Source: Deltaproteobacteria bacterium
GTDB taxonomy: Bacteria; Myxococcota_A; Polyangia; JAAYKL01
Length of the DNA: 64,000 nucleotides
Direction of reading: 5' to 3'
Assembly: GCA_016935665.1 (NCBI GenBank)
Contig: JAFGQN010000070.1
Location: 378 to 64,377 of the forward strand
Shown here: positions 1-64,000 of the stretch, one piece after another
How positions within the stretch are numbered: position 1 is the stretch's first letter
How the letters are laid out: every line of letters begins with the position of its first letter
The notes under the pieces: generated by a model
Seen by the model: the letters and a program-made list of their open reading frames with translations, nothing else
The model's database searches: none
Told to the model about the DNA's origin: nothing
Position numbers and translations under genes: made by a program

Positions 1-103
1 TAGCATACAAGAACGTAAAACAATTGAATGTATCTTCGCACCTTGCCTTCGCCCAGAGAATATCGGTACTTTGATTGAATCGGAATTCTCCATAGGAAGA
101 CAT
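1..103 (-). CDS. partial hypothetical ORF running off the left edge (ATG at 103)
   Basis: ATG at 103..101 (minus) opens MSSYGEFRFNQSTDILWAKARCEDTFNCFTFLYA... with no stop before position 1. It is on the same strand as the giant NTPase gene and ~110 nt downstream of it. No motif recognised and the RBS is weak. Confidence 0.2.
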   Translation of the reverse strand, partial: MSSYGEFRFNQSTDILWAKARCEDTFNCFTFLYA

Positions 104-213
104 ACAGGAGTGCCACTACAATAATGCAGATAAATAAATGGATGAGGACATTTTCAAAAATTGCACCGTCAGTACACAGCGCCAACTGTTCTTTTAGTGA
201 AAGATGCACAATA

Positions 214-3200
214 TCAATCCTCCGCCAAATCTGAATTGTTTCTGGCCATTACGCAAACGTCGTAGTGCGTTTCCCGGTCGAGTACACTAAATTGGATGGG
301 GTTAAAGCTGATGGGAAGCCGAAAGTTCTGTCGTTCTGATTCTTTGAGCTCATTTTCCATTTTGCTCAGTAGTCGTTCCATGGAGTCCCTCTTTAGGCTC
401 AGCCGATGTTTGCTGAATCTGCTTTCAAGAGCGGATAGCTCTGTATCATGTGCCCATTGACAAAATCCTTCGTAAACCGGATCCTTAAATAGCTGGAGGA
501 AATGGATACAGATATGACGGATGCGAAGAAAGTTGTGGCGAGTGGGTTGCTTCTTTCCCAACAGGGTTTTCAAGGCCTGATTGAAGTAGCGATAGGAAGC
601 AATCCAAAGTGTCCCTTTACGAGTTTTGGAATCTTCGCCATTGTCACAGTCTTGGAGCAGAAACAAGTATAGCTCACCCAGGCATGTGCTCGCTTCAATC
701 GACTGCGAATCCTCAATTGTTTCCAGGAAATATTCATTTGAAATAAGGTACAACATTTCAGCGTAGAAAGAGGCATTTTGACACTGGATTTTGCGTTGCT
801 CGTCGTCCCCTTGTTCGTCGCTCGAGAGTTGGTTCGTTACTTTTTTTACGTTCAGAGGTGGGTTCGATGATTTATCATACCGCCACAAAGGATGTTGCCT
901 GTTTTTTGCATAATCTTTTTTGGTGCAATATTTATCCAAGTCTTCATTCTCTTCGCCAATTTCAGTTTCAAATTTTAAAGCCATGACCTGTTTCAGATAG
1001 TCCCGCAAAATGAATCTCGAAGACACGAATGGCTCGAAAAGTTTTGTTTGTGCCATCACAGCATAAAATTTTCCCCAGAGACATATTAGTTCAGCTAAGC
1101 GGCGCCGATCGGAAATCTTCATGTCCACAAAATGGGGTACGTCGCTTGGGGCTACGACAATAGCGCTGCATTCCCTGGAATCGGACCAGAATTCTTCAAT
1201 TTGTTCTGCATCCAAAACTCGCGTAATGCCCTTTTTCAAATCGACAGGTGAAAAATGTAATTTCTTTGCAACGGACGAACAGAAAGTCGCGTTACTTTTT
1301 TTCCGAATAGAAACATGTGAAGCGGCTGATACAAATTTTCGTGATAAACAGTTGAAACGGGATGGTTGTACACTAGGAATTTGCTTCAGGAGATCTCTCA
1401 AGTTTAAAAAAGAGTCTGAGTTTTCGGCTTTACTGATTATTTCTTCCACGATCTGCTTTGTGGCATCATACAACTTTCGCTCCCTTTTCTTTTCATATTG
1501 TTTGAATAATCGCTCCTTTATTATCACGATGATGATTTTTTTACGACGGTCTACGGAATCCTTGCTTACTAAAAGAGAACAGACTTGATTTTCCTGTTTG
1601 CGTGTTGTTTTACTGGCCAACTCTCCAATTGATGAAAACAAGTCTGAAAAGCTTTGCGGATCTATAGTCGACAAACGCTGATCGGTGTCTCTCTGAATAT
1701 TGCGTTGTTCTTTCTTCGCGATACTTTCAATTTCTTTATCACGTGCGGTCCGGAATTTATTGCGTACAAATTCGAATGCATCATCTATTATCGAATCTTT
1801 TATAGAATCAGCCTTGTCGTTCTCCTCTTTTGCCTCTTTTGCTTTTTCCGCTTTTATCTTTTCCGCTTCTGTCTTTTCCGCCTCCGCCTTTGCTTTTTTC
1901 GATTTTGTCCTATGCGATTTTATTCTACGCAATTTTATTCTCTTAAATTTGTGTTCCAAACTATTTTCGTTGTCCGACATCCATTCATGAATTGTTAAAA
2001 TGACGAAGCGTTCGAATTCAATATCCCAATAGAAAACATCTTTCTCAAAAAAACTTTCAACTTCTTTGAAAATTAAATTGTCGATTAGCCGTACAGCAAT
2101 CTCACTCAAGTTTTTGCTGTCCAACCGATAAGACAGTGAAAGTTTATTCCATTCGGAAGTATCTGTCCCCCGCGGGGATTCCTCAAGATTCCAGAGACGA
2201 CAGCGTAAACGTTTAACCAACACATCAAATCGATATCGTTTTCGCCCACCAATCTTGTACTGTTCAGCAGCAATACCGTACCACGCTTCGGGTTCATCAA
2301 GATTTGGCAAAGTTCCATTCAGGCATTTGTGTTCGATGTCCAATTTTTGATACTCTATACCCAAATGTTTCAATGTTCTTTTGAGTAAATCCTGTTTAGT
2401 TTCTTGATTCGATGATTTTTTCGTCCTTTTGTTCAGGTCTTTATTCGCGTTGGAACAAGCAACAAATACATCACCAACACTTTCGTAAATTTGTCCCTTA
2501 TAAATACTGCTGAAACATGGTCTTTTCAATTCGGAAGCCGCAGCAGAATAGAGTCGTTCCAGAGCCAGGAAGTAAAACATTAGTGCCAATCCAAAATCGC
2601 GACGCCTTACCATTATTTGCGCAATGAATATCAATTGTCGTAAAATAGCAACATCGTCGTTTTTACGAATGGCGTAGTCCAATCCCACAAGCAGATACAA
2701 ATTAGCAGTGACGCGGTGCCACAGCTTTTCGGCAACCAGGGAAATACCGCGCAGCATATCCAGTGCGCGAATTGGCTCCAGCTGGTTTCTTATTGGCCCA
2801 GTGTTTTGCGTTTGAATACCGCCATCCTTTTCAGAAGAAGACGTACCGTTACCGCTAATGGCTTTGAGCAAATAACCCAATTGGTCTTTTTCATCACCGG
2901 GTAGCATCAACTCCATTATTGCCTGAAAGTCACCAACGAAAGACACTGGCGAATGGATTCTTTTTTTCAAAGGTTCAACTTCTCCCAGTATGGGAGAGAA
3001 AGTAGAACAGCCTCTAAACACATCGTAAGTAATCTGCTGCTGCGAGTATACACTGTAAGTGTTCGCCGCTTCGACATAACCCAGTGCAATTTGGTAGCAT
3101 TGATAGGCCTCCTCGTGTTCATAATCAAGTTGGTGAATACATGCCAGCCTTCCAATAATATCAACCGCTACAGATACGATTTGGTTAAGCCGAACGACTT

Positions 3201-5472
3201 GTATGTGTGAAACAGCTGCATGATTGAGCTGAGAAACCTGATTATCCTCCATGAAAACCTGAACCCATCGTAGCGCTTTTTCGTACTCCAACTTCGCGGT
3301 TTCATGGTTCTCCAAAAGTTCATACAGATAACCAAGCCGATATTGCACATGGATTGTTTCAAGACGCTCCTTTACGGGTAACTGCTCTACCCTTGAAATG
3401 GTATCACGTAACAGTTGAATTTCATGAGACACATCTGTTTGAGTAAACCGCAGTTCCATTTGTTCGTCACCGAATGTCATAAACAGATATTCAAGATCGG
3501 ATTTAACACGGGGAAGAAACTGATATTCGTGTTTCCGCGGATCGAGCCGCATGATAAACCGATCCTCAAACAAATTCAGAATATATTCCATCAATCTTCG
3601 ACTGGGATAGAGTTCCTCTCTATGGGTCATGAAATTGGCGTTTTCAATATCCTTCCAGCTAAATCCCTTATTGTAAAATTTGAAGATATAATCGATAAAG
3701 TGAAACACTGCGACACAGGCTTTGTCATCAAGCTGTTCAAAGAAATCTCGGCGGGATTCCAATACCATCACTATGTCCGCAAAGAATTTCAGTTTTTTTC
3801 GCAGATCGCTTTTCAAATGGACGATGTACTTGACCTTGCCTCTTTTTTCCCAGTACTCCTCATCCTTCTCATAGTCGTCGCGATCGCGAATCATTCCGTA
3901 GAATTCACGTAAAATTTTTCGCGGAATTCCTCTACCTCGATAAGTTAAATACCGAAGAAAATAACGAATACGTCTGGCGTGTTTTTCTGTACAGGCAGAT
4001 TTTGTTTGTTCATCTGCCTCTTTGTCTAAGAGTTTTTCTAATTCCCCTATGAGCGTGTCAATGTTTTCATCGTCGCGGGTAGTGATGTTTTGCGAAACAT
4101 AGCTGTCCTTGCATCGTAGAACAAGTCGATATAGCTCATTAATTGAAAAATGGGGCAGTACCAGCAGGCCAGTATTGTACGTCCAATGGCCTGGATAAAT
4201 ACCAACAGCCGCAAGTGCGTGTTTGTACAAAGATATTGTTGATATCCCATTTTTTTCAGAGTTGTTTGGGTGCAGTTGTGGCGCCTTTAGCCTTGAAGTG
4301 AGGGTGCTGGGAACATAAATATTTTGAACAAAAATGGACTCGAATATGCCTTCGCCTTTGTTCTGATCTTCCTGCCAACTGTCGTCGACAATTTTACCGG
4401 CAATAAAAATATGAAAAGCGTTGGCTTCGCTCAGTAAAAATTTCAGGCTGGAAACAATGGTTTTTATTTCCTTCAATTTTGTGGATGCAATTTTATGGGA
4501 TGGTGTGTCTTCTGGACTATCCGGGACAAGTTTGTCGATTTCATCGAAGATAAAGATTAACTTGTAATCGCGATCGTACAGTTTGCGAATGCACAAAATC
4601 AAATCCTGTTGCGCTTCATGCAAGGTATAGCCACGATACTCATATGAAACAGCATTGACTTCAGAGTGCTTTTCCGTCACAGACACCCCAAACAGCCCCA
4701 TTGGGAATGACGCGGAAAATGTCGGCGACACCTCATGCCCCATGGTTTGCATATCTTTTTCAATTTTCACAAATCGGTCATATGTGTGTTCAATGCGCTC
4801 CGCTTCGTTTCCATCAAAACGACCAGTTCGTGAACACTCGGCGAGCTCCTTTATCATCATCATGACCAACGCCATTGGATCCCGGGAGGTGCTTAAATTG
4901 ATGCGAATTGGTACATAAAACGATTGTCCGCGAGGGTCCAGATGGTGTGATTTTTTGCCATCCTTGATGATTTGCGAAATGGTGTAGTTGACCAGCGATG
5001 ATTTCCCTGTTCCGCGATATCCGGTAACCAGAATACTCCCACCTTTCGATTTTTCGATGATTGACCGCAAACGCCGAAATTCCGATTCCGGAACGCAGAA
5101 TCGTTCGTCGTTGTGCATATCCGTTTTGTCGGGATCGTGACTTTCAAGTGCTGGTTTTCCCAGTGTCCCCGAACTGTCTATTTCTTGATTGTGGCTCGAA
5201 TGATGGGAAAATCCGAAGTTGCTTTTGTCAAGCCCAATCCACGTATCATTTTTTGGGGGAAGGGAACCCAGAAGTGTCAGAATATCTTTTTTTTCCATAT
5301 CGGCCTCGCAGTGCAATATGAGCCATGAAGTCTGAATGTCATCGAAATAAAACTTGGTGTTATGGGACTTGCGAATATAAACATCAACAGCAGAACAATA
5401 CAACGGGTATTTATAAAAATTCGCGATGTGGCTTGAAATTTGTATCGCGGTTTTCAAGAGAGTATTTGTCAT
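214..5472 (-). CDS. very large (1,752 aa) P-loop NTPase with TPR-like helical repeats and a K/E-rich coiled segment (STAND/AAA-like, family not identified)
   Basis: Uninterrupted 5,259-nt ORF. Walker A is VTGYRGTGKSSLV and the Walker B-like motif is KLIFIFDEIDKL. TPR-like helices follow (YRLGYLYELLENHETAKLEYEKALRW, AYQCYQIALGYVEAA), then a K/E-rich coil (KSKKAKAEAEKTEAEKIKAEKAKEAKEEN). The ~500-aa C-terminal part has no motif I recognise. AT-rich relative to most of the window. Confidence 0.85.
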   Translation of the reverse strand: MTNTLLKTAIQISSHIANFYKYPLYCSAVDVYIRKSHNTKFYFDDIQTSWLILHCEADMEKKDILTLLGSLPPKNDTWIGLDKSNFGFSHHSSHNQEIDSSGTLGKPALESHDPDKTDMHNDERFCVPESEFRRLRSIIEKSKGGSILVTGYRGTGKSSLVNYTISQIIKDGKKSHHLDPRGQSFYVPIRINLSTSRDPMALVMMMIKELAECSRTGRFDGNEAERIEHTYDRFVKIEKDMQTMGHEVSPTFSASFPMGLFGVSVTEKHSEVNAVSYEYRGYTLHEAQQDLILCIRKLYDRDYKLIFIFDEIDKLVPDSPEDTPSHKIASTKLKEIKTIVSSLKFLLSEANAFHIFIAGKIVDDSWQEDQNKGEGIFESIFVQNIYVPSTLTSRLKAPQLHPNNSEKNGISTISLYKHALAAVGIYPGHWTYNTGLLVLPHFSINELYRLVLRCKDSYVSQNITTRDDENIDTLIGELEKLLDKEADEQTKSACTEKHARRIRYFLRYLTYRGRGIPRKILREFYGMIRDRDDYEKDEEYWEKRGKVKYIVHLKSDLRKKLKFFADIVMVLESRRDFFEQLDDKACVAVFHFIDYIFKFYNKGFSWKDIENANFMTHREELYPSRRLMEYILNLFEDRFIMRLDPRKHEYQFLPRVKSDLEYLFMTFGDEQMELRFTQTDVSHEIQLLRDTISRVEQLPVKERLETIHVQYRLGYLYELLENHETAKLEYEKALRWVQVFMEDNQVSQLNHAAVSHIQVVRLNQIVSVAVDIIGRLACIHQLDYEHEEAYQCYQIALGYVEAANTYSVYSQQQITYDVFRGCSTFSPILGEVEPLKKRIHSPVSFVGDFQAIMELMLPGDEKDQLGYLLKAISGNGTSSSEKDGGIQTQNTGPIRNQLEPIRALDMLRGISLVAEKLWHRVTANLYLLVGLDYAIRKNDDVAILRQLIFIAQIMVRRRDFGLALMFYFLALERLYSAAASELKRPCFSSIYKGQIYESVGDVFVACSNANKDLNKRTKKSSNQETKQDLLKRTLKHLGIEYQKLDIEHKCLNGTLPNLDEPEAWYGIAAEQYKIGGRKRYRFDVLVKRLRCRLWNLEESPRGTDTSEWNKLSLSYRLDSKNLSEIAVRLIDNLIFKEVESFFEKDVFYWDIEFERFVILTIHEWMSDNENSLEHKFKRIKLRRIKSHRTKSKKAKAEAEKTEAEKIKAEKAKEAKEENDKADSIKDSIIDDAFEFVRNKFRTARDKEIESIAKKEQRNIQRDTDQRLSTIDPQSFSDLFSSIGELASKTTRKQENQVCSLLVSKDSVDRRKKIIIVIIKERLFKQYEKKRERKLYDATKQIVEEIISKAENSDSFLNLRDLLKQIPSVQPSRFNCLSRKFVSAASHVSIRKKSNATFCSSVAKKLHFSPVDLKKGITRVLDAEQIEEFWSDSRECSAIVVAPSDVPHFVDMKISDRRRLAELICLWGKFYAVMAQTKLFEPFVSSRFILRDYLKQVMALKFETEIGEENEDLDKYCTKKDYAKNRQHPLWRYDKSSNPPLNVKKVTNQLSSDEQGDDEQRKIQCQNASFYAEMLYLISNEYFLETIEDSQSIEASTCLGELYLFLLQDCDNGEDSKTRKGTLWIASYRYFNQALKTLLGKKQPTRHNFLRIRHICIHFLQLFKDPVYEGFCQWAHDTELSALESRFSKHRLSLKRDSMERLLSKMENELKESERQNFRLPISFNPIQFSVLDRETHYDVCVMARNNSDLAED

Positions 5473-5550
5473 GAGGAATCTCTTTTAATACCGCTATGGT
5501 CATGGCATGGATGTATAGGGTACAATGTGACGTCGCCAATTATTTCAAAA

Positions 5551-5574
5551 TTAGTGTGATGAAAAACACACTAA
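5551..5574. promoter_or_regulatory. perfect 8-bp inverted repeat (TTAGTGTG-N8-CACACTAA) ~80-100 nt upstream of the giant NTPase gene
   Basis: Read directly: ttagtgtg atgaaaaa cacactaa. The position fits an operator or 5' hairpin for the minus-strand gene starting at 5472. Function is unproven. Confidence 0.3.
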
Positions 5575-5699
5575 TAATGGCAACAAAGGAAACGCAACTG
5601 ATTCTGCAGTGGGGAATTTTTACCATTTCACCCCACATAAACTTGCACTTCGTATGCAGTTTTCCTCTGTAAGCTCCCCCCGGTTCTGAGCTGTTGTTG

Positions 5700-6281
5700 C
5701 TAGCCTCGCAAAACATCCTGTTCTGATGGCGGTGGTGGCAGTTCTGCGTACAATGCAACGTTCAGAACTGGTTTCAGCGGCATTTTCGCAGGCGCTGAAA
5801 CCTTTCCTGGTTGCCGAGAAAGAGGCAAAATCTCGCCAGTGACAATCGTCCTTCGCTGGTGCTTCTTCAGCCGCCACCATTTTTTCACCAGCCTTTCCCA
5901 ATTGTATCCGCTGCGCTCTTCCGCAAAAGCAGTGCCTTCGCCCAGTTCAAGGGCAATCCGGTCACGGATCACGCGCCCATCTCTGCCTTGATATTTCAAA
6001 AAGCAGCCAATGTACTGCAGAATGGCCTTTCGGGCCCCCTTGGGCGTGTACAACTCCGCTCGCCTACTCGCTGCTGCCGGGTCGATTTGTTCTCTTCGTT
6101 TTCTGCCTCCGTACATGATGATGTTGTTGCCGTACACGTGGGAGATATTCATGTATTCGTTTTCGAAGAGCTCTTTGAGTGCGCGTTGCAGAGTGGACAG
6201 ACTGCATGCTTCATTGGTGGCGCGTTGGATGGCGGCAGCCAATGCTTTGAGTGTGCATCTGGTTCCTTTTAAACAAAGCAA
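5700..6281 (-). CDS. hypothetical protein with HTH-like segment
   Basis: TTG-start ORF of 193 aa. It has an HTH-like stretch (TLKALAAAIQRATNEACSLSTLQRALKELF) and a basic C-terminal half. An antisense ORF of similar length (5811..6272) overlaps it, and it lies in a fragment-rich zone, so coding status is uncertain. Confidence 0.35.
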   Translation of the reverse strand: MLCLKGTRCTLKALAAAIQRATNEACSLSTLQRALKELFENEYMNISHVYGNNIIMYGGRKRREQIDPAAASRRAELYTPKGARKAILQYIGCFLKYQGRDGRVIRDRIALELGEGTAFAEERSGYNWERLVKKWWRLKKHQRRTIVTGEILPLSRQPGKVSAPAKMPLKPVLNVALYAELPPPPSEQDVLRG

Positions 6282-6550
6282 TCGCTCCAGCCATCAACAT
6301 ACTCCCGGCAATCGGCAAAGCGATGCTAAACGTTTTTTCGCGGTCAGACATTTGTTCGCCACTCGCAGCCGCAAGAATTCCTCCGGAGGAAGGACTCAAT
6401 AAATATGATATCCCGAGCATCCAACCAAGAGAGGATTGCAGCTTAGCCATTCCTCGTACGTACCTCTCAACGACCCATGATTCTTACGATTACATCAGAC
6501 AAATATCAGCAGATTAAATCAAACCAAGATCCGCACCAAAAGCAAACAAC

Positions 6551-6811
6551 GTGATTATTTCTGTATCGCGAAGCCTTGGATGGAAGCTTTGTTTGATCCA
6601 GTCCAATTTCTTTAGAACAGATAACGAAATTGATTATCTGGAAAAGTTCATTCCAACACTTGCCCAAAGCGCCACCAGGAAGGCCTGCCAGGATGCGTTG
6701 TGTCGCGGCAATACTGTTACTGAAATCGTTGATGGCAAGATAGTGGAAACCGCTCCAGACGGCACCCGAACAATCATCGGGGACGCCAAACCGATGGTAA
6801 AGGTTTGTTAA
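6551..6811 (+). CDS. small hypothetical protein
   Basis: GTG-start 86-aa ORF. The C-terminal part (ATRKACQDALCRGNTVTEIVDGKIVETAPDGTRTIIGDAKPMVKV) resembles a widespread small-protein pattern I recall but cannot name. It competes with antisense ORF 6506..6985. Confidence 0.3.
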   Translation: MIISVSRSLGWKLCLIQSNFFRTDNEIDYLEKFIPTLAQSATRKACQDALCRGNTVTEIVDGKIVETAPDGTRTIIGDAKPMVKVC

Positions 6812-7495
6812 GTCCCAAACCCGGGTAATTATTTTTCTGGCTGTTTCCAAAACAAAATTTCGGGTGTGCGACGCCATGCAGTATGTCGCGCAGCATGATT
6901 TATTTATGCCAGAGGCAAGCAGACTGCCCTGCAATGCCCATTTTGCACAATTTGGCGGCAGTGGACGCAGGCGGGCAGAATTCATTTGCGATTTCTTTTT
7001 CCTGCCAGGTTAAATCTTCATCAATCAGTTTTTCAAAAGCGTCAGGCCGCATGTTTTCATGTGACACTGGCAGGTGGAGCTGACGCTTTGCAGTTTCGGG
7101 CGGCGTCCCCCCTTTTTTGTGCTGCCATGGCGATGCAATACAGAAAGATTTAAGTCGTTTGCATGGTTGGTTTTAACCAGAATTTAATCAGTGTGGTGTG
7201 TCTGGTGATGAAATAGGTCGTATTGGGTAAAAATTGTCCGGGCAATGTCACGTCCCCCTATCGGCCGTTTTCGAGATTTGTTGCATTTAAAGAAAAAAAA
7301 GTAACCGGGACGGGATCACGGGATCACGGAAAGCGCTGGATGACCCGCGTAGCAGAGCCACAATCAGGGATGACACAGAAATATCAGGGCTTGCAAACGG
7401 CAGCGGATTCGTCGTTGAGTTTGGGAAAATCAATCTTTCTGGGACGCGTTTGATTTAATTTTCAATAATTCTACTACTGTGGTAAAAATTTACAA

Positions 7496-9106
7496 ATGAG
7501 ACACCTGCTATTTATGAGTCTGCTTTGTTTTATTGTTCTCTCCTGCGGCCGAATCGGATTTGAGGGTCATGCCAATGACAGCGATATTGTAGATATTTCA
7601 TCTGAAACTATTCCTTCCAACACTGATGACAATACGGATGTGGACACCGACTCCGATACAGTCAACCCCACTGACTGGGATACCGAAACAGATGCGGATA
7701 CAGTGACAGGTTCAAAAGAAGTTACTGACACGAACACAGTGGCCGACGCGGATACCGACTCCGTCTCCGACGCCGACTCCGACTCCGTCTCCGACGCCGA
7801 CTCCGATACCGTCACTGGCATCGATACATCGGCCGACGCGGATACCGACTCCGACTCCGATATCGCGCAAGTTACAGGCCAATTGGATGAGACCTTTGCC
7901 AATAACGGCACATTTCTACACCCTTCGGCGTTGGGGAACGACTACGCAAGAGATGCGCTGGTGTCGTCAGATGGTGCCATTTTTGTCACCGGATTTGTCT
8001 CCAATGGCACCAATTCCGACCTCGTTTTAATGAAGCTTACACCAGAGGGAACACTGGACATGACATTTAACGGGACGGGATACATCATTCGGGATAATAT
8101 TGCCGGAGGCAACGGTTCCGACGCGGGGTCAACAATTCTTTTTGCGCCGGATGGCGATTTGCTCATCAGCGGCACCAGTGATGGCGTCTCGGCCAAAGAG
8201 GGCGTGCTGTGGAAGGTCTCTACCAGTGGTGTCAGCGATTCGATGTTTGGGGCGTCGGGAACATTCACCCTCAATGAGGGAGATGACATTTCGGTTTTCA
8301 ATGCCAAATATGACAATGCCACCGGCAACATATTTATTGCGGGGCAAAGCTATATTGGAACAGATTTTTATACCGCGGCCTGGCGTGTACTGGCGGACGG
8401 GTCGGCGCTGGATCCCGGCTTCAACCACCCCGCCAGGGGTATAATCTATTCGGGGGGTCGGGGCTACAGCAACATACCTGAAACAGTTTCCAACGGCACC
8501 ATGGTGGTCGCGGGCATCTGCAATTCCGGGGGGATTCAGGACGATGGCTGCTCATGGCTGCTTGACACGGATGGAAACATTGTGTCCGCCTATGGCGCGC
8601 CGCTCGCCCACGGAGAATTGGCCGGGGGCAGCAACAACGACTACTGGTCCTCTGTAAATGCCTATCCCGGCAACCGGTTGATTCTCGGCGGTTCAAGTGA
8701 CAACGTCCTCAATGTGCAGGAAGCCGTGATAGCGCGAATCAATATGGTGGACGGTTCATTTGATACATCTTTTGGGGGAGGCGACGGATACTGGAATGAG
8801 GATGTCCTGGGTCTGGGCAAGCTGGCCCGCGTCCAGGACACTCTCGTGACAGCGGACGGTTCAATCATCGCCGCTCTGGAACTGCTTGGTGCAGACGATC
8901 AATTTGATGTGGCCGTTCTCCGGCTGGACGCCAACGGCATTCGCGACATGAGTTTTGGTTCAAATGAGGGCATCCTTGTCATCGGCGATGCATATACCGA
9001 ACGACATCCGAAAATGGCGCAGCAGCCTGACGGAAAAATACTGATTTTGACCGGCAAAGAAGATGCCGCGGGCGATGTAAACATTGTGGTGTGGCGCATT
9101 CTATAA
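7496..9106 (+). CDS. lipoprotein with acidic D/T/S linker and delta-60-type beta-propeller repeats
   Basis: Signal peptide plus lipobox MRHLLFMSLLCFIVLSC|G, then ~100 aa of D/T/S-rich linker. Repeated ~55-60-aa units carry the LDxxFGxxG...DG pattern (LDETFANNGT, LDMTFNGTGY, SDSMFGASGT, LDPGFNHPARG, FDTSFGGGDGY, RDMSFGSNEG), typical of the delta-60 repeat. Confidence 0.9.
   Translation: MRHLLFMSLLCFIVLSCGRIGFEGHANDSDIVDISSETIPSNTDDNTDVDTDSDTVNPTDWDTETDADTVTGSKEVTDTNTVADADTDSVSDADSDSVSDADSDTVTGIDTSADADTDSDSDIAQVTGQLDETFANNGTFLHPSALGNDYARDALVSSDGAIFVTGFVSNGTNSDLVLMKLTPEGTLDMTFNGTGYIIRDNIAGGNGSDAGSTILFAPDGDLLISGTSDGVSAKEGVLWKVSTSGVSDSMFGASGTFTLNEGDDISVFNAKYDNATGNIFIAGQSYIGTDFYTAAWRVLADGSALDPGFNHPARGIIYSGGRGYSNIPETVSNGTMVVAGICNSGGIQDDGCSWLLDTDGNIVSAYGAPLAHGELAGGSNNDYWSSVNAYPGNRLILGGSSDNVLNVQEAVIARINMVDGSFDTSFGGGDGYWNEDVLGLGKLARVQDTLVTADGSIIAALELLGADDQFDVAVLRLDANGIRDMSFGSNEGILVIGDAYTERHPKMAQQPDGKILILTGKEDAAGDVNIVVWRIL
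7742..7862 (+). repeat. in-CDS tandem/low-complexity repeats encoding the acidic linker
   Basis: The 24-bp unit GACTCCGTCTCCGACGCCGACTCC occurs back-to-back at 7757-7780 and 7781-7804. GCCGACGCGGATACCGACTCC recurs at 7742 and 7832. Confidence 0.75.
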
Positions 9107-9391
9107 CAAATCAACCGTTGTAGGGGGTCATGTGTTAAGGGGCTGTTGCCCAAACAGAAGTTTCGATTCCTGCAACAGTCTGTTTTCTGTCACTTTCATC
9201 TTCATCGCCACTTCGTTATTAAATAAAAGTAAAAAACGGTTTCGTGTCTGCGATGTCGCCTTCATCACAGGAGCAGAGCGGCTGTTCTTTGATTACAACG
9301 TACGTTCCATGGTTGGCGCATCTTTTTTGTAAATGCACTCATTTCAAATTCTATTCTATTGGGTGTTTGTCTTAACGCCGGAAAGACAAAT

Positions 9392-10273
9392 TCAGACTTT
9401 CATATTTTCAGCCGCAGGAAGGTTGGCGAGATGGGTGCGGTAGGCGACCGGGGTTTTCTTGAATACTTTTTTAAACACGCGATAGAAGTGACTGGTGTCG
9501 AAGAAGCCGAATTCCCGCGCCACTTCGTCAATGGAACTGGGACCCTGCAATGCCAGCGCAGCAGATTTGAGCCGGTGGTGCAGGGCGAAGCGTGCAAAGG
9601 TGACGCCCATTGTCTGTTTGAATTTGCGTCGGAAGGTGCTGGTCGACATACGACATGCCCGGGCGCCCTCCAGTTCCGTTACAATGTGATGGCCTTTGAA
9701 AACCAGCTGCAGCGCGGGCGAAATGGTGTGTATGGTTTCTGTTTCAAAAGGGATACTTCCGTTGACGTTGTTTTTCAAATGCTGCAGCAACTGAAGCAGT
9801 ACCAGATATGAGTGGGTGGCATGGTCATCCGGGGGAGTGGCGTCGCCCCGTTCATTCAGAGTCATGAATTCAAGCTGCTGTTGGAGAATGCGCTTATACG
9901 GCGCCGATGTGGTGGGACGCGCCTCTGGGGGCAGGGCGAAAAGATGAAACCAATTCGTTTCGGGGCCGACACCCAGATGAAGTGCCGCCAGCAGTTCGGG
10001 GCGCAATAAAAAAACAGCCACTTTACAGGGCACTTCGGCAAGCCGGAACCCATGCGGCTCCCACACGTTGGTCATCCAGATGTCCCCGGCTGACAGGGTA
10101 CGCTGCGTGTTTTCCCAGAAACGATGCATGACGCCCTGCATCACCACTCCCACCTCCAGCTCGTAATGGATGTCAAAGACGGACTCCAAAGGATGTCGAT
10201 GCTCGGAAAATCCAAAAACATACGGGGAGGTTTCTCCGGTTGGCTCCAGCAATATGGGGGTGTGCGTCAGCAT
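9392..10273 (-). CDS. AraC-family transcriptional regulator (cupin-like N-domain + HTH)
   Basis: C-terminal AraC-type double HTH: STFRRKFKQTMGVTFARFALHHRLKSAALAL ... IDEVAREFGFFDTSHFYRVFKKVFKKTPVAYR. The N-terminal ~150 aa is beta-rich, like AraC ligand domains. Divergent from the lipoprotein gene at 10406. Confidence 0.9.
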   Translation of the reverse strand: MLTHTPILLEPTGETSPYVFGFSEHRHPLESVFDIHYELEVGVVMQGVMHRFWENTQRTLSAGDIWMTNVWEPHGFRLAEVPCKVAVFLLRPELLAALHLGVGPETNWFHLFALPPEARPTTSAPYKRILQQQLEFMTLNERGDATPPDDHATHSYLVLLQLLQHLKNNVNGSIPFETETIHTISPALQLVFKGHHIVTELEGARACRMSTSTFRRKFKQTMGVTFARFALHHRLKSAALALQGPSSIDEVAREFGFFDTSHFYRVFKKVFKKTPVAYRTHLANLPAAENMKV

Positions 10274-10405
10274 GCTGATTTCAGCTTATTGAATTTGAGT
10301 GGAATATACAATCGGTTCAGCCGCATTGTGCAAGGACACGGTGTGAAATATCCAATACAATACAGGTTGAGCGGATTGGGGGCGAATTCATGAAAGGGCA
10401 ATTAT

Positions 10406-11092
10406 ATGAAATACATTGTACTCTGGCTGGTCATCGTTTTCGCAGCGGCCTGTGCCTCGGAATCGTCCAGTGAGTCCGAAATCGAAAAGGACAGTGGCGA
10501 TTCCGGAGATGACAGTTCCGGTGATGATGATGACAGTAATGACGATTCCGGTAATGACGATTCCGGTGATGACAGTTCCGGAGATGACAGTTCCGGTGAT
10601 ACGGATACCGGCGACGATGATACGAATCACGATTCCGGGGACGACGATTCGGCGGATGGGGATGACAGGGACAACGACACGGCAAACACCGATGACCTGG
10701 AATGGCAGGAAGCCAATCTGACGTGGTATGAATCGTATCCGGAAGAAGGCAGCGAGGAATGCGACGAGTACAATGGCTGTGAATGGGCGGGATGGTTTGC
10801 CGGGCTCCCCGACCAGATGAGCCCCGACTGGGTGGCGGCCACCAATATCGCATCGGTGCACTCTGACGTGTTTGGGGAGTACAACGGAAAAACGCTGCGC
10901 TTGCGGGGGCCTGAGGGTCAGGAGATTGATGTCGTGGTGTACGATATGTGCAGCGATGATGATTGCAGTGGCTGTTGCACGCAGAACATGCGGCAAACCG
11001 GCTTTTTAATCGACCTCGAAATCCACACCGCTGACCGCTTTGGTGTGCACAGTGGCGTGGTGGAATTTACCTGCCTCGATTGTGACAACTAA
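10406..11092 (+). CDS. secreted lipoprotein with (DDSGx)n linker and an expansin/GH45/RlpA-like double-psi beta-barrel-type C-domain (tentative)
   Basis: Lipobox LVIVFAAAC|A, then 15-bp-period acidic repeats (DDSGN DDSGD DSSGD DSSGD, ~10545-10604). The Cys-containing C-domain reads TWYESYPEEGSEECDEYNGCEWAG...VVVYDMCSDDDCSGCCTQN...LIDLE. The fold assignment comes from pattern memory only. Confidence 0.75.
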   Translation: MKYIVLWLVIVFAAACASESSSESEIEKDSGDSGDDSSGDDDDSNDDSGNDDSGDDSSGDDSSGDTDTGDDDTNHDSGDDDSADGDDRDNDTANTDDLEWQEANLTWYESYPEEGSEECDEYNGCEWAGWFAGLPDQMSPDWVAATNIASVHSDVFGEYNGKTLRLRGPEGQEIDVVVYDMCSDDDCSGCCTQNMRQTGFLIDLEIHTADRFGVHSGVVEFTCLDCDN

Positions 11093-11218
11093 GTTTTTTC
11101 TGCGGGCGAATATAGTTCAAACGCCAAGTCGTTTTTTTGTCGCCCGTCATCAATTCAAAGCACATCATCACTGGTGTGCGTTCTGTGAGATAGTGCGAAA
11201 CGGCCGACAGACGCAGGT

Positions 11219-11329
11219 CTAATTTTCGTCGGAGAGTTTATCCTTCTTTTTTTGGTCTTTATCCTTCTTTTTCTTTTCTTTTTGTTTCGCCATTTTGTTT
11301 TTGTCTTTTTTTCCGCCTTTGTCGCCCAT
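11219..11329 (-). CDS. possible 36-aa lysine-rich micro-protein
   Basis: GGAG lies 7 nt before an ATG, giving MGDKGGKKDKNKMAKQKEKKKKDKDQKKKDKLSDEN*. The sequence is low-complexity, and an alternative 63-aa frame (11155..11346) is equally open, so this is weak. Confidence 0.3.
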   Translation of the reverse strand: MGDKGGKKDKNKMAKQKEKKKKDKDQKKKDKLSDEN

Positions 11330-11578
11330 ATCAGTGCTCCTTGCAATGGCTTGCCCCAGCGTAAATGCCGGATGAACCCGCCAAATTAAAATGAAATCGT
11401 ATACATCCTACGCTGATTACAATAATTAGGTGAAAAATCGTCGATAACCAAATCAGGTAGAGCGACTTCCGGTGTGATTCCGCTGGTAGACTTTCCCCCA
11501 AATAAAGCAGTGGGGAAGGGGTTGAGCAACGCCTTCCAGAGCATGGTTTAGGTGGGCTGCGATATTTTTCGCAAACTT

Positions 11579-11606
11579 TTGTACACAAAAAGGATTGTGG
11601 TATAGT
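11579..11606 (+). promoter_or_regulatory. sigma70-like promoter candidate (TTGTAC-N16-TATAGT), possibly giving a leaderless mRNA at ATG 11613
   Basis: TATAGT at 11601-11606 is preceded by TG (extended -10). The ATG at 11613 lies 6 nt downstream. The -35 is weak. The dyad TTTTGT-AC-ACAAAA overlaps the -35 region. Confidence 0.35.
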
Positions 11607-12917
11607 CGCCCCATGACACCAGATGAACAGCAATTTTTAAAGGAATTTTACCAGGCCCTGGCGGATAGGCCATTGGACCCTGAAGAACATTGGTACCAGC
11701 CGTTTTACAAGCTTGCTGCGCAACACCCCGACCCGGTAGAAGATTTGCTTAAGGGGATAGAGTGGGCAGAGACGCTGGAAACCGCCCAGTTGTTTAGCGG
11801 ATTCCGTGGCACAGGCAAAAGCACCGAACTGAGACGTCTGCAGCAGCGGTTGGCGCAAAATGGTCAATACAAAGTATTGCGCTGCGATATGCAGGAGTAT
11901 CTAAACCTGTCGACACCAATCGATATCAGCGACTTTTTGATTGCAATCGCAGGCGCGTTTAGTGAGAAGCTTGCCGAAGATGATTTCCTTGGAGACGATC
12001 CGTCCCATGAGAATTATTGGGACCGGATAAGTAATTTTCTTACCAAAACGAAAATCAATTTTGAAAGCGTGTTTTTACAAATTCCCGGTGTCGACATAAA
12101 GGCAAATCTGAAGCAGGACCCCAGCTTTAAAAGCAAACTTCAGCAGGAAATGAAAGGGCACCTTGGCGCTCTGGCCAATGATGTGCGTTTGTATCTTGAA
12201 AGCTGCATAAAAAAGCTGAGAAATAAACACGGTGACGATACCCAGGTTGTGCTTTTGCTCGATTCCATTGAGCAGATCAGGGGCACCTCAGTGAATGAAG
12301 ATGATGTGTACGCGTCGGTGGAGACCGTCTTCCAGGGGCATGCCGACAAGCTGCGCCTGCCGTATATTCACGTGGTGTACACGGTTCCCCCGTGGCTTAA
12401 AATCCGGTCCCCCGGGGTGGCGGCGCTGTACAGCAACAGTGAGCACTTGCCGTGCATTAAAGTGCGGCAACCGGATGGCGCCCCGGACCAGACCGGCGTG
12501 GCGGCACTCGTCGAACTCGTTGGCAAACGTGGTGACTGGCAAAAGCTGTTTGGTTCAAAGGAAAATCTCGAACGGGTCATTCTCGCCTCTGGTGGTTATT
12601 TGAGAGATTTACTTCGGCTGCTGCAGCGCTGTTTGCGGCAGGCCTCATCTTTGCCAATAGATAAAACCACCATCGAGATGGCGGAACATCATATCCGAAA
12701 CAGCTACTTGCCAATTTCCCGGGATGATGCGGTGTGGCTCAATCGCGTTGCCACGACGCATCGTGCGGAGTTGATGGCGGGGAGCGACCTCGGTCATCTC
12801 TCCCGTTTCTTCGATACCCACCTGATTTTGTGTTACCGCAATGGGAAAGAGTGGTTTGATGTCCATCCGTTGATTGCCGAACACGTCCGTGAGCTGGCTC
12901 AGTTTGAAGCAGAGTAA
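11595..12917 (+). CDS. P-loop NTPase (STAND/AAA-like), first gene of an NTPase+TPR pair
   Basis: Walker A is FSGFRGTGKSTELRRL and Walker B is QVVLLLDSIEQI, with a helical C-terminal half. The start may be ATG 11613 (MTPDEQQFL...). It ends 10 nt before the next ORF. Confidence 0.85.
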   Translation: MWYSRPMTPDEQQFLKEFYQALADRPLDPEEHWYQPFYKLAAQHPDPVEDLLKGIEWAETLETAQLFSGFRGTGKSTELRRLQQRLAQNGQYKVLRCDMQEYLNLSTPIDISDFLIAIAGAFSEKLAEDDFLGDDPSHENYWDRISNFLTKTKINFESVFLQIPGVDIKANLKQDPSFKSKLQQEMKGHLGALANDVRLYLESCIKKLRNKHGDDTQVVLLLDSIEQIRGTSVNEDDVYASVETVFQGHADKLRLPYIHVVYTVPPWLKIRSPGVAALYSNSEHLPCIKVRQPDGAPDQTGVAALVELVGKRGDWQKLFGSKENLERVILASGGYLRDLLRLLQRCLRQASSLPIDKTTIEMAEHHIRNSYLPISRDDAVWLNRVATTHRAELMAGSDLGHLSRFFDTHLILCYRNGKEWFDVHPLIAEHVRELAQFEAE

Positions 12918-12927
12918 ATGAAAATGT

Positions 12928-14406
12928 GTGTGCATCATGGTTGAATCGTTGTTCAATTGGGGCGCCGAAAACGAAAAAGCATGGTTTGAACTAAAGCGTC
13001 ATCTTGAATGGGCCGATGGATTCTGGGTGGTGTTTGTTTTCTCTCCGTCTCAAATTAGCGCAGAAATGTTGAAACAACGGGTTGTCGAACAACTTGAAAC
13101 GATGCAACGGCCTTTCACTGTGGAACAGCCCGAGACGCCGGATGCGCTGGTTGATCTGATCTCAGCGTTCGTCGACAACCCGGATGTGCCCAGCCCCCTG
13201 ATGTGGGTTGAGGCGCTGCACAAAGATAAAGTCGATACGACGAGCACGGCGCGTCCCTGGGAACGGGGATGGGAAACACTCCTTCTTCGAACAAATGAGC
13301 GACGAGAACGGCTTCGTAAAAAGTTTCAAAATGGATTGGTGCTGGTCGCGCCGGAGAATTTGAAAAATGTGTTTCGAAACACGGCGCCGGATCTCTGGTC
13401 GGTGCGAACCATGCTCATCGAGCTCACGCCACCACGCTTTGACGCGGATAATAAAGGACTGGCCCAAAATGCAGAAATGACCGAGGCATCATTTAGGTCC
13501 CCCCCCAGTGGGGACCCCCCCAGCGATCCGGAGCTGGCACTGGCCGCTGCGCACCGACTGGAGAAGCAGCGACCGGATGCGCCCCTGGCCATCGCTCAGG
13601 CCTACACCCGCGCCGTGAGCGGGCTGATAAAAGCAGGCAGGGAAGATGAAGCTCGGATTGCAGCAGAAACGGCAGATAGGCACCTGCAGTCGATGGGGCT
13701 CCCTCCTGATGAGGATGAGAATTTATCTGCGACTGCAAATTTGGCGTCTGCGTTATTTAACCTTGGTAGCGCTTTTAACGAACTCGTCCGTTGGGAAGAC
13801 GCGCTTCGGGTCAACAGGCAGGCGACCGATTTGTATCGCCACCTCGTGGCGCAGCGTCCCGATGCGTTTATGCCGGATTTGGCGATGTCGCTCAACAACC
13901 TTGGAAATATGTACAGTGCTCTCGGGCGCCGTGAAGAAGCGCAGGAAGCGACGTTTGAGGCCGTTGAGAAGTATCGAGAGCTGGCGAGTGATCGTCCCGA
14001 TGCGTTTATGCCTGATTTGGCGGGTGCGCTCAACAACCTTGGAAACAGTTACAGTGATCTCGGGCGCCGCGAAGAAGCGCTGGAAGCGACGTTGGAGGCA
14101 GTTGAGAAGTATCGAGAGCTGGCGAGTGATCGTCCCGATGCGTTTATGCCTGATTTGGCGATGTCGCTCAACAACCTTGGAAACAGGTACAGTGATCTCG
14201 GGTGCCGCGAAGAAGCGCTGGAAGCGATGTTTGAGGCAGTGCGAAAATTGGCGTCGTTCTTTTTGCGGTTGCCTGCGGCATATGGAAATTGGATGGGAAT
14301 ATTCCTGCGCAATTATATCAAGAACGCTGAAGCGGCCGGACAGGAAGTGGATGGGGAATTGGTGGGGGCGATTCAGAAGGGGCTGGAGGCACTGGGAGAA
14401 AACTGA
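12928..14406 (+). CDS. TPR-repeat protein (kinesin-light-chain-type TPR_10/12 units) with ~180-aa unknown N-domain
   Basis: Three near-identical 46-aa units of the form DRPDAFMPDLAxSLNNLGNxYSxLGRREEAxEAxxEAVEKYRELAS, plus flanking degenerate units. The N-domain (FWVVFVFSPSQISAEMLKQRVVEQL...) resembles pseudo-NTPase N-domains seen in STAND-associated TPR proteins (recollection only). Confidence 0.85.
   Translation: MCIMVESLFNWGAENEKAWFELKRHLEWADGFWVVFVFSPSQISAEMLKQRVVEQLETMQRPFTVEQPETPDALVDLISAFVDNPDVPSPLMWVEALHKDKVDTTSTARPWERGWETLLLRTNERRERLRKKFQNGLVLVAPENLKNVFRNTAPDLWSVRTMLIELTPPRFDADNKGLAQNAEMTEASFRSPPSGDPPSDPELALAAAHRLEKQRPDAPLAIAQAYTRAVSGLIKAGREDEARIAAETADRHLQSMGLPPDEDENLSATANLASALFNLGSAFNELVRWEDALRVNRQATDLYRHLVAQRPDAFMPDLAMSLNNLGNMYSALGRREEAQEATFEAVEKYRELASDRPDAFMPDLAGALNNLGNSYSDLGRREEALEATLEAVEKYRELASDRPDAFMPDLAMSLNNLGNRYSDLGCREEALEAMFEAVRKLASFFLRLPAAYGNWMGIFLRNYIKNAEAAGQEVDGELVGAIQKGLEALGEN
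13855..14250 (+). repeat. 138-bp tandem repeats (about 2.9 copies) inside the TPR gene
   Basis: CGTCCCGATGCGTTTATGCC... restarts at 13855, 13993 and 14131, an exact 138-nt period. Copies differ at only a few positions by eye. Confidence 0.85.
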
Positions 14407-14620
14407 CACGCCTTTATTCCGTGCCCTTCGAGACGCCACGTTTGGACGTTGGCTCCTCAGGACAGCGGAATCTGTCTGAATCTGTCGGAACTATTGCTTT
14501 GCGAACAGGAAACCCAAATAAAAATCCAAATTATCCCCAAAATCCCATTGGCGCATTCCGTACGATTGTGGAATCGTTAGTTCGTATGCAAACAGAATAT
14601 TATTCCAGGCACCAAATAAA

Positions 14621-14899
14621 GTGGCCGCATTAACAACCGCTTTGGCGGCCATCAGCGAAGATGTGCGCCAGGCCGACATTAAACTGGTTGAAAAACGGGA
14701 GGCCATGGATGCCTACGACAAAGGCTTTTCCGCCACCGCCGATTTAATTTCCACTCTGCTTAAACTGGCCGGCGAAGACGAACTGGCCAAACGGGTGCGC
14801 CCCTCCTCAAGGCGACCGGGCCAAACGGTTGAAGACGCCAACGACGCGCTCCTCGACGTCGAAGAACCTTCCGAACAAGCTGCGGTGGACGTGGCGTAA
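14621..14899 (+). CDS. small hypothetical protein (92 aa)
   Basis: GTG-start ORF: MAALTTALAAISEDVRQADIKLVEKREAMDAYDKGF...RRPGQTVEDANDALLDVEEPSEQAAVDVA. It is helical with an acidic tail and has no family call. It ends 15 nt before the palindrome array. Confidence 0.35.
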   Translation: MAALTTALAAISEDVRQADIKLVEKREAMDAYDKGFSATADLISTLLKLAGEDELAKRVRPSSRRPGQTVEDANDALLDVEEPSEQAAVDVA

Positions 14900-14913
14900 C
14901 GCCTCCATTCCTG

Positions 14914-15140
14914 TCAAAACCACTTTTCCATCGATGTACCGAGCACATCACCCATTCGAAACCGGTTTTTACCCAGTGGTCCCAGTTGCCCATTCACTCA
15001 AAACCACTTTTCCTCGCCCTGGCAGACGCCATCATTCATTGAAAAGTACTTTTCAACGCAATGGGCATATAAAAATCCCGGTCAAAAGCACTTTTGAGTC
15101 GTATGGCACTGGTGCTAATTGAGCAAAAAGTACTTTTGAA
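14914..15140. repeat. array of six dyad-symmetric motifs (AAAAG-N2-CTTTT type) phased exactly 42 bp apart
   Basis: The six cores are at 14914-14929, 14958-14970, 14998-15013, 15039-15056 (perfect 18-mer TTGAAAAGTACTTTTCAA), 15082-15097 and 15124-15140. The dyad centres are 14921.5, 14963.5, 15005.5, 15047.5, 15089.5 and 15131.5. Confidence 0.8.
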
Positions 15141-15399
15141 CCTGATGCCCGTCTCCAATACCCCTATCAAAATAACCAAACGCCAATGTCATGAAACAAA
15201 AAAACACGGTCGCCGCTGTGAACGTCACACCATTGACCAGTCATTGGTTATATCCCCGGTTTCCCCATGCCAGGAGATTGTGCACGCCTGCGTTTGCCCG
15301 GCTGCCTCTATAGAGTAAAATTAGGAAATCATTCAAGACGTGACGGAAAAAAAACAGGAGGTGGAACACAAACGTTTCACTCCACGAAAGGAAGAATGT

Positions 15400-17289
15400 A
15401 TGAAAAGAATGCTTTTTTTTAAGATGGTATGGATACTGGCTGCATCGATGATTATCAGCTGTGAGGGAACTGGCAATCAGGATTCGAGCGAAAAAGATTT
15501 GGCCGCTTTCGCAACGATGGGGAAGGGCGTGGCAGCGTTGAGAGTCCAGGCAGCGGGGCTTTCCATTGCGGATATTGCCCGAGTGGAAGTAAGCGTGAAT
15601 GGCGACTATATCTCTCCAGACATCACTGCGACACTTTCAAAGAATACCGGCGGTGAATGGACAGGTATAGTCAATGACATCCCGGCTGGTGAAGGTCGTA
15701 CGTTCACGGTTGGCGCGTATGATTCGAGTGATGCGCTGCTGTACGATGGCGCCGCATCCGGGGTTGTTATTGTGGATGGCGCAACCGCTTCTGTTACAGT
15801 ATTTTTGCAACCATCCATTTCACCGGATCCGTTTTTCAACGCCGTTCCCCGGTTTACTTCCTTGTCCCTTTCTGCCAGTCAGATAGCACCAGGACACACA
15901 GTGTGGATGAGTGCCGAAGCTGCAGATCCCGATGGCGATGTCCTTGCATCCTCGTGGTCTTCCAGTGGGGGATCATTTGGTACCAGTGACAATTGGAACA
16001 CGACGTGGACAGCACCGACTACTCCAGGAAATTATGAAATTACCGTTGCCGTGGCTGATACATCCGGTGCGACGGCCACAATCAGTTTTAGTGTTGACGT
16101 TCAGGTGCATTATGGCAGCGGTAGCGCCACGGTGAATCTGAATATCAACAACTGGCCTGAAATTGCGAATCTTGTGCCCTCTTTGACCCGTATCAATGTG
16201 GGAGAATCGACGTCTCTTGAGTTGACAGCTGCAGACCCGGATAGAGATCCGCTGGCGTTTACATGGACATCTGATTGTATTGGTGTGTTCAGCGATGCCA
16301 CATTGGAAGACCCGATATTTACACTTACAAACGACAACGATGGTCTCGACTGTACGATTGCGGTCTCTGTAACTGATGGGCGCGGAGGCAGCAATCAGGC
16401 GAGTGTTGCCATCCAGACCGGCGATGCTGTGGCGCCTGTTATTGTTCCGGAGACAGGGTGGACAACGCTGGCTCCGATGCCCGTAAAGGCAAGTGCGTTT
16501 TCCTATATCCGCTATATGGATTCTGTGTACATCATCGGAGGCGGGCTCGATAATGAGGGGTCCAACACTTCGACAAATGTACAAAAATATCATATTCCAA
16601 CAAATACCTGGGAGACCGACATCAACCATGGCGGATCTCTTGCGCCGCTGCCGGCGCCAAGGGCGTTCGGTCTCAATTCCGGTGTTATTAATGACAGGAT
16701 TCATACCGTTGGCGGCTGGGATGAAGGTGGGACATACCAGAATACACATTTCATCTATGATCCGTCCAACAATACCTGGTCTTCAGGTGTGCCTCTTCCG
16801 AACTATCCAATTGGTCAGTTTTCCGCTGTAGTGGACAACGCGTTTTACGTGATGGGTGGCTGGTGGGGGTCATTCCAGTCAACGGTTTTAAAATATACTG
16901 ACGTCGATGGGTGGACAGAGGTAAGTGCCATGGCAACAGCGCGCAACCATGCAACGACTGCTGTTGTTGGCGGTAAAATTTACGTGATTGGCGGGGAAGC
17001 TGCCAATATACCTCAGGTGGATACGGTCGAAGTGTACGACCCACAGTCAGATAGCTGGACAACAGGACTGGCACCATTGCCAACTCCGCAGTCATATCTC
17101 GGGTGGTGCGGCTCGCCGGTACTGAACGGCAGAATTTATCTCGTGACGAGTTATCGGTATGATCCGGCACTTGACATATGGACTGAATCATTTCCTCCTG
17201 TTCCAGGTGGCGTCGTTGCGGCTATTGAATGGCTGGGAAGCATTTATGCCTTTGGCGGTGATCTGACGATAGGTGGTACTCCCATGTAG
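15400..17289 (+). CDS. lipoprotein with Ig/PKD-like modules and a C-terminal Kelch-type beta-propeller
   Basis: The ORF is open from 15340, but AGGAAG plus ATG 15400 gives MKRMLFFKMVWILAASMIISC|EG (lipobox). There are two Ig-like modules (AADPDGDVLASSWSSSGG..., AADPDRDPLAFTWTSDC...). The Kelch blades read VYIIGGG, RIHTVGGW, AFYVMGGW, KIYVIGGE, GRIYLV and SIYAFGGD. Confidence 0.85.
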   Translation: MKRMLFFKMVWILAASMIISCEGTGNQDSSEKDLAAFATMGKGVAALRVQAAGLSIADIARVEVSVNGDYISPDITATLSKNTGGEWTGIVNDIPAGEGRTFTVGAYDSSDALLYDGAASGVVIVDGATASVTVFLQPSISPDPFFNAVPRFTSLSLSASQIAPGHTVWMSAEAADPDGDVLASSWSSSGGSFGTSDNWNTTWTAPTTPGNYEITVAVADTSGATATISFSVDVQVHYGSGSATVNLNINNWPEIANLVPSLTRINVGESTSLELTAADPDRDPLAFTWTSDCIGVFSDATLEDPIFTLTNDNDGLDCTIAVSVTDGRGGSNQASVAIQTGDAVAPVIVPETGWTTLAPMPVKASAFSYIRYMDSVYIIGGGLDNEGSNTSTNVQKYHIPTNTWETDINHGGSLAPLPAPRAFGLNSGVINDRIHTVGGWDEGGTYQNTHFIYDPSNNTWSSGVPLPNYPIGQFSAVVDNAFYVMGGWWGSFQSTVLKYTDVDGWTEVSAMATARNHATTAVVGGKIYVIGGEAANIPQVDTVEVYDPQSDSWTTGLAPLPTPQSYLGWCGSPVLNGRIYLVTSYRYDPALDIWTESFPPVPGGVVAAIEWLGSIYAFGGDLTIGGTPM

Positions 17290-17703
17290 TTTGTTCAAGA
17301 GTCACCGGCTAAAAGGTATGTGACGCGTTGTGGCACCCGTTCCTGGCTCACCTTGAGGGACTGTTGCCCAAACAAAGTTTTCACACCCATTGCCGCTTCG
17401 AATCAATTTCATCGGACGTATATTCAGGCCGCAGTTCCACGGTGCATACCGGTGATCAGGGGCAGCCTGGGTTATGTTTGCCGGAAGTTAATAAAAAATC
17501 AGTTCGTAAAATTCCAGTTTTTTAATTCAACTTATAACCCTCTCTGCCGATGTAGGGTTCAGGACATCACATGCACGCTTTGTTTTTTTGATATTGCAAA
17601 AAGCGTTTTTAAAAACGGAGACTCCGCGTTGAGTCATCCATTTGATTCTCAATCTATATGAGTGATGCCCGCCAGTTAAAAATAATCGCGTAGTCAAAAA
17701 AGA

Positions 17704-20319
17704 TTGATGGGGGAAATCGACATGAGCACCACACTCGACGACGATTTGGGCACATTGCAAGAGCTGGACTATTATCGCACGCTGGCAAAGAAATTAATGC
17801 ATAAAGGGGTAAAGGGACTATGCGATGCAGATAATGAACAATGGAACAATGATTGGGACAGTGATAATACTATTTCCAATGCTCTGGTGGTGCGCTCTCA
17901 TGCTCTCGCATTGCAAATAGATCCATCGGATGATAGCTGTTCAGGTGATACCAGCAGGACTTACATCCAAAGAGTGATACATACGGAAAATGACGTGTTG
18001 GCGCGGCCGCAGGAGGATTTACCAGTGTATAAAGCCGCGAGAATTTTGCACGCATTAATTCGTTCGCAGGGACATATTCTTTCTAAAATATCCGTTTTGT
18101 CGCTGTACCGGGTGCTTCGTGAATTTTACGATGTTCAACCCCCTGAAATGAATACCGGCGGTACAAGAGCGGGAGAAGGCGCCAGAGCGACGTCATTTAT
18201 GACTCTTCAATGTGTGCTGGCGGTAAAAGGCTTTTGCGACGCGATAAACAATACGATTCAATTGCTCGACAAGATAGCGCACATTGTTTCTATCCGAAAA
18301 ATGATTGAAAGCAATCGTATTGCCAAGCCGAACGCGTGGAAAGAATTAGTGAACGACTATATGGAAATGAACCTGACAATCGAGTTTCAGGATCTGACAG
18401 GTCGGGAATTTTTTGGGCCACAAATAAATATCACCAAGGATAATGTCTGGAAATACGTCGAGTCTTTTCCGGGGGATTTCGCAATTTTCCTGAAAGACGG
18501 AATCAATGAAATAGACAAGGCGCTGCAGGAAATCGACGAAAGACGCGTTGAAGAAGCACAGCAATATAGTGAAAACCCCATCCGTTGGCATGCGAAGATT
18601 CCCTTCGAAAATGCGTCCCATGAAATATCTAAAAACGCTATTTTTCACTGCAGGAAACGTCTTGAGGTTTTATGCACCGCATTGTGTGGAACCCCTGCCT
18701 GGGATAGTGTCAACTGGCATAATGCAGTTCAAGAGCTTCAGTCCTGCCATGATAAATTTAAAGAACTGATCAGGCCGTCAAAAAGATACTTCTCAAATGC
18801 GATGAATCGTTTTTTGAGTTTTCAGGATGAACACGCTTTTCAGAGCGATATTGCTGAGCTGGTATTTTCTGCGGTGGGATATGGGTGCGTTAAAGAAAAA
18901 TGGGATAGCAAAAGAATAGTGGACGCTATTTATCGCGCACTTGAATTCATTTCGCCTAAAGGAAAGCTGCCTTCGGGGCATCCTTTTTCAATGGGCCAAA
19001 AAGGATGGCTGCTTCATATTATTTGCCCACAGGTATTTCACTATCTTGCTATAGCAATTAAGGAGTTCAATCCTCCCAATCCCAGGGAACATTTAGATCT
19101 GGATAGGCTCAAAGAAGCTGTCAAACGAATGATATGCTGGTTTGATGACAACAAATTTATCTTTGATAATACCGACAACATCGGCTGGACAATGGATACG
19201 CCCACAGAACCCAAAAAGCCAGAGCGGTGGGTGTCAGTCTGGTGCACACTGGCGTTAAATAAAATCGTAGCTTTGCTTGATAAAGTGATTAACCAGTGTG
19301 TTTATAAACATGTCGATGTGAAATCCCCGGAAGAGCTTGATGTAGAGCTTCACCAAATGATTGTCAGCGACTTTGGATTACGGCAAAAAAAATCCGTCGC
19401 TTTCATGCTGGCAGACATGCAGAATCATTTGCTGGGGCACCAACCCCTGGTCAGTGAACGTCCAATTTTTTCAGCGGTTCTGCATGGGCCACCTGGCACT
19501 GGAAAAACCACAATTGCAGAAGCGCTGGCAAAAACTGCCAGGGCGCAGTTCGTACAGATTACGCCGAGTGATATTGTAGTTGGTGGTGCGGAGCAGGCAG
19601 AAAGATCGGCCAGAAATTTGTTTCAGGCGCTGTGCATGCTTACCAATACAGTCATTTTGTTCGATGAATTTGATCCTATCCTATGGCACCGAGATCCAGA
19701 CGGGAAAGTACCGACGACTGTGTTTGAATACTTAACACCAGGGATGCTGCCAAAGCTGAAAGACCTGTATCGTGCGGCAAAGCGTCAGCGCAACGTATAC
19801 ATGCTTGCCACAAACAATATGCGGGCTTTGGATGATGCTGCTACCCGTAAGGGGCGATTCGATGAAAAGCTGGGCATCTACCCTCCAGACCTTTTGTCCA
19901 GAGTGGGACAATTGGCTTTAGCGTGTGAGAAGCATGCTGAGGAATCCAACACGAGCAGTGCATCCGGTTGGGAAAAAAGATTTGCCCGCGTTATTCAAAA
20001 AACTGCGGGGGGGCCAATGGATACTCTCGGGAAACCAGGATGGTTCACTCCCCCAGACAGTTCAATTAAACCAGATACTATTTTCGACTATCTCTGGAAA
20101 GATGGTCCTGAACCGGATTGGCCCGATTCGGAAGCCACCATGCAGGAAAAGTTAGAGAAAAAAGACTGCAATACCAAATCCATGAAACAGGCATACCTGG
20201 AACAGGAAGAGTGGCAATGGGTCATCGATTGGGACAGGCGTGCGGGGGAAGGCTGGCAGCAAATGGTTGAGGCGCTGCGGCATCCTTTGCAGAAACCCAA
20301 CGTGGGCTGGGATGTGTAA
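17704..20319 (+). CDS. 871-aa protein: ~590-aa unknown N-terminal region + classical AAA+ ATPase module + ~130-aa W/E-rich tail
   Basis: Walker A is VLHGPPGTGKTT, Walker B is VILFDEFD, the sensor-1 region is YMLATNN, and the Arg-finger region is DDAATRKGRFDEKLGIYPP. Likely starts are ATG 17707 or ATG 17722 (GGGGGA RBS). AT-rich. Confidence 0.9.
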   Translation: MMGEIDMSTTLDDDLGTLQELDYYRTLAKKLMHKGVKGLCDADNEQWNNDWDSDNTISNALVVRSHALALQIDPSDDSCSGDTSRTYIQRVIHTENDVLARPQEDLPVYKAARILHALIRSQGHILSKISVLSLYRVLREFYDVQPPEMNTGGTRAGEGARATSFMTLQCVLAVKGFCDAINNTIQLLDKIAHIVSIRKMIESNRIAKPNAWKELVNDYMEMNLTIEFQDLTGREFFGPQINITKDNVWKYVESFPGDFAIFLKDGINEIDKALQEIDERRVEEAQQYSENPIRWHAKIPFENASHEISKNAIFHCRKRLEVLCTALCGTPAWDSVNWHNAVQELQSCHDKFKELIRPSKRYFSNAMNRFLSFQDEHAFQSDIAELVFSAVGYGCVKEKWDSKRIVDAIYRALEFISPKGKLPSGHPFSMGQKGWLLHIICPQVFHYLAIAIKEFNPPNPREHLDLDRLKEAVKRMICWFDDNKFIFDNTDNIGWTMDTPTEPKKPERWVSVWCTLALNKIVALLDKVINQCVYKHVDVKSPEELDVELHQMIVSDFGLRQKKSVAFMLADMQNHLLGHQPLVSERPIFSAVLHGPPGTGKTTIAEALAKTARAQFVQITPSDIVVGGAEQAERSARNLFQALCMLTNTVILFDEFDPILWHRDPDGKVPTTVFEYLTPGMLPKLKDLYRAAKRQRNVYMLATNNMRALDDAATRKGRFDEKLGIYPPDLLSRVGQLALACEKHAEESNTSSASGWEKRFARVIQKTAGGPMDTLGKPGWFTPPDSSIKPDTIFDYLWKDGPEPDWPDSEATMQEKLEKKDCNTKSMKQAYLEQEEWQWVIDWDRRAGEGWQQMVEALRHPLQKPNVGWDV

Positions 20320-20328
20320 GCAATCAAT

Positions 20329-20356
20329 AAAAAAAACTGCCCGTTCAATTCGGCAG
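20329..20356 (-). terminator. intrinsic terminator candidate oriented on the minus strand
   Basis: The minus strand reads CTGCCG-AATTGAA-CGGGCAG followed by TTTTTTTT: a 6-bp stem with one bulge, a 7-nt loop and a T8 tract. On the plus strand no T tract follows the hairpin. Confidence 0.4.
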
Positions 20357-20376
20357 ATAAAAGAAAGGATAAAACA

Positions 20377-20664
20377 ATGGCAAGTGTATTTTTGGAAGCG
20401 GACAAATTCATCACCAGCATGGACAATGATGGGAAGATTTCCATCAAATTTCGTTTTGCCAACCAGAGACATCCGGACGATGAAGAGAAATATGTAGAAA
20501 AGGAACTTCCTTCTTCTAATAAGGCTGAAAAAGAAATCTCGCAAAAATATGTCGAGTTTTTACAGAAGCAGTGTGCCGCAGGTGCAAAAATCTGGGTAGA
20601 ACTATCTGACCAGGTAGAAAAAATAGAATGCGAATCAAAATCCACATCTAATGGCATGGGGTAA
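20377..20664 (+). CDS. small hypothetical protein (95 aa)
   Basis: AAAGGA RBS 8 nt before the ATG. Product: MASVFLEADKFITSMDNDGKISIKFRFANQRHPDDEEKYVEKELPSSNKAEKEISQKYVEFLQKQCAAGAKIWVELSDQVEKIECESKSTSNGMG. No family recognised. The region could instead, or also, be transcribed antisense (see the terminator at 20329). Confidence 0.45.
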   Translation: MASVFLEADKFITSMDNDGKISIKFRFANQRHPDDEEKYVEKELPSSNKAEKEISQKYVEFLQKQCAAGAKIWVELSDQVEKIECESKSTSNGMG

Positions 20665-20733
20665 GCAACTTCAATTTTTCTTTTCTTTTATGGTTAATCC
20701 AATCAGTTCCTGACTTGCACACTTTCCAGAACT

Positions 20734-20762
20734 TTGACTTGGCGTTTAGCTGCAGCTATATT
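20734..20762 (+). promoter_or_regulatory. sigma70-type promoter TTGACT-N17-TATATT for the deaminase gene
   Basis: TTGACT at 20734-20739, a 17-nt spacer, TATATT at 20757-20762. A strong GGGAGGGG RBS precedes ATG 20822. Confidence 0.5.
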
Positions 20763-20821
20763 TTTCTGACTATGGATAAAATAGAAAAAGTGATTTTACG
20801 CCTGTCCCGGGAGGGGATGAG

Positions 20822-22309
20822 ATGAAACAAACTGATCGTTCTCCAATGCTGGTATTTAGCATATGTGGCCAGGTTGGTGCCGGGTTGTCGCTTGTGCGTC
20901 GGAAAATTGCACAGACACTGTCGTCATTTGGGTATGAGTGTATTGCTGTGGATATCAGCCAGGTTGTACTGGAGATGTTTTACAAAAAAGTCATTGAGGA
21001 AGAAGCGGACGGCAATCATACTGGCCTGAAATCCGATGCGGCGCGGCGCATATATATGTTGCAAAGAAGGGGAAACCAGCTTCGCTCCAGGTTTGGGAAT
21101 GACATAATAACTAAAGTATCTGTATCCCATATCATATGGCAGGAATTGCAACGGTCGGACAACAGGCGAATCGCATGGTTGATTGACAGTGTGAAACATC
21201 ACGAGGAAGTGGCTTTTTTACGGGAGCTGTTTGGGGATTCGTATTTTGCCATTGGCGTCATCTCCACAGATTCCGTGCGAAAAAGACGTTTGATGGAGAA
21301 AAAGGGATTCACCGGTGAAGAATTCAATGTGCTTTCAGAAATAGACGCCAGAGAAAAAGGTCTTGAGCACGGTCAAAGCACCATTAAGGCGATTACTCAA
21401 TCGGACTATTTCTTTTCAAATGATTATGCGACAGCAGACAATCTTGAAATCGAGGCGCAACGGCTTCTTCGGCTGATTTTTTCTGTTGGCGTCGATACAC
21501 CGAGACTTGATGAATACGCTATGAGCATTGCCGCCAATGCGGCGAATCAATCCGGGTGTCTGGCAAGGCAGGTGGGCGCCAGCATTGTCAACTCTTCGGG
21601 GCAGCTAATTGCTACCGGCCGAAATGATGTGCCGCAATACGGTGGTGGGCTGTACACTGTTGAGTCCAGAAAAGATCACCGATGCTGGGCCCAGGCCGGA
21701 CAATGCTATAACGATCATCACAAGATGAATATCATTCAGGGCCTAACCACTGAGATAGGAGAGTCTCTCGGTTTAACCCCTGAAAAAAGAGAATCTGTTG
21801 AGGAAATCCTGAAGCACTCGCCCATTGATTCTCTTATTGAATTCTCCAGAGCTGTCCATGCTGAAATGGACGCATTGATGTCCATCGCCAGAGAAGAAAT
21901 CCCCGGCCTGAAAGGGGCATCACTGTACTGTACAACATTCCCTTGTCATAATTGTGCAAAGCACATCATTGCTGCCGGAATTCGAAGAGTTGTGTATCTC
22001 GAACCCTATGACAAAAGCCTTGCGCGGGAGCTTCATTCGGACGCAATAATGAACCCACTTCGGGACAACGAAGATGGAAAAATTCCATTCGATTCCTTTG
22101 GTGGCGTCGCACCAAGACGATATAGCCAGCTGTTTGGTATTAATCGGCGTCGAAAAGATAGAAAAAGCGGAAAATACATAGATCTGGATTTTAAACGAGA
22201 AAATTTGTATCCTCTTGGTGCTCAGGATGAAAAGAGTATCTATCAAAAGGTGGAAAAGGCTGCTATGGTGCTGGTCGAAAATGCGCCTGAAATGCAGGAT
22301 AGCAAGTAG
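20822..22309 (+). CDS. avcD: AvcD/DCD-like antiphage deoxycytidylate deaminase (N-terminal kinase/P-loop-like domain + C-terminal dCMP/cytidine deaminase)
   Basis: The zinc-deaminase motifs are SRAVHAEMDALMSI (H-A-E) and YCTTFPCHNCAKHI (PCxxC), preceded by CLARQVGASIV...GRND. The N-terminal ~200 aa has a degenerate P-loop SICGQVGAGLS (no Lys). Size (495 aa) and domain order match the AvcD / dCTP-deaminase defence family. Confidence 0.85.
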   Translation: MKQTDRSPMLVFSICGQVGAGLSLVRRKIAQTLSSFGYECIAVDISQVVLEMFYKKVIEEEADGNHTGLKSDAARRIYMLQRRGNQLRSRFGNDIITKVSVSHIIWQELQRSDNRRIAWLIDSVKHHEEVAFLRELFGDSYFAIGVISTDSVRKRRLMEKKGFTGEEFNVLSEIDAREKGLEHGQSTIKAITQSDYFFSNDYATADNLEIEAQRLLRLIFSVGVDTPRLDEYAMSIAANAANQSGCLARQVGASIVNSSGQLIATGRNDVPQYGGGLYTVESRKDHRCWAQAGQCYNDHHKMNIIQGLTTEIGESLGLTPEKRESVEEILKHSPIDSLIEFSRAVHAEMDALMSIAREEIPGLKGASLYCTTFPCHNCAKHIIAAGIRRVVYLEPYDKSLARELHSDAIMNPLRDNEDGKIPFDSFGGVAPRRYSQLFGINRRRKDRKSGKYIDLDFKRENLYPLGAQDEKSIYQKVEKAAMVLVENAPEMQDSK

Positions 22310-22328
22310 GTCATAAGAGGTACAAACA

Positions 22329-22511
22329 ATGTCTACACACAATAAATATGAAGAAATTAGAAAAATGAGTGCTGCGGACAGAGAAGAGATTTATCGTTTT
22401 GCCATGCAGCGTTCCAAAGAGATGCTGTCGGGCATTGACTGCGAATCGCAATCTATCTCACCCATCAATGACGTTGGTACATCAAGTAAAGACAAATTAT
22501 CATTTCGTTAG
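22329..22511 (+). CDS. small hypothetical protein (60 aa) immediately downstream of the deaminase
   Basis: GAGG RBS, with the ATG 19 nt after the deaminase stop. Product: MSTHNKYEEIRKMSAADREEIYRFAMQRSKEMLSGIDCESQSISPINDVGTSSKDKLSFR. No family call. Confidence 0.35.
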   Translation: MSTHNKYEEIRKMSAADREEIYRFAMQRSKEMLSGIDCESQSISPINDVGTSSKDKLSFR

Positions 22512-22551
22512 ATAGCAGCGAGATCCCCACTTATTATTGACCCCCACAGCA

Positions 22552-22576
22552 AAGGACAGCTGCGCGATGTGTCCTT
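22552..22576. terminator. hairpin between convergent genes (AAGGACA-N11-TGTCCTT)
   Basis: Perfect 7-bp stem at 22552-22558 and 22570-22576. There is no clear U tract, so it is weak. Confidence 0.3.
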
Positions 22577-22648
22577 AATGCAAAATTAAAACCATTTCGA
22601 AAATTACCTTCTATGCTGTCGTAGACAGAGCACCACGGGATTATCCGT

Positions 22649-23308
22649 CTAGTTTGATTTTGTGTGCGCTGCTTCCCAGTCGAGAATGGTCATGATGTCG
22701 TTGATGAGGCCGGTAACATCGACATTTTCATCAATTTCGTGACTTTTCGCTTCTTTACTGGCGCCGGCATCTTTTGGCGCTTGTTTGGCGTCAGAAACAT
22801 TCCCCGTTTTTACGACAGAAAACGCCACTGAAGTGAGCTCTTTGTCGTTGGTGGTTTCGTTCATTCGAAAATCGTACTGACCCTCCTTTTTTGGGGCGGT
22901 AAATTCGAATGTACCATTGGTTTTTCCCTGCAGATATTTGTACGAGATGTCGTGCTGATCGTTGGTTTTGGTAGAGCCATGGGGTTTATCCGCTTCAAGA
23001 ATACCAATCCACGAATTGGTGGGATACGTGGCGCTCGCGTTGAATTTGATTTCAATTTTTTCACCAGGCGCAAAGACGTTTTTGGATAGCGTCAGTTTTG
23101 CAGCGGCCTTATCCACCGCCTCTGAAAAACGGGTATGCGTCAGTTCTTTATTGGTTGCCGGGTTATTGAATCGGACGTCGTATGCCCCTTCACTCTTTGG
23201 CGCCGTGAATTCGAACTGGCGCGTATCGCCCACATACTTGTAAGCGATATCATGCTGATCATTTTTGCTCACATCACCATGGGCAATATTGGCCGGCAAA
23301 ATGCCCAC
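22649..23308 (-). CDS. protein with two tandem ~95-aa domains of unknown family (possibly N-terminally truncated or interrupted)
   Basis: The internal repeats are WVGILPANIAHGDVSKNDQHDIAYKYVGDTRQFEFTAPKSEGAYDVRFN and WIGILEADKPHGSTKTNDQHDISYKYLQGKTNGTFEFTAPKKEGQYDFRMN. The annotated start is GTG, but domain-like sequence continues upstream to an in-frame TGA at 23372-23374. Confidence 0.7.
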   Translation of the reverse strand: MGILPANIAHGDVSKNDQHDIAYKYVGDTRQFEFTAPKSEGAYDVRFNNPATNKELTHTRFSEAVDKAAAKLTLSKNVFAPGEKIEIKFNASATYPTNSWIGILEADKPHGSTKTNDQHDISYKYLQGKTNGTFEFTAPKKEGQYDFRMNETTNDKELTSVAFSVVKTGNVSDAKQAPKDAGASKEAKSHEIDENVDVTGLINDIMTILDWEAAHTKSN

Positions 23309-23839
23309 CCACGCGTTTGATGGGATTTTTTCAGAAATCGATACAGAGCTTCGGCCAGACCATTTGCGATGTCACAGCTTTCCAGTGCTTTGGCATCCGG
23401 TATAAATGGCGTGCGCCAGCATCCAAACCCCTGGGAGACACAAGGCCCATTGGCCGATTTTTACATGATGGGGAGGCGTCCACCGGTTTGGGATTGGGGA
23501 ATTATCAATTGCATCGGACATATATTTAAACAGCAGTTCAGCGGTGTGTACCAGTGACCAGGGTCAGCTTCGGCTTATAAGTCCGTCCTTTAAGTTGACT
23601 GACCTCAGTCTCACAGAGTGATTCAGACCACCATCAGAATTGGCACTGTGATCGATATCCGAACCTCATCCAGTAAGCATTCGAAGAAAAAGAAGGAAAT
23701 TGATAAGAATCGGCAAGCGACTTGTCGTGGGAGCCTCCGGATTAAGAACAAAACCAGCTTTCGCCGTCAAGCATACCACGATTGCCATGTGACCGTTACT
23801 GTTGTGAAATGGACTTTTACACTGTTATTGAAAGGCGGG

Positions 23840-24292
23840 TCAGTATTTGGCGATTAATTCTTTAACACGTTGCTCAAAAGCATCGTCGTCGCTGTAAAGT
23901 TCGATGGGCAGTTTGCGAAACCGGGTTATGGTTTCCGCGGTGGTGCGCACCACCTTCTGGACCAGAGAATCGGCCTTTCCCAGATGAATCACCAGTTCAC
24001 GCTGTTTTTGTTGCATATCCTTATTGAGTACCTGCAGTACTTTGCGCGCCGCAGCGTCGTAATCGGTCATATGTGACCAGTCGTGGACAGTGACGATGTC
24101 TTTATTAGCCACATAATGTTGCCGATACTGTTTGTCGATTTCCATGGCAAAGTCGAGGGAACCGTACCCGGAGATGACAGACGCGACGATGGGCGGGACT
24201 GTCCAGATCTGCAGTGTTCCGTTGTCGCTTTTAACGGTTTTCAAAGGTTCGCCAAACTGATTTAGCACGGGCAGGAGTTTCGGTTGGGTCAT
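23840..24292 (-). CDS. hypothetical protein (150 aa)
   Basis: Clean ORF with plausible composition (MTQPKLLPVLNQFGEPLKTVKSDNGTLQIWTV...). No motif I can name confidently. Confidence 0.6.
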   Translation of the reverse strand: MTQPKLLPVLNQFGEPLKTVKSDNGTLQIWTVPPIVASVISGYGSLDFAMEIDKQYRQHYVANKDIVTVHDWSHMTDYDAAARKVLQVLNKDMQQKQRELVIHLGKADSLVQKVVRTTAETITRFRKLPIELYSDDDAFEQRVKELIAKY

Positions 24293-24567
24293 GAATGATT
24301 CCTTTGCTGCGACAATTACGCTTTAAAAAAGATTGACGTAAAATCACATATGTCAAATCAGCGTTTGCAACACTGCATGAACAACACTCGTATTAAATAA
24401 AAAAAATCTGAGTTTTTTGTCTTGGCTGGAAAAAAGCGAAAGAAAATTTCGAATTCCAAAGGCTTCGTAAAATTGAACAAACAACTGTGTCAATTGTACA
24501 TTTTTGCATGGTGATTGCGCATTTGTGAATGGCTATTAAGCCAATAATCTGTGACTTTTACGGTTTT

Positions 24568-24597
24568 CGAATGGCTTGAATTATGTTATGCCATTCG
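24568..24597. promoter_or_regulatory. inverted repeat CGAATGGC-N14-GCCATTCG upstream of the V-ATPase operon
   Basis: Perfect 8-bp arms at 24568-24575 and 24590-24597. A third GAATGGC half-site lies at 24527-24533. The repeat is ~220-290 nt upstream of ntpA. Confidence 0.25.
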
Positions 24598-24816
24598 CCG
24601 TAGATGACCGGAAATTCATTGCAAGTGGCGAACACTTTGTTGCTTTTTAAGACAGGTTAAAATGGCCAGACAGATGATTAAACCGCGTTATGGATTCTCT
24701 AATCAGGGACCCCCGAAAGAACGGTGGATGATCGTATTGCAATTCTGTTCCAGGCAGCACGAAAAGCGGTTCCCTTTGAAACCATTTGTTCCACGCATCA
24801 ATAAAGAGGTAGGACT

Positions 24817-26544
24817 ATGACGAAAAAAATGACAACAGGCACGGTTGTGACGATTGACGGATCACTGGTACAGGTGGAGGTCTCTGACAGTGCCAGTATC
24901 GCAAAAGGCGAAATCGCCTACATCGTTCACGGCGACGAACGCATTCAGTCCGAGATTATCAAGATACGCGGTCAGATTGCCTTTATGCAGGTCTTCGAAG
25001 AGACCGATGGACTTTCTCTGGGAGAAACGGTCGAATTCACGGGTAAACAGCTCACTCTGGAGCTGGGCCCCGGACTGCTGGGGTCTGTTATCGACGGTCT
25101 GGGAAATCCGTTGAACCTTTTGTTTGAACAGTATGGCTATCAGTTGCTGCGTGGTAAAACGGCGCGCACCATTGATGGCGCAAAAAAATGGCCATTCAAG
25201 GCGACGGCCAAAGCGGGCGAGAAGGTGGCGGCCGGTGATACGGTCGGGGTAGCGCGTGAGGGCATTATTGATCACAAAATAATGGTTCCCTATACGTTGG
25301 CCGGCGAATACAAAATCGCGAATATTGTTGGCAACGGCGACTACAATCTGGATGATGACATCGCCACTCTCGAGGATGTGAAGTCGGGACGGAAGGAAAT
25401 CATCCGTTTGTCCTTCCTGCAGCCGGTCAAGGTGCCGGTGAAAATTGGCAGGCAGGTGATGCCAAAAGAATCCATGGTAACCAAAATGCGTATCATCGAT
25501 ACTCTTTTTCCCGTTGCCAAGGGATCCTCCTTTTGTATTCCCGGACCATTTGGCGCCGGCAAAACAGTGACCCAGCAGGCCATGGCGAAATTTTCTTCTG
25601 TTGATGTGGTGGTGGTTGCCGCCTGCGGCGAGCGTGCCGGTGAGGTGGTGGAAACAATTAAAGAATTTCCCGAATTACAGGATCCCAAGACCGGTCGTTC
25701 GCTTATGGAACGAACTGTGATTATCTGCAACACCAGTTCCATGCCTGTGGCAGCGCGTGAATCATCGGTGTACACCGCTGTGGCTGTGGGTGAGCACTAT
25801 CGCCAGATGGGATTGGATGTACTTCTTCTTGCGGACTCCACATCGCGCTGGGCGCAGGCGCTTCGTGAGCTTTCGGGGCGTCTGGAAGAAATTCCCGGCG
25901 AGGAAGCGTTTCCAGCCTATCTCGATACGCGACTTGCGGGATTTTACGGCCGCGCCGGTGCTTTGAAACTGAAAGATGGCAATATGGGAACGCTCACCAT
26001 TGGCGGTACGGTTTCCCCGGCGGGCGGAAGTTTTGATGAACCGGTGACCCAGGGGACATTGAGCGTGGTGCCCACTTTCCTTGGGCTGTCCCGTGCCCGC
26101 GGCGATGCGCGTCGTTTCCCGGCCATTGACCCGCTCGACAGTTATTCGAAGGTGAATGTCACGGTTCATCCTGCACAAACGATTCAGAAACTGCTGGCGA
26201 CATTGCGCCGGTCCGCTGAAATCAAAGAGATGATCGCAGTGACGGGTTTGGATGCGGTTTCAATGGATGATTATGTCATTTATCTTCAGGGGGAATTCGC
26301 GGACAGAGTCTATCTGCAGCAGAACGCGTTTGACGACGTGGATGCGGCCTGCCCCGTGGAACGTCAGAAAGAAGCGCTCGATGTGGTGCTTCATTATCTG
26401 GACAAGAAGGATTACGGTTTTGAGGATAAGAAAGCGGCCAACTCATTTTTCCGCAGACTGATGGGAGAATTTGTTACCTGGAACAGCCAGGCCTTTAACA
26501 GTGCCGAATACAAAACGACAAAAGCGAAGTTTTTAGCCGCGTGA
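24817..26544 (+). CDS. ntpA: V/A-type ATP synthase catalytic subunit A
   Basis: Walker A is GPFGAGKTV. Also LLLADSTSRWAQALRELSGRLEEIPGEEAFPAYL and IGGTVSPAGGSFDEPVTQ. Size is 575 aa. Confidence 0.95.
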   Translation: MTKKMTTGTVVTIDGSLVQVEVSDSASIAKGEIAYIVHGDERIQSEIIKIRGQIAFMQVFEETDGLSLGETVEFTGKQLTLELGPGLLGSVIDGLGNPLNLLFEQYGYQLLRGKTARTIDGAKKWPFKATAKAGEKVAAGDTVGVAREGIIDHKIMVPYTLAGEYKIANIVGNGDYNLDDDIATLEDVKSGRKEIIRLSFLQPVKVPVKIGRQVMPKESMVTKMRIIDTLFPVAKGSSFCIPGPFGAGKTVTQQAMAKFSSVDVVVVAACGERAGEVVETIKEFPELQDPKTGRSLMERTVIICNTSSMPVAARESSVYTAVAVGEHYRQMGLDVLLLADSTSRWAQALRELSGRLEEIPGEEAFPAYLDTRLAGFYGRAGALKLKDGNMGTLTIGGTVSPAGGSFDEPVTQGTLSVVPTFLGLSRARGDARRFPAIDPLDSYSKVNVTVHPAQTIQKLLATLRRSAEIKEMIAVTGLDAVSMDDYVIYLQGEFADRVYLQQNAFDDVDAACPVERQKEALDVVLHYLDKKDYGFEDKKAANSFFRRLMGEFVTWNSQAFNSAEYKTTKAKFLAA

Positions 26545-26562
26545 CTACATAAGGGGTAAACG

Positions 26563-27876
26563 ATGCAAGAATCTGCGATAGTACAACCTGTCAGAACAAT
26601 TCAAACGCGCATTGACGCGGTAAACGGTGACATTATCACGGTGAAGGCCAACGCTGGAGTTGCGGTGGGAGATATGGCAAATGTGGGTGGCGCCAAGGCG
26701 ATTGTGGTGAAACTAGACCGCGGTGAAGCCTTTTTGCAAATGCTGGATGGTGCGCGTGGTGTATTCACCGAAAACGAAATCACCTTTTCAGGCCGTTCAC
26801 AGCGTGTGGCCTGCAGCGAAGCCGTGTTGGGTCGTGTATTCAACGGTATGGGGGAGCCCATCGATAACGGCCCGGCAGTAACCGAAAATGAGCAGTCGAT
26901 CATTACGCCGTCGATTAACCCGGCGTCCAGAAAGGTGCCCGATAACATGGTTCGAACGGGTATCCCCATGATTGATGTGTTTAATTCTCTGGTGGAAAGT
27001 CAAAAGATACCAATTTTCACTACATCTCAGGAGCCCTACAACAAATTGATGGTGCGAATCGCGCTGAATACGGATGCGGATGTGGTTATCCTCGGTGGAA
27101 TCGGTATGCGTTTTGAAGATTACGATTTTTATAAAACATCGCTCGAAGAAGGTGGTGTGTTCAGTAAATGTGCCTTCTATATGCATCAGGCCCAGGACTC
27201 ACCACTGATTGCGCTGCAGGTGCCGGATGCCTGTCTGACCGTATCGGAATATTTTGCGCGTCAGGGCAAGCGTGTGCTCGTGATTCTCGACGATATGACC
27301 AAATTCGCCGACGCCATGAAGGAAGTGGCCAACGCAATGGATCGTATTCCTGCCAACCGGTCATATCCCGGCGACCTGTATACACAGCTGGCCAAACGAT
27401 ATGAAAAAGCGGTGGCTTTCACGGATGGCGGTTCGGTAACAATCATGGGGGTTACCACAATGCCCAGCAATGACGTGACCCATCCGGTGCCTGACAATAC
27501 CGGATATATCACGGAAGGGCAGTTCTATCTCAACAGGAGCGTTATTCAGCTGGCAGGATCACTGAGTCGATTGAAGCAGCAGGTCAATAAAAAGACCCGC
27601 AGCGATCACGCGCCCATTGCCGACTATTGCGCCGGATTGTATGCGGATTGTGCGGAGGTTCGGGAGTTGAAAAGCATGGGATTCAAAATTGAAGAGTTTC
27701 AGGAAAAGCTGCTGACATTTGGCGAGAAATTCGAGGCTCGGATTATGGATCTTTCCGTGGCCATGCCACTTGAGAATGCACTTGACGAAATCTGGAAGAT
27801 TTTGGCTGAGACGTTTACTCGCGAAGAGGTAACTCTCAAAGGGCAACTGGTTGATAAATACTGGCCTGCTGTGTAG
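26563..27876 (+). CDS. ntpB: V/A-type ATP synthase subunit B
   Basis: A/B-family fold without a canonical P-loop Lys. Motifs: RIPANRSYPGDLYTQLAKRYEKA and TTMPSNDVTHPVPDNTGYITEGQ. It directly follows subunit A. Confidence 0.95.
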   Translation: MQESAIVQPVRTIQTRIDAVNGDIITVKANAGVAVGDMANVGGAKAIVVKLDRGEAFLQMLDGARGVFTENEITFSGRSQRVACSEAVLGRVFNGMGEPIDNGPAVTENEQSIITPSINPASRKVPDNMVRTGIPMIDVFNSLVESQKIPIFTTSQEPYNKLMVRIALNTDADVVILGGIGMRFEDYDFYKTSLEEGGVFSKCAFYMHQAQDSPLIALQVPDACLTVSEYFARQGKRVLVILDDMTKFADAMKEVANAMDRIPANRSYPGDLYTQLAKRYEKAVAFTDGGSVTIMGVTTMPSNDVTHPVPDNTGYITEGQFYLNRSVIQLAGSLSRLKQQVNKKTRSDHAPIADYCAGLYADCAEVRELKSMGFKIEEFQEKLLTFGEKFEARIMDLSVAMPLENALDEIWKILAETFTREEVTLKGQLVDKYWPAV

Positions 27877-27896
27877 GCGTAGCAAGGAGAAATTCG

Positions 27897-28499
27897 ATGA
27901 CAGAAAAAAATCTCGCGCTCCTGGTGGAAGAACTTAAGAAAAACGGTGTGGATAAGGGAAATCAGGAAGCCGAAAAGATATTGGAAGCGGCAAAAAAAGA
28001 AGGCGACAGCATTATTGCGAAAGCAAAAAGTGAGGCAGACAATACAATCGCAAAAGCAAAAGCGGATGCGGAATCTATAAAGAGAATGGCGAATTCGAGT
28101 GCGAAGCAGGCGGGGGTAAGCCTGATTACCTCCCTCAAACAGTCGGTCAATGCGTTGCTCGGTGATGCATTGGGGGCGATTGTCAAAAACGCCATGAACG
28201 ATGACGCCATGGTTGAGAAAATGCTTGTTTCGTTTGCGCAGAATCTTTCTCCGGATACGAAGGCCACTGTTACGGTGAGCGATAGTGTCGATATTGATAA
28301 ACTGACAAAGGCGGTGTTTGCGAAAGTCGGCAATGAGCTCGGTAAAGGGCTGGTCATTCAGTCCGCGCCAGGCTTCCCGGGAATCAGCGTTCAGAAACAG
28401 GGTCAATCGGTGAAATACGAGCTGACAGAAGATTTGATTAAAGAAATGATCGCGCCGTTCCTGTCCGAACGGACTGAATCGATGCTGTTTTCGAAGTAA
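27897..28499 (+). CDS. ntpE: V/A-type ATP synthase subunit E (peripheral stalk)
   Basis: 200 aa. It has a long N-terminal charged helix (EAEKILEAAKKEGDSIIAKAKSEADNTIAKAKADAESIKR) and a globular C-domain. The operon position fits. Confidence 0.75.
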   Translation: MTEKNLALLVEELKKNGVDKGNQEAEKILEAAKKEGDSIIAKAKSEADNTIAKAKADAESIKRMANSSAKQAGVSLITSLKQSVNALLGDALGAIVKNAMNDDAMVEKMLVSFAQNLSPDTKATVTVSDSVDIDKLTKAVFAKVGNELGKGLVIQSAPGFPGISVQKQGQSVKYELTEDLIKEMIAPFLSERTESMLFSK

Positions 28500-28508
28500 G
28501 GGGGACGC

Positions 28509-29006
28509 ATGGGCTTTGAAGAACTGTTTCCACTCTTTCCCAAACTGGAATGGGAGATGGAAAAATGTCCGGAGCCGGAGGACTTTTTCGAAGAGGCGCG
28601 GATTTGGATTCCTGAAGATCAGGTGCAGTGGCTTGAGATGGTGTGTCGTGGTGAGTTGGGTAAGGTGAACCTCCATGATTGTGAAATCCTTGCTGATGTT
28701 GCGGAATTCTTTGCGCGTATCAGAGTGGAACTTGAACTGCTGCGACAAAATAAAAGCGGGACATCCATCCTCCCCCCAGGTTTTATCCGGGAAAACAATC
28801 CGCTGGAACGTGAGGAAAAGTTATTGCGCCTGCGTTGGGAGTTTATTGAGGAACAAAAGGCGCCCGAGAATGACTGGGGTTTGCGTGCGGTATTCATGTA
28901 CATGCTGCAACTGACAATATTGATTCGTCGCTCCAGTTTTATTCGGGATGAAGGCGAAAAAATGTTTCACAAACTGTGTGAAGTTGCCCGGCAGAAGGCG
29001 GCCTGA
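28509..29006 (+). CDS. DUF2764-like accessory protein of Bacteroidota/Chlamydia-type V-ATPase operons (tentative)
   Basis: The C-terminal pattern LLRLRWEFIEEQKAPENDWGLRAVFMYMLQLTILIRRSSFIRDEGEKMF matches my recollection of the DUF2764 ending. At 165 aa it is shorter than typical members. Its stop overlaps the next start (TGATATG). Confidence 0.55.
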   Translation: MGFEELFPLFPKLEWEMEKCPEPEDFFEEARIWIPEDQVQWLEMVCRGELGKVNLHDCEILADVAEFFARIRVELELLRQNKSGTSILPPGFIRENNPLEREEKLLRLRWEFIEEQKAPENDWGLRAVFMYMLQLTILIRRSSFIRDEGEKMFHKLCEVARQKAA

Positions 29007-29007
29007 T

Positions 29008-29619
29008 ATGGCAGGAAAAAAAGTACAGAAAAACCGCGTTGCGCTGAGCGGGATGAAAAAGAAAATGGCAAGTCTTAAAAAGTATTTGCCGGTTTTCGAG
29101 AAACAGCGCGCCGCCCTCAATCGAATGCTGCAGGATGAGGAAACGATCTATCACAAGTTGGCCATTGAGCGTCAGAAACTTCTTGACAGTATTGATCCCT
29201 GGATTGCTCTGTTCAATGATGTTGAGGTGGATGTCTCTGAGTTTATTCGATTGAAAGCAGTCAATATCTCAAAGGAAAACATTTTTGGAACCACCGTGCC
29301 CTGTTTTGATAGTGTTGAGTTCGATGAATTCCAAATCGATTTTCACTTCTATCCCTTTTGGATTGAAGAGGGAATTGCGGCTGTCAAGAATGTGGTTGAA
29401 ACAGATGCGCGTCTGAGAGTTTCCAAAGAACGCATGGACGCTATTCGTCGCGGATATGAGCAGGCCAATCAGAAGGTGAATCTGTTTGACAAAAAGCTGA
29501 TTCCCGAAACGGAAGAGGCCATCCGTGAAATAAAGACCGCTCTTGATGCTCAGGGGGTTGCAGCAATTGTAATTGCCAAGAGTGCCAAGAAGCTTCAGGA
29601 AAGGAAGAGTGCCGCATGA
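29008..29619 (+). CDS. ntpD: V/A-type ATP synthase subunit D (central stalk)
   Basis: The ORF is open from 28948, but ATG 29008 abuts the previous stop. The N-terminus is KNRVALSGMKKKMASLKKYLPVFEKQRAALNRML, followed by a long helical hairpin. About 200 aa. Confidence 0.8.
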   Translation: MAGKKVQKNRVALSGMKKKMASLKKYLPVFEKQRAALNRMLQDEETIYHKLAIERQKLLDSIDPWIALFNDVEVDVSEFIRLKAVNISKENIFGTTVPCFDSVEFDEFQIDFHFYPFWIEEGIAAVKNVVETDARLRVSKERMDAIRRGYEQANQKVNLFDKKLIPETEEAIREIKTALDAQGVAAIVIAKSAKKLQERKSAA

Positions 29620-31397
29620 TTGTACCTATGAAAAAGGTTACGTTGCTCTTCAAAAATCAGTCTGACGCGGATGCCCATGCCATTGTGGAAAACCTTCGTG
29701 ATTTTGGCGCTTTCCATTTTGGGCTCGGTGACGAAACCACAACCATGCTGGCGCAAATGGAAGAAGCGCTTGCCATTATGCAGCAGCATGGCGATCCGCA
29801 GGCTCAGGAATTTGGTGCACGTGAGAAAAACGCCGAGTACTACACCATGCGGATTTTACACCTGACCGGGGAAGTGAACAGTACCCGGGCCAAGCTTGCT
29901 CAGCTTCAGGATGTGGAGGAATGGTATAAACACTGGAGCGATGTGTCCATTCAGGCCGTCAGGGAAATCGCGGAACATGGACGTTATGTGAAATTGTTTG
30001 AGATGGCACTTGGCGATTTCAAAAACTTCAACGCGTCCGCCGTGGAAGATTTGTTTGTGGTTGGCCGGGATACCAAGGTTGTCAGAATGGCGCTTATTTC
30101 CAGCAGCGCGGATGCTGCGCTGGAAAACGCCACAGAAGTGTCATTGCCGGATTTTGAAGTGACCGATTTGCGCAAAGAAGAAGAACATCTGCTGGCGCAA
30201 TTGAATCAGTTCGAAGCAGACCTGCATCGGTTGACCGGACGGATGCACATCATTTCAAAGGAATTGGCGGAGGAAAGGTACCGCATTCAGTTTTACCAGG
30301 TAAAATCGTTCCTCAGCGCGGTGGATGAGATTTCCGATGTCTCCTATATCGAAGGGTATATTCCCCAGGACACAGTGACTGAATTTAAAAAAATGGTCGA
30401 AGCCAATAACTGGGGCTTCCGGATGGACGATCCCGATGAAACGGACCATCCGCCAACCCTTCTGCGCAATCCTAAGTTTGTGGAGCCGGTGTATATGCTT
30501 TACAAGTTCCTCGGCATGCGTATCGGCTATAGAGAAATGGATGTGAGTTTCATGTTTATTCTCTTTTATACGGTCATCACGGGATTGCTGGTTGGGGACG
30601 CGGGATATGGGTTTATCTATCTGGGATTAACCGCATTTGCGCATCTGAAATTGAAGGGAAAAGCGGATTCCCGCTATTTCCAACTGGGATATTTGCTATC
30701 CAGTTCCATCATCGTGTTTGGCGCACTTTCAGGGGTATGGTTCGGGTCTGCTACTCTTGCCGGATTGCCGGGATTAAGGGATATGACAGTGCCCCAACTG
30801 GCGGCGTTTGATTTGGAAACCGGCAAAATGAGCAACTCTATCCAGATAATGATGCAAATCGGTTTTGCGCTGGGTATTATCCATCTGTCCATAGGCCACA
30901 TCATGAAGGGCTGGCAGAGACGAAAAACATTGGAAATCATTGGGCATGCCGCATATATCGTGTTTCTGTACTGCATCTACAAGGTTATTTGTTTCCTGAT
31001 TTTCAAAGAAGATCTACCCGTTTATCTGACGCCGGCTCTCGCAGTGAGCATCCCGCTGATGTTTGTTTTCAGCAATGCCAGTCAGGGGATCGTGGCAGGG
31101 ATGAAATCGCAGACAGCCACTTTTATTTTCGACCTCATAGGTGGATTCTCGGATTTAATTTCATATATACGAATTCCCATCGTTGGGCTGGTCACAGTTG
31201 TGTTGGGAATGTTGTTCAATCTGTTATCTGTGGGCGCTGTTCTTGGACACGCGTTCGGACTGATTTTGGCGGTCATGGGTGTATTGATTCACGCTACCCG
31301 TCTCAAAGCAATGGAATTTAGCAATCACGCCGGTATGGAATGGAACGGCGAATGGTATAAGCCGTTTGTCGGTAAGGAGAAAAAGCAATGGATATGA
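29616..31397 (+). CDS. ntpI: V/A-type ATP synthase subunit I (a-subunit, membrane stator)
   Basis: 593 aa, with a soluble coiled N-half and a C-half with multiple TM helices. There is a 4-nt ATGA overlap with ntpD. Confidence 0.85.
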   Translation: MIVPMKKVTLLFKNQSDADAHAIVENLRDFGAFHFGLGDETTTMLAQMEEALAIMQQHGDPQAQEFGAREKNAEYYTMRILHLTGEVNSTRAKLAQLQDVEEWYKHWSDVSIQAVREIAEHGRYVKLFEMALGDFKNFNASAVEDLFVVGRDTKVVRMALISSSADAALENATEVSLPDFEVTDLRKEEEHLLAQLNQFEADLHRLTGRMHIISKELAEERYRIQFYQVKSFLSAVDEISDVSYIEGYIPQDTVTEFKKMVEANNWGFRMDDPDETDHPPTLLRNPKFVEPVYMLYKFLGMRIGYREMDVSFMFILFYTVITGLLVGDAGYGFIYLGLTAFAHLKLKGKADSRYFQLGYLLSSSIIVFGALSGVWFGSATLAGLPGLRDMTVPQLAAFDLETGKMSNSIQIMMQIGFALGIIHLSIGHIMKGWQRRKTLEIIGHAAYIVFLYCIYKVICFLIFKEDLPVYLTPALAVSIPLMFVFSNASQGIVAGMKSQTATFIFDLIGGFSDLISYIRIPIVGLVTVVLGMLFNLLSVGAVLGHAFGLILAVMGVLIHATRLKAMEFSNHAGMEWNGEWYKPFVGKEKKQWI

Positions 31398-31825
31398 TTC
31401 TTTTTAATGCAGCAGCAGTGGTAATGGGACTTTCTTTGGCCGGATCAGCCGGAGGGTTGCACTACTGCAAAGCCCTCACTACCGCTGAAATGAGCAACAT
31501 TCAAAACTCCCGGAAAACAGCCGGTTCTTTGAAGATTTTCGCGTATGCACCAATGAGCCAGGCGCTGTACGGAATTGTTCTGTTTTTCATTATTATGGGT
31601 CTTGAGCCTGGAGCAATGACCGCAGAAAACAATATTTTGCCGGCGGCATTTGCGATTGGTTTGGCCAACATGGCGTCCGCATTCTTTCAGGGTGTTGTCA
31701 GCGCGCGCACCATCGACATGATCAATAAAACCGGTGAAATCGGTTCCGGCTTCCTCAATATTGGTATCGTTGAATCCATGGCGATTTTTGGTACCGGTCT
31801 TACCATCTATTCTTTGATGCAATAG
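31388..31825 (+). CDS. ntpK: V/A-type ATP synthase proteolipid subunit K (c-ring)
   Basis: 145 aa with very hydrophobic G/A-rich helices. It overlaps the ntpI end and is the last gene of the operon. Confidence 0.85.
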   Translation: MDMILFNAAAVVMGLSLAGSAGGLHYCKALTTAEMSNIQNSRKTAGSLKIFAYAPMSQALYGIVLFFIIMGLEPGAMTAENNILPAAFAIGLANMASAFFQGVVSARTIDMINKTGEIGSGFLNIGIVESMAIFGTGLTIYSLMQ

Positions 31826-31846
31826 CTAAACGACAGCCACAGACAT

Positions 31847-31867
31847 TGCAGGTTCAGATGAACTGCA
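31847..31867 (+). terminator. weak hairpin after ntpK
   Basis: TGCAG(G)TTC-agat-GAACTGCA: an 8-bp stem with one bulge, followed by a T-containing stretch (gcattgttcgtattc). Not a canonical U tract. Confidence 0.3.
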
Positions 31868-32090
31868 GCATTGTTCGTATTCGAGGAGAATTTGACCAAT
31901 CCACTCAGTCGTTCGTTCGTTTACTAATTTATTCAGTATTGATGTAATTGAAATGATTTCGCAGAAATGTTTATGATTTTTTGTGCGTTCTCAAGGCAGA
32001 ATGCTACTGTTCACTGCTTTTCCACGCAGAAACTTGAGATATCACCGGAAATGCTGGTAGGTATCGGTTAGTAGCGTTTGAAAGGTATTT

Positions 32091-34502
32091 ATGAGACACT
32101 TTTGTATTGTATTTCTATCTGCATTGATTGCTTTGGCCTGTGGCGGCGAAAAAAATACCGCTCCAAAACAGACAAAAGCATCTGATACGTCCGCAACATC
32201 ATCCCCTTCGATGGATACCGCCGCTTCTTTAAAGGGAACTCTCGAAAAAGGAGACGATGAGCCCGAACCTCCCCCCGAGGGGCGAACCGTTTTGGCGTTT
32301 CGCAATGGAAAAATGGAGAAACTGGTGGAGAGTCAGGCGCATGACGCTGGGTTGACTGTTATTGATTTGAGCAATTATTGGGTGCCGTTCCTGTTTTCGG
32401 AACGCAGCAATGACGCCGAGGAGCGTAAACCCAATACCTATCGCCCCATTTTTCGCAAACTGGCCAATGACTGGCCCTATTTGCCGCCATCACTGGCGGA
32501 GGCCAAGCGTCTTCACGACGAACAGCGGGCACGGGTGCAAAGAGCCCGAATCGCAGCGTTGCGGGCCGAAGGGGTGAGTGAGGAGGATATTCGCGAGCGA
32601 TTGGGACTCAAGGCACCTTTGAAAAAAACGGATACGGATTCGGATTCCGAAGACGACACTGATACTGAAACCGATGAGATTCCTGAAGAGGAAGCGGATC
32701 CCGAGCACAGCGGCGCGGGAGATGCGGAGCATTATCTGGAAGTGTATGGCATCCTTCCGTCTCTGTCCGTGTTGCGGCGTCGCGCCGTGGAGGAGATTGG
32801 AAAAGATTGTTATAACGACGTGAACTACAAGGCCATTCAGGCGTTCGATGGATTTCTGGCGTATCGCTCCAATGACCAGGCCAGAAGCGAGATGAAACGC
32901 ACCCGCAGTTTTGCTGTGAAGATGCGAAAAGAGATGGAGCGGCTGGGAGTCACCGACGCCGCGCTTTTATTCGATCATCCCAATAACAAACAATCGAAAA
33001 AGCTGATTGAACTGGGCATTCAGTATGAGGCCCTGGTGGAAGCGCAAAAAGAGTTGCTGTGCGAGGGGCTGTATGAGGACGGAGATACGGATAAATTTAC
33101 TTCGGGTGGACTGGATTGGCGCACTCATGAAGCCCTGGTGAAGTTTGAGCGAAAGAATCGCATTTTCGGCTGGGGATATTTGGGCGGAGATACGTTGCAG
33201 GCCCTTGGCAAATCCAGGGAAGCCCGGTTGTACGAAACGTTTGTGCGGGTCATCAATGAGCGTGTGGTGGACGCCACTGAGATTATCGAGGACGGCACAG
33301 CGCTGAACGCAAAAGGTGAGCCGGCCACATACAAAGACGAGAGCGGCCAGGAGCAGAGGGTGCCCAATCTGGTGGCCGAATTCACCGCATTGACATTGAA
33401 ACACATGGATTTGGGAACGCCGGACAAGGTGGTGGCGTTTTTGAAATCATTCACCGATGAGACTCTCGATACACTTTATGTCGCCGTTCCATTGCCAAAG
33501 CTGCCCCCGTATTACAGCGATGAAATGGATTTCCACGCTGAAATCGATCGCGGTGATGTGTGGTACGAATACCCGTACACCATGGAGGGCAAACAGAAAG
33601 GCCAGCCGCGCAGGCAAATGCCCACCACAACGTTGTATGTAAAATGGAACGGGCAGGATATTCCGTTGGTGCGCATGAACACCACCATTGGCTCGTGGCG
33701 CACGGAGCTGGCGCCGGATGGGTACGAGTATTTCAAATACAAAAATTCGGACGTAGGCCAAAGGGTCTGGAAAGATATTGTAGCGGGTCCGGTATGGATG
33801 CCACCGGACAGCACGCCCATTGGCGATTTGACGAAAAAGGTATCGTACCGCCATCAGCTTTACGAAGTCCCCAATTACAGTGAGTTTGGACCGGGGTATG
33901 CGTCGGCATACGGTCTGGTGGCCGCTTTCCACTATCGACAGGTGGAGAAAAAGGATGGCAGCTTCAGGTACCTGGATAATGGTATCCGCAGTCATGGGTC
34001 GGTGGATTACAACTCGATTTTAAGGCGGTATTCCCATGGCTGTCATCGGCTGTACAACCATTTGGCCATTCGTCTTTTCAATTTTGTGATTCACCACAAG
34101 AAGTTCGAGCGCGTGGGGCAGATTCCGGCGGGATACAGTCGTATCATCACCACTAAAGATGAGGAAACCGAAGAGGAAAACACTTTTACCATTAAACTGG
34201 ATACTCGCGGGTATAAGTACGAACTGGTGAATCCGGTTCCCGTGATGGTGCACGAAGGTACAATTCGCGGCCATCAGAAGACGGTGATTGAAGGATATAT
34301 GCCCAAGCCCAACGAAACGTATGGCCCCGATGCGGAGTATCTGCCATCGGAGTATGAGTTCCTTAAAGACGGTGGGGATACGGATTCCAGCACCGATACG
34401 GATTCGAGTACCGAGGCAAAAGGGGATACGTCCACCAGTACATCAACGTCCACAGCATTATCAGCAAAGGATACCGGAACCGGGACATCCGCACCGCAAT
34501 AG
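32091..34502 (+). CDS. large lipoprotein with L,D-transpeptidase (YkuD)-like catalytic motif and acidic/T-S-rich segments
   Basis: Lipobox FLSALIALAC|GG. The candidate YkuD active site is IRSHGSVDYNSILRRYSHGCHRLYN (H...S-x-G-C-x-R). There are TDTDSDSEDDTDTETD and C-terminal DTDSSTDTDSSTE tracts. Confidence 0.75.
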   Translation: MRHFCIVFLSALIALACGGEKNTAPKQTKASDTSATSSPSMDTAASLKGTLEKGDDEPEPPPEGRTVLAFRNGKMEKLVESQAHDAGLTVIDLSNYWVPFLFSERSNDAEERKPNTYRPIFRKLANDWPYLPPSLAEAKRLHDEQRARVQRARIAALRAEGVSEEDIRERLGLKAPLKKTDTDSDSEDDTDTETDEIPEEEADPEHSGAGDAEHYLEVYGILPSLSVLRRRAVEEIGKDCYNDVNYKAIQAFDGFLAYRSNDQARSEMKRTRSFAVKMRKEMERLGVTDAALLFDHPNNKQSKKLIELGIQYEALVEAQKELLCEGLYEDGDTDKFTSGGLDWRTHEALVKFERKNRIFGWGYLGGDTLQALGKSREARLYETFVRVINERVVDATEIIEDGTALNAKGEPATYKDESGQEQRVPNLVAEFTALTLKHMDLGTPDKVVAFLKSFTDETLDTLYVAVPLPKLPPYYSDEMDFHAEIDRGDVWYEYPYTMEGKQKGQPRRQMPTTTLYVKWNGQDIPLVRMNTTIGSWRTELAPDGYEYFKYKNSDVGQRVWKDIVAGPVWMPPDSTPIGDLTKKVSYRHQLYEVPNYSEFGPGYASAYGLVAAFHYRQVEKKDGSFRYLDNGIRSHGSVDYNSILRRYSHGCHRLYNHLAIRLFNFVIHHKKFERVGQIPAGYSRIITTKDEETEEENTFTIKLDTRGYKYELVNPVPVMVHEGTIRGHQKTVIEGYMPKPNETYGPDAEYLPSEYEFLKDGGDTDSSTDTDSSTEAKGDTSTSTSTSTALSAKDTGTGTSAPQ

Positions 34503-34526
34503 CGGGTGTTCCATTTATCTCAGCCC

Positions 34527-35618
34527 ATGGCCATACGACTGGAAATTACAGATACGCGAAATTCAAAGGAGCATTTCAGTCGCACCTTTGTGCAGCACAA
34601 GGTAACCATTGGGCGTGCCCGGTATTGTGATATTTGTCTGCCGGATTTAAGTGTGTCCACCAGTCATGTGGATATTCGACTGCAGGAAAGTGATTTTTAC
34701 CTGGTAGATACCGGCAGCGCCAACGGCACATTTATTCAGGGCAAAAAGCTGGTGGCTCATCGTCCCAAAAAATTGTTGGGTGGTGATGTTTTTATGGTGG
34801 CGCATTTTCGAATCAGGTTTGAGCTGGGGGTGTCGCAGGGTCCGGCGCCTGAACGACATCTGGGGCAGAATCATGCGTTGAAGATGCTGAGCGCGGTGTT
34901 GTCCATGACATCCATTCCGGTTACCCCGACGCTGGTGATTCTATCCGGGCCCGACAAAGGGAAGCGTTTTGAGCTTTTGCCCTCGCCGTCAGTGGCGGTT
35001 ATCGGGCGGTCCAGGCAGGCGGACATTCCCCTCGAAGACCGGCAGTTGTCACGCAGACACGCCGAAGTGATTCGCGAAAATGACACAATCGTGATCCGGA
35101 ATGTGAATCCCCGAGCTTTGATTTTACACAACGAGCAGAAAGAAGACGTCATCGTATTGCAATCGGACAGTACGGTGACCATGGGCGAGACCACACTGGC
35201 GCTGGAGCATCCGCTGGACCCCAGTTTGTTGCATATTCAAAATGCGCCGGAAGAGGAAACCGCCTCCTTTTGCACCAATTTGTCATTTTTTAATGAGGCG
35301 CCGGAGGCGAAACTGGCGTCTCTCCAGACCGATTCGTCGCCCACTGCCCCCTCCAAAGGTCAATCCGACGTGGATGTTGATGATTCTGATGGCGATTCAT
35401 TGGCTTCTTCAGCGGCGGCGCCAGCCACGGATGCAAGTGACACCGATCCAATGGCGTCCCTGCCCACCGGTCCGTCGGACCCGCTGCAGGTCAATGAACC
35501 GGTCATGCCCGACGAAATGATCCTGCCCGAGGACGAAAAAAGTGATTTGGGATTAATTGTGGTGGGGGCGATTGTTGTGGTATCCTGCGTTTTAATTCTT
35601 GTCTGGTTGTTGACATGA
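34527..35618 (+). CDS. membrane-anchored protein with two FHA domains
   Basis: FHA cores: VTIGRARYCDICLPDLSVSTSHVDIRL...DTGSANGTFIQGKKL and VAVIGRSRQADIPLEDRQLSRRHAEV. The C-terminal TM is LIVVGAIVVVSCVLILVWLL. The ORF is open from GTG 34506; ATG 34527 is preferred. Confidence 0.85.
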   Translation: MAIRLEITDTRNSKEHFSRTFVQHKVTIGRARYCDICLPDLSVSTSHVDIRLQESDFYLVDTGSANGTFIQGKKLVAHRPKKLLGGDVFMVAHFRIRFELGVSQGPAPERHLGQNHALKMLSAVLSMTSIPVTPTLVILSGPDKGKRFELLPSPSVAVIGRSRQADIPLEDRQLSRRHAEVIRENDTIVIRNVNPRALILHNEQKEDVIVLQSDSTVTMGETTLALEHPLDPSLLHIQNAPEEETASFCTNLSFFNEAPEAKLASLQTDSSPTAPSKGQSDVDVDDSDGDSLASSAAAPATDASDTDPMASLPTGPSDPLQVNEPVMPDEMILPEDEKSDLGLIVVGAIVVVSCVLILVWLLT

Positions 35619-35740
35619 AAGCATTTCCAGTGCACGAGTTAATTGATTGAAGCATTTTGGAATGAAGACGCATATTCCTTTACATAAACCCAGGACTTTT
35701 ACCTGCACACCCCAATGGGGTTCGCGCATGCTGGTGTCCT

Positions 35741-37018
35741 ATGGATGACGGCACATCTACATCTATGCTTTTTGAATTTGTTGGCATTGCCATATGCCTG
35801 GTTTTCAGCGCCTTTTTTTCCGGTTCAGAAACGACACTGACCAGTATATCCACCACCCGGGCCAATTTGCTGATGGCTGAAAATCCCGCGCGGTTTGCGG
35901 TTTTGAAAATTTGGCTTTCTTCGAAAAAGCGGATTTTAGCTGCATTGCTGATAGGCAATAATCTGGTCAACATCCTTTGTTCCATTCTGGCCTATCGCAT
36001 TGCTTTTAAACTGGCCCCCCATTGGGCTGAGGCCATTTCCGTGTTTGGGTTAACTCTGGTGGTGCTGATTTTCGCGGAAATTACCCCCAAAAGTCTGGCC
36101 ATTCACCACGCGGAAAAGTTGGCCGTACCTGTGATTCGCATCGTCTGGCTGCTGGATAAACTGCTGTTTCCGCTGGCCTGGCCGCTTTCCCGGCTGCCGT
36201 TGCTGCTGTCCAAAGGGACGCCGTTGCATGACGACGAGCCGGTACCCACTGAAGACGAAATAAAATACCACATTCGACGGGGTCTCGATCAGGAAGTGTT
36301 TGACGACAAAAATCAGGTGGAACTGCTTGAGGCAACCATCGATTTTGGCATGACGATTGTAAAAGAGGTCATGATTCCTCGTACGGAAATGGTGGCGTTG
36401 GAGCAGGGGGCGACGTTGGAAGATGCTCTCGAAAAAGTGGTGGCCAGCGGGCATTCCCGACTGCCGGTATACGACCAGACGCCCGACCATATTGTAGGGG
36501 TCCTGTATGCCAAGGATTTGTTGCAGATTCTTAAAAACAAGGATTACCCCACCGAAAATCGGGTGCGCAATATCACTCGTAAAGACATTTTTTACGCACC
36601 GCAAACTCAGAAAATCAGCACGCTGCTCACGGACATGCGCCGGCGCAGCTCGCACCTGGCTATTGTGGTGGATGAATTTGGTGGTACGTCGGGTATTATC
36701 ACTCTCGAAGACATTATTGAAGAATTGGTGGGGGAAATTCACGACGAGCACGATGTGGAAGAAACCGAAATCCGCCAGGTGGATGACAATCGATGGGAAG
36801 TCAACGCCCATGTGACCATTCCGGATTTCGAGGGGGAAACGGGCATTTCGCTGCCGGACAATGGCGAATATGAGACGGTGGGCGGAGTGATTGTAAATGC
36901 GTTTGGCCGAATTCCACGGCGGGGAAAAAGCATTCGTGTTGGACAAACCAACATTACAGTGATAGATGCGGATGCACGTCACGTAAAACGGGTTGAGATT
37001 CGGGTGGAACCGGAATAG
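35741..37018 (+). CDS. DUF21-CBS-CorC_HlyC family transporter (CNNM/TlyC-like, putative Mg2+/Co2+ efflux)
   Basis: The N-terminal 4-TM DUF21 carries FFSGSETTLTSIS. The CBS pair reads VMIPRTEMVALEQGATLEDALEKVVASGHSRLPVY...IVGVLYAKDLL. Further downstream are AIVVDEFGGTSGIITLEDIIEELVGEI and then the CorC_HlyC tail. Confidence 0.9.
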   Translation: MDDGTSTSMLFEFVGIAICLVFSAFFSGSETTLTSISTTRANLLMAENPARFAVLKIWLSSKKRILAALLIGNNLVNILCSILAYRIAFKLAPHWAEAISVFGLTLVVLIFAEITPKSLAIHHAEKLAVPVIRIVWLLDKLLFPLAWPLSRLPLLLSKGTPLHDDEPVPTEDEIKYHIRRGLDQEVFDDKNQVELLEATIDFGMTIVKEVMIPRTEMVALEQGATLEDALEKVVASGHSRLPVYDQTPDHIVGVLYAKDLLQILKNKDYPTENRVRNITRKDIFYAPQTQKISTLLTDMRRRSSHLAIVVDEFGGTSGIITLEDIIEELVGEIHDEHDVEETEIRQVDDNRWEVNAHVTIPDFEGETGISLPDNGEYETVGGVIVNAFGRIPRRGKSIRVGQTNITVIDADARHVKRVEIRVEPE

Positions 37019-37041
37019 TCGAAACTTTTTTTGAAATACAG

Positions 37042-37602
37042 ATGGAAAAACGAGCGCACATTGGCAGTACTGTTTTGCATCTCATCGAAGGAGCGGTGGG
37101 AAAGCAGCGCGCGAATGTGTGCGTGTTGATCAGTCGGGACACGCGGGTGGCACGGGAAGTGGCCAAAATGGGTCATCGTCTGGTAGTGGTGGGGGACAGG
37201 TTCAAACCGCTGTTTCGATTTCAAAGCCGGAATCATCGTTACAATCCAGCGTTGGCAGTGGAAGCGCGATACCGCGAGTTGCCGCTGTCGCCAGAGGCGT
37301 TTGACGTACTGGTAGTGGCCCGTCCCATGCCCAAAGACAGTGATGTGGCCAGGGAGCTTGAGCGGCTTCGTCTCTTTTTAAAGCCAGAGGGAATGCTCAT
37401 GTGGATTCATCCTGTGTACCGGGGGGTGTTTGGGCGTGTGCATCGCACATTCGCATCCCGTGCCCATCGCATGGAGCGTCATGTGCTGTGTCGTATTGCT
37501 ATGGAAGAAGGCTTTCACCTGGTTGGGCAGGAAGTGGTACGAGCGGGGCACTCTTCTCAATTTGTGCTGACACGGGCAACGTTGCGGCGTGCCTTTTCCT
37601 GA
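37042..37602 (+). CDS. hypothetical protein, possibly a degenerate class I methyltransferase fold
   Basis: ANVCVLISRDTRVAREVAKMGHRLVVVGD ... FDVLVVARPM ... LKPEGMLMWIHP is loosely Rossmann/MTase-like. No firm motif. Confidence 0.5.
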   Translation: MEKRAHIGSTVLHLIEGAVGKQRANVCVLISRDTRVAREVAKMGHRLVVVGDRFKPLFRFQSRNHRYNPALAVEARYRELPLSPEAFDVLVVARPMPKDSDVARELERLRLFLKPEGMLMWIHPVYRGVFGRVHRTFASRAHRMERHVLCRIAMEEGFHLVGQEVVRAGHSSQFVLTRATLRRAFS

Positions 37603-38051
37603 CTGGTTCCACAAATTTTTGGAAATCATTATTGCAATTTTTATGTATTTTTGCTGCAGTGGTGTAATCGCATTTTTCATCCCAAATCGAGGATGACGCC
37701 ATGAGAGGAAGCATGCGATATTTCCCTGGATTGGGTTTCCGTGGACGCCGCCAATCTGGTGAGCGAGGTGGCTGTGATTGACAATGCGTTTGCCGCCGCC
37801 ATTTACTATCAGCGCCGCGGTTTTGCCACCGTGCCCATCACCGAACTGCCATAGGTTCAAGGTCGCCGTTGTCCGGATGGTGCATTCACAGGTTTCCCGT
37901 CGTTCATGTTCAGGTCACGAAACAAGAGACCAATTCGATTTTACAATGGTCCGATTGTCAAATCGCCGGATTATTGCTATTGGCTGAAGAAACAGCAAAA
38001 GAGATGCTGCAACACAACATCTCGAAAACAAATGATGCAAGGAGTTCAAAG

Positions 38052-39833
38052 GTGGCGCAATTTATTGAGGAGCTGAAAAAAAGTCACGGAGCAGGAGAGC
38101 TTAGGCTTTCCCATAAAGGGGAGCAGGTGGTTTTGATGGGCTGGGTCGATACGGTGCGGGATTTGGGAGGCACGCTGTTCATTGATTTGCGGGACCGCAG
38201 CGGTATCTGTCAGGTGGTATTGGGCAGCGAACAGCTCAATGACTTACAGCTGGAAGTGGCCAGGTCGCTGCGCCAGGAATATGTGGTGGCCATCATGGGC
38301 GACGTGATTGCCCGCGGTGGCAAGCCCAATACCAATCTGAAAACCGGCGAAATTGAAGTTCTGGCCAAAGATGTGGCCCTGCTCAACCGGTCGCAGCCCA
38401 TGCCGTTTCAGATTGCGGACAATGTGGATACGGGCGAAGAGGTGCGACTAAAGTATCGGTTTCTGGACTTGCGACGGGCGCCATTGCAGAAGGCGTTGCT
38501 GATGCGCTCCAAAGCGGCACTGATTGCCCGGGAGCACTTTGCTTCTGAAAATTTCATCGAAGTGGAAACCCCCATTTTGACCAAATCAACTCCTGAAGGC
38601 GCCAGAGATTATCTGGTTCCCTCCCGCATTAACAAGGGGAAATTTTTCGCGCTGCCCCAATCGCCCCAGTTGTTCAAACAGCTGTTGCAGGTGGCCGGGT
38701 TTGAACGCTACTTCCAGATTTGCAAATGCTTCCGCGATGAGGATTTGCGAGCGGACCGGCAGCCGGAGTTTACCCAGATTGACCTGGAGATGAGTTTTGT
38801 CACTCCGGATGATATCATGGCCGTGTGTGATGGCATGCTGCAAAAGATGTTTAAACACATTTTGAACGTGGACATTGAAACGCCGATTCCGCGGATTACA
38901 TACGATGAGGCCATGGCGCGATACGGGGTGGATAATCCCGATGTTCGGTTTGGAATGGAGCTGTTTGATATTACCGAAGACACGCGAGACTCGGCGTTTA
39001 AAGTGTTTTCAGGGCCCGCCACAGGTGGTGGATTGGTGACAGGTATCGTGGTTGCGGGCGGCGCTTCATTTTCCCGCAAGGATGTGGATGCACTGACCGA
39101 GTTTGTTAAAACCTACGGCGCAAAGGGACTGGCATGGCTCAAACGCAACGATGGTGCGTTTAGCGGGCCGGTGTCCAAATTTGTGGACGTCGCTCTCGAA
39201 AAAGCGTTGCTCGAAAAGGCGGCCATGAAAGATGGCGACATTGCTTTGATTGTGGCCGACATGGATGCGTCTGTGGCCAGAACCGCGGCGGGTCGTTTGC
39301 GCACCCATGTGGCCAAATCGCAGGGCATGGTCAATCCAGGTCAGTTTGGGTTCACCTGGGTGACCGATTTTCCCATGTTTGAAAAAGATGAGGAAACGGG
39401 AAAACTGGCGGCCATGCATCATCCCTTTACATCACCCAGACCCGAGGATGTATCCATGCTGTCCACTGACCCGCTCAAAGTAAAAACCCGGGCGTACGAC
39501 ATTGTGTTGAACGGACAGGAAATTGGAGGCGGATCCATCCGAATTCACAACCAGGACGTGCAGGCCGAGGTATTCAAGGCATTGGGTATTGGCGACGAAG
39601 AAGCCCGCAATAAGTTTGGATTCCTGCTCGATGCCTTGTCCTTCGGTGCTCCGCCCCACGGTGGTCTTGCGTTTGGGTTCGACAGACTGGTATCCATCAT
39701 GTCGGGACTGGATTCCATTCGTGACGTGATTGCGTTTCCCAAAACCACAAGGGCCGGTTGTCTGATGACTGATGCACCTTCCGAAGTAGACGACAAACAA
39801 CTTACAGAGTTGGGAATCAAACGGTTGGACTGA
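38052..39833 (+). CDS. aspS: aspartate--tRNA ligase
   Basis: Class II signatures: FIEVETPILTKSTPEGARDYLVPSR, FFALPQSPQLFKQLL, FRDEDLRADRQPEFTQIDLEMSF, GGGSIRIHN, GAPPHGGLAFGFDRLV. The ORF is open from 37869. GTG 38052 has an AAGGAG 7 nt upstream and gives a typical ~593-aa length. Confidence 0.95.
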   Translation: MAQFIEELKKSHGAGELRLSHKGEQVVLMGWVDTVRDLGGTLFIDLRDRSGICQVVLGSEQLNDLQLEVARSLRQEYVVAIMGDVIARGGKPNTNLKTGEIEVLAKDVALLNRSQPMPFQIADNVDTGEEVRLKYRFLDLRRAPLQKALLMRSKAALIAREHFASENFIEVETPILTKSTPEGARDYLVPSRINKGKFFALPQSPQLFKQLLQVAGFERYFQICKCFRDEDLRADRQPEFTQIDLEMSFVTPDDIMAVCDGMLQKMFKHILNVDIETPIPRITYDEAMARYGVDNPDVRFGMELFDITEDTRDSAFKVFSGPATGGGLVTGIVVAGGASFSRKDVDALTEFVKTYGAKGLAWLKRNDGAFSGPVSKFVDVALEKALLEKAAMKDGDIALIVADMDASVARTAAGRLRTHVAKSQGMVNPGQFGFTWVTDFPMFEKDEETGKLAAMHHPFTSPRPEDVSMLSTDPLKVKTRAYDIVLNGQEIGGGSIRIHNQDVQAEVFKALGIGDEEARNKFGFLLDALSFGAPPHGGLAFGFDRLVSIMSGLDSIRDVIAFPKTTRAGCLMTDAPSEVDDKQLTELGIKRLD

Positions 39834-39859
39834 CCATTAACTCTTGAAAGGTCGGCTCT

Positions 39860-40387
39860 ATGCTGCAGTTCCGCCTGACACAAAAAGTGCGTCAATTGTT
39901 TGCATTCACCGATGAGATGCTCTCGGAGCCGGTGGCGGGGGATGCCTTTTTGGGAAACTGGTACGCGGATATTATCCGGATTGAACAGTGGGACGCGCTG
40001 CTGTTCATGAGTGAAAAAACTCTGCTGAGTTTTGTTCTGCTGGATGTGCGCGCGGATCACGCCGACAAAATGGCCAATGGTTTTGTCAATGGTCTGGAAC
40101 ACATGCTGCAGGAAGAAAAATTCGCCGAACGCTCCATCCGGCGTATTTTCGAAGGCGTGGATGTGATGGAGATTACCGCGGTTACAGACGAGGGGATTGC
40201 TTCGCGGATGCAGCGCACCGGGCAACAGTATGGGGCGCTGGCCGCACAGGCGGCTACCCTGTCCAATTGGGATATTCTGGATGTCATGAAGGAAGTGAAT
40301 CGCACGGCCAATGAAATGCTGGAGGGGGTATCCCCTCTGAAAGCCACCAAACGGCTTTTGCGCAACAGCGATATTGAGTTGCATTAA
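39860..40387 (+). CDS. conserved hypothetical protein (DUF6933-like by recollection)
   Basis: Clean 175-aa ORF. The pattern FLGNWYADIIRIEQWDALLFMSEKTLLSFVLLDV resembles a family I recall as DUF6933. Its stop overlaps the mltG start. Confidence 0.6.
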   Translation: MLQFRLTQKVRQLFAFTDEMLSEPVAGDAFLGNWYADIIRIEQWDALLFMSEKTLLSFVLLDVRADHADKMANGFVNGLEHMLQEEKFAERSIRRIFEGVDVMEITAVTDEGIASRMQRTGQQYGALAAQAATLSNWDILDVMKEVNRTANEMLEGVSPLKATKRLLRNSDIELH

Positions 40388-41466
40388 TGACCCTGGATAA
40401 CACGTCACAACCGCGCTCCCGTATTCGGCGTCGCCTTGTCACGTTTGCATTGTTGTTTGTTTTCGCCATCGGATACTCCGCGTATGATGTGTTTTGGGCC
40501 TATCCCAAAACGCCGCATTCGGGCGTGGGCAAAGAAGTGGCGTTCACCGTTGAACGGGGTGTTTCGCCAACTGTGCTGGTTCGTCAGTTGAGCGATGTAA
40601 AAGTGATCGCCTCCCCGGGTAAATTCGGTTTATGGCTCAAACTGAGTGGTGAATTCAGACAGGTAAAAGCTGGCGATTTTCTGTTGACCGATGGGATGAC
40701 GCCCAAAGAAATCGTGCGGACACTGCAGGGGAGAAGCATCAATAAAGGAGTGCGCGTCACTATCCCTGAAGGCTTTACCCTCAGTCAAATGGCCCAAACG
40801 ATGGCAAATGCAAAGCTGGTGACGGTGGACGAATTCAGAAAAGCCACTTTTGACGCCGATTTGCTGACAAAACTGAACATTCCAGGCCCCAGCGCCGAAG
40901 GGTTTCTTTTTCCCGATACCTACTATTTTGACCCGTCGGTGACCGCGGCGCAGATTGTGAAGAGGATGCGGGAAAATTTTTTTAAAAAAACGTTGGGATT
41001 GGAACTGCCGGAGGGCAAGCCGCTGCTGGAACTGGTGACCCTGGCGTCCATCGTGCAGGCCGAAGCAAAAGTCGCCGACGAAGCGCCCATCATTGCCGGT
41101 GTGTATCGCAATCGGCTGACCCCCGATAAATTCCCCAGCGGACGGCTTCAGGCAGACCCCACCGTGGTCTATGGCTGCAATCCGTTTATGACGTCACGGG
41201 CGCCATCATGTCTGACATTCAAGGGTGTTTTGGGCAGTAAACAGTTGCAGGATGACCACAACCCGTACAACACCTATCGTCATGCAGGTTTACCACCAGG
41301 ACCCATTTGCGCTCCCGGATTGCATGCGCTAAGCGCCGCAAAATCACCGGCGTTTGTCCCCTACCTGTATTTTGTGGTATCCAAAGAGGGACGGCATCAA
41401 TTTTCAACCACGCTGGCCGAGCACGAAAAGGCAGTCAAAGCGTACAGAGAACAAGGTGGTCAATAA
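40387..41466 (+). CDS. mltG: endolytic murein transglycosylase MltG (YceG family)
   Basis: N-terminal TM, then LASIVQAEAKVADEAPIIAGVYRNRL, LQADPTVVYG and YNTYRHAGLPPGPICAPGLHALSAA. Confidence 0.9.
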   Translation: MTLDNTSQPRSRIRRRLVTFALLFVFAIGYSAYDVFWAYPKTPHSGVGKEVAFTVERGVSPTVLVRQLSDVKVIASPGKFGLWLKLSGEFRQVKAGDFLLTDGMTPKEIVRTLQGRSINKGVRVTIPEGFTLSQMAQTMANAKLVTVDEFRKATFDADLLTKLNIPGPSAEGFLFPDTYYFDPSVTAAQIVKRMRENFFKKTLGLELPEGKPLLELVTLASIVQAEAKVADEAPIIAGVYRNRLTPDKFPSGRLQADPTVVYGCNPFMTSRAPSCLTFKGVLGSKQLQDDHNPYNTYRHAGLPPGPICAPGLHALSAAKSPAFVPYLYFVVSKEGRHQFSTTLAEHEKAVKAYREQGGQ

Positions 41467-42034
41467 ACTGCACAGGGCTAAACGGCGCCCCTATTCCCGT
41501 GGTGGAAAAATCAGAAACTGGGCGGGCACATCCGCGGTATTTCTGGTGGTGGCGTCTCTGGCGTTTTTGCGCTTTCGGATGGATGAATGGCTGGTGGGCG
41601 CCATGGCCGTGCTGTTTGTGCTGCTCATTTATCTGGTGAGGCAGTGGGAGCACAATCGCACCATGGCCCATGTGGACGAATTGTCGGGCCATCAGTTTGA
41701 GCGATACTTAAAAAAAGTGTTTCAGGCATCGGGGTACAAAGCGAGAGTTGTGGGGACAGAAGGAGCAGATTTTGGCGCCGATCTCATCGTTGAAAAAGAT
41801 GGCATCCGCTTTGCTGTGCAGGCCAAAAACTACGACCGCACCGTGCACAAAGTGGGCAATGATGCGGTACAGCAGGCCATTGCCGGCGCCACCTACTACA
41901 AATGCGAGCGGGCCATGGTGGTCACCAACGGCGGATTCACCAAAGCCGCCAAACAACAGGCCCTCGCCTCCGAAATCATTCCCGTCACGCTTGTGTCCAG
42001 AGACAAATTGAAACGCATGATAGCAAATCTGTAG
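41456..42034 (+). CDS. membrane-anchored Mrr-like restriction endonuclease-domain protein
   Basis: Two N-terminal TM segments, then HQFERYLKKVFQASGYKARVVGTEGADFGADLIVEKDGIRFAVQAKNY...VGNDAVQQAIAGATYYKCERAMVVTNGGFT (Mrr_cat D...D/E-x-K core). The start is uncertain: GTG 41456 overlaps the mltG end, and the track ORF opens at 41354. Confidence 0.75.
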   Translation: MVNKLHRAKRRPYSRGGKIRNWAGTSAVFLVVASLAFLRFRMDEWLVGAMAVLFVLLIYLVRQWEHNRTMAHVDELSGHQFERYLKKVFQASGYKARVVGTEGADFGADLIVEKDGIRFAVQAKNYDRTVHKVGNDAVQQAIAGATYYKCERAMVVTNGGFTKAAKQQALASEIIPVTLVSRDKLKRMIANL

Positions 42035-42181
42035 CGAACCGTCAGATAGGGATTTTACAGAATCGGATTTTTCCGGCAGTATACCCGAACGGTCAGGTTC
42101 AGAAGCTGCGACGGAAGCGATTTGTCGGTTTTGTCAAAACAAACGGGTTCCTCCTGAGCGGGTAATGGAGCCTCAAATACA

Positions 42182-42469
42182 GTGCACTGTGGAACGAGCA
42201 GCCGCATATATCCGAATGTGATCAACGTACCGCCGGACCTTCTTCGGCAACCATGTGTCCCAATGGACTGCGGCAATGGAATTGTTGAGCCAGGAGAGCA
42301 ATGCCACGACGGCGAAAACAATGGCGGATATGGCGAATGCTTTGAGGACTGTTATTGGGGAATTTATTGCGGATATGGCCGCGTCCAGGAGGAGTATGAA
42401 GAATGTGACGACGGCAATTGCAACTTCGGCGATGACTGTCCGGGCACCTGCATAATCCAGCACGAATGA
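42182..42469 (+). CDS. Myxococcus-type cysteine-rich repeat ORF, probably a fragment
   Basis: CGNGIVEPGEQCHDGENNGGYGECFEDC...CGYGRVQEEYEECDDGNCNFGDDC matches the CGDG..E.CDDGN repeat pattern. It has no signal peptide, a GTG start and is only 95 aa. Confidence 0.4.
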   Translation: MHCGTSSRIYPNVINVPPDLLRQPCVPMDCGNGIVEPGEQCHDGENNGGYGECFEDCYWGIYCGYGRVQEEYEECDDGNCNFGDDCPGTCIIQHE

Positions 42470-42489
42470 ATCTGATGCGCGGAGGAATC

Positions 42490-43014
42490 TCAAATCCAGG
42501 CAGATACTCCCATGGCGAAATCGACACGCAATTGCTGGGTATCCAATTCGACTGCATCATCCATATTGGGTTCCCATTTCGATTTCCCTTTTGTAAAATG
42601 ACCACCAACGGAAAAACTGATGGCACACCTCGAAATAAAAAACAGATGTATTCCGCCTCTGACATGACCAATCGCAAATATGGACCGTTGCTTGATAGCA
42701 TCAATTCGTGTGGGCGAGGACGTGATATTGGTGGATTCGTCGCTTTTCTGGTAATCCATACCAATTCCTGCGGCCAATTGAACAAAGGGAACAACTCTGG
42801 TTCCGGTTCGAAACAGGATTTCGAAGAACGGCGCCAACTGCAGATTGGTGGACTTGCGATTCAAGGAGTGGACCATTTCTCCTCCGTGCATCAATGGTCC
42901 AGAAAACTCATCATCGTCTTTGGGGATAAAATTGGCCACTATCCATGCACCAATCACCATATTCGATTTGATCATCCCTCCGAGGCTCAAAGCGGACTGG
43001 GTGTTCACTCCCAT
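42490..43014 (-). CDS. outer-membrane beta-barrel-like ORF lacking a signal peptide (likely truncated)
   Basis: The alternating amphipathic pattern and aromatic C-terminus (...DFAMGVSAWI) are OMP-like. An in-frame stop lies only 16 codons upstream of the ATG, and there is no leader peptide. Confidence 0.4.
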   Translation of the reverse strand: MGVNTQSALSLGGMIKSNMVIGAWIVANFIPKDDDEFSGPLMHGGEMVHSLNRKSTNLQLAPFFEILFRTGTRVVPFVQLAAGIGMDYQKSDESTNITSSPTRIDAIKQRSIFAIGHVRGGIHLFFISRCAISFSVGGHFTKGKSKWEPNMDDAVELDTQQLRVDFAMGVSAWI

Positions 43015-43181
43015 ATTTATGGTTTTGTGTCGAACAGTGGCGCCAGAGTCTTCTTCGTTGGGTTATAGTTGGCATGTTGTATGGGTTAACAGGTTAAGAC
43101 GCGGATTGCGCTGTTGAAACAACAGTGCCACGCTGTATACCTTTTTTTGCCGACTCGCAGTCCGTACTCTGAGTGATGGAA

Positions 43182-43904
43182 TCAACTCTTTTTTTTGACC
43201 CATCCCCGCGTGATGAATCCCAGCAGCAGGCCCGCGCCAAAAATTGCCCAGAACGCGACGGTTGGTAAATCCTCCAATCCGCTTGTCAGGTTCATCCCAA
43301 AAATGCCCGCAATGGCCGTAATGGGAAAAAAAATGGCCGCCAGAATATTGAGCCGCTGTTCACTCTGAATGGACTGGGTCCCCTGGCGAATCTGCTCTTC
43401 GGATTTGCGCGCCATATAAAAATCAAGGGCAGTGCGGGTATCCGCGTACAGCAAATCCAGGGTGCGCTGCAGATCGTACGCCTGGTCTCTGAAATCGATA
43501 ATGTTGCGGTCTTCTTTTATCGATTCCCTGGCGGATTGCAGCGTCAGGTGCAGGTTTCTGGCCGCGTGAACAACCGGGCCGAGTTCCTGCAGAATCTGAA
43601 AGTAGTCTTCGGCATCTGTTGCTTTTTTTAATGCGGTGTCAAACCGTTCTTCGGCCTTTTCGTATTCTTCCAGGTGATTCTGAAGACTGAACAACCCCTG
43701 TCCACGCTCTGTCGATTCCCACTCGCCTTTGGGTTTGCGCCAGAAGAAGGCGGGTTCGCGTTCGTTCATATCGCTGGTGGGGACCTTGTGCAAAATGAGC
43801 AACAGATGCCCCTCTGCCATCATGGCGCGTTGTTTGCCTGCGCGCTTGTCGCCAAATCGAATCCGGATTGCGGCCGGTATTTGCCAGTTTGATGGTAATG
43901 CCAT
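43182..43904 (-). CDS. CorA-family divalent cation channel-like protein (short form)
   Basis: Signature IAGIFGMNL (GMN) before the last TM, with two C-terminal TMs. The ORF is open from 43988, but ATG 43904 has an AAGGA RBS. Confidence 0.8.
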   Translation of the reverse strand: MALPSNWQIPAAIRIRFGDKRAGKQRAMMAEGHLLLILHKVPTSDMNEREPAFFWRKPKGEWESTERGQGLFSLQNHLEEYEKAEERFDTALKKATDAEDYFQILQELGPVVHAARNLHLTLQSARESIKEDRNIIDFRDQAYDLQRTLDLLYADTRTALDFYMARKSEEQIRQGTQSIQSEQRLNILAAIFFPITAIAGIFGMNLTSGLEDLPTVAFWAIFGAGLLLGFITRGWVKKKS

Positions 43905-44386
43905 TGTGTTCCTTCTTTTAGTACATCCAAAGAAAACCAATTGGGAAAAAAGGGATATGTTTTCCCGTGGCCATTCTTTTAAATGCAATTGCCCGGTTAT
44001 CGTTCACGTTCAATGTCGATGACAGAATTTAGCATCCCAAACAAAGAAATTATATCAGAAAATGTGGTTTGGATATGCCGCACCGATTCACGACCAGCAG
44101 CCCTTCGGCGGGCACCTGCAAATTCAGGTTCGCGCCAAACACGGTTCCCGTCGATGTATCGTGAATAAACGATGTGCATGCATGGGTATGGGTGATAAAC
44201 GGTCCCCTGTCCACACCACTGACAGCACCAACAGGGATGCGTGTTATGTTGTCTTTCGGCCCCGGTTGTGCAGTAACAGGTATACAGATAGCTCTGGTCG
44301 TACCGTCTGGAATCAGTGAATCGGAGGTGTCCCATCAGTTAAAAGCCGCTTTACGGACAGCGTCACGCGCACCCTTGTAAAGAACA

Positions 44387-44953
44387 ATGTGCCCGCGCTG
44401 GTTGTCAGGGAGAACTCGCTTTATACTGCTGTGGTCCATGAACGAGACATCACAGTGCACCGCGCGATGGTTTGTTGGATACCGTGCCACCATTGGCTTT
44501 CTGAGAACGCATCGGATTGTCCGTTTTGTGGCCTGGCTGGCGCCCCTTTTGGTTGTGGCCTACGCCGTGACAATTATGAGTCTTCACTGGCGTTCGTTGC
44601 GTATGATGATGGAAACGGATACTGGCTTCAAAATCAATGTGGATTGCAGTGCCTCTCCCGGATTTCCAACACCATCATACCCGGAGCGCGATCTGGCGAA
44701 AATGCCTCAGGTGAAACAGGTGGTGACTGTGGACGGCATGATGATGCATTTCGCTTTTGAAGTACACGCCCATGTTCCCGATATTTCGGAACTGTACGTG
44801 CCGTTAATTTCGGGCGCCAATCCGGAAAAAGTGGAGAACCCCCTCGCACAGAACTGGAAAAATTCTCCCTGTGATTTGCGATGGTATCAGGATCGCATGG
44901 GCGCGATGGATGGAAGCAAAAGTGTGTGGCTGGCCCGAGGGAACCCTGCCTGA
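44387..44953 (+). CDS. hypothetical membrane-anchored ORF
   Basis: 188-aa ORF with one TM-like segment (FVAWLAPLLVVAYAVTIMSL). No family call. It sits in a fragment-rich zone. Confidence 0.3.
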   Translation: MCPRWLSGRTRFILLWSMNETSQCTARWFVGYRATIGFLRTHRIVRFVAWLAPLLVVAYAVTIMSLHWRSLRMMMETDTGFKINVDCSASPGFPTPSYPERDLAKMPQVKQVVTVDGMMMHFAFEVHAHVPDISELYVPLISGANPEKVENPLAQNWKNSPCDLRWYQDRMGAMDGSKSVWLARGNPA

Positions 44954-45043
44954 ACGTGAGGCGGCAGCCGGCGTAATAAAACATACGCTGAATAAAAACA
45001 GCGATACATTCCATGTGTACTGGCCAAGTTTTCCAGTTACATC

Positions 45044-45354
45044 ATGGCAATGTTTTCATTACTCGCGCTGGCATTGACCGGTTCATTGATTGCATTCGTG
45101 CACGCGTTTTACGGGCATAAAAAAATCGGAATGACCACGCGTCCTGTGAAACCGAGTAAAAGGACACAGCGTTGACACCGCATATACTCACGCTGCCTCT
45201 TTTCGCCGCCATGGCCGCGTTGCCGGCGGTGCTGATGCCTGATGCGTTTCTTAAGCCGACCGGAATTGCCATGGTGGGCGGCATTATAGTTATCGCGTAT
45301 TTCTCCACCGTCCTGCTGCCATCGCTGCCTGAACGAAAGCGCCGGCAAGGATGA
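45044..45354 (+). pseudogene. remnant of the C-terminal end of an RND/MMPL-type transporter, split by a frameshift
   Basis: Two short ORFs lie in different frames. The first is MAMFSLLALALTGSLIAFVHAF... ending at 45175. The second, 45172..45354, reads ...KPTGIAMVGGIIVIAYFSTVLLPSLPERKRR and looks like the final TM helices of RND permeases. There is no upstream body. Confidence 0.35.
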
Positions 45355-45578
45355 CGACACTTTGTTAAGGGAAAAAACCATCTTCAACAGTCGAGTCAAA
45401 GGGATGGGGAATTTTTAAATCGTATCCGATAGGAAGGCAGAGAAACAGCCGCTCGACGCAGTTAGATCAGGCATTGCGTCTCATGATTATAATGGATGAA
45501 AACAGCCACGATTATAAAGGGAATGGATGAATTCGTCCTGACGTATCTGATTGAAGCGAAATCAACACAATAAACAAA

Positions 45579-45944
45579 ATGGGTCTCTTCCTGGTTGGTT
45601 GTGTCGCCGGAAATGAGGGTATGCCCGGCGCACCTATTCTTCATTTGAGTCTACTGGTGGACGCGCCTACTGGCTCCGTTACGGGACATGCAATGCTGGC
45701 ACAGGCCGTGGCGCCTCCTTACGGCGAAATTAAAATCACCAATATCACCGGCCATCTGCAATCCACCGGGTTTGGCAAATACACTAAGGTGGTGGCGTTG
45801 AAAGGCGAAGCCCTCATTTCTTTCCCACCACCGGCCATTGGCAGTTACCTCGAACTGTTTAGCGGCCATTTTGCCATCAATGACAGGCAACCGTATATAC
45901 ATGGCTCACAAAGACGAGCTGGAAGGTCGTCCGATAGCCCATGA
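45579..45944 (+). CDS. DUF1842-like protein (tentative; possible frameshift near 45890)
   Basis: GLFLVGCVAGNEGMPGAPILHLSLLVDAPTGSVTGHAMLAQAVAPPYGE...GFGKYTKVVALKGEALISFPPPAIGSY fits my recollection of DUF1842. An overlapping ORF (ATG 45901..46059) continues in another frame. Confidence 0.4.
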   Translation: MGLFLVGCVAGNEGMPGAPILHLSLLVDAPTGSVTGHAMLAQAVAPPYGEIKITNITGHLQSTGFGKYTKVVALKGEALISFPPPAIGSYLELFSGHFAINDRQPYIHGSQRRAGRSSDSP

Positions 45945-46064
45945 GGATGTTTTCAACAGGTACTCCATCGAATACGTAGCTGGAAAACTGGAAGATGCCC
46001 AATTTAGAAAAGTTCAGTGGACAAACGAAGACGAGTACTATATTTCGTGCAGGAAATGACGTCC

Positions 46065-47309
46065 ATGAAATATGATATTTTGATTTGGATATTCCTGACG
46101 CTGATTACAGCGACTGGTCATGCTGGCATCCATCCTGCCCCTAAAAAGTCTGCGTCCACAGCGATGCCGGTCAAATGGCGCCCGGCCGCTGTGCTTTTGC
46201 CAGCGCGTGAGGGAAACTCCGTATCGATGCTTCCGGACGGTCGGGTGCTGGTCGCCGGGGGAATTAAGGGAAAAAAATATCTGAAAAGCGCATTCATCTG
46301 GAATCCCGTGAACAATCGGTGGAAAACCGTGGCGTCGCTTTCGTCGCCCCGTGCAAATCATAGCGCCACTGTGTTAAATGATGGTCGTGTGCTGGTGGCA
46401 GGAGGCACGACCGGTGCCGATGATATGTCTTCGCCGCAACCGGAAATCTGGAATCCGGTAACCAATACATGGACTCATACAGGCCGTATGAACGAAGAGC
46501 GCATTCACTACGGCGCAGTGCTGCTTGCAGATGGTCGCGTTCTGGTGGTGGGGGGCGCACCTGCAGGCAATTCGTGGACTTCTGAAGTACTGTTGAGCGC
46601 AGAAATATGGAACCCGTATACAGGAGCATGGACAACGGTTGCTTCAATGAAGACAAAACGGATTTACCCCTCCGTAACGCGCCTTGAAAACGGCCATGTT
46701 CTCGTGCTGGGCGGTATTATCCACAGTGGGATTCCCGAAGTATACGACCCGGCAGCGAATCGGTGGTCCTCCACCGGCAAAATGGTAACGGTGCAAAAGG
46801 CTTCTCGCAGCGGTATGGAAGATGCCCGGCCCATCGACAACTTTACGGCAACATTGCTTCTTGATGGTCGTGTTTTGGTTGTGGGGGGGCGCTGGATGAT
46901 GTCACAGGCGCTGCTTGAAACGTCGCAAATATACGACCCGAACACCAATTTCTGGCAGGCCACAGGGAATCTTGCAATGGGACGAATCGCCCACGTTGCA
47001 GCGTTGCTGCCGGATGGCCGGGTACTGATAGCAGGTGGGCAACGGTGGGGATTCGCAAATGCCGCCGCTGAGCGACGCGCCGCCAAAGAAGCCTGTGAGG
47101 GCTATTGGGCTCCCGATATTCCAATTCGAGAGGCCGAGTTGTGGGATCCCGCGACAGGCCAATGGCAATCCGCCGGCCGACTCAAATGGGGGCGATGGTC
47201 TGCAACTGCAGTCACGCTGCCCGATGGCCGGGTGATGGTAGTGGGGGGAATGACAAAGGGGGACCGCCCCGTGGGACAGACGGAGCTGTGGGGTATTAAA
47301 AAAAAATAA
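46065..47309 (+). CDS. secreted Kelch-repeat beta-propeller protein
   Basis: Signal peptide MKYDILIWIFLTLITATGHAG. Six or more blades carry DGRVLVAGG/VVGG plus W-x-x-x-x-L/M motifs (LPDGRVLVAGG, LNDGRVLVAGG, LADGRVLVVGG, LENGHVLVLGG, LLDGRVLVVGG, LPDGRVLIAGG, LPDGRVMVVGG). Confidence 0.85.
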   Translation: MKYDILIWIFLTLITATGHAGIHPAPKKSASTAMPVKWRPAAVLLPAREGNSVSMLPDGRVLVAGGIKGKKYLKSAFIWNPVNNRWKTVASLSSPRANHSATVLNDGRVLVAGGTTGADDMSSPQPEIWNPVTNTWTHTGRMNEERIHYGAVLLADGRVLVVGGAPAGNSWTSEVLLSAEIWNPYTGAWTTVASMKTKRIYPSVTRLENGHVLVLGGIIHSGIPEVYDPAANRWSSTGKMVTVQKASRSGMEDARPIDNFTATLLLDGRVLVVGGRWMMSQALLETSQIYDPNTNFWQATGNLAMGRIAHVAALLPDGRVLIAGGQRWGFANAAAERRAAKEACEGYWAPDIPIREAELWDPATGQWQSAGRLKWGRWSATAVTLPDGRVMVVGGMTKGDRPVGQTELWGIKKK

Positions 47310-47361
47310 CCAGTTCGCCCATACCCGCGGCACGTCAATGCGCTGTAAATGCCAAAGGAAA

Positions 47362-47600
47362 AATGACGATGTCCCCAAATAAACAGGGTTGGAATATTGG
47401 CAATACTCTGGCGTTGGGGGAGCGAGACGGCGTGGGGGAATCCATTAATCGCCGAAGAATATGTGAAATTTGTATAGCAAACGGCCTTTAGTGCCATTCG
47501 CCTGCCATGTACGTGGGGCCAGTAAGTCGATCAGAATACAGCAAATATCGACGCAACACGTCGGCAGCCGACTGTTTTTGGAAGATCGCCCCCTGAAATT
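47362..47600 (+). pseudogene. decayed N-terminal fragment of a GH5-type endoglucanase
   Basis: Frame A reads KQGWNIGNTLA. After a +1 shift it reads SETAWGNPLIAEEYVKFV*QTAFSAIRLPCTWGQ*VDQNTANID. That gives the GH5 hallmarks GWNxGNxL, ETAWGNP and (G)F..(I)R(L)P..W, interrupted by one frameshift and two stops. Confidence 0.5.
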
Positions 47601-47998
47601 CGGTTGTCTTTCGCGTTCCGGTTTGTTAGAAGATCATCAAGTGCAGTTTACTGTCGTAAGAATTGAAACGGAAACGACCAGAAAAACCGGAATATCTGTT
47701 TTGCAAATAAAACTCTTCAGGGGCACTTTCTTTTATGGAGATGGAATTCGTCTCCTTCTCCGAAAAAAGATTCCCACAATAATGAATTCATTAATGCTCC
47801 AAAGGGTCAAAGGGGTTTCTTTCATGCGTTGGTTTCTCAGAGGAAAGCAGCGATGTAAAATGAATACCCAAACGATGCAATTCAAACGATACAAAACGCG
47901 TACACTATGTCCGATTGTTGAACGGGTCATGACAATATAGCCAATGACAGACAACGATGCCGTTGGCTTGTTAACTTTTCCTTTAAGGAGGAAGTCGT

Positions 47999-49519
47999 AT
48001 GAGTAAACAAACGATAATCAAACGAACGCTTTTAGTAATATTAACCGTAGTTCTAGCGGCATATCTGACCGGTGGCGCGTGTGATGACGGCCCAGGGGGG
48101 GGAGGTAATCCACTTGACGCCACCGAGGACTTGTGTGGCGAGTGCCCCACTGTTGAGGGCGGCGGTGTCAACTTCACCGGTGATGCCCGAGTGGATGGGT
48201 TGTTTGCCGCCATTGGTAATCTAAAGGCATCTACCGGCAGTATCAATGCCAATTTTAATGCCGAAATTAAAGCATTGGCCGAACTCTACGGTTTGAATGT
48301 GACCACCATGAACACGGCTGACGCAGTTGCAGAAGTGAAGGGCGCCATTGAGGCGGACATCAAAGCCCATGTGGAAGGTGGCGTCAGTTCCGGCCTGAGT
48401 GTGAACTTCCAGAAACCCAAATGTACCGCCAATGCCAGTCTGGCGGTGGAAGCGTCAGCAAAATGTCAGGCAGAGGCCGATTGCGAGATCAGCGCCGAAT
48501 GTGAGGCCGGAGAATTGAATGTGCACTGCGAAGGTCAATGCTCCGGTTCCTGTGAAGGGGGCTGCGATTCCGGGTCTATTCCCCAATGCAAAGTGGAACT
48601 CGATGCTTCAGGCGTTTGCAAAGGCGAATGCTCCGGTTCCTGTGAAGTAACCGGTCCTTCTTTTGAGTGCAAAGGTGAATGTTCCGGGTCGTGTACTGTT
48701 GAGGCGGGCATGCGCTGCGAAGGCACCTGTGATGGCAACTGTACCGGAACCTGCGATGGTGACACTATTGACGGCGGCAGCTGCTCCGGTCGATGCGAAG
48801 GTAAATGCGATGCCGAATGCACCATTCAGGGGTCGGGCAAATGCGAAGGCAAATGCAATGGCTCCTGCGAATACACTCCCGCGGATGGAACCTGTGAAGG
48901 ATCGTGCAAAGGCGAATGCAAAGTTGAACTGAAAGGCGAAGCTGAATGTGACAACGGCGAGCCCCCCAGTTGCAAAGGGTCGTGCAAAGGCGAATGTTCC
49001 GGTTCCTGTGAAGGCAATGTCACCCCGCCGTCCTGCACTGCAGAAGGTAAATGCGAAGCCAAAGCCGACTGTGAGGCGTCTGCATCTGCGCAGGCCAATG
49101 CCAGCCTGGAGTGCACGCCACCCTCTCTGGAAATCAGCTACGCGCTTAAAGCCAGTTTGGAAGCCGACGGTGAAGCCAACGCCGCAGCCAACTTCAAAGC
49201 CAGAATGGAAGTTTTCAAAAAATCCATGATGAGCATTGCCCAGGGCGCCTTTAAAATGAAAGGCCTGGTCACCGGTGACGCAGACCTCGACATCGAGCCG
49301 CCTGTTGAAACTATTGGTGTCCAGGTGAAAGCCATTGGTGAAGCACTTACCAGCGGTGACTTAAACATCGATATTCCTCCGCTTCGAATTACCTGTGCAG
49401 CTGCGGCTGCCAAAGAAGCAATAGAAGCCCTTGGCAACATCAAATCCGATGTGAAAGCCACCGCCAAAGGCCAGGCGGAGATGATGGCTATCCTCAATCT
49501 CGACGGCGGACTGAAATAA
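47999..49519 (+). CDS. lipoprotein with a ~230-aa CxxxC cysteine-ladder core
   Basis: AAGGAGG RBS and a signal peptide ending LTGGAC. The core consists of modules such as CEGQCSGSCEGGC, CKGECSGSC (x2), CEGTCDGNCTGTC, CSGRCEGKCDAEC, CEGKCNGSC, CEGSCKGEC and CKGSCKGECSGSC, with ~38 Cys by my count. The flanks are Ala-rich and helical. Confidence 0.9.
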   Translation: MSKQTIIKRTLLVILTVVLAAYLTGGACDDGPGGGGNPLDATEDLCGECPTVEGGGVNFTGDARVDGLFAAIGNLKASTGSINANFNAEIKALAELYGLNVTTMNTADAVAEVKGAIEADIKAHVEGGVSSGLSVNFQKPKCTANASLAVEASAKCQAEADCEISAECEAGELNVHCEGQCSGSCEGGCDSGSIPQCKVELDASGVCKGECSGSCEVTGPSFECKGECSGSCTVEAGMRCEGTCDGNCTGTCDGDTIDGGSCSGRCEGKCDAECTIQGSGKCEGKCNGSCEYTPADGTCEGSCKGECKVELKGEAECDNGEPPSCKGSCKGECSGSCEGNVTPPSCTAEGKCEAKADCEASASAQANASLECTPPSLEISYALKASLEADGEANAAANFKARMEVFKKSMMSIAQGAFKMKGLVTGDADLDIEPPVETIGVQVKAIGEALTSGDLNIDIPPLRITCAAAAAKEAIEALGNIKSDVKATAKGQAEMMAILNLDGGLK

Positions 49520-49613
49520 ACCTCACCTGATTCAATTTTTTCAAACATGTTCAAGAGGTCCTTACAGCACACCTGCGCCTGAAACCTGAAACTGGGCCGT
49601 TTACAGTTCATCG

Positions 49614-49823
49614 GTGATCATTGGCGCTGTCCTTGTGGTATTGACCACCGCGCTGATTGTCCTGGATGCCAAAAGAAAAGCGGCAGTGTTTGCGATCATT
49701 GGCAGCGGAACGATGGTGCTCGAAGTGATAATGCTGGTTGCGGGACTTGCATTGCTTATTGTCCTGACCGTTAACGTCTCCAAATCTGCCATCGCCAGAT
49801 ATAAAGAATCCCACGCCGCGTAA
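49614..49823 (+). CDS. small two-TM membrane protein (69 aa)
   Basis: GTG start. Two hydrophobic helices: IIGAVLVVLTTALIVL and MVLEVIMLVAGLALLIVLTV. No family call. Confidence 0.4.
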   Translation: MIIGAVLVVLTTALIVLDAKRKAAVFAIIGSGTMVLEVIMLVAGLALLIVLTVNVSKSAIARYKESHAA

Positions 49824-49833
49824 AACCGTGGTT

Positions 49834-49856
49834 CATGCGGTCCATGCGTCCGCATG
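49834..49856. terminator. GC-rich hairpin between convergent genes (CATGCGG-N9-CCGCATG)
   Basis: Perfect 7-bp stem at 49834-49840 and 49850-49856. It sits in the 41-nt gap between the stops at 49823 (+) and 49865 (-). Confidence 0.45.
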
Positions 49857-49864
49857 GCAAACCG

Positions 49865-52800
49865 TCAATTACATTGTCCCTGGGGAAATACATCCTGATA
49901 ACTGTAGGTCACGTTTAACAGAATATCCTGCAGGTTATTCCAGTTCAGTCTGGCGTTTTCACCTATCTGGGTGTCGATGAGCACCGTGTACTGAGATGCC
50001 AGCGGCAATCCGCCGAGCGTGGCATTGGCCGAAGCTTCTGTCCGCCACCCGTTGATTCCCGCCAGTGGTGAAATGGAGCGCCCAGGGGTTCGCAGCATCG
50101 TGATTTCGCCAAAGTTGGTCAGTTCCTCGCCAATCAGTTCCACGTATTCCGTTATGCCCGGCTGACAGGAACGCAGTTGGCTGGTGCCGTCATACAGAAT
50201 TGTCACGGTTGGATTGGCAGTGCCAATATCGCCAACCAGCTGAATGGCAATGGAGACCACTTTGGCGTTACAGGTGGAGGCCAGGTTGGCAAAATCCGAC
50301 ATGCTGATATCAAACGTCGACGACAGTACACGGCCAGTGTCGGTGATTAAATCACCAATTGTTGAATCGGTGCTGTACCGGACCCGCTTGTCAATGGGCA
50401 CATAGCCATCTGATAAAATTCTTCGAAACCGTTCTTCAGCACTCAGCTCTTCACCGGTCACTTCATCCACTATTGGACTGGTCAGATTCATCAGATCTCT
50501 GCGGACGGAAATTTCGGTCGTCTCCGTATTTTGAGCACCACCGCAGCTGGCTTCGAGGCGCTTCAGTTCTTCGGCGATGTCTTCCAGCTGGTAGGGATTC
50601 ACTGCCAGATGAATCTGCACGCGCTGGTCCATAAAGGGACGCACGGCATAGTATTCCAGACCCACCAGCCAATCCATCAGCTTTTCCCTGGCCCGCTGCA
50701 GGCGCGTCTCTGCTTGAGACAACTTATTCGATTTCGCAAAAACCGCCGCGGGACTGCCTACCAGTCCGTTGACATCGGCACGCTGGGCCTCAAGATCTCT
50801 GAGCCGGGCATCCTGAAGCTCCGCTGTTTGCACCACCTTCAGATACGCATTGACGCGCTGGGTAAAGTTTGCCTTGGCGCGTTCGACGCGCAAACTTAAT
50901 CCGGCACTGTCTTCGAGCATTTGCTTGTACTGTTTGCGGCGCTGTTCCAGTTCATCGAGATCGCGGAAATACGCCAGTTCGTTATTTCGCTGCTGCACGG
51001 CTACGTCGTATATTTCCTGCAGCGCGCCAATCTCATCATCGTTCTGTGCAGCGGCGAGTTCCAGCTGATCTTCCAGAGCCGCAATTTCAGCTTCCGTGAT
51101 TGCGTCCGCGAGGGCTGCGCCTTCTTCCCAGGTCTGGAGCGTGGCCTCTCTGATGGCCTGATTGTATTCAAGCATTATTTCAAGCGCGGTTGCACTGTTG
51201 TTGGCCAGAATACCCGCCTGGCGAAGACCATTGGCAGTACTGCAGCCGGTCAATAACGCTGAGGCGCGGGCTGCGGAAGTTGCGTCATTGGCGGTGCCAA
51301 CCACCATGGGCAGCGCTTCGGCCGCAGTTTCTCCGGCGGAAATCGCGATTTCCGCACTTAAATTAAGGTTGGCTTCTATCCCGCGATACGCTGCAGCGCC
51401 GGTTTCAAGTGCCAGGTCGGTTGCCGCCCCCGCGAGCCTGACACCGGTCCACACCCCGTAAAATGAAGCATTCCGTGCAATCTGGGCCCCTCGCTTCTCG
51501 GCCTTTGCCTTAATTGCGGCTTCCAGTTCGTTCATGGTTTGGCTGCTCCATGCGCCCTGATCCGCCAGCAGCGTCTTAAGTTCCTTCAATCCCGCTGCGC
51601 GCATTGAATCCCATTTTTTAACCGATTCGATGAATCTGTTTAACGCGGTGAATTCAAGTTGCAGCTTTTCATTGAATGCACGGACCTCCTCATTGGCGAT
51701 TTTCACGCTGTTCCCGGATTCGTATACCGCCAGCAATGCCTGTTCCGCGTCGGAACCGCTCGCGGTTGTCGCATCTATATTCATGATTCTGAGAGACTCT
51801 TTTTCAACTGCGAATCCGCACTGTCCGGCGGCAGTGAGCACACGACACTGTTCGTTGGTGCGAAACTCCTCAAGAGAGCACCCCACAGGAAGGCCGCAAA
51901 GGCCGACCAGTTCAGTTCTCAAATCATTTATTTCGTTGTTCAGCTGATTGTTCAGCTGGGTTTCATCCAGCAGGGCCGCCTGCGTTTCCGCCAGCACGGT
52001 CTGTACTGATTGAGATGCTCTGGCAATTTCAGCGGTGGCTTCTTTCTGAAGATTCGCCAGAAGCGAGGTGTTTTTTGTTTCCTGATCTTCCGGTGATAAC
52101 GAGGTGGAGACCACAATTTCAGCGTCTCTTGAAAATATTTTGTCATCAAATGACAACGACAGCATGCCGGCACGGCGCATCAGCTGAGCGAAACCGTTGC
52201 CAAACGCCGTTGCCTGATAACCGCTTCCACTGTCTTTGGTGATATTTGTCAATATGCCCGCCATCAGATACAGATCGAACATCTGAGACGTCACGTATTC
52301 ACTTTTAATCTCCCGTTCTCCGGCTTCCGTATAGAGATGGTCCCATCTGGCCGTTGCCAGAGACAGTGCATCGGCGCTGCTGCGCCACGCCTGAATCATT
52401 TCGGAGAACAGTCGCGCACGCGCAGTTTTCGCATCCTCGTCATTGGTTGTTCTGGTGAGCACCGCCAAACCGGATGCGTCAAAATAGCCGCCTAAAACAG
52501 CCATGTGCACATCGAGTACCCCGGCCTGCCATTCGCTCAGCATTCCGCCGATAAGATCCTTCACCGCACTGGTCACAATCGCCGGATAGTCGCTGGTCTT
52601 CAACCACTCCAGTCGGGTATCCGTATCAATCTTAAAGGCCGCGAGCTGCCGTCCAAGAAATGCTTCTCGGGTAATGAGCGAATAGTTTTTAACCAACTCC
52701 GCCGCCTGAGGCGCCTCCTCTGACTGGTTCTGATATGCATGCGCCAGCAGTTGCCGGGCGCACAGTATACCGGCATTGGGAACACATGTGTTATTGGTCC

Positions 52801-53740
52801 CTTTGGCGCAATCATCCAGAAATTCAGAAAAACTGCCAGCGGTGGCGTTTGGGGCGCCAGGGTTCAAAAAGGCTTCCAGCTGTTTGCTCATCAGATTGCC
52901 ATCGCCAAGGGCCAAAGTGGCGAGCGAAAGGGCGCATGCTATCTGCTGATCATTTGATGCATTTTCAAACTCGATGTTGGTAGTGATGGCCCCACAGCCG
53001 GCAAACAGCGTCGCATCGCTGCAGCTGTTGGTCGGAGGAGATGGAATCGCACCGGGACTCGCCATGCTAAGATTTTCAGATACCCGCATATCTGTAAACG
53101 TTGGGGCATCTCCCTGCCGCGTCATCTCAAGATCGCCTTCAAACACAACATCCACCAGTTCCTCAACACCCGAAGCGGAAAGACTGCTGTAAAAGCCTTC
53201 CCAGCGATCAGAAAAGCGTCCAATAATCATGTCTTTTTCAAAGGGCTCAATTTCAAATCGCAGAATTCTGCCTATCTGTCCCGGTGTTGAGGTATTGCTC
53301 AATGCGGAATCCGCCAGTACAAATTCGTTCTCGAAAACCGCCACCCACTTGCTGATAAGCGTATCGTAAATCAATTCTGCCGTCAGATATTCAGGCGCAT
53401 TGGCATATGCTTCAACCGGTGAAAACAGATTTCCCCTGGATACATCGAGCAGGAGCCATGCCTGGCTGGCATTGGCAAGAGATGCGTTGTCCGGGCTGGT
53501 CACAATCCTGAATGCCACCGGTAAACCAACACCGCCAAACACACTGATTTTGGCCGTGCCCACATACTGTCCCGCAAACGGCTGTTGCGGAATCATTAAA
53601 AATCGGAATGACCCCAGTGTTGAGTTGATAACCACGTTCACCGGTTCACCCTCGATTGAAGGACTTGCCTTCCCGACCGGAATCTGCAGTGTCGCGATGA
53701 CCTCGCCATTTTCCTGGACGACAACAGGGGCTCGAAGCAC
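49865..53740 (-). CDS. 1,291-aa protein of unknown family (beta-rich N-part, long helical/coiled middle, beta-rich Cys-terminated C-part); no signal peptide of its own
   Basis: Long clean ORF. It starts with a GTG that directly abuts the TAG of the upstream ORF in the same frame. It has helical heptad-like stretches (AALEDQLELAAAQNDDEIGALQEIYDVAVQQRNNELAYFRDLDELEQRRKQYKQ...). The C-terminus is ...LNWNNLQDILLNVTYSYQDVFPQGQCN. Confidence 0.85.
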   Translation of the reverse strand: MLRAPVVVQENGEVIATLQIPVGKASPSIEGEPVNVVINSTLGSFRFLMIPQQPFAGQYVGTAKISVFGGVGLPVAFRIVTSPDNASLANASQAWLLLDVSRGNLFSPVEAYANAPEYLTAELIYDTLISKWVAVFENEFVLADSALSNTSTPGQIGRILRFEIEPFEKDMIIGRFSDRWEGFYSSLSASGVEELVDVVFEGDLEMTRQGDAPTFTDMRVSENLSMASPGAIPSPPTNSCSDATLFAGCGAITTNIEFENASNDQQIACALSLATLALGDGNLMSKQLEAFLNPGAPNATAGSFSEFLDDCAKGTNNTCVPNAGILCARQLLAHAYQNQSEEAPQAAELVKNYSLITREAFLGRQLAAFKIDTDTRLEWLKTSDYPAIVTSAVKDLIGGMLSEWQAGVLDVHMAVLGGYFDASGLAVLTRTTNDEDAKTARARLFSEMIQAWRSSADALSLATARWDHLYTEAGEREIKSEYVTSQMFDLYLMAGILTNITKDSGSGYQATAFGNGFAQLMRRAGMLSLSFDDKIFSRDAEIVVSTSLSPEDQETKNTSLLANLQKEATAEIARASQSVQTVLAETQAALLDETQLNNQLNNEINDLRTELVGLCGLPVGCSLEEFRTNEQCRVLTAAGQCGFAVEKESLRIMNIDATTASGSDAEQALLAVYESGNSVKIANEEVRAFNEKLQLEFTALNRFIESVKKWDSMRAAGLKELKTLLADQGAWSSQTMNELEAAIKAKAEKRGAQIARNASFYGVWTGVRLAGAATDLALETGAAAYRGIEANLNLSAEIAISAGETAAEALPMVVGTANDATSAARASALLTGCSTANGLRQAGILANNSATALEIMLEYNQAIREATLQTWEEGAALADAITEAEIAALEDQLELAAAQNDDEIGALQEIYDVAVQQRNNELAYFRDLDELEQRRKQYKQMLEDSAGLSLRVERAKANFTQRVNAYLKVVQTAELQDARLRDLEAQRADVNGLVGSPAAVFAKSNKLSQAETRLQRAREKLMDWLVGLEYYAVRPFMDQRVQIHLAVNPYQLEDIAEELKRLEASCGGAQNTETTEISVRRDLMNLTSPIVDEVTGEELSAEERFRRILSDGYVPIDKRVRYSTDSTIGDLITDTGRVLSSTFDISMSDFANLASTCNAKVVSIAIQLVGDIGTANPTVTILYDGTSQLRSCQPGITEYVELIGEELTNFGEITMLRTPGRSISPLAGINGWRTEASANATLGGLPLASQYTVLIDTQIGENARLNWNNLQDILLNVTYSYQDVFPQGQCN

Positions 53741-54397
53741 CTAGCGCGGTGGTGTGTTCTCAACCGCCAGTGGCAACGCATCACTGCGACTCACCGTATA
53801 CTCGATTTGATTGTCGGCCGGCATGGCATTGAGTTTCAATATGAATGCCACCGTCGTCTGCCCCATGTCCACGGTGAATGCGCCAGGGGGCACGTTGATA
53901 ACCGACACCTCCCCGGCAACGCCCGCCCCAGACAGACCTGTCATGTGAGGCGATGGCGACAACCGTTCCGGTTGCGGGAGCATTTCGCCGCCGGCGGCGT
54001 CAGCATCAGGTTCGCGTTGGTCCACAATGCCGGAAGCCGCCAAAGTACTGGCGGGGTTGGCTTTAGCGCCACTGCCAGATGTGTCCGGCTCAGAGGCGGG
54101 AAGGGTGCACTTTCCTCTTTTCGAACAGATTTCTCCGGCGCCGCATTGTTCCGCGCTGTTGCAGTCATACGCACAGTGGCCAAGAAAGCAGTACAGCCCG
54201 TTTGCGCAGTCAGCATCTATGGCGCATCCAGCGTGTGATGCAATTATCAGCGGCTCCCGTTCCGAGGCGGATACTGTATCGGTAACAAACTCGTTGTCCT
54301 GGTCCTGCTTTTCGTCGTTACATCCCATCACTGCCGACATAATCAGCAGTGCGAGAAAACACCGATGCAATTGAAACTTTTTTGGATGTCCTGTCAT
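53741..54397 (-). CDS. 218-aa lipoprotein-signal ORF with a small Cys-rich module; likely the N-terminus of the following 1,291-aa ORF
   Basis: Lipobox LLIMSAVMGC|NDE. The Cys-knot-like module reads CAIDADCANGLYCFLGHCAYDCNSAEQCGAGEICSKRGKC. It ends at a TAG (53743..53741) that is in frame with the next ORF. Confidence 0.8.
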   Translation of the reverse strand: MTGHPKKFQLHRCFLALLIMSAVMGCNDEKQDQDNEFVTDTVSASEREPLIIASHAGCAIDADCANGLYCFLGHCAYDCNSAEQCGAGEICSKRGKCTLPASEPDTSGSGAKANPASTLAASGIVDQREPDADAAGGEMLPQPERLSPSPHMTGLSGAGVAGEVSVINVPPGAFTVDMGQTTVAFILKLNAMPADNQIEYTVSRSDALPLAVENTPPR

Positions 54398-54496
54398 TGG
54401 TAAATAGCCCTTCTGTCATTGTGTGAGATAACCTATATGTCACCGGCTTTGCCCAATCCTGTTTGGACAAAGAGTGAAATGCATCTGCAAATCTGT

Positions 54497-57190
54497 TTAA
54501 AAAATTTTTCGTTGCAAACCGGATGTTCCGTCACCGTTTGTGGGCGTGCCGGTTTCAACGGAAAAATCAAAAGGCTCGTATTCCATGGCGCCGTTGTGCA
54601 AAATGCCAATCGAGACGCCACCATAAATTCCTTCGCCGCCGGATCCCCTGGAAATGCCGATTTTGTCGCCCGCGTCACAAAACGTCGGGCGTCGTGGATG
54701 ATCGAACAGCAATATTGCGATTGATGATCCGCCAACTTCAGATGATGGCCACTGGGCGCCTGTCCACAGACCCGCATCACTGTTAAAACCATAGGCAGTC
54801 GCGTTATTGGTTGATGAATTGCCATCAGAACCATCTGACATTTGAATCAAAACGTTTTTCATTCTGAGCTCGGGGCAGTTTTTGCATCTGATTCCGTAAA
54901 CACTGACGCCTGGATCAGCGGGATACTGGGTATAAACAGAAATATTTTTCAGCCAGGTTTCCTCGATAATTCCCAACGTCTCAGATGGGGTGCCGGTCGC
55001 AGTGTCGGTCGCGGTGTCGGTTTCGGTGTCGGTGTCTTCAGTGGTGCGGTCATCGTAAAAGAGGTCCAGCGCGATGATCGCTTTGTCAGAGTCGCCATCT
55101 GTTGCGGGAGCGACAAAAATGGAGCGGCTTTGCACAACGCCTGCCCCATCAATGTCCAATGACCACGCCTCTTCTCCTGCCGGGGGAAAACGCCGGTAAC
55201 CGCCATAGATACCCACGCCGTTTTTTAACCGGACATTCTCTTCGAGCAACAGCGTTCCCGACGCCGCATATACATCAACTCCGCGGATCCGGGCTTCTGT
55301 AATCGCGTCCTTCAGTGACGTAAACGGGTTTTCCATGGTGCCATCGCCATTGTCAGACAATAAGCCAGGGGCCACAAAAACGGCTTCTTTGTCGCCATCG
55401 AACCCATCACAGTTGCCGTCTTTGCCATCGTCAGGCACCTCAGAGACAGGGACAAAGGCAGGCATGCAGGCAAGCTGTCCGTTGATGCATTCAATTTTGC
55501 CTTCGTCGCATGGGGGACTGATACCCTCGATGGTACATGCCACCGGCAGATAGTGTTCATCCACTTCGCCGTCGCAGTCGTCATCCACATTGTCGCAGTC
55601 ATCGTCAGCGAACGTGCCCGGCTCGATGCCTTCGCATAAAATATTGCCGTCCACTTCACGCAACAGTCCGTCACTGCATATGCCGGGATTTCCAGTGCTG
55701 CATGGCGTCCCCGCAGAGGCAGGCTGGGTATCGTCCACGTCCCAGGCATTCTTTACATATCCTTCGGGCGCGGCGCCTGCGCAATAAAAGTAATCGTTCA
55801 GATTTTCCAGCGCGCTATCCGCTGCGAATCCCCGTCCATCCTGATCATTGTCTGGAAACCAGAGATTTTCGCCAATGGCGGTTTCACAGCCGTTGACGAC
55901 GTCGCCATCGCAGTCGGCGTAATTGGCATCATTGCAGCTTATGCGACATTCCCCGGTCTGTGCTGATGCATTGTACGAACAGGCGCTGACAGCCGCATTG
56001 GCATCAGCGGTGCCTTCGGATTCGCCACCGCAAACGTTATAACAGCCGCCGCAATGAAAGCTGTTGTACGCATCTGCGCCAATCTGTTCCGCGTCGTCGG
56101 ACAGACCGTTGCAGTTGTAGTCAAAGGCCCCGCAGGCGTCGGGGAAGGGATGATCCATCCTGTGTGGATTGAAGTACGCCAGTGGGTTGGTATCGTCGCA
56201 ATCCACCGGCGACAGGCCATCGCTTCTGGCGCCACAGTGCCCCACGCCATAGGTGTCGCCATCCAAATCCCTGCAACTGCTGCACGTGTTTTCATCTGGA
56301 CGGCAGTAGGTGGCATCGTTCTGCGCGACATCGCAGCTGAACCCGGCGGGGCAGTTGCCGGCGTCGCTGCATTGCATCAGGCACAGTCCTCTTTGGTCGC
56401 TGTCGGGTTTCGCGTCGGACAAATAACGCCAGCATATGCCATCGGAACACTCCGATGATTTCAGGCAGGGCCTGCAAAACGATGACGGCACAGTGTCGGC
56501 CTGCGCAAACGGCGGACGGCAGATAGCCGAGAATGCCTGCCCAGCGGCCATTGCAGCGGTATCAATCTGATTGTCATAAGGAAAATCTCCCGGTTGCTCA
56601 GGATAGGGAGACGCACCGGCGGCAACCAGCTGACACACAAACGGATGCGTCTTGCCCCGGGCATCGACAACCGTCAGTGATTGGCATACTGATTCGTCAA
56701 GGGTGCAATCCAGTGAGCAGACACCCGAACCGGTCAGATTGGGAAACACCGACGAGAGTGGCAGGCTGGCTGATGCGCCTGAAAAAGGCGTACCTGAATT
56801 AACCGATGTGATGCAGTTTCCGGGCTCGGACAAACAGTCCTCATCGGTATTGCACTGTATATAGTCTGTCTGGGTGGTTGCGTTTATCGGCAGTGCCGTA
56901 TCTGCAGAATCGCTGTCTGTCTCCTGCGGGTGAGTGTCCGTGGTATCGCCTGAGGTATCTGATGTGTCGCTGGATGGTGGTTCGGATGCGCTGTCTTCTG
57001 AAGACGACGAGTCTGGCACACAGACGCCCTGGACACACTTGCCTGTCTGACAATCCGTGCGGGTAACGCATTCGGGTGCAGTGTCATCGCCGCCCCGATC
57101 GCATGCGACCATCAGCAGCGCCATACCCTGCAGGCCTAACCCGATAACGGCCCATTTGAACAACTGATAAAAACGGCTTGTTATTTTCAT
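54497..57190 (-). CDS. 897-aa lipoprotein: acidic linker, Cys-rich modules incl. MopE-like DxDxDG/CDD motifs, parallel beta-helix-like C-part
   Basis: Lipobox ALLMVAC|DRG. The Cys-rich region reads CSSCRDLDGDTYGVGHCG...VDCDDTNPLAYF...CGAFDYNCNGLSDDAEQ. The beta-helix N-cap-like motif is GDGTMENPFTSLKDAITEA. It is a paralogue of the upstream gene, with a 4-nt ATGA overlap. Confidence 0.9.
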   Translation of the reverse strand: MKITSRFYQLFKWAVIGLGLQGMALLMVACDRGGDDTAPECVTRTDCQTGKCVQGVCVPDSSSSEDSASEPPSSDTSDTSGDTTDTHPQETDSDSADTALPINATTQTDYIQCNTDEDCLSEPGNCITSVNSGTPFSGASASLPLSSVFPNLTGSGVCSLDCTLDESVCQSLTVVDARGKTHPFVCQLVAAGASPYPEQPGDFPYDNQIDTAAMAAGQAFSAICRPPFAQADTVPSSFCRPCLKSSECSDGICWRYLSDAKPDSDQRGLCLMQCSDAGNCPAGFSCDVAQNDATYCRPDENTCSSCRDLDGDTYGVGHCGARSDGLSPVDCDDTNPLAYFNPHRMDHPFPDACGAFDYNCNGLSDDAEQIGADAYNSFHCGGCYNVCGGESEGTADANAAVSACSYNASAQTGECRISCNDANYADCDGDVVNGCETAIGENLWFPDNDQDGRGFAADSALENLNDYFYCAGAAPEGYVKNAWDVDDTQPASAGTPCSTGNPGICSDGLLREVDGNILCEGIEPGTFADDDCDNVDDDCDGEVDEHYLPVACTIEGISPPCDEGKIECINGQLACMPAFVPVSEVPDDGKDGNCDGFDGDKEAVFVAPGLLSDNGDGTMENPFTSLKDAITEARIRGVDVYAASGTLLLEENVRLKNGVGIYGGYRRFPPAGEEAWSLDIDGAGVVQSRSIFVAPATDGDSDKAIIALDLFYDDRTTEDTDTETDTATDTATGTPSETLGIIEETWLKNISVYTQYPADPGVSVYGIRCKNCPELRMKNVLIQMSDGSDGNSSTNNATAYGFNSDAGLWTGAQWPSSEVGGSSIAILLFDHPRRPTFCDAGDKIGISRGSGGEGIYGGVSIGILHNGAMEYEPFDFSVETGTPTNGDGTSGLQRKIF

Positions 57191-60100
57191 AGTCCACCTC
57201 CCATAACCGCTTCATCCCGACAATCGCCTCTAAGCATGAACACCCCGCATTTCATCCCCTGAGTATTTGCAGGCGGCACCGAACATGTATTGCCATCCGC
57301 TGCGGCATTGGCCGAAACAACACCAGCGGTTTTTCCTGGCGCGCCGCCTTTTCCCGGTGCACCGCAGTTGCCTGCTACGCCGGACTCGGCAGCATTAATT
57401 TCAATGGTGTCAGCGTCTGAACCTATCAATGCGTCGCATGAAATCGCGTCGCACAGCGCTCCGATAGAATCTCCGCCCGCACCGCCGGGGCCAGGGTTTC
57501 CCCCGGCGCCGCCGCCGCCGCCACCACCGTATCCGCCGTTTCCACCGTAAATAAAAAGGCTTTCGTAGGGGCGCGTTTCGCCCTTGCTGCCTTTCCCGCC
57601 GTTGCCACCGTTACCCCCGTTGCCGCCATTTCCGCCTTCCCCGCCTGTACCACCATCTCCCGCCGTGATGCTGATGCCATCCAAATGAATTCCAGCAGAT
57701 CGGAGCAAAATCAGCCCGATAGCTGAACCTCCCACATGCCCGCCGTTACCGTTGATGCCGTTTCGTCCGCAGGCCCCCCCGGAGCCGCCGCCGCCGCCCC
57801 ATGCATGATACACCCAGTTGTCGCCGGCCCAATAGTACTGGGTGGCGCCGCCACCGCCGCCGCCGCCATCGCCGCCAATCGTTCCGGCGCCGAATGTCTG
57901 TATGTTTGAAATTATGTCTGAATTACCGGTCCAGAGGGGGTGGGTTGATTCGTCGAGAAAACTCAATCTGAGTTGTTCAGGATAAAAGAATGCGAACGTG
58001 TCCGGGGTTCCGTTTGCACCGACGCGCCCGTTTTCTGCTGTCTGGCCACGTGTTTCACCTGGTTTTCCCCCTTGACCGTTTAAACTGGTAGCGCGGCTGC
58101 CATTCGCTCCTGCCTTCCCCGATAACGGTTCTGCTGGGGCGCTCCAGATATTCGCAGCGTCCTGGCCGCCATCTCCGCCCGCTCCTGCCGAACAATTGCT
58201 GCACGGCATCGCACCTGTTCTGGTTGCAGTGACGGATTTGCCGTCCCAGGCCGCATAACTGTTGTCTCTGCGCCCTGCGCCATCGGCGCCATTATCGCCC
58301 TTGACGCCCTTATTGGCAGCGCAAACCGATATCTCCACCTGGGTCAGGACGAGGCCGGCGCATTCGTTGCACACCATTCCGTAAAAGCTGATGCCATCGG
58401 CCAGATTTGCATCTTCCTTCTCAACCGAAATATTCACGTTGCTGACGACCGTCTCTGAATAGATGGCGTATCCGGATATTCCGGTAAATTTTTGGACCGC
58501 CCCTCCTCGGTATGTCCTTAGAATCGAAGTGGCAGTGGCGCCAGACGTGGCCGGCGCAGTCCAGGTGTTGACGCCTTGCGCAGTTTCCTTTTTGTAACCG
58601 CCCCAAATGTTTACCCCATCCATGAGCCTGGGTTCGGCAAGTTCGTCGAGGTTATACATACCCGCTTCAACAATAATATCCACGCCTGCATCGCCTGCGG
58701 CCATTCGTTTTTCAGCTTCAGCAAATGCATCGCTCAGGTTATCAAAGGGATTGTCTTTTGTGCCATCTGTACCGGTCGCAGTGCCGTACATGACAAAAAT
58801 GGTCCGGTTCGCATCCCAGTCGAAACCGTCACAGTTTGCATCAATGCCATCACCAATCGCCTCCTTCTCTGTCGACGTTAATGCACACACAATCGCTCCA
58901 TTCTGGCAGGCGTAGTAATTCCCGCAGCCGCCACAGGATGCGCCAACGGTAACTGTTTCATCGCCATAGATGCCTGACGTGGCGTCTTCATCGACAAAAC
59001 CATCACAGTCATTATCGAGATCGTCGCAGGTTTCATAGGTATCCGGTGTGTTGACCGGCACACATTCGACTGCCATGTCCTCTCCACTGGTCACCCATTC
59101 CCATTTACCAATACGGCACTCGCCATCCAGTTCGGGATTGACACAATCAGCGCCCGCCTGGGTGACATCACCGTCATACGGATCGTCATTGTTGTTTACA
59201 TATCCAGGCTGAACATCGCCGCCGCACACGGGTTGAGGAAAAAGTGGCGCCAGCGGATCTCCCAGTCCATCGCCATCGACATCCGCGTAGTAGAGGCTGG
59301 TGGCATCGCTGATAGACAATTCGCAGCCGGTCTCCAGTTTTCCATCGCAGTCCACCCACCCCTTTACCGAATCAATGCAGTCGTCGCACATACCGGTCGC
59401 ATCGGTATCAACGCAATCCTCGCACAGGACGCATCTGGCCGTGCACTGCGGGACGCCATCCCGTTCAGCGCACATTGATATGCCGTGCGCCACCGGCCCA
59501 ATGCACTCGCTGTAACATGCGCCGCAATGCACCTCTCCAAACACATCGGCGCCGGTCTGCTCCTGGTCATCGGACAATCCGTTGCAGTTGTAGTCAAACG
59601 GCCCGCAGTGCTGCGGAAAGGCGTGCGTCATATCGGTACTGTCGTAATACGCGTCTTTGTTGAAATCATCGCAATCGACCGATGATGCATAGGCGTTGCC
59701 ACCGCCACACTGTCCAACACCCCGGCCATCATCGTCCAAATCCCGGCACCCCGTACAGGTATCCTCCAAAGGTCGACAGAAGGCGCCATCGCCGGTGAGT
59801 GTGCTGTCGCATAGAAAACCAGCAGGGCAATCCTCACCGTCCCCGCAGGCCATCAGGCATGTGCCCAGACTTTCCGGCGTCCCTTCTCTTTTTGAAAAAA
59901 ACTGCCAGCACAGCCCGTTGGCGCATTGTTCGGAACCACTGCAGGGGTTGCAGAAATCATCGCTGACAAGGGGATGCAGCTCAAAAGGCGGTCTGCAGAT
60001 AGCGGCATAGGGCACACCGGCTTTCATCTCGAAGAAATCCAGTTCCTGCTCAAAGGGAAAGTCCGACGGTGCCGATGGATAGGGCGATGCAGTCGATGCG

Positions 60101-60675
60101 ATCAGCTGGCACGTGTATGGCACGGGATTCCCGGAACCATCTGGACGCATCAGCGCGTTGCAGTCCCCTGGGCTGTTGGTGCAGGCCAGCGTGCAGACGC
60201 CGCTTTTTTCAATCTGCAAAAAAATGTCGCTCACAGAGATGAATGACACACCGTCCTTTCCGATTCTGTTGAGAGGAATTTCGCGGATACAGCTGCCAAA
60301 TCCCACCGGGCAGTCCGCATCCCGGTCACAGGACAGATAATCTTTTATGGTGACGTTCCCGGTGTGGTTCTGGCTGGCGTCCGAGTCGCCGGACGTCTGT
60401 GTTGAGGTGTCGCCGTCAGAGTCGGAGTCAGAAAGCGTATCAGCAGTCCAGTCTGTACTGGTGTCGGTGTCAGTGTCGGCGCCAGGGGCTGAATCCGTGG
60501 AAACAGGGTTGAAACTGTCACTGTCCATCTCTGGAAGCGTCGCTGTGTTGTCGGAGTTAGTATCGTTTTGCGAATCGGTTTCGCTGTTCGAGCCATTACC
60601 ACCGTTCGAACAGCCGATAAAAGCGACAGTTGCCAGATTTAATAAACACAATGCAATGTTGACGCGCGTATACAT
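57187..60675 (-). CDS. ~1,160-aa lipoprotein paralogue with added Gly-rich (GGN/GGx) C-terminal region
   Basis: GAGGA RBS plus ATG 60675 gives MYTRVNIALCLLNLATVAFIGC|SNG (the track ORF opens at 60762). The Cys-module order matches 54497..57190 (CTGCRDLDDDGRGVGQCG...VDCDDFNKDAYY...CGPFDYNCNGLSDDQEQ). It also has GTDGTKDNPFDNLSDAFAEA. The C-terminal Gly-rich tracts are GGDGGTGGEGGNGGNGGNGGNGGKG and GGNGGYGGGGGGGAGGNPGPGGAGG. Confidence 0.9.
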   Translation of the reverse strand: MYTRVNIALCLLNLATVAFIGCSNGGNGSNSETDSQNDTNSDNTATLPEMDSDSFNPVSTDSAPGADTDTDTSTDWTADTLSDSDSDGDTSTQTSGDSDASQNHTGNVTIKDYLSCDRDADCPVGFGSCIREIPLNRIGKDGVSFISVSDIFLQIEKSGVCTLACTNSPGDCNALMRPDGSGNPVPYTCQLIASTASPYPSAPSDFPFEQELDFFEMKAGVPYAAICRPPFELHPLVSDDFCNPCSGSEQCANGLCWQFFSKREGTPESLGTCLMACGDGEDCPAGFLCDSTLTGDGAFCRPLEDTCTGCRDLDDDGRGVGQCGGGNAYASSVDCDDFNKDAYYDSTDMTHAFPQHCGPFDYNCNGLSDDQEQTGADVFGEVHCGACYSECIGPVAHGISMCAERDGVPQCTARCVLCEDCVDTDATGMCDDCIDSVKGWVDCDGKLETGCELSISDATSLYYADVDGDGLGDPLAPLFPQPVCGGDVQPGYVNNNDDPYDGDVTQAGADCVNPELDGECRIGKWEWVTSGEDMAVECVPVNTPDTYETCDDLDNDCDGFVDEDATSGIYGDETVTVGASCGGCGNYYACQNGAIVCALTSTEKEAIGDGIDANCDGFDWDANRTIFVMYGTATGTDGTKDNPFDNLSDAFAEAEKRMAAGDAGVDIIVEAGMYNLDELAEPRLMDGVNIWGGYKKETAQGVNTWTAPATSGATATSILRTYRGGAVQKFTGISGYAIYSETVVSNVNISVEKEDANLADGISFYGMVCNECAGLVLTQVEISVCAANKGVKGDNGADGAGRRDNSYAAWDGKSVTATRTGAMPCSNCSAGAGGDGGQDAANIWSAPAEPLSGKAGANGSRATSLNGQGGKPGETRGQTAENGRVGANGTPDTFAFFYPEQLRLSFLDESTHPLWTGNSDIISNIQTFGAGTIGGDGGGGGGGATQYYWAGDNWVYHAWGGGGGSGGACGRNGINGNGGHVGGSAIGLILLRSAGIHLDGISITAGDGGTGGEGGNGGNGGNGGNGGKGSKGETRPYESLFIYGGNGGYGGGGGGGAGGNPGPGGAGGDSIGALCDAISCDALIGSDADTIEINAAESGVAGNCGAPGKGGAPGKTAGVVSANAAADGNTCSVPPANTQGMKCGVFMLRGDCRDEAVMGGGL

Positions 60676-60807
60676 ATTTTTTGTCCTCAATGGTAAACCG
60701 GTAAAATCCAAAAATATCGCGATGCAATATTTGTCTGACTGTCCCGCAGGCTGAAGTTTCATGATTTGTTCTTCAATCTGTTTTCAACAATACAGTAAAA
60801 ATGCAAT

Positions 60808-60819
60808 AATCCGCGGATT
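60808..60819. promoter_or_regulatory. perfect 12-bp palindrome AATCCGCGGATT in the divergent promoter region, with a related half-repeat at 60881-60895
   Basis: ATGCAATAATCCGCGGATT (60801-60819) versus ATGCGAAATAATGCGGATTGC (60875-60895). It lies between the lipoprotein operon start (60675) and the LytS-like kinase gene. Confidence 0.3.
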
Positions 60820-60848
60820 CAACCAGACTGTGATGAAATGGCAATTAT

Positions 60849-62933
60849 GTGATGAATTGCACAGTTGCGTTGCTATGCGAAATAATGCGGATTGCTAAAA
60901 AAACGGTCGCCTATCAAATTATGAAAAGGCATAATCTCTGGATGCCGCCTGTTTTTTCTTTCTTTCCGAATTGTTACACCGCACTGCATTGGAGCAAAGT
61001 GCATGATTCAGCGCATGATTCTCTGTTCAGACAGTTGTGTTTTCTGGCAGTGATATGGCTTGCAGTATCGGGTTGCGGAACGTCAAACGCACCTGCCGCC
61101 GAGACCGGTACGCTTGATTTAACCGACTGGTCATTTTATCACAACGGTTCGATTCCCCTGGATGGACAGTGGGAGTTTTACCCCGGCCAGCTGTACACAC
61201 CAGCGGATTTTTCGACGGATGCTGTTCACAGGGAACCGGTTTTCGCAGAAATACCCGGCCCTTTGGTTCGACACCAGAACGAAAATTCGCTGTTTGCCCG
61301 AGCGGGTTTTGGCACCTATCGGTTACGGATTCATATCGCGAAAACACCTGCCCTGGCGCTTGGGATGAAAGATGTGTGGTCAGCGTATCGGCTGTGGATT
61401 AATGGCAATCTGTTGTTGGAATCCGGCCGGGTTGGCACCGACATTCATCACGAACAGTTGCAATACAGCCGGCAGGTGAGCGCCAAAATACCCGATGCGG
61501 TATCTCTTGAGATTGTTGTCCAGATATCCAGTTTTCATGCGTCTTCCGGTGGAATGCTGCAGTCACCGGTGCTGGGCCCCCGGAAACAGCAGATTCGGTC
61601 GCATTACTTTGAATGGGTCTGGCGTAATTTTGTGCTGGGAGCGCTGGCGATTATGGGACTCTATCATTTTTTGGTGTATCTGTTCCGCCGCAAGGAACGC
61701 TCAAATCTGCTGCTCAGCATTTACAGCTGGCTGTGGGCACTCAATTTTGCGGTTACCACCACATCGGTGTGGATGCCGGCAACGCTGTTTCCCGATATTC
61801 CCATTTCTTTTCTGCGACGCATTGACCACTTCACCTTTTACATGTCAATGCCGGTCAATCTGTATTTCATCCGGTCTCTGTTTGCTGGTGTGATTTCCAG
61901 ACGCGTGGTTAAAGCGGCATTTGCAGTGTTCAGTATTGTATCGTTAATATCATGCATGTTGCCGCTGCAGCTGTCTGAGCCCATGGTGGTGTACATGCTT
62001 GTGTTTGTTGCGCCTGCGCTTCTGATTGCGTTCGCGGCCATTTGCAGAGCGATGGTGAAAGGCCGTCCCGGCGCACGCCTGGCCTTCGCCGGATATGTTG
62101 TTCTTACTGCTATGTCGATAAACGATATGCTGCTGATCGGCAGGGTGCTCAATACCGTTGAGCTGGTGTTTATTGGCATTTTTCTGTTTATGCTGCTTCA
62201 GTCCATGGCGCTTTCAAAACGGTTTTCCACGGCGTTCAGTGCCGTCGAACAGTTGTCTGTTCAACAGAAAAAACACCTGTGCATTGCAGCCGAACTCGAA
62301 CAGCGTCGTTTGTCTGAGGCCGAAGCCAAATGGAACGCCCGGTTTCAGCAGCAGGAAAAGCTTCGGTTTCAATTTGCGCCCCATTTTCTGTTCAATACGC
62401 TGAACTCCATTCGCGCGTCCATTATTGATGATCCCACCACCGCCAGGGAGATGCTCACCACTCTGGCCGAGTTGAACCGTATCACCATTGCAAACCGCAC
62501 CCGGACAGCGGTCACTGTCGCCGAAGAGCTGCAAATGGTGCGCCTCTATCTAACGCTGGAACAGGCCCGGTATGGCGACTATCTGACCTCAACGTTTCAT
62601 GTGTCACCTGAAACAGAAAATCTGAGCATCCCCTGCTTTCTATTGCAGCCGCTGGTGGAAAACGCGATCAAACACGGCAAACAGACATGTCCCGACGAAT
62701 TGCAGGTGGCCATCACCATTTGTCTGGAGGACAGGGACCTGATTTTATGTGTGTCCAATTCGGGTAAATGGATTTCTCCGGAAATTCCTTCGCCAGGGCC
62801 ATCTACCGGCTTTGGACTGAATCATTTGCGGGAACGGCTGAAATTCTGGGATGGCGCTGTGACACAGTACGAGAAAAACGGCTGGAACTATGTGGAAATT
62901 CGCATTGCAGTTCAACCGGCCTGCGGTGACTGA
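60849..62933 (+). CDS. LytS/YehU-type sensor histidine kinase with 7TMR-DISM extracellular and 7-TM domains
   Basis: The periplasmic part, LDGQWEFYPGQLYTPADF, is 7TMR-DISMED2-like, followed by ~7 TM helices. The His_kinase (PF06580-type) motif is FQFAPHFLFNTLNSIRASI and the HATPase motif is LLQPLVENAIKHG. The true start is probably later, e.g. GTG 60999, which gives a signal-like LCFLAVIWLAVSGC. Confidence 0.9.
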   Translation: MMNCTVALLCEIMRIAKKTVAYQIMKRHNLWMPPVFSFFPNCYTALHWSKVHDSAHDSLFRQLCFLAVIWLAVSGCGTSNAPAAETGTLDLTDWSFYHNGSIPLDGQWEFYPGQLYTPADFSTDAVHREPVFAEIPGPLVRHQNENSLFARAGFGTYRLRIHIAKTPALALGMKDVWSAYRLWINGNLLLESGRVGTDIHHEQLQYSRQVSAKIPDAVSLEIVVQISSFHASSGGMLQSPVLGPRKQQIRSHYFEWVWRNFVLGALAIMGLYHFLVYLFRRKERSNLLLSIYSWLWALNFAVTTTSVWMPATLFPDIPISFLRRIDHFTFYMSMPVNLYFIRSLFAGVISRRVVKAAFAVFSIVSLISCMLPLQLSEPMVVYMLVFVAPALLIAFAAICRAMVKGRPGARLAFAGYVVLTAMSINDMLLIGRVLNTVELVFIGIFLFMLLQSMALSKRFSTAFSAVEQLSVQQKKHLCIAAELEQRRLSEAEAKWNARFQQQEKLRFQFAPHFLFNTLNSIRASIIDDPTTAREMLTTLAELNRITIANRTRTAVTVAEELQMVRLYLTLEQARYGDYLTSTFHVSPETENLSIPCFLLQPLVENAIKHGKQTCPDELQVAITICLEDRDLILCVSNSGKWISPEIPSPGPSTGFGLNHLRERLKFWDGAVTQYEKNGWNYVEIRIAVQPACGD

Positions 62934-62971
62934 TGGTCAGGACATCGTTTCTGTGATAAATCAGGCAGTCT

Positions 62972-63721
62972 ATGAATGATCTGATTTTTAAAGTGATGGT
63001 CATTGATGACGAACCGCTTGCCCGCAAAGAGATGCGGTTTCTTTTAAGGGAACACCTGGACTTCAGCGTGGAATGGGAGGCGGGCAGCGTCGCTGAAGCA
63101 CAGCGCATTCTTTCAGCGTGTCAGCCGGATGTTGTCTTTCTCGATATTCATCTGCGCGGCGGCAATGGATTCGATTTGATGGAATTATTCAGTGACGCCT
63201 CCGATGTGGTTTTTGTAACCGCTCATGATGAATACGCCATTCGCGCATTTGAAGTGAATGCCCTTGATTATCTGACGAAACCGGTTGCCATGACCCGTCT
63301 GGAATCGACCCTCGACCGTCTGCGACGAAAGCCCGGCGGCTTGCCAGTGCCGTCCCTGTCAAAGGGCGGGGCCGGGCCATGTCGTGAAGATGACAAGGTT
63401 TTTATTGCCGCAAGCACGGGCAGACTCTTCGTTAACTGCTCGCAAATACAGAGCATCTCCACTGTCGGCGGCAATTACCTGTTAATCAAACGCATCTCCG
63501 GCGCGGAGCATCTTGTCAGAGGAACGGTAAAAGACTGGGAGCAAAAGCTGCCCCCGGAACTGTTTCTGCGCGTTCATCGCAACGCCATTGTCAATGTTTC
63601 CCGGATTCGTTGTCTCACAAGAATCGCACCAAGAAAACATGCTGTTGTTCTTGTCGATGACAGCACCGAGTACAGCATCAGCCGCACCCTTATAAGTCAT
63701 GTGGAGCAGTTGCTGACGTAA
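62972..63721 (+). CDS. LytTR-family response regulator
   Basis: The REC domain has KVMVIDDEPLARKEM and PDVVFLDIHLRGGNGFDL. The C-terminal LytTR has FLRVHRNAIVNVSRI. Confidence 0.9.
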   Translation: MNDLIFKVMVIDDEPLARKEMRFLLREHLDFSVEWEAGSVAEAQRILSACQPDVVFLDIHLRGGNGFDLMELFSDASDVVFVTAHDEYAIRAFEVNALDYLTKPVAMTRLESTLDRLRRKPGGLPVPSLSKGGAGPCREDDKVFIAASTGRLFVNCSQIQSISTVGGNYLLIKRISGAEHLVRGTVKDWEQKLPPELFLRVHRNAIVNVSRIRCLTRIAPRKHAVVLVDDSTEYSISRTLISHVEQLLT

Positions 63722-64000
63722 AAACGTTTCCCGACCGCAGGGCTCGGATGCACCAGGCAATTCATCCGGCCAGTGTTGTGCAGGTTGTCGTAACTGAGCA
63801 TTGGTGGTGTGAAGAATGCGGTCTTGTATTCCTGCGTTTTCAGTAGCGAGACAATCTGGTGGCAGTTGAATTCAGGAATGTACTTCAAGATAGTGGAAAG
63901 TGTGGCGCCTGGACACGTGCCGCAGTGATAACTGACAAACTGCGGCTTTGGGCCGGGAAAATCGAATAAAATAAATTTGTTAGCCGGTTATATCAGATGC

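Follow-up and report, generated by a model that had tools for sequence, protein, structure and literature searches.

At positions 14914..15140 of the window, the whole 64-kb stretch of DNA that was analysed, six units with a period of 42 bp formed an array whose reality was confirmed. It does not encode protein, its phase and cores are conserved, and it is linked to a gene family of predicted three-helix-bundle proteins. The family gene and the 42-bp array constitute an apparently undescribed two-part module that recurs in Myxococcota-type bacteria. Each unit, none of them assigned to a strand, carried an A4-N4-T4 dyad core, and the array was orthologous unit-for-unit to the arrays of loci L048, L051 and L053. 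The core consensus was TCAAAA-SYRS-TTTTSM. Dyad centres were located at 14921.5, 14963.5, 15005.5, 15047.5, 15089.5 and 15131.5 for cores 1 to 6, all steps thus being exactly 42 bp. Both this spacing and the core sequences agreed with an earlier note on this DNA, which had described six palindromic motifs. Core 1 (14914..14929) and core 3 (14998..15013) were both TCAAAACCACTTTTCC. The orthologues of core 1 were CAACACCACTTTTCC in L048, CAAAACCGCTTTTCC in L051 and CAAAACCACTTTC in L053. Core 2 was GAAACCGGTTTTT (14958..14970). It had been thought to keep its dyad symmetry with different bases, which was wrong: the orthologous series of AAAACCGGTTTT, AAAACCGATTTT (L048) and AAAACCGGTTTTT (L051) showed that it is an A4-N4-T4 core like the others, altered by a single A-to-G change. 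Core 4, TTGAAAAGTACTTTTCAA (15039..15056), was a perfect 18-mer palindrome, followed by core 5, TCAAAAGCACTTTTGA (15082..15097), and core 6, CAAAAAGTACTTTTGAA (15124..15140).

The motif AAAASYACTTTT, with at most one mismatch, had 10 strand-matches in the 64-kb window compared to 1.45 expected. None of 100 shuffles reached 10, and eight of the ten matches fell inside the array. A4-N4-T4 occurred nine times in the 64 kb, five times on the 42-bp lattice. The lag-42 autocorrelation of the array had a z of 4.4; values above 3 were present in 0.6% of 1,173 background windows. Tandem Repeats Finder did not report the window array because its repetition is confined to the cores. The spacers, earlier considered unconserved, were indeed mostly diverged, but TGGC-N4-7-GCCA dyads and CATTC elements recurred in them, the latter ahead of several window cores. 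The TGGC-N4-7-GCCA dyad was found 20-22.5 bp past the core dyad in spacers 2-3, 3-4 and 5-6 and likewise in the orthologous spacers of L048, where the three exact TGGC...GCCA dyads of the 5.5-kb locus all lay within the array. One of these secondary half-period dyads, TGGC-AGAC-GCCA (15020..15031, no strand), was centred at 15025.5, +20 bp from core 3, and corresponded to TGGC-GACAGGA-GCCA in L048. Another, TGGCAC-TG-GTGCTA (15104..15117, no strand), was centred at 15110.5, the exact midpoint of cores 5 and 6, and differed from its L048 counterpart TGGCGC-TG-GCGCCA by one pair changed on both sides. By eye, each spacer seemed to hold a hairpin. This was rejected by comparison of minimum free energies with 300 shuffles, in which spacer hairpins were no better (mean z between -0.1 and -0.9 for both strands), and only the TGGC...GCCA dyads survived as position-specific.

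The window array was under constraint at the level of the nucleic acid. Between window and L048, the 16-bp cores were identical at 0.80 of positions, compared to 0.44 for ungapped spacers and 0.60 for third codon positions of the family gene, and 92 of 96 A/T-tract positions were kept. Over 2.5 units, the three orthologous arrays aligned gap-free. The six units shared by window and L048 differed by a single 1-bp indel, with spacers about 50% diverged; the alignment of promoter and 5'-UTR of the same loci was full of indels. Core identity and the rarity of indels indicate that both cores and spacing are constrained, in accordance with the earlier claim of selection on nucleic acid and not on a peptide. 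The conservation of the 42-bp phase in orthologous loci, proposed earlier as a check, was seen in L048, with seven cores at steps of 42, 42, 43, 42, 42 and 42 bp, and in L051, with three cores before the contig end. The contig of L053 ended after one core.

Upstream of the array, the window held a 5'-truncated remnant of a family gene (14618..14899, + strand), identified by tblastn and profile search and consisting of the C-terminal 93 codons of a gene for a three-helix-bundle protein of about 255 aa. The earlier note had recorded this small ORF and overlooked that it is a truncated member of the array-linked gene family. The 92-aa ORF (14621-14899) had 86% identity to residues 163-255 of P0002 in tblastn; no match to residues 1-162 was obtained across the window. 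Its product matched the family profile with E = 5e-46. A remnant of the family-gene promoter and the start of the 5'-UTR (14520..14606, + strand) aligned to sequences that precede the full-length genes of L051, L048 and L053. Its hexamers were degraded, with TTGGCG (14548-14553) instead of TTGACC and TGTGGAAT (14567-14574) instead of TGTGTAAT. Past this stretch, the alignment jumped to codon ~160, identifying the window gene as an internal-deletion derivative. The first ~160 codons were lost and the array was intact. The window module is therefore half-decayed and the array may be a relic of it; probably it is either a recent relic or served by a paralogue elsewhere in the genome. Full-length genes of the window's lineage (L051, L048, L053) had a conserved sigma-70-type promoter (TTGACC...TGTGTAAT) and a conserved 5'-UTR of more than 100 nt. 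In L053, the 5'-UTR contained an extra duplicated GC-rich palindromic insert at about 190-250. In L009, an in-frame TAA split the family gene (2696-3448) into ORFs of 92 aa and 157 aa (stop 2972-2974, ATG 2975), representing either a pseudogene or a natural two-gene version.

The truncated family gene abutted a TPR protein gene, and the array started 15 bp after the 92-aa ORF. Genes beside the array were a TPR/STAND-like pair, namely an AAA_16 ATPase (11595-12917, + strand) and the TPR protein (12928-14406, + strand), both upstream, and a PKD/Kelch lipoprotein downstream (ATG 15400-17289), which had a signal peptide with the lipobox IISC. The TPR protein gene comprised 2.8 copies of a 138-bp (46-aa) repeat at 13855-14240. 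A promoter-like sequence, TTGCCC-16-TAAAAT, was located at 15294-15321, about 80 bp 5' of the ATG of the lipoprotein, and the array sits 150-400 bp upstream of it. At other family loci, the array is followed by a convergent gene and hence does not constitute a conserved element 5' of a downstream gene. Further downstream (17704-22309) lay genes for an AAA ATPase, whose IetA-like matches were weak, and for a defence protein of the dCTP-deaminase type (PADLOC dCTPase, E = 1.9e-140), and both flanks (11595-14406 and 17704-22309) resembled a defence island. The position of the array beside a deleted gene at the edge of this island suggests a probable relic rather than an active regulator of neighbouring genes. 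Nothing was found that linked the array to the AraC regulator, which the earlier note had listed among proteins for binding assays. The window, part of a metagenomic contig from Logan SRR13394437, had no tRNA genes, and the consensus sequences of sigma-54 and IHF, compared by eye with the array, did not fit.

Linkage of gene and array was evident across loci. The arrays of L048, L051 and L053 began directly after the stop codon of the family gene. A motif scan for pairs of cores at a distance of 42 bp, covering a single genome of each species, yielded 43 loci in three classes. Class 3 was L009 alone, a deltaproteobacterial MAG, in which a 48%-identical homologue of the 92-aa ORF (E = 4e-17) ended 30 bp before a two-unit array; this locus was found by the motif-only scan without use of the protein. 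Distant family loci with 27-44% identity were collected via the protein and not via DNA. Among them, a lag of 42 was the top period beside the gene in L054, L057, L060, L061 and L064 and was weaker in L050. Units of about 85 bp were present in L055 and L059 and units of 84 bp in L056. The usual position of the array was just past the stop codon; once, in L071 (Polyangia), it was upstream of the family gene. In a prospective test with three new loci, Sorangium cellulosum So ce56 (L072) carried seven 42-bp units, nearly identical to one another, directly behind the stop codon (AM746676.1, about 555,648-555,922), with a lag-42 identity of up to 0.92, and no array was present at L073 or L074. A ParE/Phd toxin-antitoxin pair was encoded directly past the So ce56 array on the opposite strand (6133-6692).

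For 24 family loci, the flanking DNA was sufficient for evaluation. Eleven of them had lag 42 as their strongest period with z > 3, compared to 0.6% of the 1,173 background windows; the z of a family locus was the best of up to about 30 offsets, an effect too small to explain this difference. Cores or units on a 42- or 84-85-bp lattice were present in a further four of the 24. About a third of the evaluated loci (L062, L065/66, L070, L073 and L074) were without an array, so the array is not obligatory for the family gene. A dyad array with a period of 21, 42 or 84 bp lay at most about 400 bp from the gene remnant in the window and from the family gene in L009, L048, L051, L054, L057, L060, L061, L064, L071 and L072. 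Conserved neighbours other than the family gene, such as ParA, regulators or nucleases, were not found across the clustered family loci. Each lineage's core was confined to its own array within its locus, and operator copies of the core were not present at family promoters. The core differed by lineage. A4-N4-T4 was shared by the window's lineage and L009, and L054 had TTTGGGGAATCCCCAAA. In L061, the core CCCGGGAGATTCCCGGG was accompanied by a second palindrome 21 bp away, together forming eight dyads at exact 21-bp steps. Cores of L064 had GCGAACGC...GCGTTCGC arms, and the core of L071 was CCCGC-N-GCGGG. The 42-bp period is conserved among lineages and the core sequence is not.

The protein family was large and had 1,970 clusters at 50% identity with E <= 1e-3 in an exhaustive profile search, of which 1,346 remained at E <= 1e-10. 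Members were found in S. cellulosum So ce56 (CAN90538.1 / A9GR46), many other Sorangium genomes, Polyangia and deltaproteobacterial MAGs, and were named 'hypothetical protein' in all sources. The family protein had no match in Pfam, NCBIfam, PHROG or PADLOC and none in sequence searches of the PDB. An AlphaFold model from a 138-sequence alignment reached a pLDDT of 95.8 and a pTM of 0.83 and predicted an elongated three-helix bundle with helices at residues 4-35, 37-104, 122-138 and 153-212. Foldseek with this model returned nothing significant, the best hit being a trypanosome three-helix-bundle receptor with E = 0.016. Neither a nuclease family match nor a recognisable DNA-binding fold was detected. 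The family is acidic, with a median pI of 5.4, and has two conserved basic patches, K4/R9/K11 at the N-terminus and R221-V-R223-P224-S-x-R227-R228-P-G at the C-terminus. It was not found in 72,556 plasmids, in phages or in viral contigs, and the So ce56 copy is located on the 13-Mb chromosome. Searches of the literature for 42-bp repeats and for the 'PQLLE' family yielded no account of the gene-array module.

The other two classes of the motif scan were look-alikes and not relatives of the window array; a profile search detected the family protein at none of their loci. Class 1 consisted of 21-bp arrays that adjoined genes for Rep_3 initiators, sometimes with DnaA boxes, and represented plasmid iterons. 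Cores such as AAAACCACTTTTT or AAAAGTAGTTTT were present in L008, L013, L021, L024, L030, L031, L035 and L043 (Bacteroidota, Clostridium). Rep3_N and Rep3_C both adjoined the arrays of L008, L030 and L043, and TTATCCACA DnaA boxes were present in L021 and L024. Class 2 comprised tandem repeats of 41/42 bp that were scattered among unrelated housekeeping genes of a few MAGs and of Limibacterium. These GAAAAGTGCTTTTC-type cores were observed in L006, L007, L011, L020, L023 and L036 (CAVJTV01), in L014, L029 and L039 (CAVIFD01) and on the Limibacterium fermenti chromosome (L017). They occupied many separate intergenic regions, 41- and 42-bp steps were mixed within one array, and no three-helix-bundle gene was near them. 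A MAG labelled Desulfovibrionaceae carried GH92 and Mfa2 genes, and the GAAAAGTGCTTTTC-type contigs thus appear to be Bacteroidales. In Planctomycetales bacterium 10988, two short intergenic regions (L027 1504-1557 and L042 329-382) each had a AAAAGYRCTTTT-type core pair 42 bp apart, which may be chance or the operator of a regulator.

Four other explanations were weighed against a duplex-DNA element. That the array encodes a 14-aa repeat, in the ORF 14829-15122 or by read-through of the upstream gene, can be dismissed almost entirely. The period does equal 14 codons, two + frames of the window are open over 65-97 codons, and in L016 (5538-5790) the core recurs at the same 42-bp spacing as part of a genuine coiled-coil coding repeat (14-aa units, ...EKSAFENQIQTLET...), so motif and spacing alone do not exclude coding. 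However, stops were present in all six frames in the window and L048 and in all three + frames in L051, and no + strand frame was open across the array in all three close relatives, bearing out the earlier assignment as non-coding. The 43-bp step in L048 breaks any frame through the array. The read-through frame of the family gene closed after 19 codons in L051 and after 2 in L009, core 6 lay beyond the ORF 14829-15122 as previously stated, and the long open frames of the window result from its C-rich, G-poor composition. An action at the RNA level, in which read-through from the family gene or a promoter within the array would produce a multi-hairpin RNA, appears unlikely. In the manner of type III antitoxin repeats or of a protein sponge, such an RNA would bind the protein; alternatively, it would stabilise the 3' end of the mRNA, similar to REP/BIME hairpins. 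It would fit the start of the array 15-35 nt past the stop codon without an intervening terminator in the window, L051, L053 and L009, the short stem-loops that are possible at the cores, the spacer-dyad pair changed on both sides between window and L048, and the fixed repeat length, which is typical of repeat RNAs co-assembling with protein. Against it, the stems of units 1-3 had four A-U pairs only, spacer hairpins did not surpass shuffles, and whole-array folding in the window gave a z of about -2 on either strand; the stronger z of L048 came from core-core pairing and is uninformative. Dyad mismatches on the sense strand were G.T in 10, A.C in 23 and other in 47 cases, hence without an excess of G.U. 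A terminator with a 14-bp stem separated gene and array in L061, and in L071 the array was 5' of the gene. The strand composition of the array was not conserved, with a GC skew of -0.32 to +0.31 across loci, and a rut-like C-rich strand bias was rejected for the same reason. Rfam gave no match at the gathering threshold over the whole window or at E <= 1 over the locus, and the family protein is not a ToxN-like nuclease. The dyads sit on lattices of 21.0 or 42 bp. Two and four turns of B-DNA correspond to 21 and 42 bp, and this strict lattice favours an element acting as duplex DNA.

A functionless minisatellite would have arisen by tandem duplication of a palindromic, terminator-like segment that was kept in register by unequal crossing-over and hitch-hiked beside the gene. 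This, too, seems improbable. Near-identical units in So ce56, L054, L061 and L064, copy numbers from 2 to 7, the lack of arrays in some family members and a window array that outlives its dead gene are all compatible with such an origin. In the window's lineage, however, units have diverged and still keep cores and spacing, conservation of the cores far exceeds that of spacers or synonymous sites, and there are hardly any indels. The same period also recurs with unrelated sequences beside proteins that are only 27-40% identical, and bacterial genomes quickly delete neutral DNA. Two points weigh against the duplex-DNA reading itself: near-identical units in the GC-rich lineages are equally expected from recent tandem amplification, and the conserved period could in part have been inherited from a common ancestor and maintained by unequal crossing-over in register. 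An iteron-type replication origin or a classical plasmid centromere (Rep_3 iterons or the sopC/parS type), roles that the earlier note had considered in the form of an iteron- or centromere-like site, is very unlikely. Cores of the look-alike type AAAACCACTTTTT with 21-bp spacing do represent true Rep_3 iterons on plasmids of Bacteroidota and Clostridium, and in plasmid F, sopC follows sopB and is built from 12 repeats of 43 bp that each contain a 16-bp inverted repeat (PMC3177203). Yet genes for Rep, ParA or ParB were found neither near the window array nor in any family locus, and the window period is 42 bp and not 21-22 bp. There was also no plasmid or phage context: the family was unmatched among the plasmids and viral contigs searched, an origin from phage or plasmid was rejected on these grounds, and the So ce56 copy is chromosomal.

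In terms of architecture, sopC of F is the nearest analogue that we would name for the array. The window array has six 42-bp units with dyads of 12-18 bp; shared with sopC are units of about four helical turns (43 and 42 bp), an inverted repeat of about 16 bp per unit, and a position immediately 3' of the linked gene. The differences are that the linked protein of the module is a three-helix bundle and not ParB/SopB, that a ParA/SopA ATPase is lacking and the module is chromosomal, and that spacers in the window's lineage are divergent and the core sequence of the module varies between lineages. Iterons are direct repeats of 17-22 bp that recur about every 21-22 bp and are accompanied by DnaA boxes and a Rep gene. 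The window array resembles Rep_3 iterons by its short A-tract/T-tract cores in helical phase, and the iterons from the scan had nearly the same core, but its sites are dyads at 42 bp with no Rep3_N or Rep3_C nearby. Type III toxin-antitoxin systems (ToxI/CptI/TenpI) have identical units of 34-45 nt upstream of an endoribonuclease toxin, with a terminator in between, and act as RNA. A tandem array of fixed length that is tied to one protein gene and varies in sequence with the protein lineage is common to both. In the module, however, the window units share cores only, the array is 3' of the gene in most loci and variable in position, the partner is an all-helical bundle with no ToxN/AbiQ-type nuclease fold, and there is no RNA signature. 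REP/BIME elements are intergenic imperfect palindromes, often between convergent genes, that are dispersed in many copies per genome. The arrays of intergenic imperfect palindromes are alike; within the 64-kb window the core was present in one array, and each family locus had one array. CRISPR arrays have identical repeats of at least 23 nt, acquired spacers and cas genes nearby. A CRISPR array was rejected for the window, in which cores were degenerate and 12-18 bp long and spacers were orthologous and point-mutated among window, L048 and L051. No cas genes were seen.

The best explanation is a cis-acting duplex-DNA element with dyad-symmetric, putative protein-binding sites every four turns (42 bp) and weaker dyads at two turns. 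Plasmid centromeres and operators offer known examples of dyad sites arranged in phase. With all sites on one face of the helix, the element could nucleate a cooperative nucleoprotein complex. Of the roles proposed earlier, a phased binding array or nucleoprotein seed therefore still is the best reading, although its action as duplex DNA by binding of a dimeric protein is what we infer. Even chances are given to the reading that the array is a one-face platform for a cooperatively binding dimeric protein and is functionally paired with the adjacent three-helix-bundle gene. The candidate binder would be the family protein, which might contact DNA with the conserved basic segments at its two termini, or a different factor. 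In favour of the family protein are the linkage and the lineage-specific cores; its acidity and the lack of a recognisable DNA-binding fold speak against it and against this explanation. The persistence of the window array beside a dead gene implies that it acts independently of the gene or is a recent relic.

A more specific and tentative possibility, held at rather low confidence, is a widespread chromosomal system of Myxococcota and relatives in which the bundle protein assembles on neighbouring, lineage-specific palindromes every 42 bp into a dedicated nucleoprotein structure. Such a structure would be a protein-DNA partnership of a novel type and might be a non-ParB anchoring or centromere-like body or the seed of a chromatin filament, with the 42-bp ruler set by the roughly 10-nm bundle. 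Conservation of the period across lineages with unrelated cores points to a structural ruler and predicts phase-dependent binding on one face. The family is large, unnamed and without known fold relatives, and it is present in cultured, genetically tractable Sorangium. If the protein does not bind, the array would mark some other host factor. If the protein binds its array, this would represent a new DNA-binding architecture and provide a function for about 2,000 orphan protein clusters.

Follow-up and report, generated by a model that had tools for sequence, protein, structure and literature searches.

An Unnamed Family of AAA+ ATPases with a Divergent Member Encoded Upstream of an AvcD-Type Deaminase Gene in a Deltaproteobacterial Contig

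GENE CONTENT AND ORGANIZATION OF THE LOCUS

The window, by which is meant the whole 64,000-nt stretch of contig JAFGQN010000070.1 that was analyzed, contains a 6.1-kb segment carrying, among its open reading frames (ORFs), three on the plus strand that encode, in order, an AAA+ protein, a 95-aa protein and an AvcD-type deaminase. As described in the first-pass annotation of this DNA, the segment is bracketed by repeats; they form a direct repeat of ∼77 nt, the left copy lying at 17402–17478 and the right copy at 23504–23580 (both plus strand). The copies are ∼80% identical by alignment, and a pattern search of the window returned two matches against zero expected. The GC content inside the segment is 0.454, compared with 0.515 and 0.492 in the flanks, consistent with the AT-rich composition previously ascribed to all three genes. 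Readings of the repeats as att sites or gene ends were not upheld: the copies lack a long identical core, a tRNA gene is absent, no integrase was seen among the proteins scanned around the segment, and DNA identity alone accounts for the reading frame that the copies appear to share. The gene order is retained in an identical Logan contig, assembled independently from this locus.

The deaminase gene (20822–22309, plus strand) encodes a 495-aa AvcD-type anti-phage dCTP/dCMP deaminase detected with PADLOC, NCBIfam, Pfam and PHROG models. The protein combines a P-loop-kinase-like N-terminus with a zinc deaminase domain and contains the motifs HAEMDA (21857–21874) and PCHNCAKH (21941–21964, both plus strand). 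It matches the PADLOC dCTPase model (E 1.9e-140), PF00383 and phrog_9198 (6e-105), and scores 416.9 bits with NCBIfam model NF041025, above the cut-off of 400, such that on sequence grounds it is a bona fide AvcD-type deaminase. It had earlier been called AvcD-like and credited with its own promoter; the site concerned is a sigma-70-like match (TTGACT-17-TATATT; 20734–20762, plus strand) located ∼60 nt upstream of avcD, which is the best in the segment with 10/12 consensus positions but is a consensus match only, in a region that has no more such sites than expected from shuffled sequence. The ATPase and AvcD genes are separated by 502 nt, with the 95-aa ORF in between, and this interval contains no predicted intrinsic terminator.

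Described AvcD systems are self-contained and possess an adjacent RNA antitoxin (PMC10511110; PMC9455884), a small RNA that inhibits AvcD and is encoded beside avcD, on its upstream side (PMC9455884; PMC10511110; PMC12409362). A structured AvcI-like RNA in the corresponding position was considered here and found no support: there was no Rfam match, and the folding z-scores were +0.72 for 20660–20825 and −0.28 for 20320–20680. A hairpin followed by a T8 run is present on the minus strand at 20329–20356.

The 95-aa ORF (20377–20664, plus strand) begins 57 nt past the ATPase stop codon and is preceded by AAAGGA 8 nt upstream of its ATG, bearing out the earlier description of its spacing and ribosome binding site. 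Its codon-usage log-odds (0.27 and 0.22 per codon) resemble those of the 60-, 150- and 219-aa ORFs of the segment (0.17–0.28) and not those of local non-coding ORFs (∼0), and judging from these features it is probably translated. The product has no family or domain match in Pfam, PADLOC, NCBIfam or PHROGs.

THE ATPASE MODULE

The AAA+ gene was first described as encoding an 871-aa protein with the motifs GPPGTGKT, ILFDEFD and RKGRFDEKL, all of which are present. The ORF (17704–20319) opens at a TTG at 17704, although the ATG at 17722 is the more likely start, being preceded by GGGGGA 7 nt upstream and used in an identical public gene call (P0001); the gene is accordingly placed at 17722–20319 (plus strand) and its product at 865 aa, the numbering used below unless stated otherwise. 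The classical-type AAA+ alpha/beta module (19372–19887; all features of this gene are on the plus strand) was delimited from PF00004 (E 9e-21; 75 bits, cut-off 21), PDB sequence matches, Foldseek and motifs. It contains Walker A (GPPGTGKT, aa 589–596; 19486–19509), Walker B (ILFDEFD, aa 645–651; 19654–19674), sensor-1 (LATNN, aa 695–699; 19804–19818) and the Arg fingers (RKGRFDEKL, aa 709–717; 19846–19872), of which R709 and R712 are 90–100% conserved in the family alignment described below. VAT, Cdc48/p97, AFG2 and NVL were the best matches in a PDB sequence search, the matches ending near aa 743 in the 871-aa numbering (about aa 737 in the 865-aa numbering), and AAA+ proteins (Rix7, NVL, p97, Rpt) dominated the Foldseek results for the full-length AlphaFold model, which is of a monomer. 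By sequence, the module belongs to the classical clade of AAA+ proteins.

The pore-loop-1 aromatic-hydrophobic-Gly motif used for substrate threading is absent. In an ungapped alignment to VAT, KYYG stands opposite GGAE of the AAA+ protein, and the corresponding stretch (VVGGAEQ; 19576–19596) lacks an aromatic residue; column statistics for the family place Gly at the aromatic position in 104/110 sequences.

A CONSERVED FAMILY WITH A DISTINCTIVE N-DOMAIN

Exhaustive phmmer searching recovered 280 representative sequences (clusters) at E <= 1e-3, 197 of them at E <= 1e-10, with best E-values of 2e-53 over aa 4–574 of the window protein. The relatives are mostly full-length proteins of 850–1000 aa that are conserved along their whole length, and the window protein retains 104 of the 118 family columns conserved at >= 80%. 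It is thus, by sequence, a divergent member of an unnamed and patchily distributed prokaryotic family, in whose architecture an all-alpha N-domain of ∼550 aa precedes a single classical AAA+ module and a C-terminal extension rich in Trp. Hosts include Thermoanaerobaculia and other Acidobacteriota, Planctomycetota-like contigs, a deltaproteobacterial MAG and Bathyarchaeia. Patchy phyletic spread of this kind is typical of accessory genes. Outside the AAA module, the relatives have no Pfam, PADLOC, NCBIfam or PHROG annotation.

The family surfaced only through the exhaustive search; word-index searches with the full protein, the N-domain or a 40-sequence profile returned the query itself or AAA-only matches. 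In this case, then, the protein looked like an orphan by fast word-index search, and hundreds of relatives emerged from exhaustive profile searching. Pattern-based locus retrieval with a narrower family alignment yielded four genome and five metagenome loci and nothing in viral contigs, tblastn with two N-domains against the plasmid collection gave no match, and the family gene was not found in any of the plasmid and phage collections searched.

The family-specific N-domain (aa 1–550; 17722–19371) was delimited from phmmer relatives and AlphaFold. It is predicted to contain long helices at aa 158–349 and carries a conserved GW...W...L..IN block at aa 487–524. Because AAA+ matches swamped the full-length Foldseek search, the domain was modeled alone, giving a pLDDT of 90.4 and a pTM of 0.93; the model is all-alpha and there are 13 Cys and 13 Trp in the first 560 aa, in keeping with the helical, Cys/Trp-containing region noted from the sequence at first reading. 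No significant fold match to this model was obtained with Foldseek against PDB and BFVD, nor did the domain match Pfam, PADLOC, NCBIfam or PHROGs, and an N-domain profile searched against PDB sequences returned only coiled-coil and designed-bundle noise at aa ∼240–360. The first-pass annotation had detected a faint resemblance to alpha/alpha-toroid repeats. The Foldseek matches highest in TM are indeed (alpha/alpha)6 toroids, namely GH76, glucoamylase, squalene-hopene cyclase and GH88, but these are not significant (query TM 0.21–0.31, target TM up to 0.42, E 0.4–0.6), so that what survives of the suggestion is a weak echo. Similarly, the statement that the N-domain could not be assigned holds for named families and folds, whereas the existence of a conserved, unnamed family means that it is not unique. 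What is new, then, is a conserved family that has no name and whose N-domain has no match among known structures.

The AAA lid and the Trp/Glu-rich C-terminal extension (aa 723–865; 19888–20316), delimited from family alignments and including the sequence EEWQWVIDWD (20206–20235), follow the ATPase module. The extension is conserved across these alignments and is modeled as helical, with pLDDT mostly 72–96 and ∼42 over the last five residues.

GENETIC NEIGHBORHOODS OF FAMILY MEMBERS

Neighborhoods were compared for 16 distinct homologue loci outside the window, plus duplicate contigs. An all-against-all comparison identified no universal neighbor gene, and in 12 of the 16 loci the family gene has no adjacent effector. 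Adjacency of the AAA+ gene and avcD was seen, among the loci compared, in that of the window and the identical Logan contig only. Homologues of the 95-aa ORF occur in none of the 16 loci or duplicate contigs, nor in the phage and viral-contig collections, and the small ORFs located 3′ of other family members are related neither to this ORF nor among themselves. The proposal that this ORF is a conserved partner co-occurring with the ATPase is therefore not sustained, and by sequence comparison it is a local orphan.

One group in the family tree has a consistent neighbor. In all three of its sampled members (P0027, P0171, and P0106) the ATPase gene is followed immediately 3′ by a gene for a ∼200-aa nucleoside-2-deoxyribosyltransferase (NDT)-like enzyme (PF05014), with intergenic distances of −13, +2, and +45 nt. 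Enzymes of this type cleave N-glycosidic bonds. The three NDTs share a GPSADVGTxYExGFA block surrounding the site where NDTs of known structure have their catalytic Glu, and those of L017 and L020 are 52% identical. The ATPase-NDT pair of L021 is embedded in a DISARM locus, with DrmA/DrmMI on one side and DrmD on the other; the L020 pair has SIR2_2, an Eco57I-type methyltransferase, a kinase-HD protein and an integrase close by, and the L017 pair an M78 peptidase, a ParB-methyltransferase and DUF2924. The NDT partners match no PADLOC or NCBIfam model, and Pfam detected no reverse transcriptase in the gene lists of the three loci. In a neighbor-joining tree, and in 38/60 bootstrap replicates, the window protein falls with the NDT-linked branch; its signature positions are divided between five shared with that branch and five shared with the rest of the family, and the placement is only moderately supported by sequence. 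A tblastn search of the whole window detected no NDT-like sequence (best E 1.1); in the slot 3′ of the ATPase gene, the 95-aa orphan ORF and then avcD are found instead. The 95-aa ORF was also considered as a decayed NDT gene and rejected for want of any similarity.

At least four loci, including that of the window, place the family gene in mobile or defense islands. That the ATPase gene stands beside a known defense gene, as the first reading of the locus had proposed, is substantiated by the genuine AvcD, and three relatives occur in clear defense islands, one of them inside DISARM. Several other copies have toxin-antitoxin (TA) modules or STAND-like genes on their flanks, as read from translations and Pfam lists. 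PADLOC analysis of 87 neighboring ORFs gave generic UvrD-helicase/kinase matches and one phospholipase-effector match (8e-46) of unassigned locus, and is therefore unusable as enrichment evidence; a further scan of ten large neighbors contributed just one match to a UvrD-type helicase and a weak one to a mad8-like ATPase.

COMPARISON WITH KNOWN SYSTEMS

The claim that no described system has this ATPase architecture still stands after searches of PADLOC, NCBIfam, Pfam, PHROGs and the literature. When the window proteins were compared with PADLOC 2.0, the ATPase gave weak, AAA-only matches to IetA and TRIP13, and with NCBIfam 2026 it gave generic AAA matches only, all sub-threshold; no description of the architecture was found in the literature. 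Approximately 150 residues align at 25–30% identity with the classical-clade unfoldases (Cdc48/p97/VAT, AFG2, NVL/Rix7, Rpt/PAN, and FtsH), with which the window protein shares Walker A, Walker B, sensor-1 and the double-Arg second region of homology. It differs from them in having a single AAA module, an unrelated N-domain and C-terminal extension, and the near-invariant family Gly in place of the pore-loop-1 aromatic, and its NCBIfam scores against classical AAA+ families are far below the family cut-offs.

The top defense-library match is IetA/IteA of Ietat (NF042959), also a classical-type AAA+ protein with a separate effector gene. However, the match is confined to the AAA core, scoring 35 bits with the PADLOC model and 30 bits with that of NCBIfam (cut-off 510), IetA has ∼370 aa without a comparable N-domain, and no IetS protease partner is encoded in the window or the homologue loci. 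The match to TRIP13 of CBASS is likewise limited to the AAA core (30 bits), and Pfam and PADLOC detected no HORMA or cyclase gene among eight neighboring window proteins. RADAR (PMC9994260) offers a conceptual likeness, in that the gene for a large sensor ATPase is located beside that for a deaminase effector by which the nucleotide pool is depleted or altered. RdrB is, however, an adenosine deaminase, whereas the window enzyme is an AvcD with the CDA fold and dC nucleotides as its substrates; in the window the ATPase and deaminase genes are not tightly coupled, and neither the window proteins nor 40 family members gave a PADLOC match to RdrA/RdrB. With AvcID the window shares a deaminase that passes the curated AvcD model, although the described system includes no AAA+ ATPase and its antitoxin RNA, just upstream of avcD, has no AvcI-like structured counterpart detected here by Rfam or folding z-scores. 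An NDT-like effector is established in retron-Ec86 defense (PMC13276650); this Ec86/Eco1 effector, which depletes NAD+ (PMC13276650), belongs to the same NDT superfamily as the three ATPase partners, which retain the catalytic Glu position, but the window itself has no NDT gene.

POSSIBLE ROLES OF THE ATPASE

Given that defense islands contain some relatives next to the gene for a nucleotide-cleaving enzyme, the ATPase is a credible candidate for a new defense component, and on comparative evidence its family is plausibly a new defense-associated one. Our preferred interpretation, a tentative one, is that the ATPase is a defense-island sensor or switch, that it and AvcD constitute two modules of one acquired islet, and that the 95-aa ORF is an orphan. 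Counted in favor of this interpretation were the conservation and patchy spread of the family, the NDT pairs with their defense-related surroundings, the grouping of the window protein with the NDT-linked branch, the common strand, the lack of a predicted terminator, the shared lower GC content and the genuine AvcD. Counted against it were the 12 loci without an adjacent effector, several of them housekeeping-like, the moderate support for the tree placement, the restriction of the AAA+/AvcD adjacency to this locus and its identical Logan contig, the self-contained nature of known AvcD systems, and the 502-nt gap to avcD, with an ORF and a promoter-like site in it, compared with the tightly coupled NDT partners. 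Mechanistically, the presence of Walker A, Walker B, sensor-1 and two Arg fingers suggests that the protein would assemble via an intact AAA+ module, and the family-wide replacement of the pore-loop-1 aromatic by Gly in alignments suggests that it is probably not a polypeptide-threading unfoldase and may instead act as an ATP-driven sensor or switch, with the N-domain as a recognition or adaptor surface. By analogy with the NDT pairs, AvcD could possibly be controlled by the ATPase, the deaminase having been swapped in for NDT as the effector.

Should the family prove to be a defense component, a widespread system invisible to annotation would exist in poorly studied phyla and archaea, built on a sensor domain without structural precedent and an AAA+ motor that has apparently given up substrate threading. 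The recurrent NDT pairing and the proximity of AvcD would widen the range of immune strategies directed at the nucleotide pool, and raise the idea that control of AvcD-type deaminases can lie with a protein ATPase in addition to an RNA antitoxin. Taken furthest, this would describe a new modular anti-phage family in which a classical AAA+ protein, lacking the pore-loop aromatic and bearing an all-alpha sensor domain of a kind not seen before, would control interchangeable effectors that act on small molecules or the nucleotide pool; the effector would be an NDT-type N-glycosidase for the majority of one branch and an AvcD-type dCTP deaminase here, where a protein regulator would replace or join the RNA antitoxin; such a generalization is unlikely.

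A somewhat doubtful alternative, and the strongest competitor of the two-module islet, is that the genes are independent neighbors, AvcD being a complete system with its own promoter and possibly an AvcI-like RNA encoded within the 500 nt upstream, the ATPase a separate single-gene unit of the islet, whether or not related to defense, and the 95-aa region the AvcD antitoxin locus. The promoter-like site at 20734–20762, the RNA encoded upstream of avcD in known systems (PMC9455884; PMC10511110; PMC12409362), the absence of an adjacent effector from most family members and the distance to avcD, compared with −13 to +45 nt in the NDT pairs, are all consistent with this arrangement, and the minus-strand hairpin and T8 run suggest an antisense transcript across the 95-aa ORF. 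Against it, neither the folding z-scores nor Rfam indicate a structured RNA, the codon usage of the 95-aa ORF is coding-like, and nucleotide-targeting enzymes recur beside related ATPases, which makes pure coincidence less attractive.

It is improbable that the ATPase is a housekeeping or stress remodeling protein of Acidobacteriota, Planctomycetota and other hosts, with defense genes as incidental neighbors. Housekeeping-like neighborhoods do occur (L001/L003, L002, L014, and L019), containing for example GatB, rhodanese, His-tRNA synthetase and M16 peptidases, synteny is kept between related MAGs (L001/L003 and L007/L008), and the mostly generic PADLOC results for the neighboring ORFs would also fit a cellular role. 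However, the phyletic spread is patchy over distant phyla, archaea included, the homologue loci revealed no metabolic or structural partner that is conserved, and the mobile or defense islands, TA modules and STAND-like genes that accompany family members point elsewhere. Least probable is the model of the first-pass annotation, in which the 95-aa protein is paired with the ATPase in a hitherto undescribed system of two genes that may or may not include AvcD: the 57-nt spacing on one strand, the ribosome binding site, the coding-like codon usage and the order retained in the independent assembly would agree with it, but the 95-aa protein has neither a homologue nor a domain match in the collections searched, and unrelated small ORFs lie 3′ of the other family members.

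The ATPase Gene and Its AAA+ Module

The large open reading frame (ORF) opens with TTG at 17704, giving 871 aa. The likelier start is the ATG at 17722, which has GGGGGA ahead of it and gives a product of 865 aa that is identical to a public gene call (P0001). In the 865-aa numbering the protein contains a Walker A motif (GPPGTGKT, aa 589–596), a Walker B motif (ILFDEFD, aa 645–651), a sensor-1 sequence LATNN and an Arg-finger box (RKGRFDEKL, aa 709–717). The sole Pfam matches, PF00004 and generic P-loop models, fall within aa ∼560–725. The best PDB sequence matches, which span about 150 residues, are VAT, Cdc48/p97, AFG2 and NVL, and for this reason the placement of the C-terminal module in the classical AAA+ clade by the first-pass annotation is considered right. 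Its layout of a large ORF, a 95-aa ORF and an AvcD-type gene was confirmed.

In classical AAA+ unfoldases, the aromatic residue of pore loop 1 grips the translocating polypeptide. In an ungapped alignment the VAT pore-loop-1 sequence KYYG faces GGAE of the window ATPase, and the aromatic position is occupied by Gly in 104 of the 110 sequences of the family alignment (A5; window aa 619–625, nt 19576–19596). From this substitution and the known gripping role we infer that ATP binding and hydrolysis in the family would serve assembly or switching and not canonical threading. Judged by its sequence, the family ATPase is intact and without the pore-loop aromatic residue.

A Conserved Family with an Unmatched N-Terminal Domain

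Confident AlphaFold2 models built with a 110-sequence alignment were obtained for the full-length protein (pLDDT 91.1, pTM 0.93) and for the N-terminal domain (N-domain) only (pLDDT 90.4, pTM 0.93). The N-domain is predicted to be almost all helix, with very long helices at aa 158–349 and a compact helical part on each side. Foldseek with the full-length model recovered AAA+ proteins only, and with the N-domain no significant match either in BFVD or in the PDB, where the best E was 0.07. A faint likeness to alpha/alpha-toroid repeats had been suggested earlier; (alpha/alpha)6 toroids (GH76, glucoamylase, squalene-hopene cyclase and GH88) do rank top by TM-score, but at only 0.2–0.3 relative to the query, which gives no fold assignment. 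Comparison of the N-domain profile with PDB sequences yielded coiled-coil noise only.

A fast word-index protein search gave no matches apart from the query and proteins sharing just the AAA module. Exhaustive phmmer comparison of aa 1–579 with 1.84 billion cluster representatives detected 280 proteins at E ≤ 1e-3, of which 197 reached E ≤ 1e-10. Almost all have lengths of 850–1000 aa and give collinear alignments that begin at the first residues and run up to the border of the AAA module. The N-domain had been regarded as unassignable, and indeed it has no Pfam, PADLOC or PHROGs match, but with these relatives it is not an orphan. In alignments of 40 and of 110 members, conservation is seen from end to end and takes in a Trp-rich C-terminal extension. 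Of 118 columns with ≥80% conservation in other members, the window protein retains 104; it shares about 25–29% N-domain identity with its relatives and is a true though divergent member of the family.

Members derive from metagenome-assembled genomes (MAGs) of Thermoanaerobaculia and other Acidobacteriota, from a deltaproteobacterial MAG and from Bathyarchaeia; one further member lies on a contig with Planctomycete-type PSD/PSCyt domains in neighboring genes. Their public names, where given, are “hypothetical protein”, “ATP-binding protein” or similar. Among 40 members scanned there were no Pfam or PADLOC matches beyond the AAA core, the window protein and three relatives received only generic AAA matches, far sub-threshold, from NCBIfam (June 2026; 20.0), and PHROGs added nothing. 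These proteins form a conserved family that has escaped annotation and whose N-domain is structurally unmatched.

Of the described groups, the ATPase can be assigned only to the classical AAA+ fold and its neighbor only to AvcD. For the Ietat system, the IetA/IteA scores of the window ATPase are far below threshold and the protease partner is absent. The window proteins scanned and the 40 members lack RdrA or RdrB matches; the likeness to RADAR, a large ATPase next to a nucleotide deaminase, is one of analogy only. The match to CBASS TRIP13 is limited to the AAA core, with no HORMA or cyclase match among the neighbors scanned. Neither the N-domain/AAA+ architecture nor a pairing of an AAA+ protein with a nucleoside-2-deoxyribosyltransferase-like enzyme (NDT) was found in PADLOC 2.0, NCBIfam 20.0 or literature searches, in agreement with the initial view, to which no described system of this architecture was known.

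A Recurrent NDT Partner in Defense Islands

Twenty-two further loci were obtained, 16 of them distinct: L003 duplicates L001, L007 and L008 are syntenic, L016 corresponds to the locus of the window itself, and L021, L022 and L023 represent a single locus. All-against-all ORF comparison across these loci revealed no universally conserved neighbor. In one group of the family tree, all three members looked up, P0027 (locus L017), P0171 (L020, from Bathyarchaeia) and P0106 (L021), are followed directly by an NDT gene, with spacings of −13, +2 and +45 nt, respectively. The NDT proteins (PF05014, 192–205 aa) share a GPSADVGTxYExGFA block around the catalytic-Glu position; those of L017 and L020 are 52% identical, and that of L021 matches solved NDTs at E 1e-12. 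None matched PADLOC or NCBIfam models. An NDT-like enzyme is a known defense effector in retron-Ec86, where it depletes NAD+ (PMC13276650).

The surroundings of the three pairs are clearly defensive or mobile. In L021 (1–18293), the AAA+ homologue, the NDT gene and two unannotated genes (536 and 114 aa) lie between DrmB/DrmA/DrmMI and DrmD of a DISARM locus. Near the L020 pair are SIR2_2, an Eco57I-type methyltransferase, a kinase-HD protein, Roc-COR and an integrase, and near the L017 pair an M78 peptidase, a ParB-methyltransferase, DUF5681 and DUF2924. One branch of the family has an NDT partner and is sited in defense islands. Two distant lineages (L017, 5597–8341; L020, 13061–15874) encode related Ser/Thr-kinase proteins of ∼900 aa, about 38–41% identical and with mad6 as best PADLOC match, at a distance of about 3 kb or less from the AAA+/NDT pair; these could represent a further, third component or else a neighboring MADS-like system.

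In a neighbor-joining tree the window protein falls inside an 18-leaf clade with two NDT-linked groups, recovered in 38 of 60 bootstrap replicates, and its exact sister is unstable; five of its signature residues are common to the NDT-linked groups and five to the rest of the family. Its grouping with the NDT-linked branch is suggestive only. No NDT-like sequence was found across the window.

AvcD and a Proposed Defense Islet

The product of 20822–22309 is a genuine AvcD-type deaminase by its sequence matches (PADLOC dCTPase, 1.9e-140; NCBIfam NF041025, 416.9 bits against a curated cut-off of 400) and its HAE and PCxxC zinc motifs, as the first-pass annotation had it. Because the RNA antitoxin AvcI adjoins avcD in known systems (PMC10511110, PMC9455884, PMC12409362), a similar RNA was sought upstream of avcD; neither the 157-nt spacer (z +0.72) nor the region of the 95-aa ORF (z −0.28) folds better than shuffled controls, and Rfam gave no match there. 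The repeat-bracketed, lower-GC segment noted earlier was confirmed: an imperfect direct repeat of ∼77 nt (about 80% identity), present in the window only at 17402–17478 and 23504–23580, encloses 6.1 kb with a GC content of 0.454, against 0.49–0.52 in the flanks. The repeat lacks a long identical core, no tRNA gene is present, and no integrase occurs among the nearby proteins scanned; the copies may derive from former att sites or belong to a dispersed intergenic element.

The reading tentatively preferred is that of a defense islet, in which the family would be a defense-associated sensor or switch ATPase and the window ATPase and AvcD would be parts of one small acquired islet. Modular defense systems often swap effectors next to a sensor that is conserved, which favors the further possibility that the ATPase is coupled to, or regulates, AvcD, as do the shared strand and shared composition of the two genes and the lack of predicted terminators between them. 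Against such coupling, which rests on a single locus, the genes are separated by 502 nt containing another ORF and the segment's best promoter-like match (TTGACT-17-TATATT, 20734–20762, just upstream of avcD), AvcID is known as self-sufficient, no effector adjoins the gene in most family members, and the adjacency was found once. That the two genes are fully independent neighbors is rather less likely than the islet reading. Several relatives' loci have housekeeping-looking surroundings. A non-defense cellular role for the family is considered improbable. ATPase-plus-effector defense modules are the kind to which the window's case would, pending confirmation, belong; a family without prior study, with a plausible defense role and a recurrent nucleotide-enzyme partner, is a real lead.

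The 95-aa ORF and Other Genes of the Region

The 95-aa ORF (20377–20664) begins 57 nt after the ATPase gene behind an AAAGGA ribosome-binding site. It is probably translated; its log-odds of codon usage, 0.27 and 0.22 per codon, are similar to the values for the segment's 60-, 150- and 219-aa ORFs, compared with about 0 for local non-coding ORFs and 0.07 and 0.04 for an overlapping antisense ORF. No family match was obtained, nor any homologue in the relatives' loci, phage records or viral contigs searched, and small ORFs following the ATPase gene in L010, L012, L013 and L015 are unrelated to it and to one another. The ORF is a lineage-specific orphan and not a conserved ATPase partner. The AAA+/95-aa two-gene system first proposed is not supported and is the least likely of the readings. 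Comparison with NDTs also rejected a decayed NDT. A hairpin (CTGCCCG-TTCAATT-CGGCAG, 20337–20356) with A8 ahead on the plus strand (whole 20329–20356) was missed by the terminator scan and resembles an intrinsic terminator when read on the minus strand, where an antisense transcript across the ORF is possible.

A 60-aa ORF (22329–22511), 19 nt after avcD, has coding-looking codon usage and no family match. A 219-aa ORF (22649–23308, minus strand), also inside the segment, has an internal two-fold duplication (GAYDVRFNNPATNKELTHTRFS / GQYDFRMNETTNDKELTSVAFS) and only faint beta-sandwich-type Pfam matches. Just upstream of the islet, at 11595–14406, the gene for a P-loop NTPase (440 aa; weak Sll1717/STAND-like matches) lies 10 nt ahead of that for a 492-aa TPR protein with three 138-nt tandem units (13833–14246); the two may form a split STAND-like pair. 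Short-period GAC/GAT-rich tandem repeats (7607–7860 and 10495–10686) within ORFs upstream of the islet, Asp/Ser-rich coding by eye, appear unrelated to the ATPase finding.
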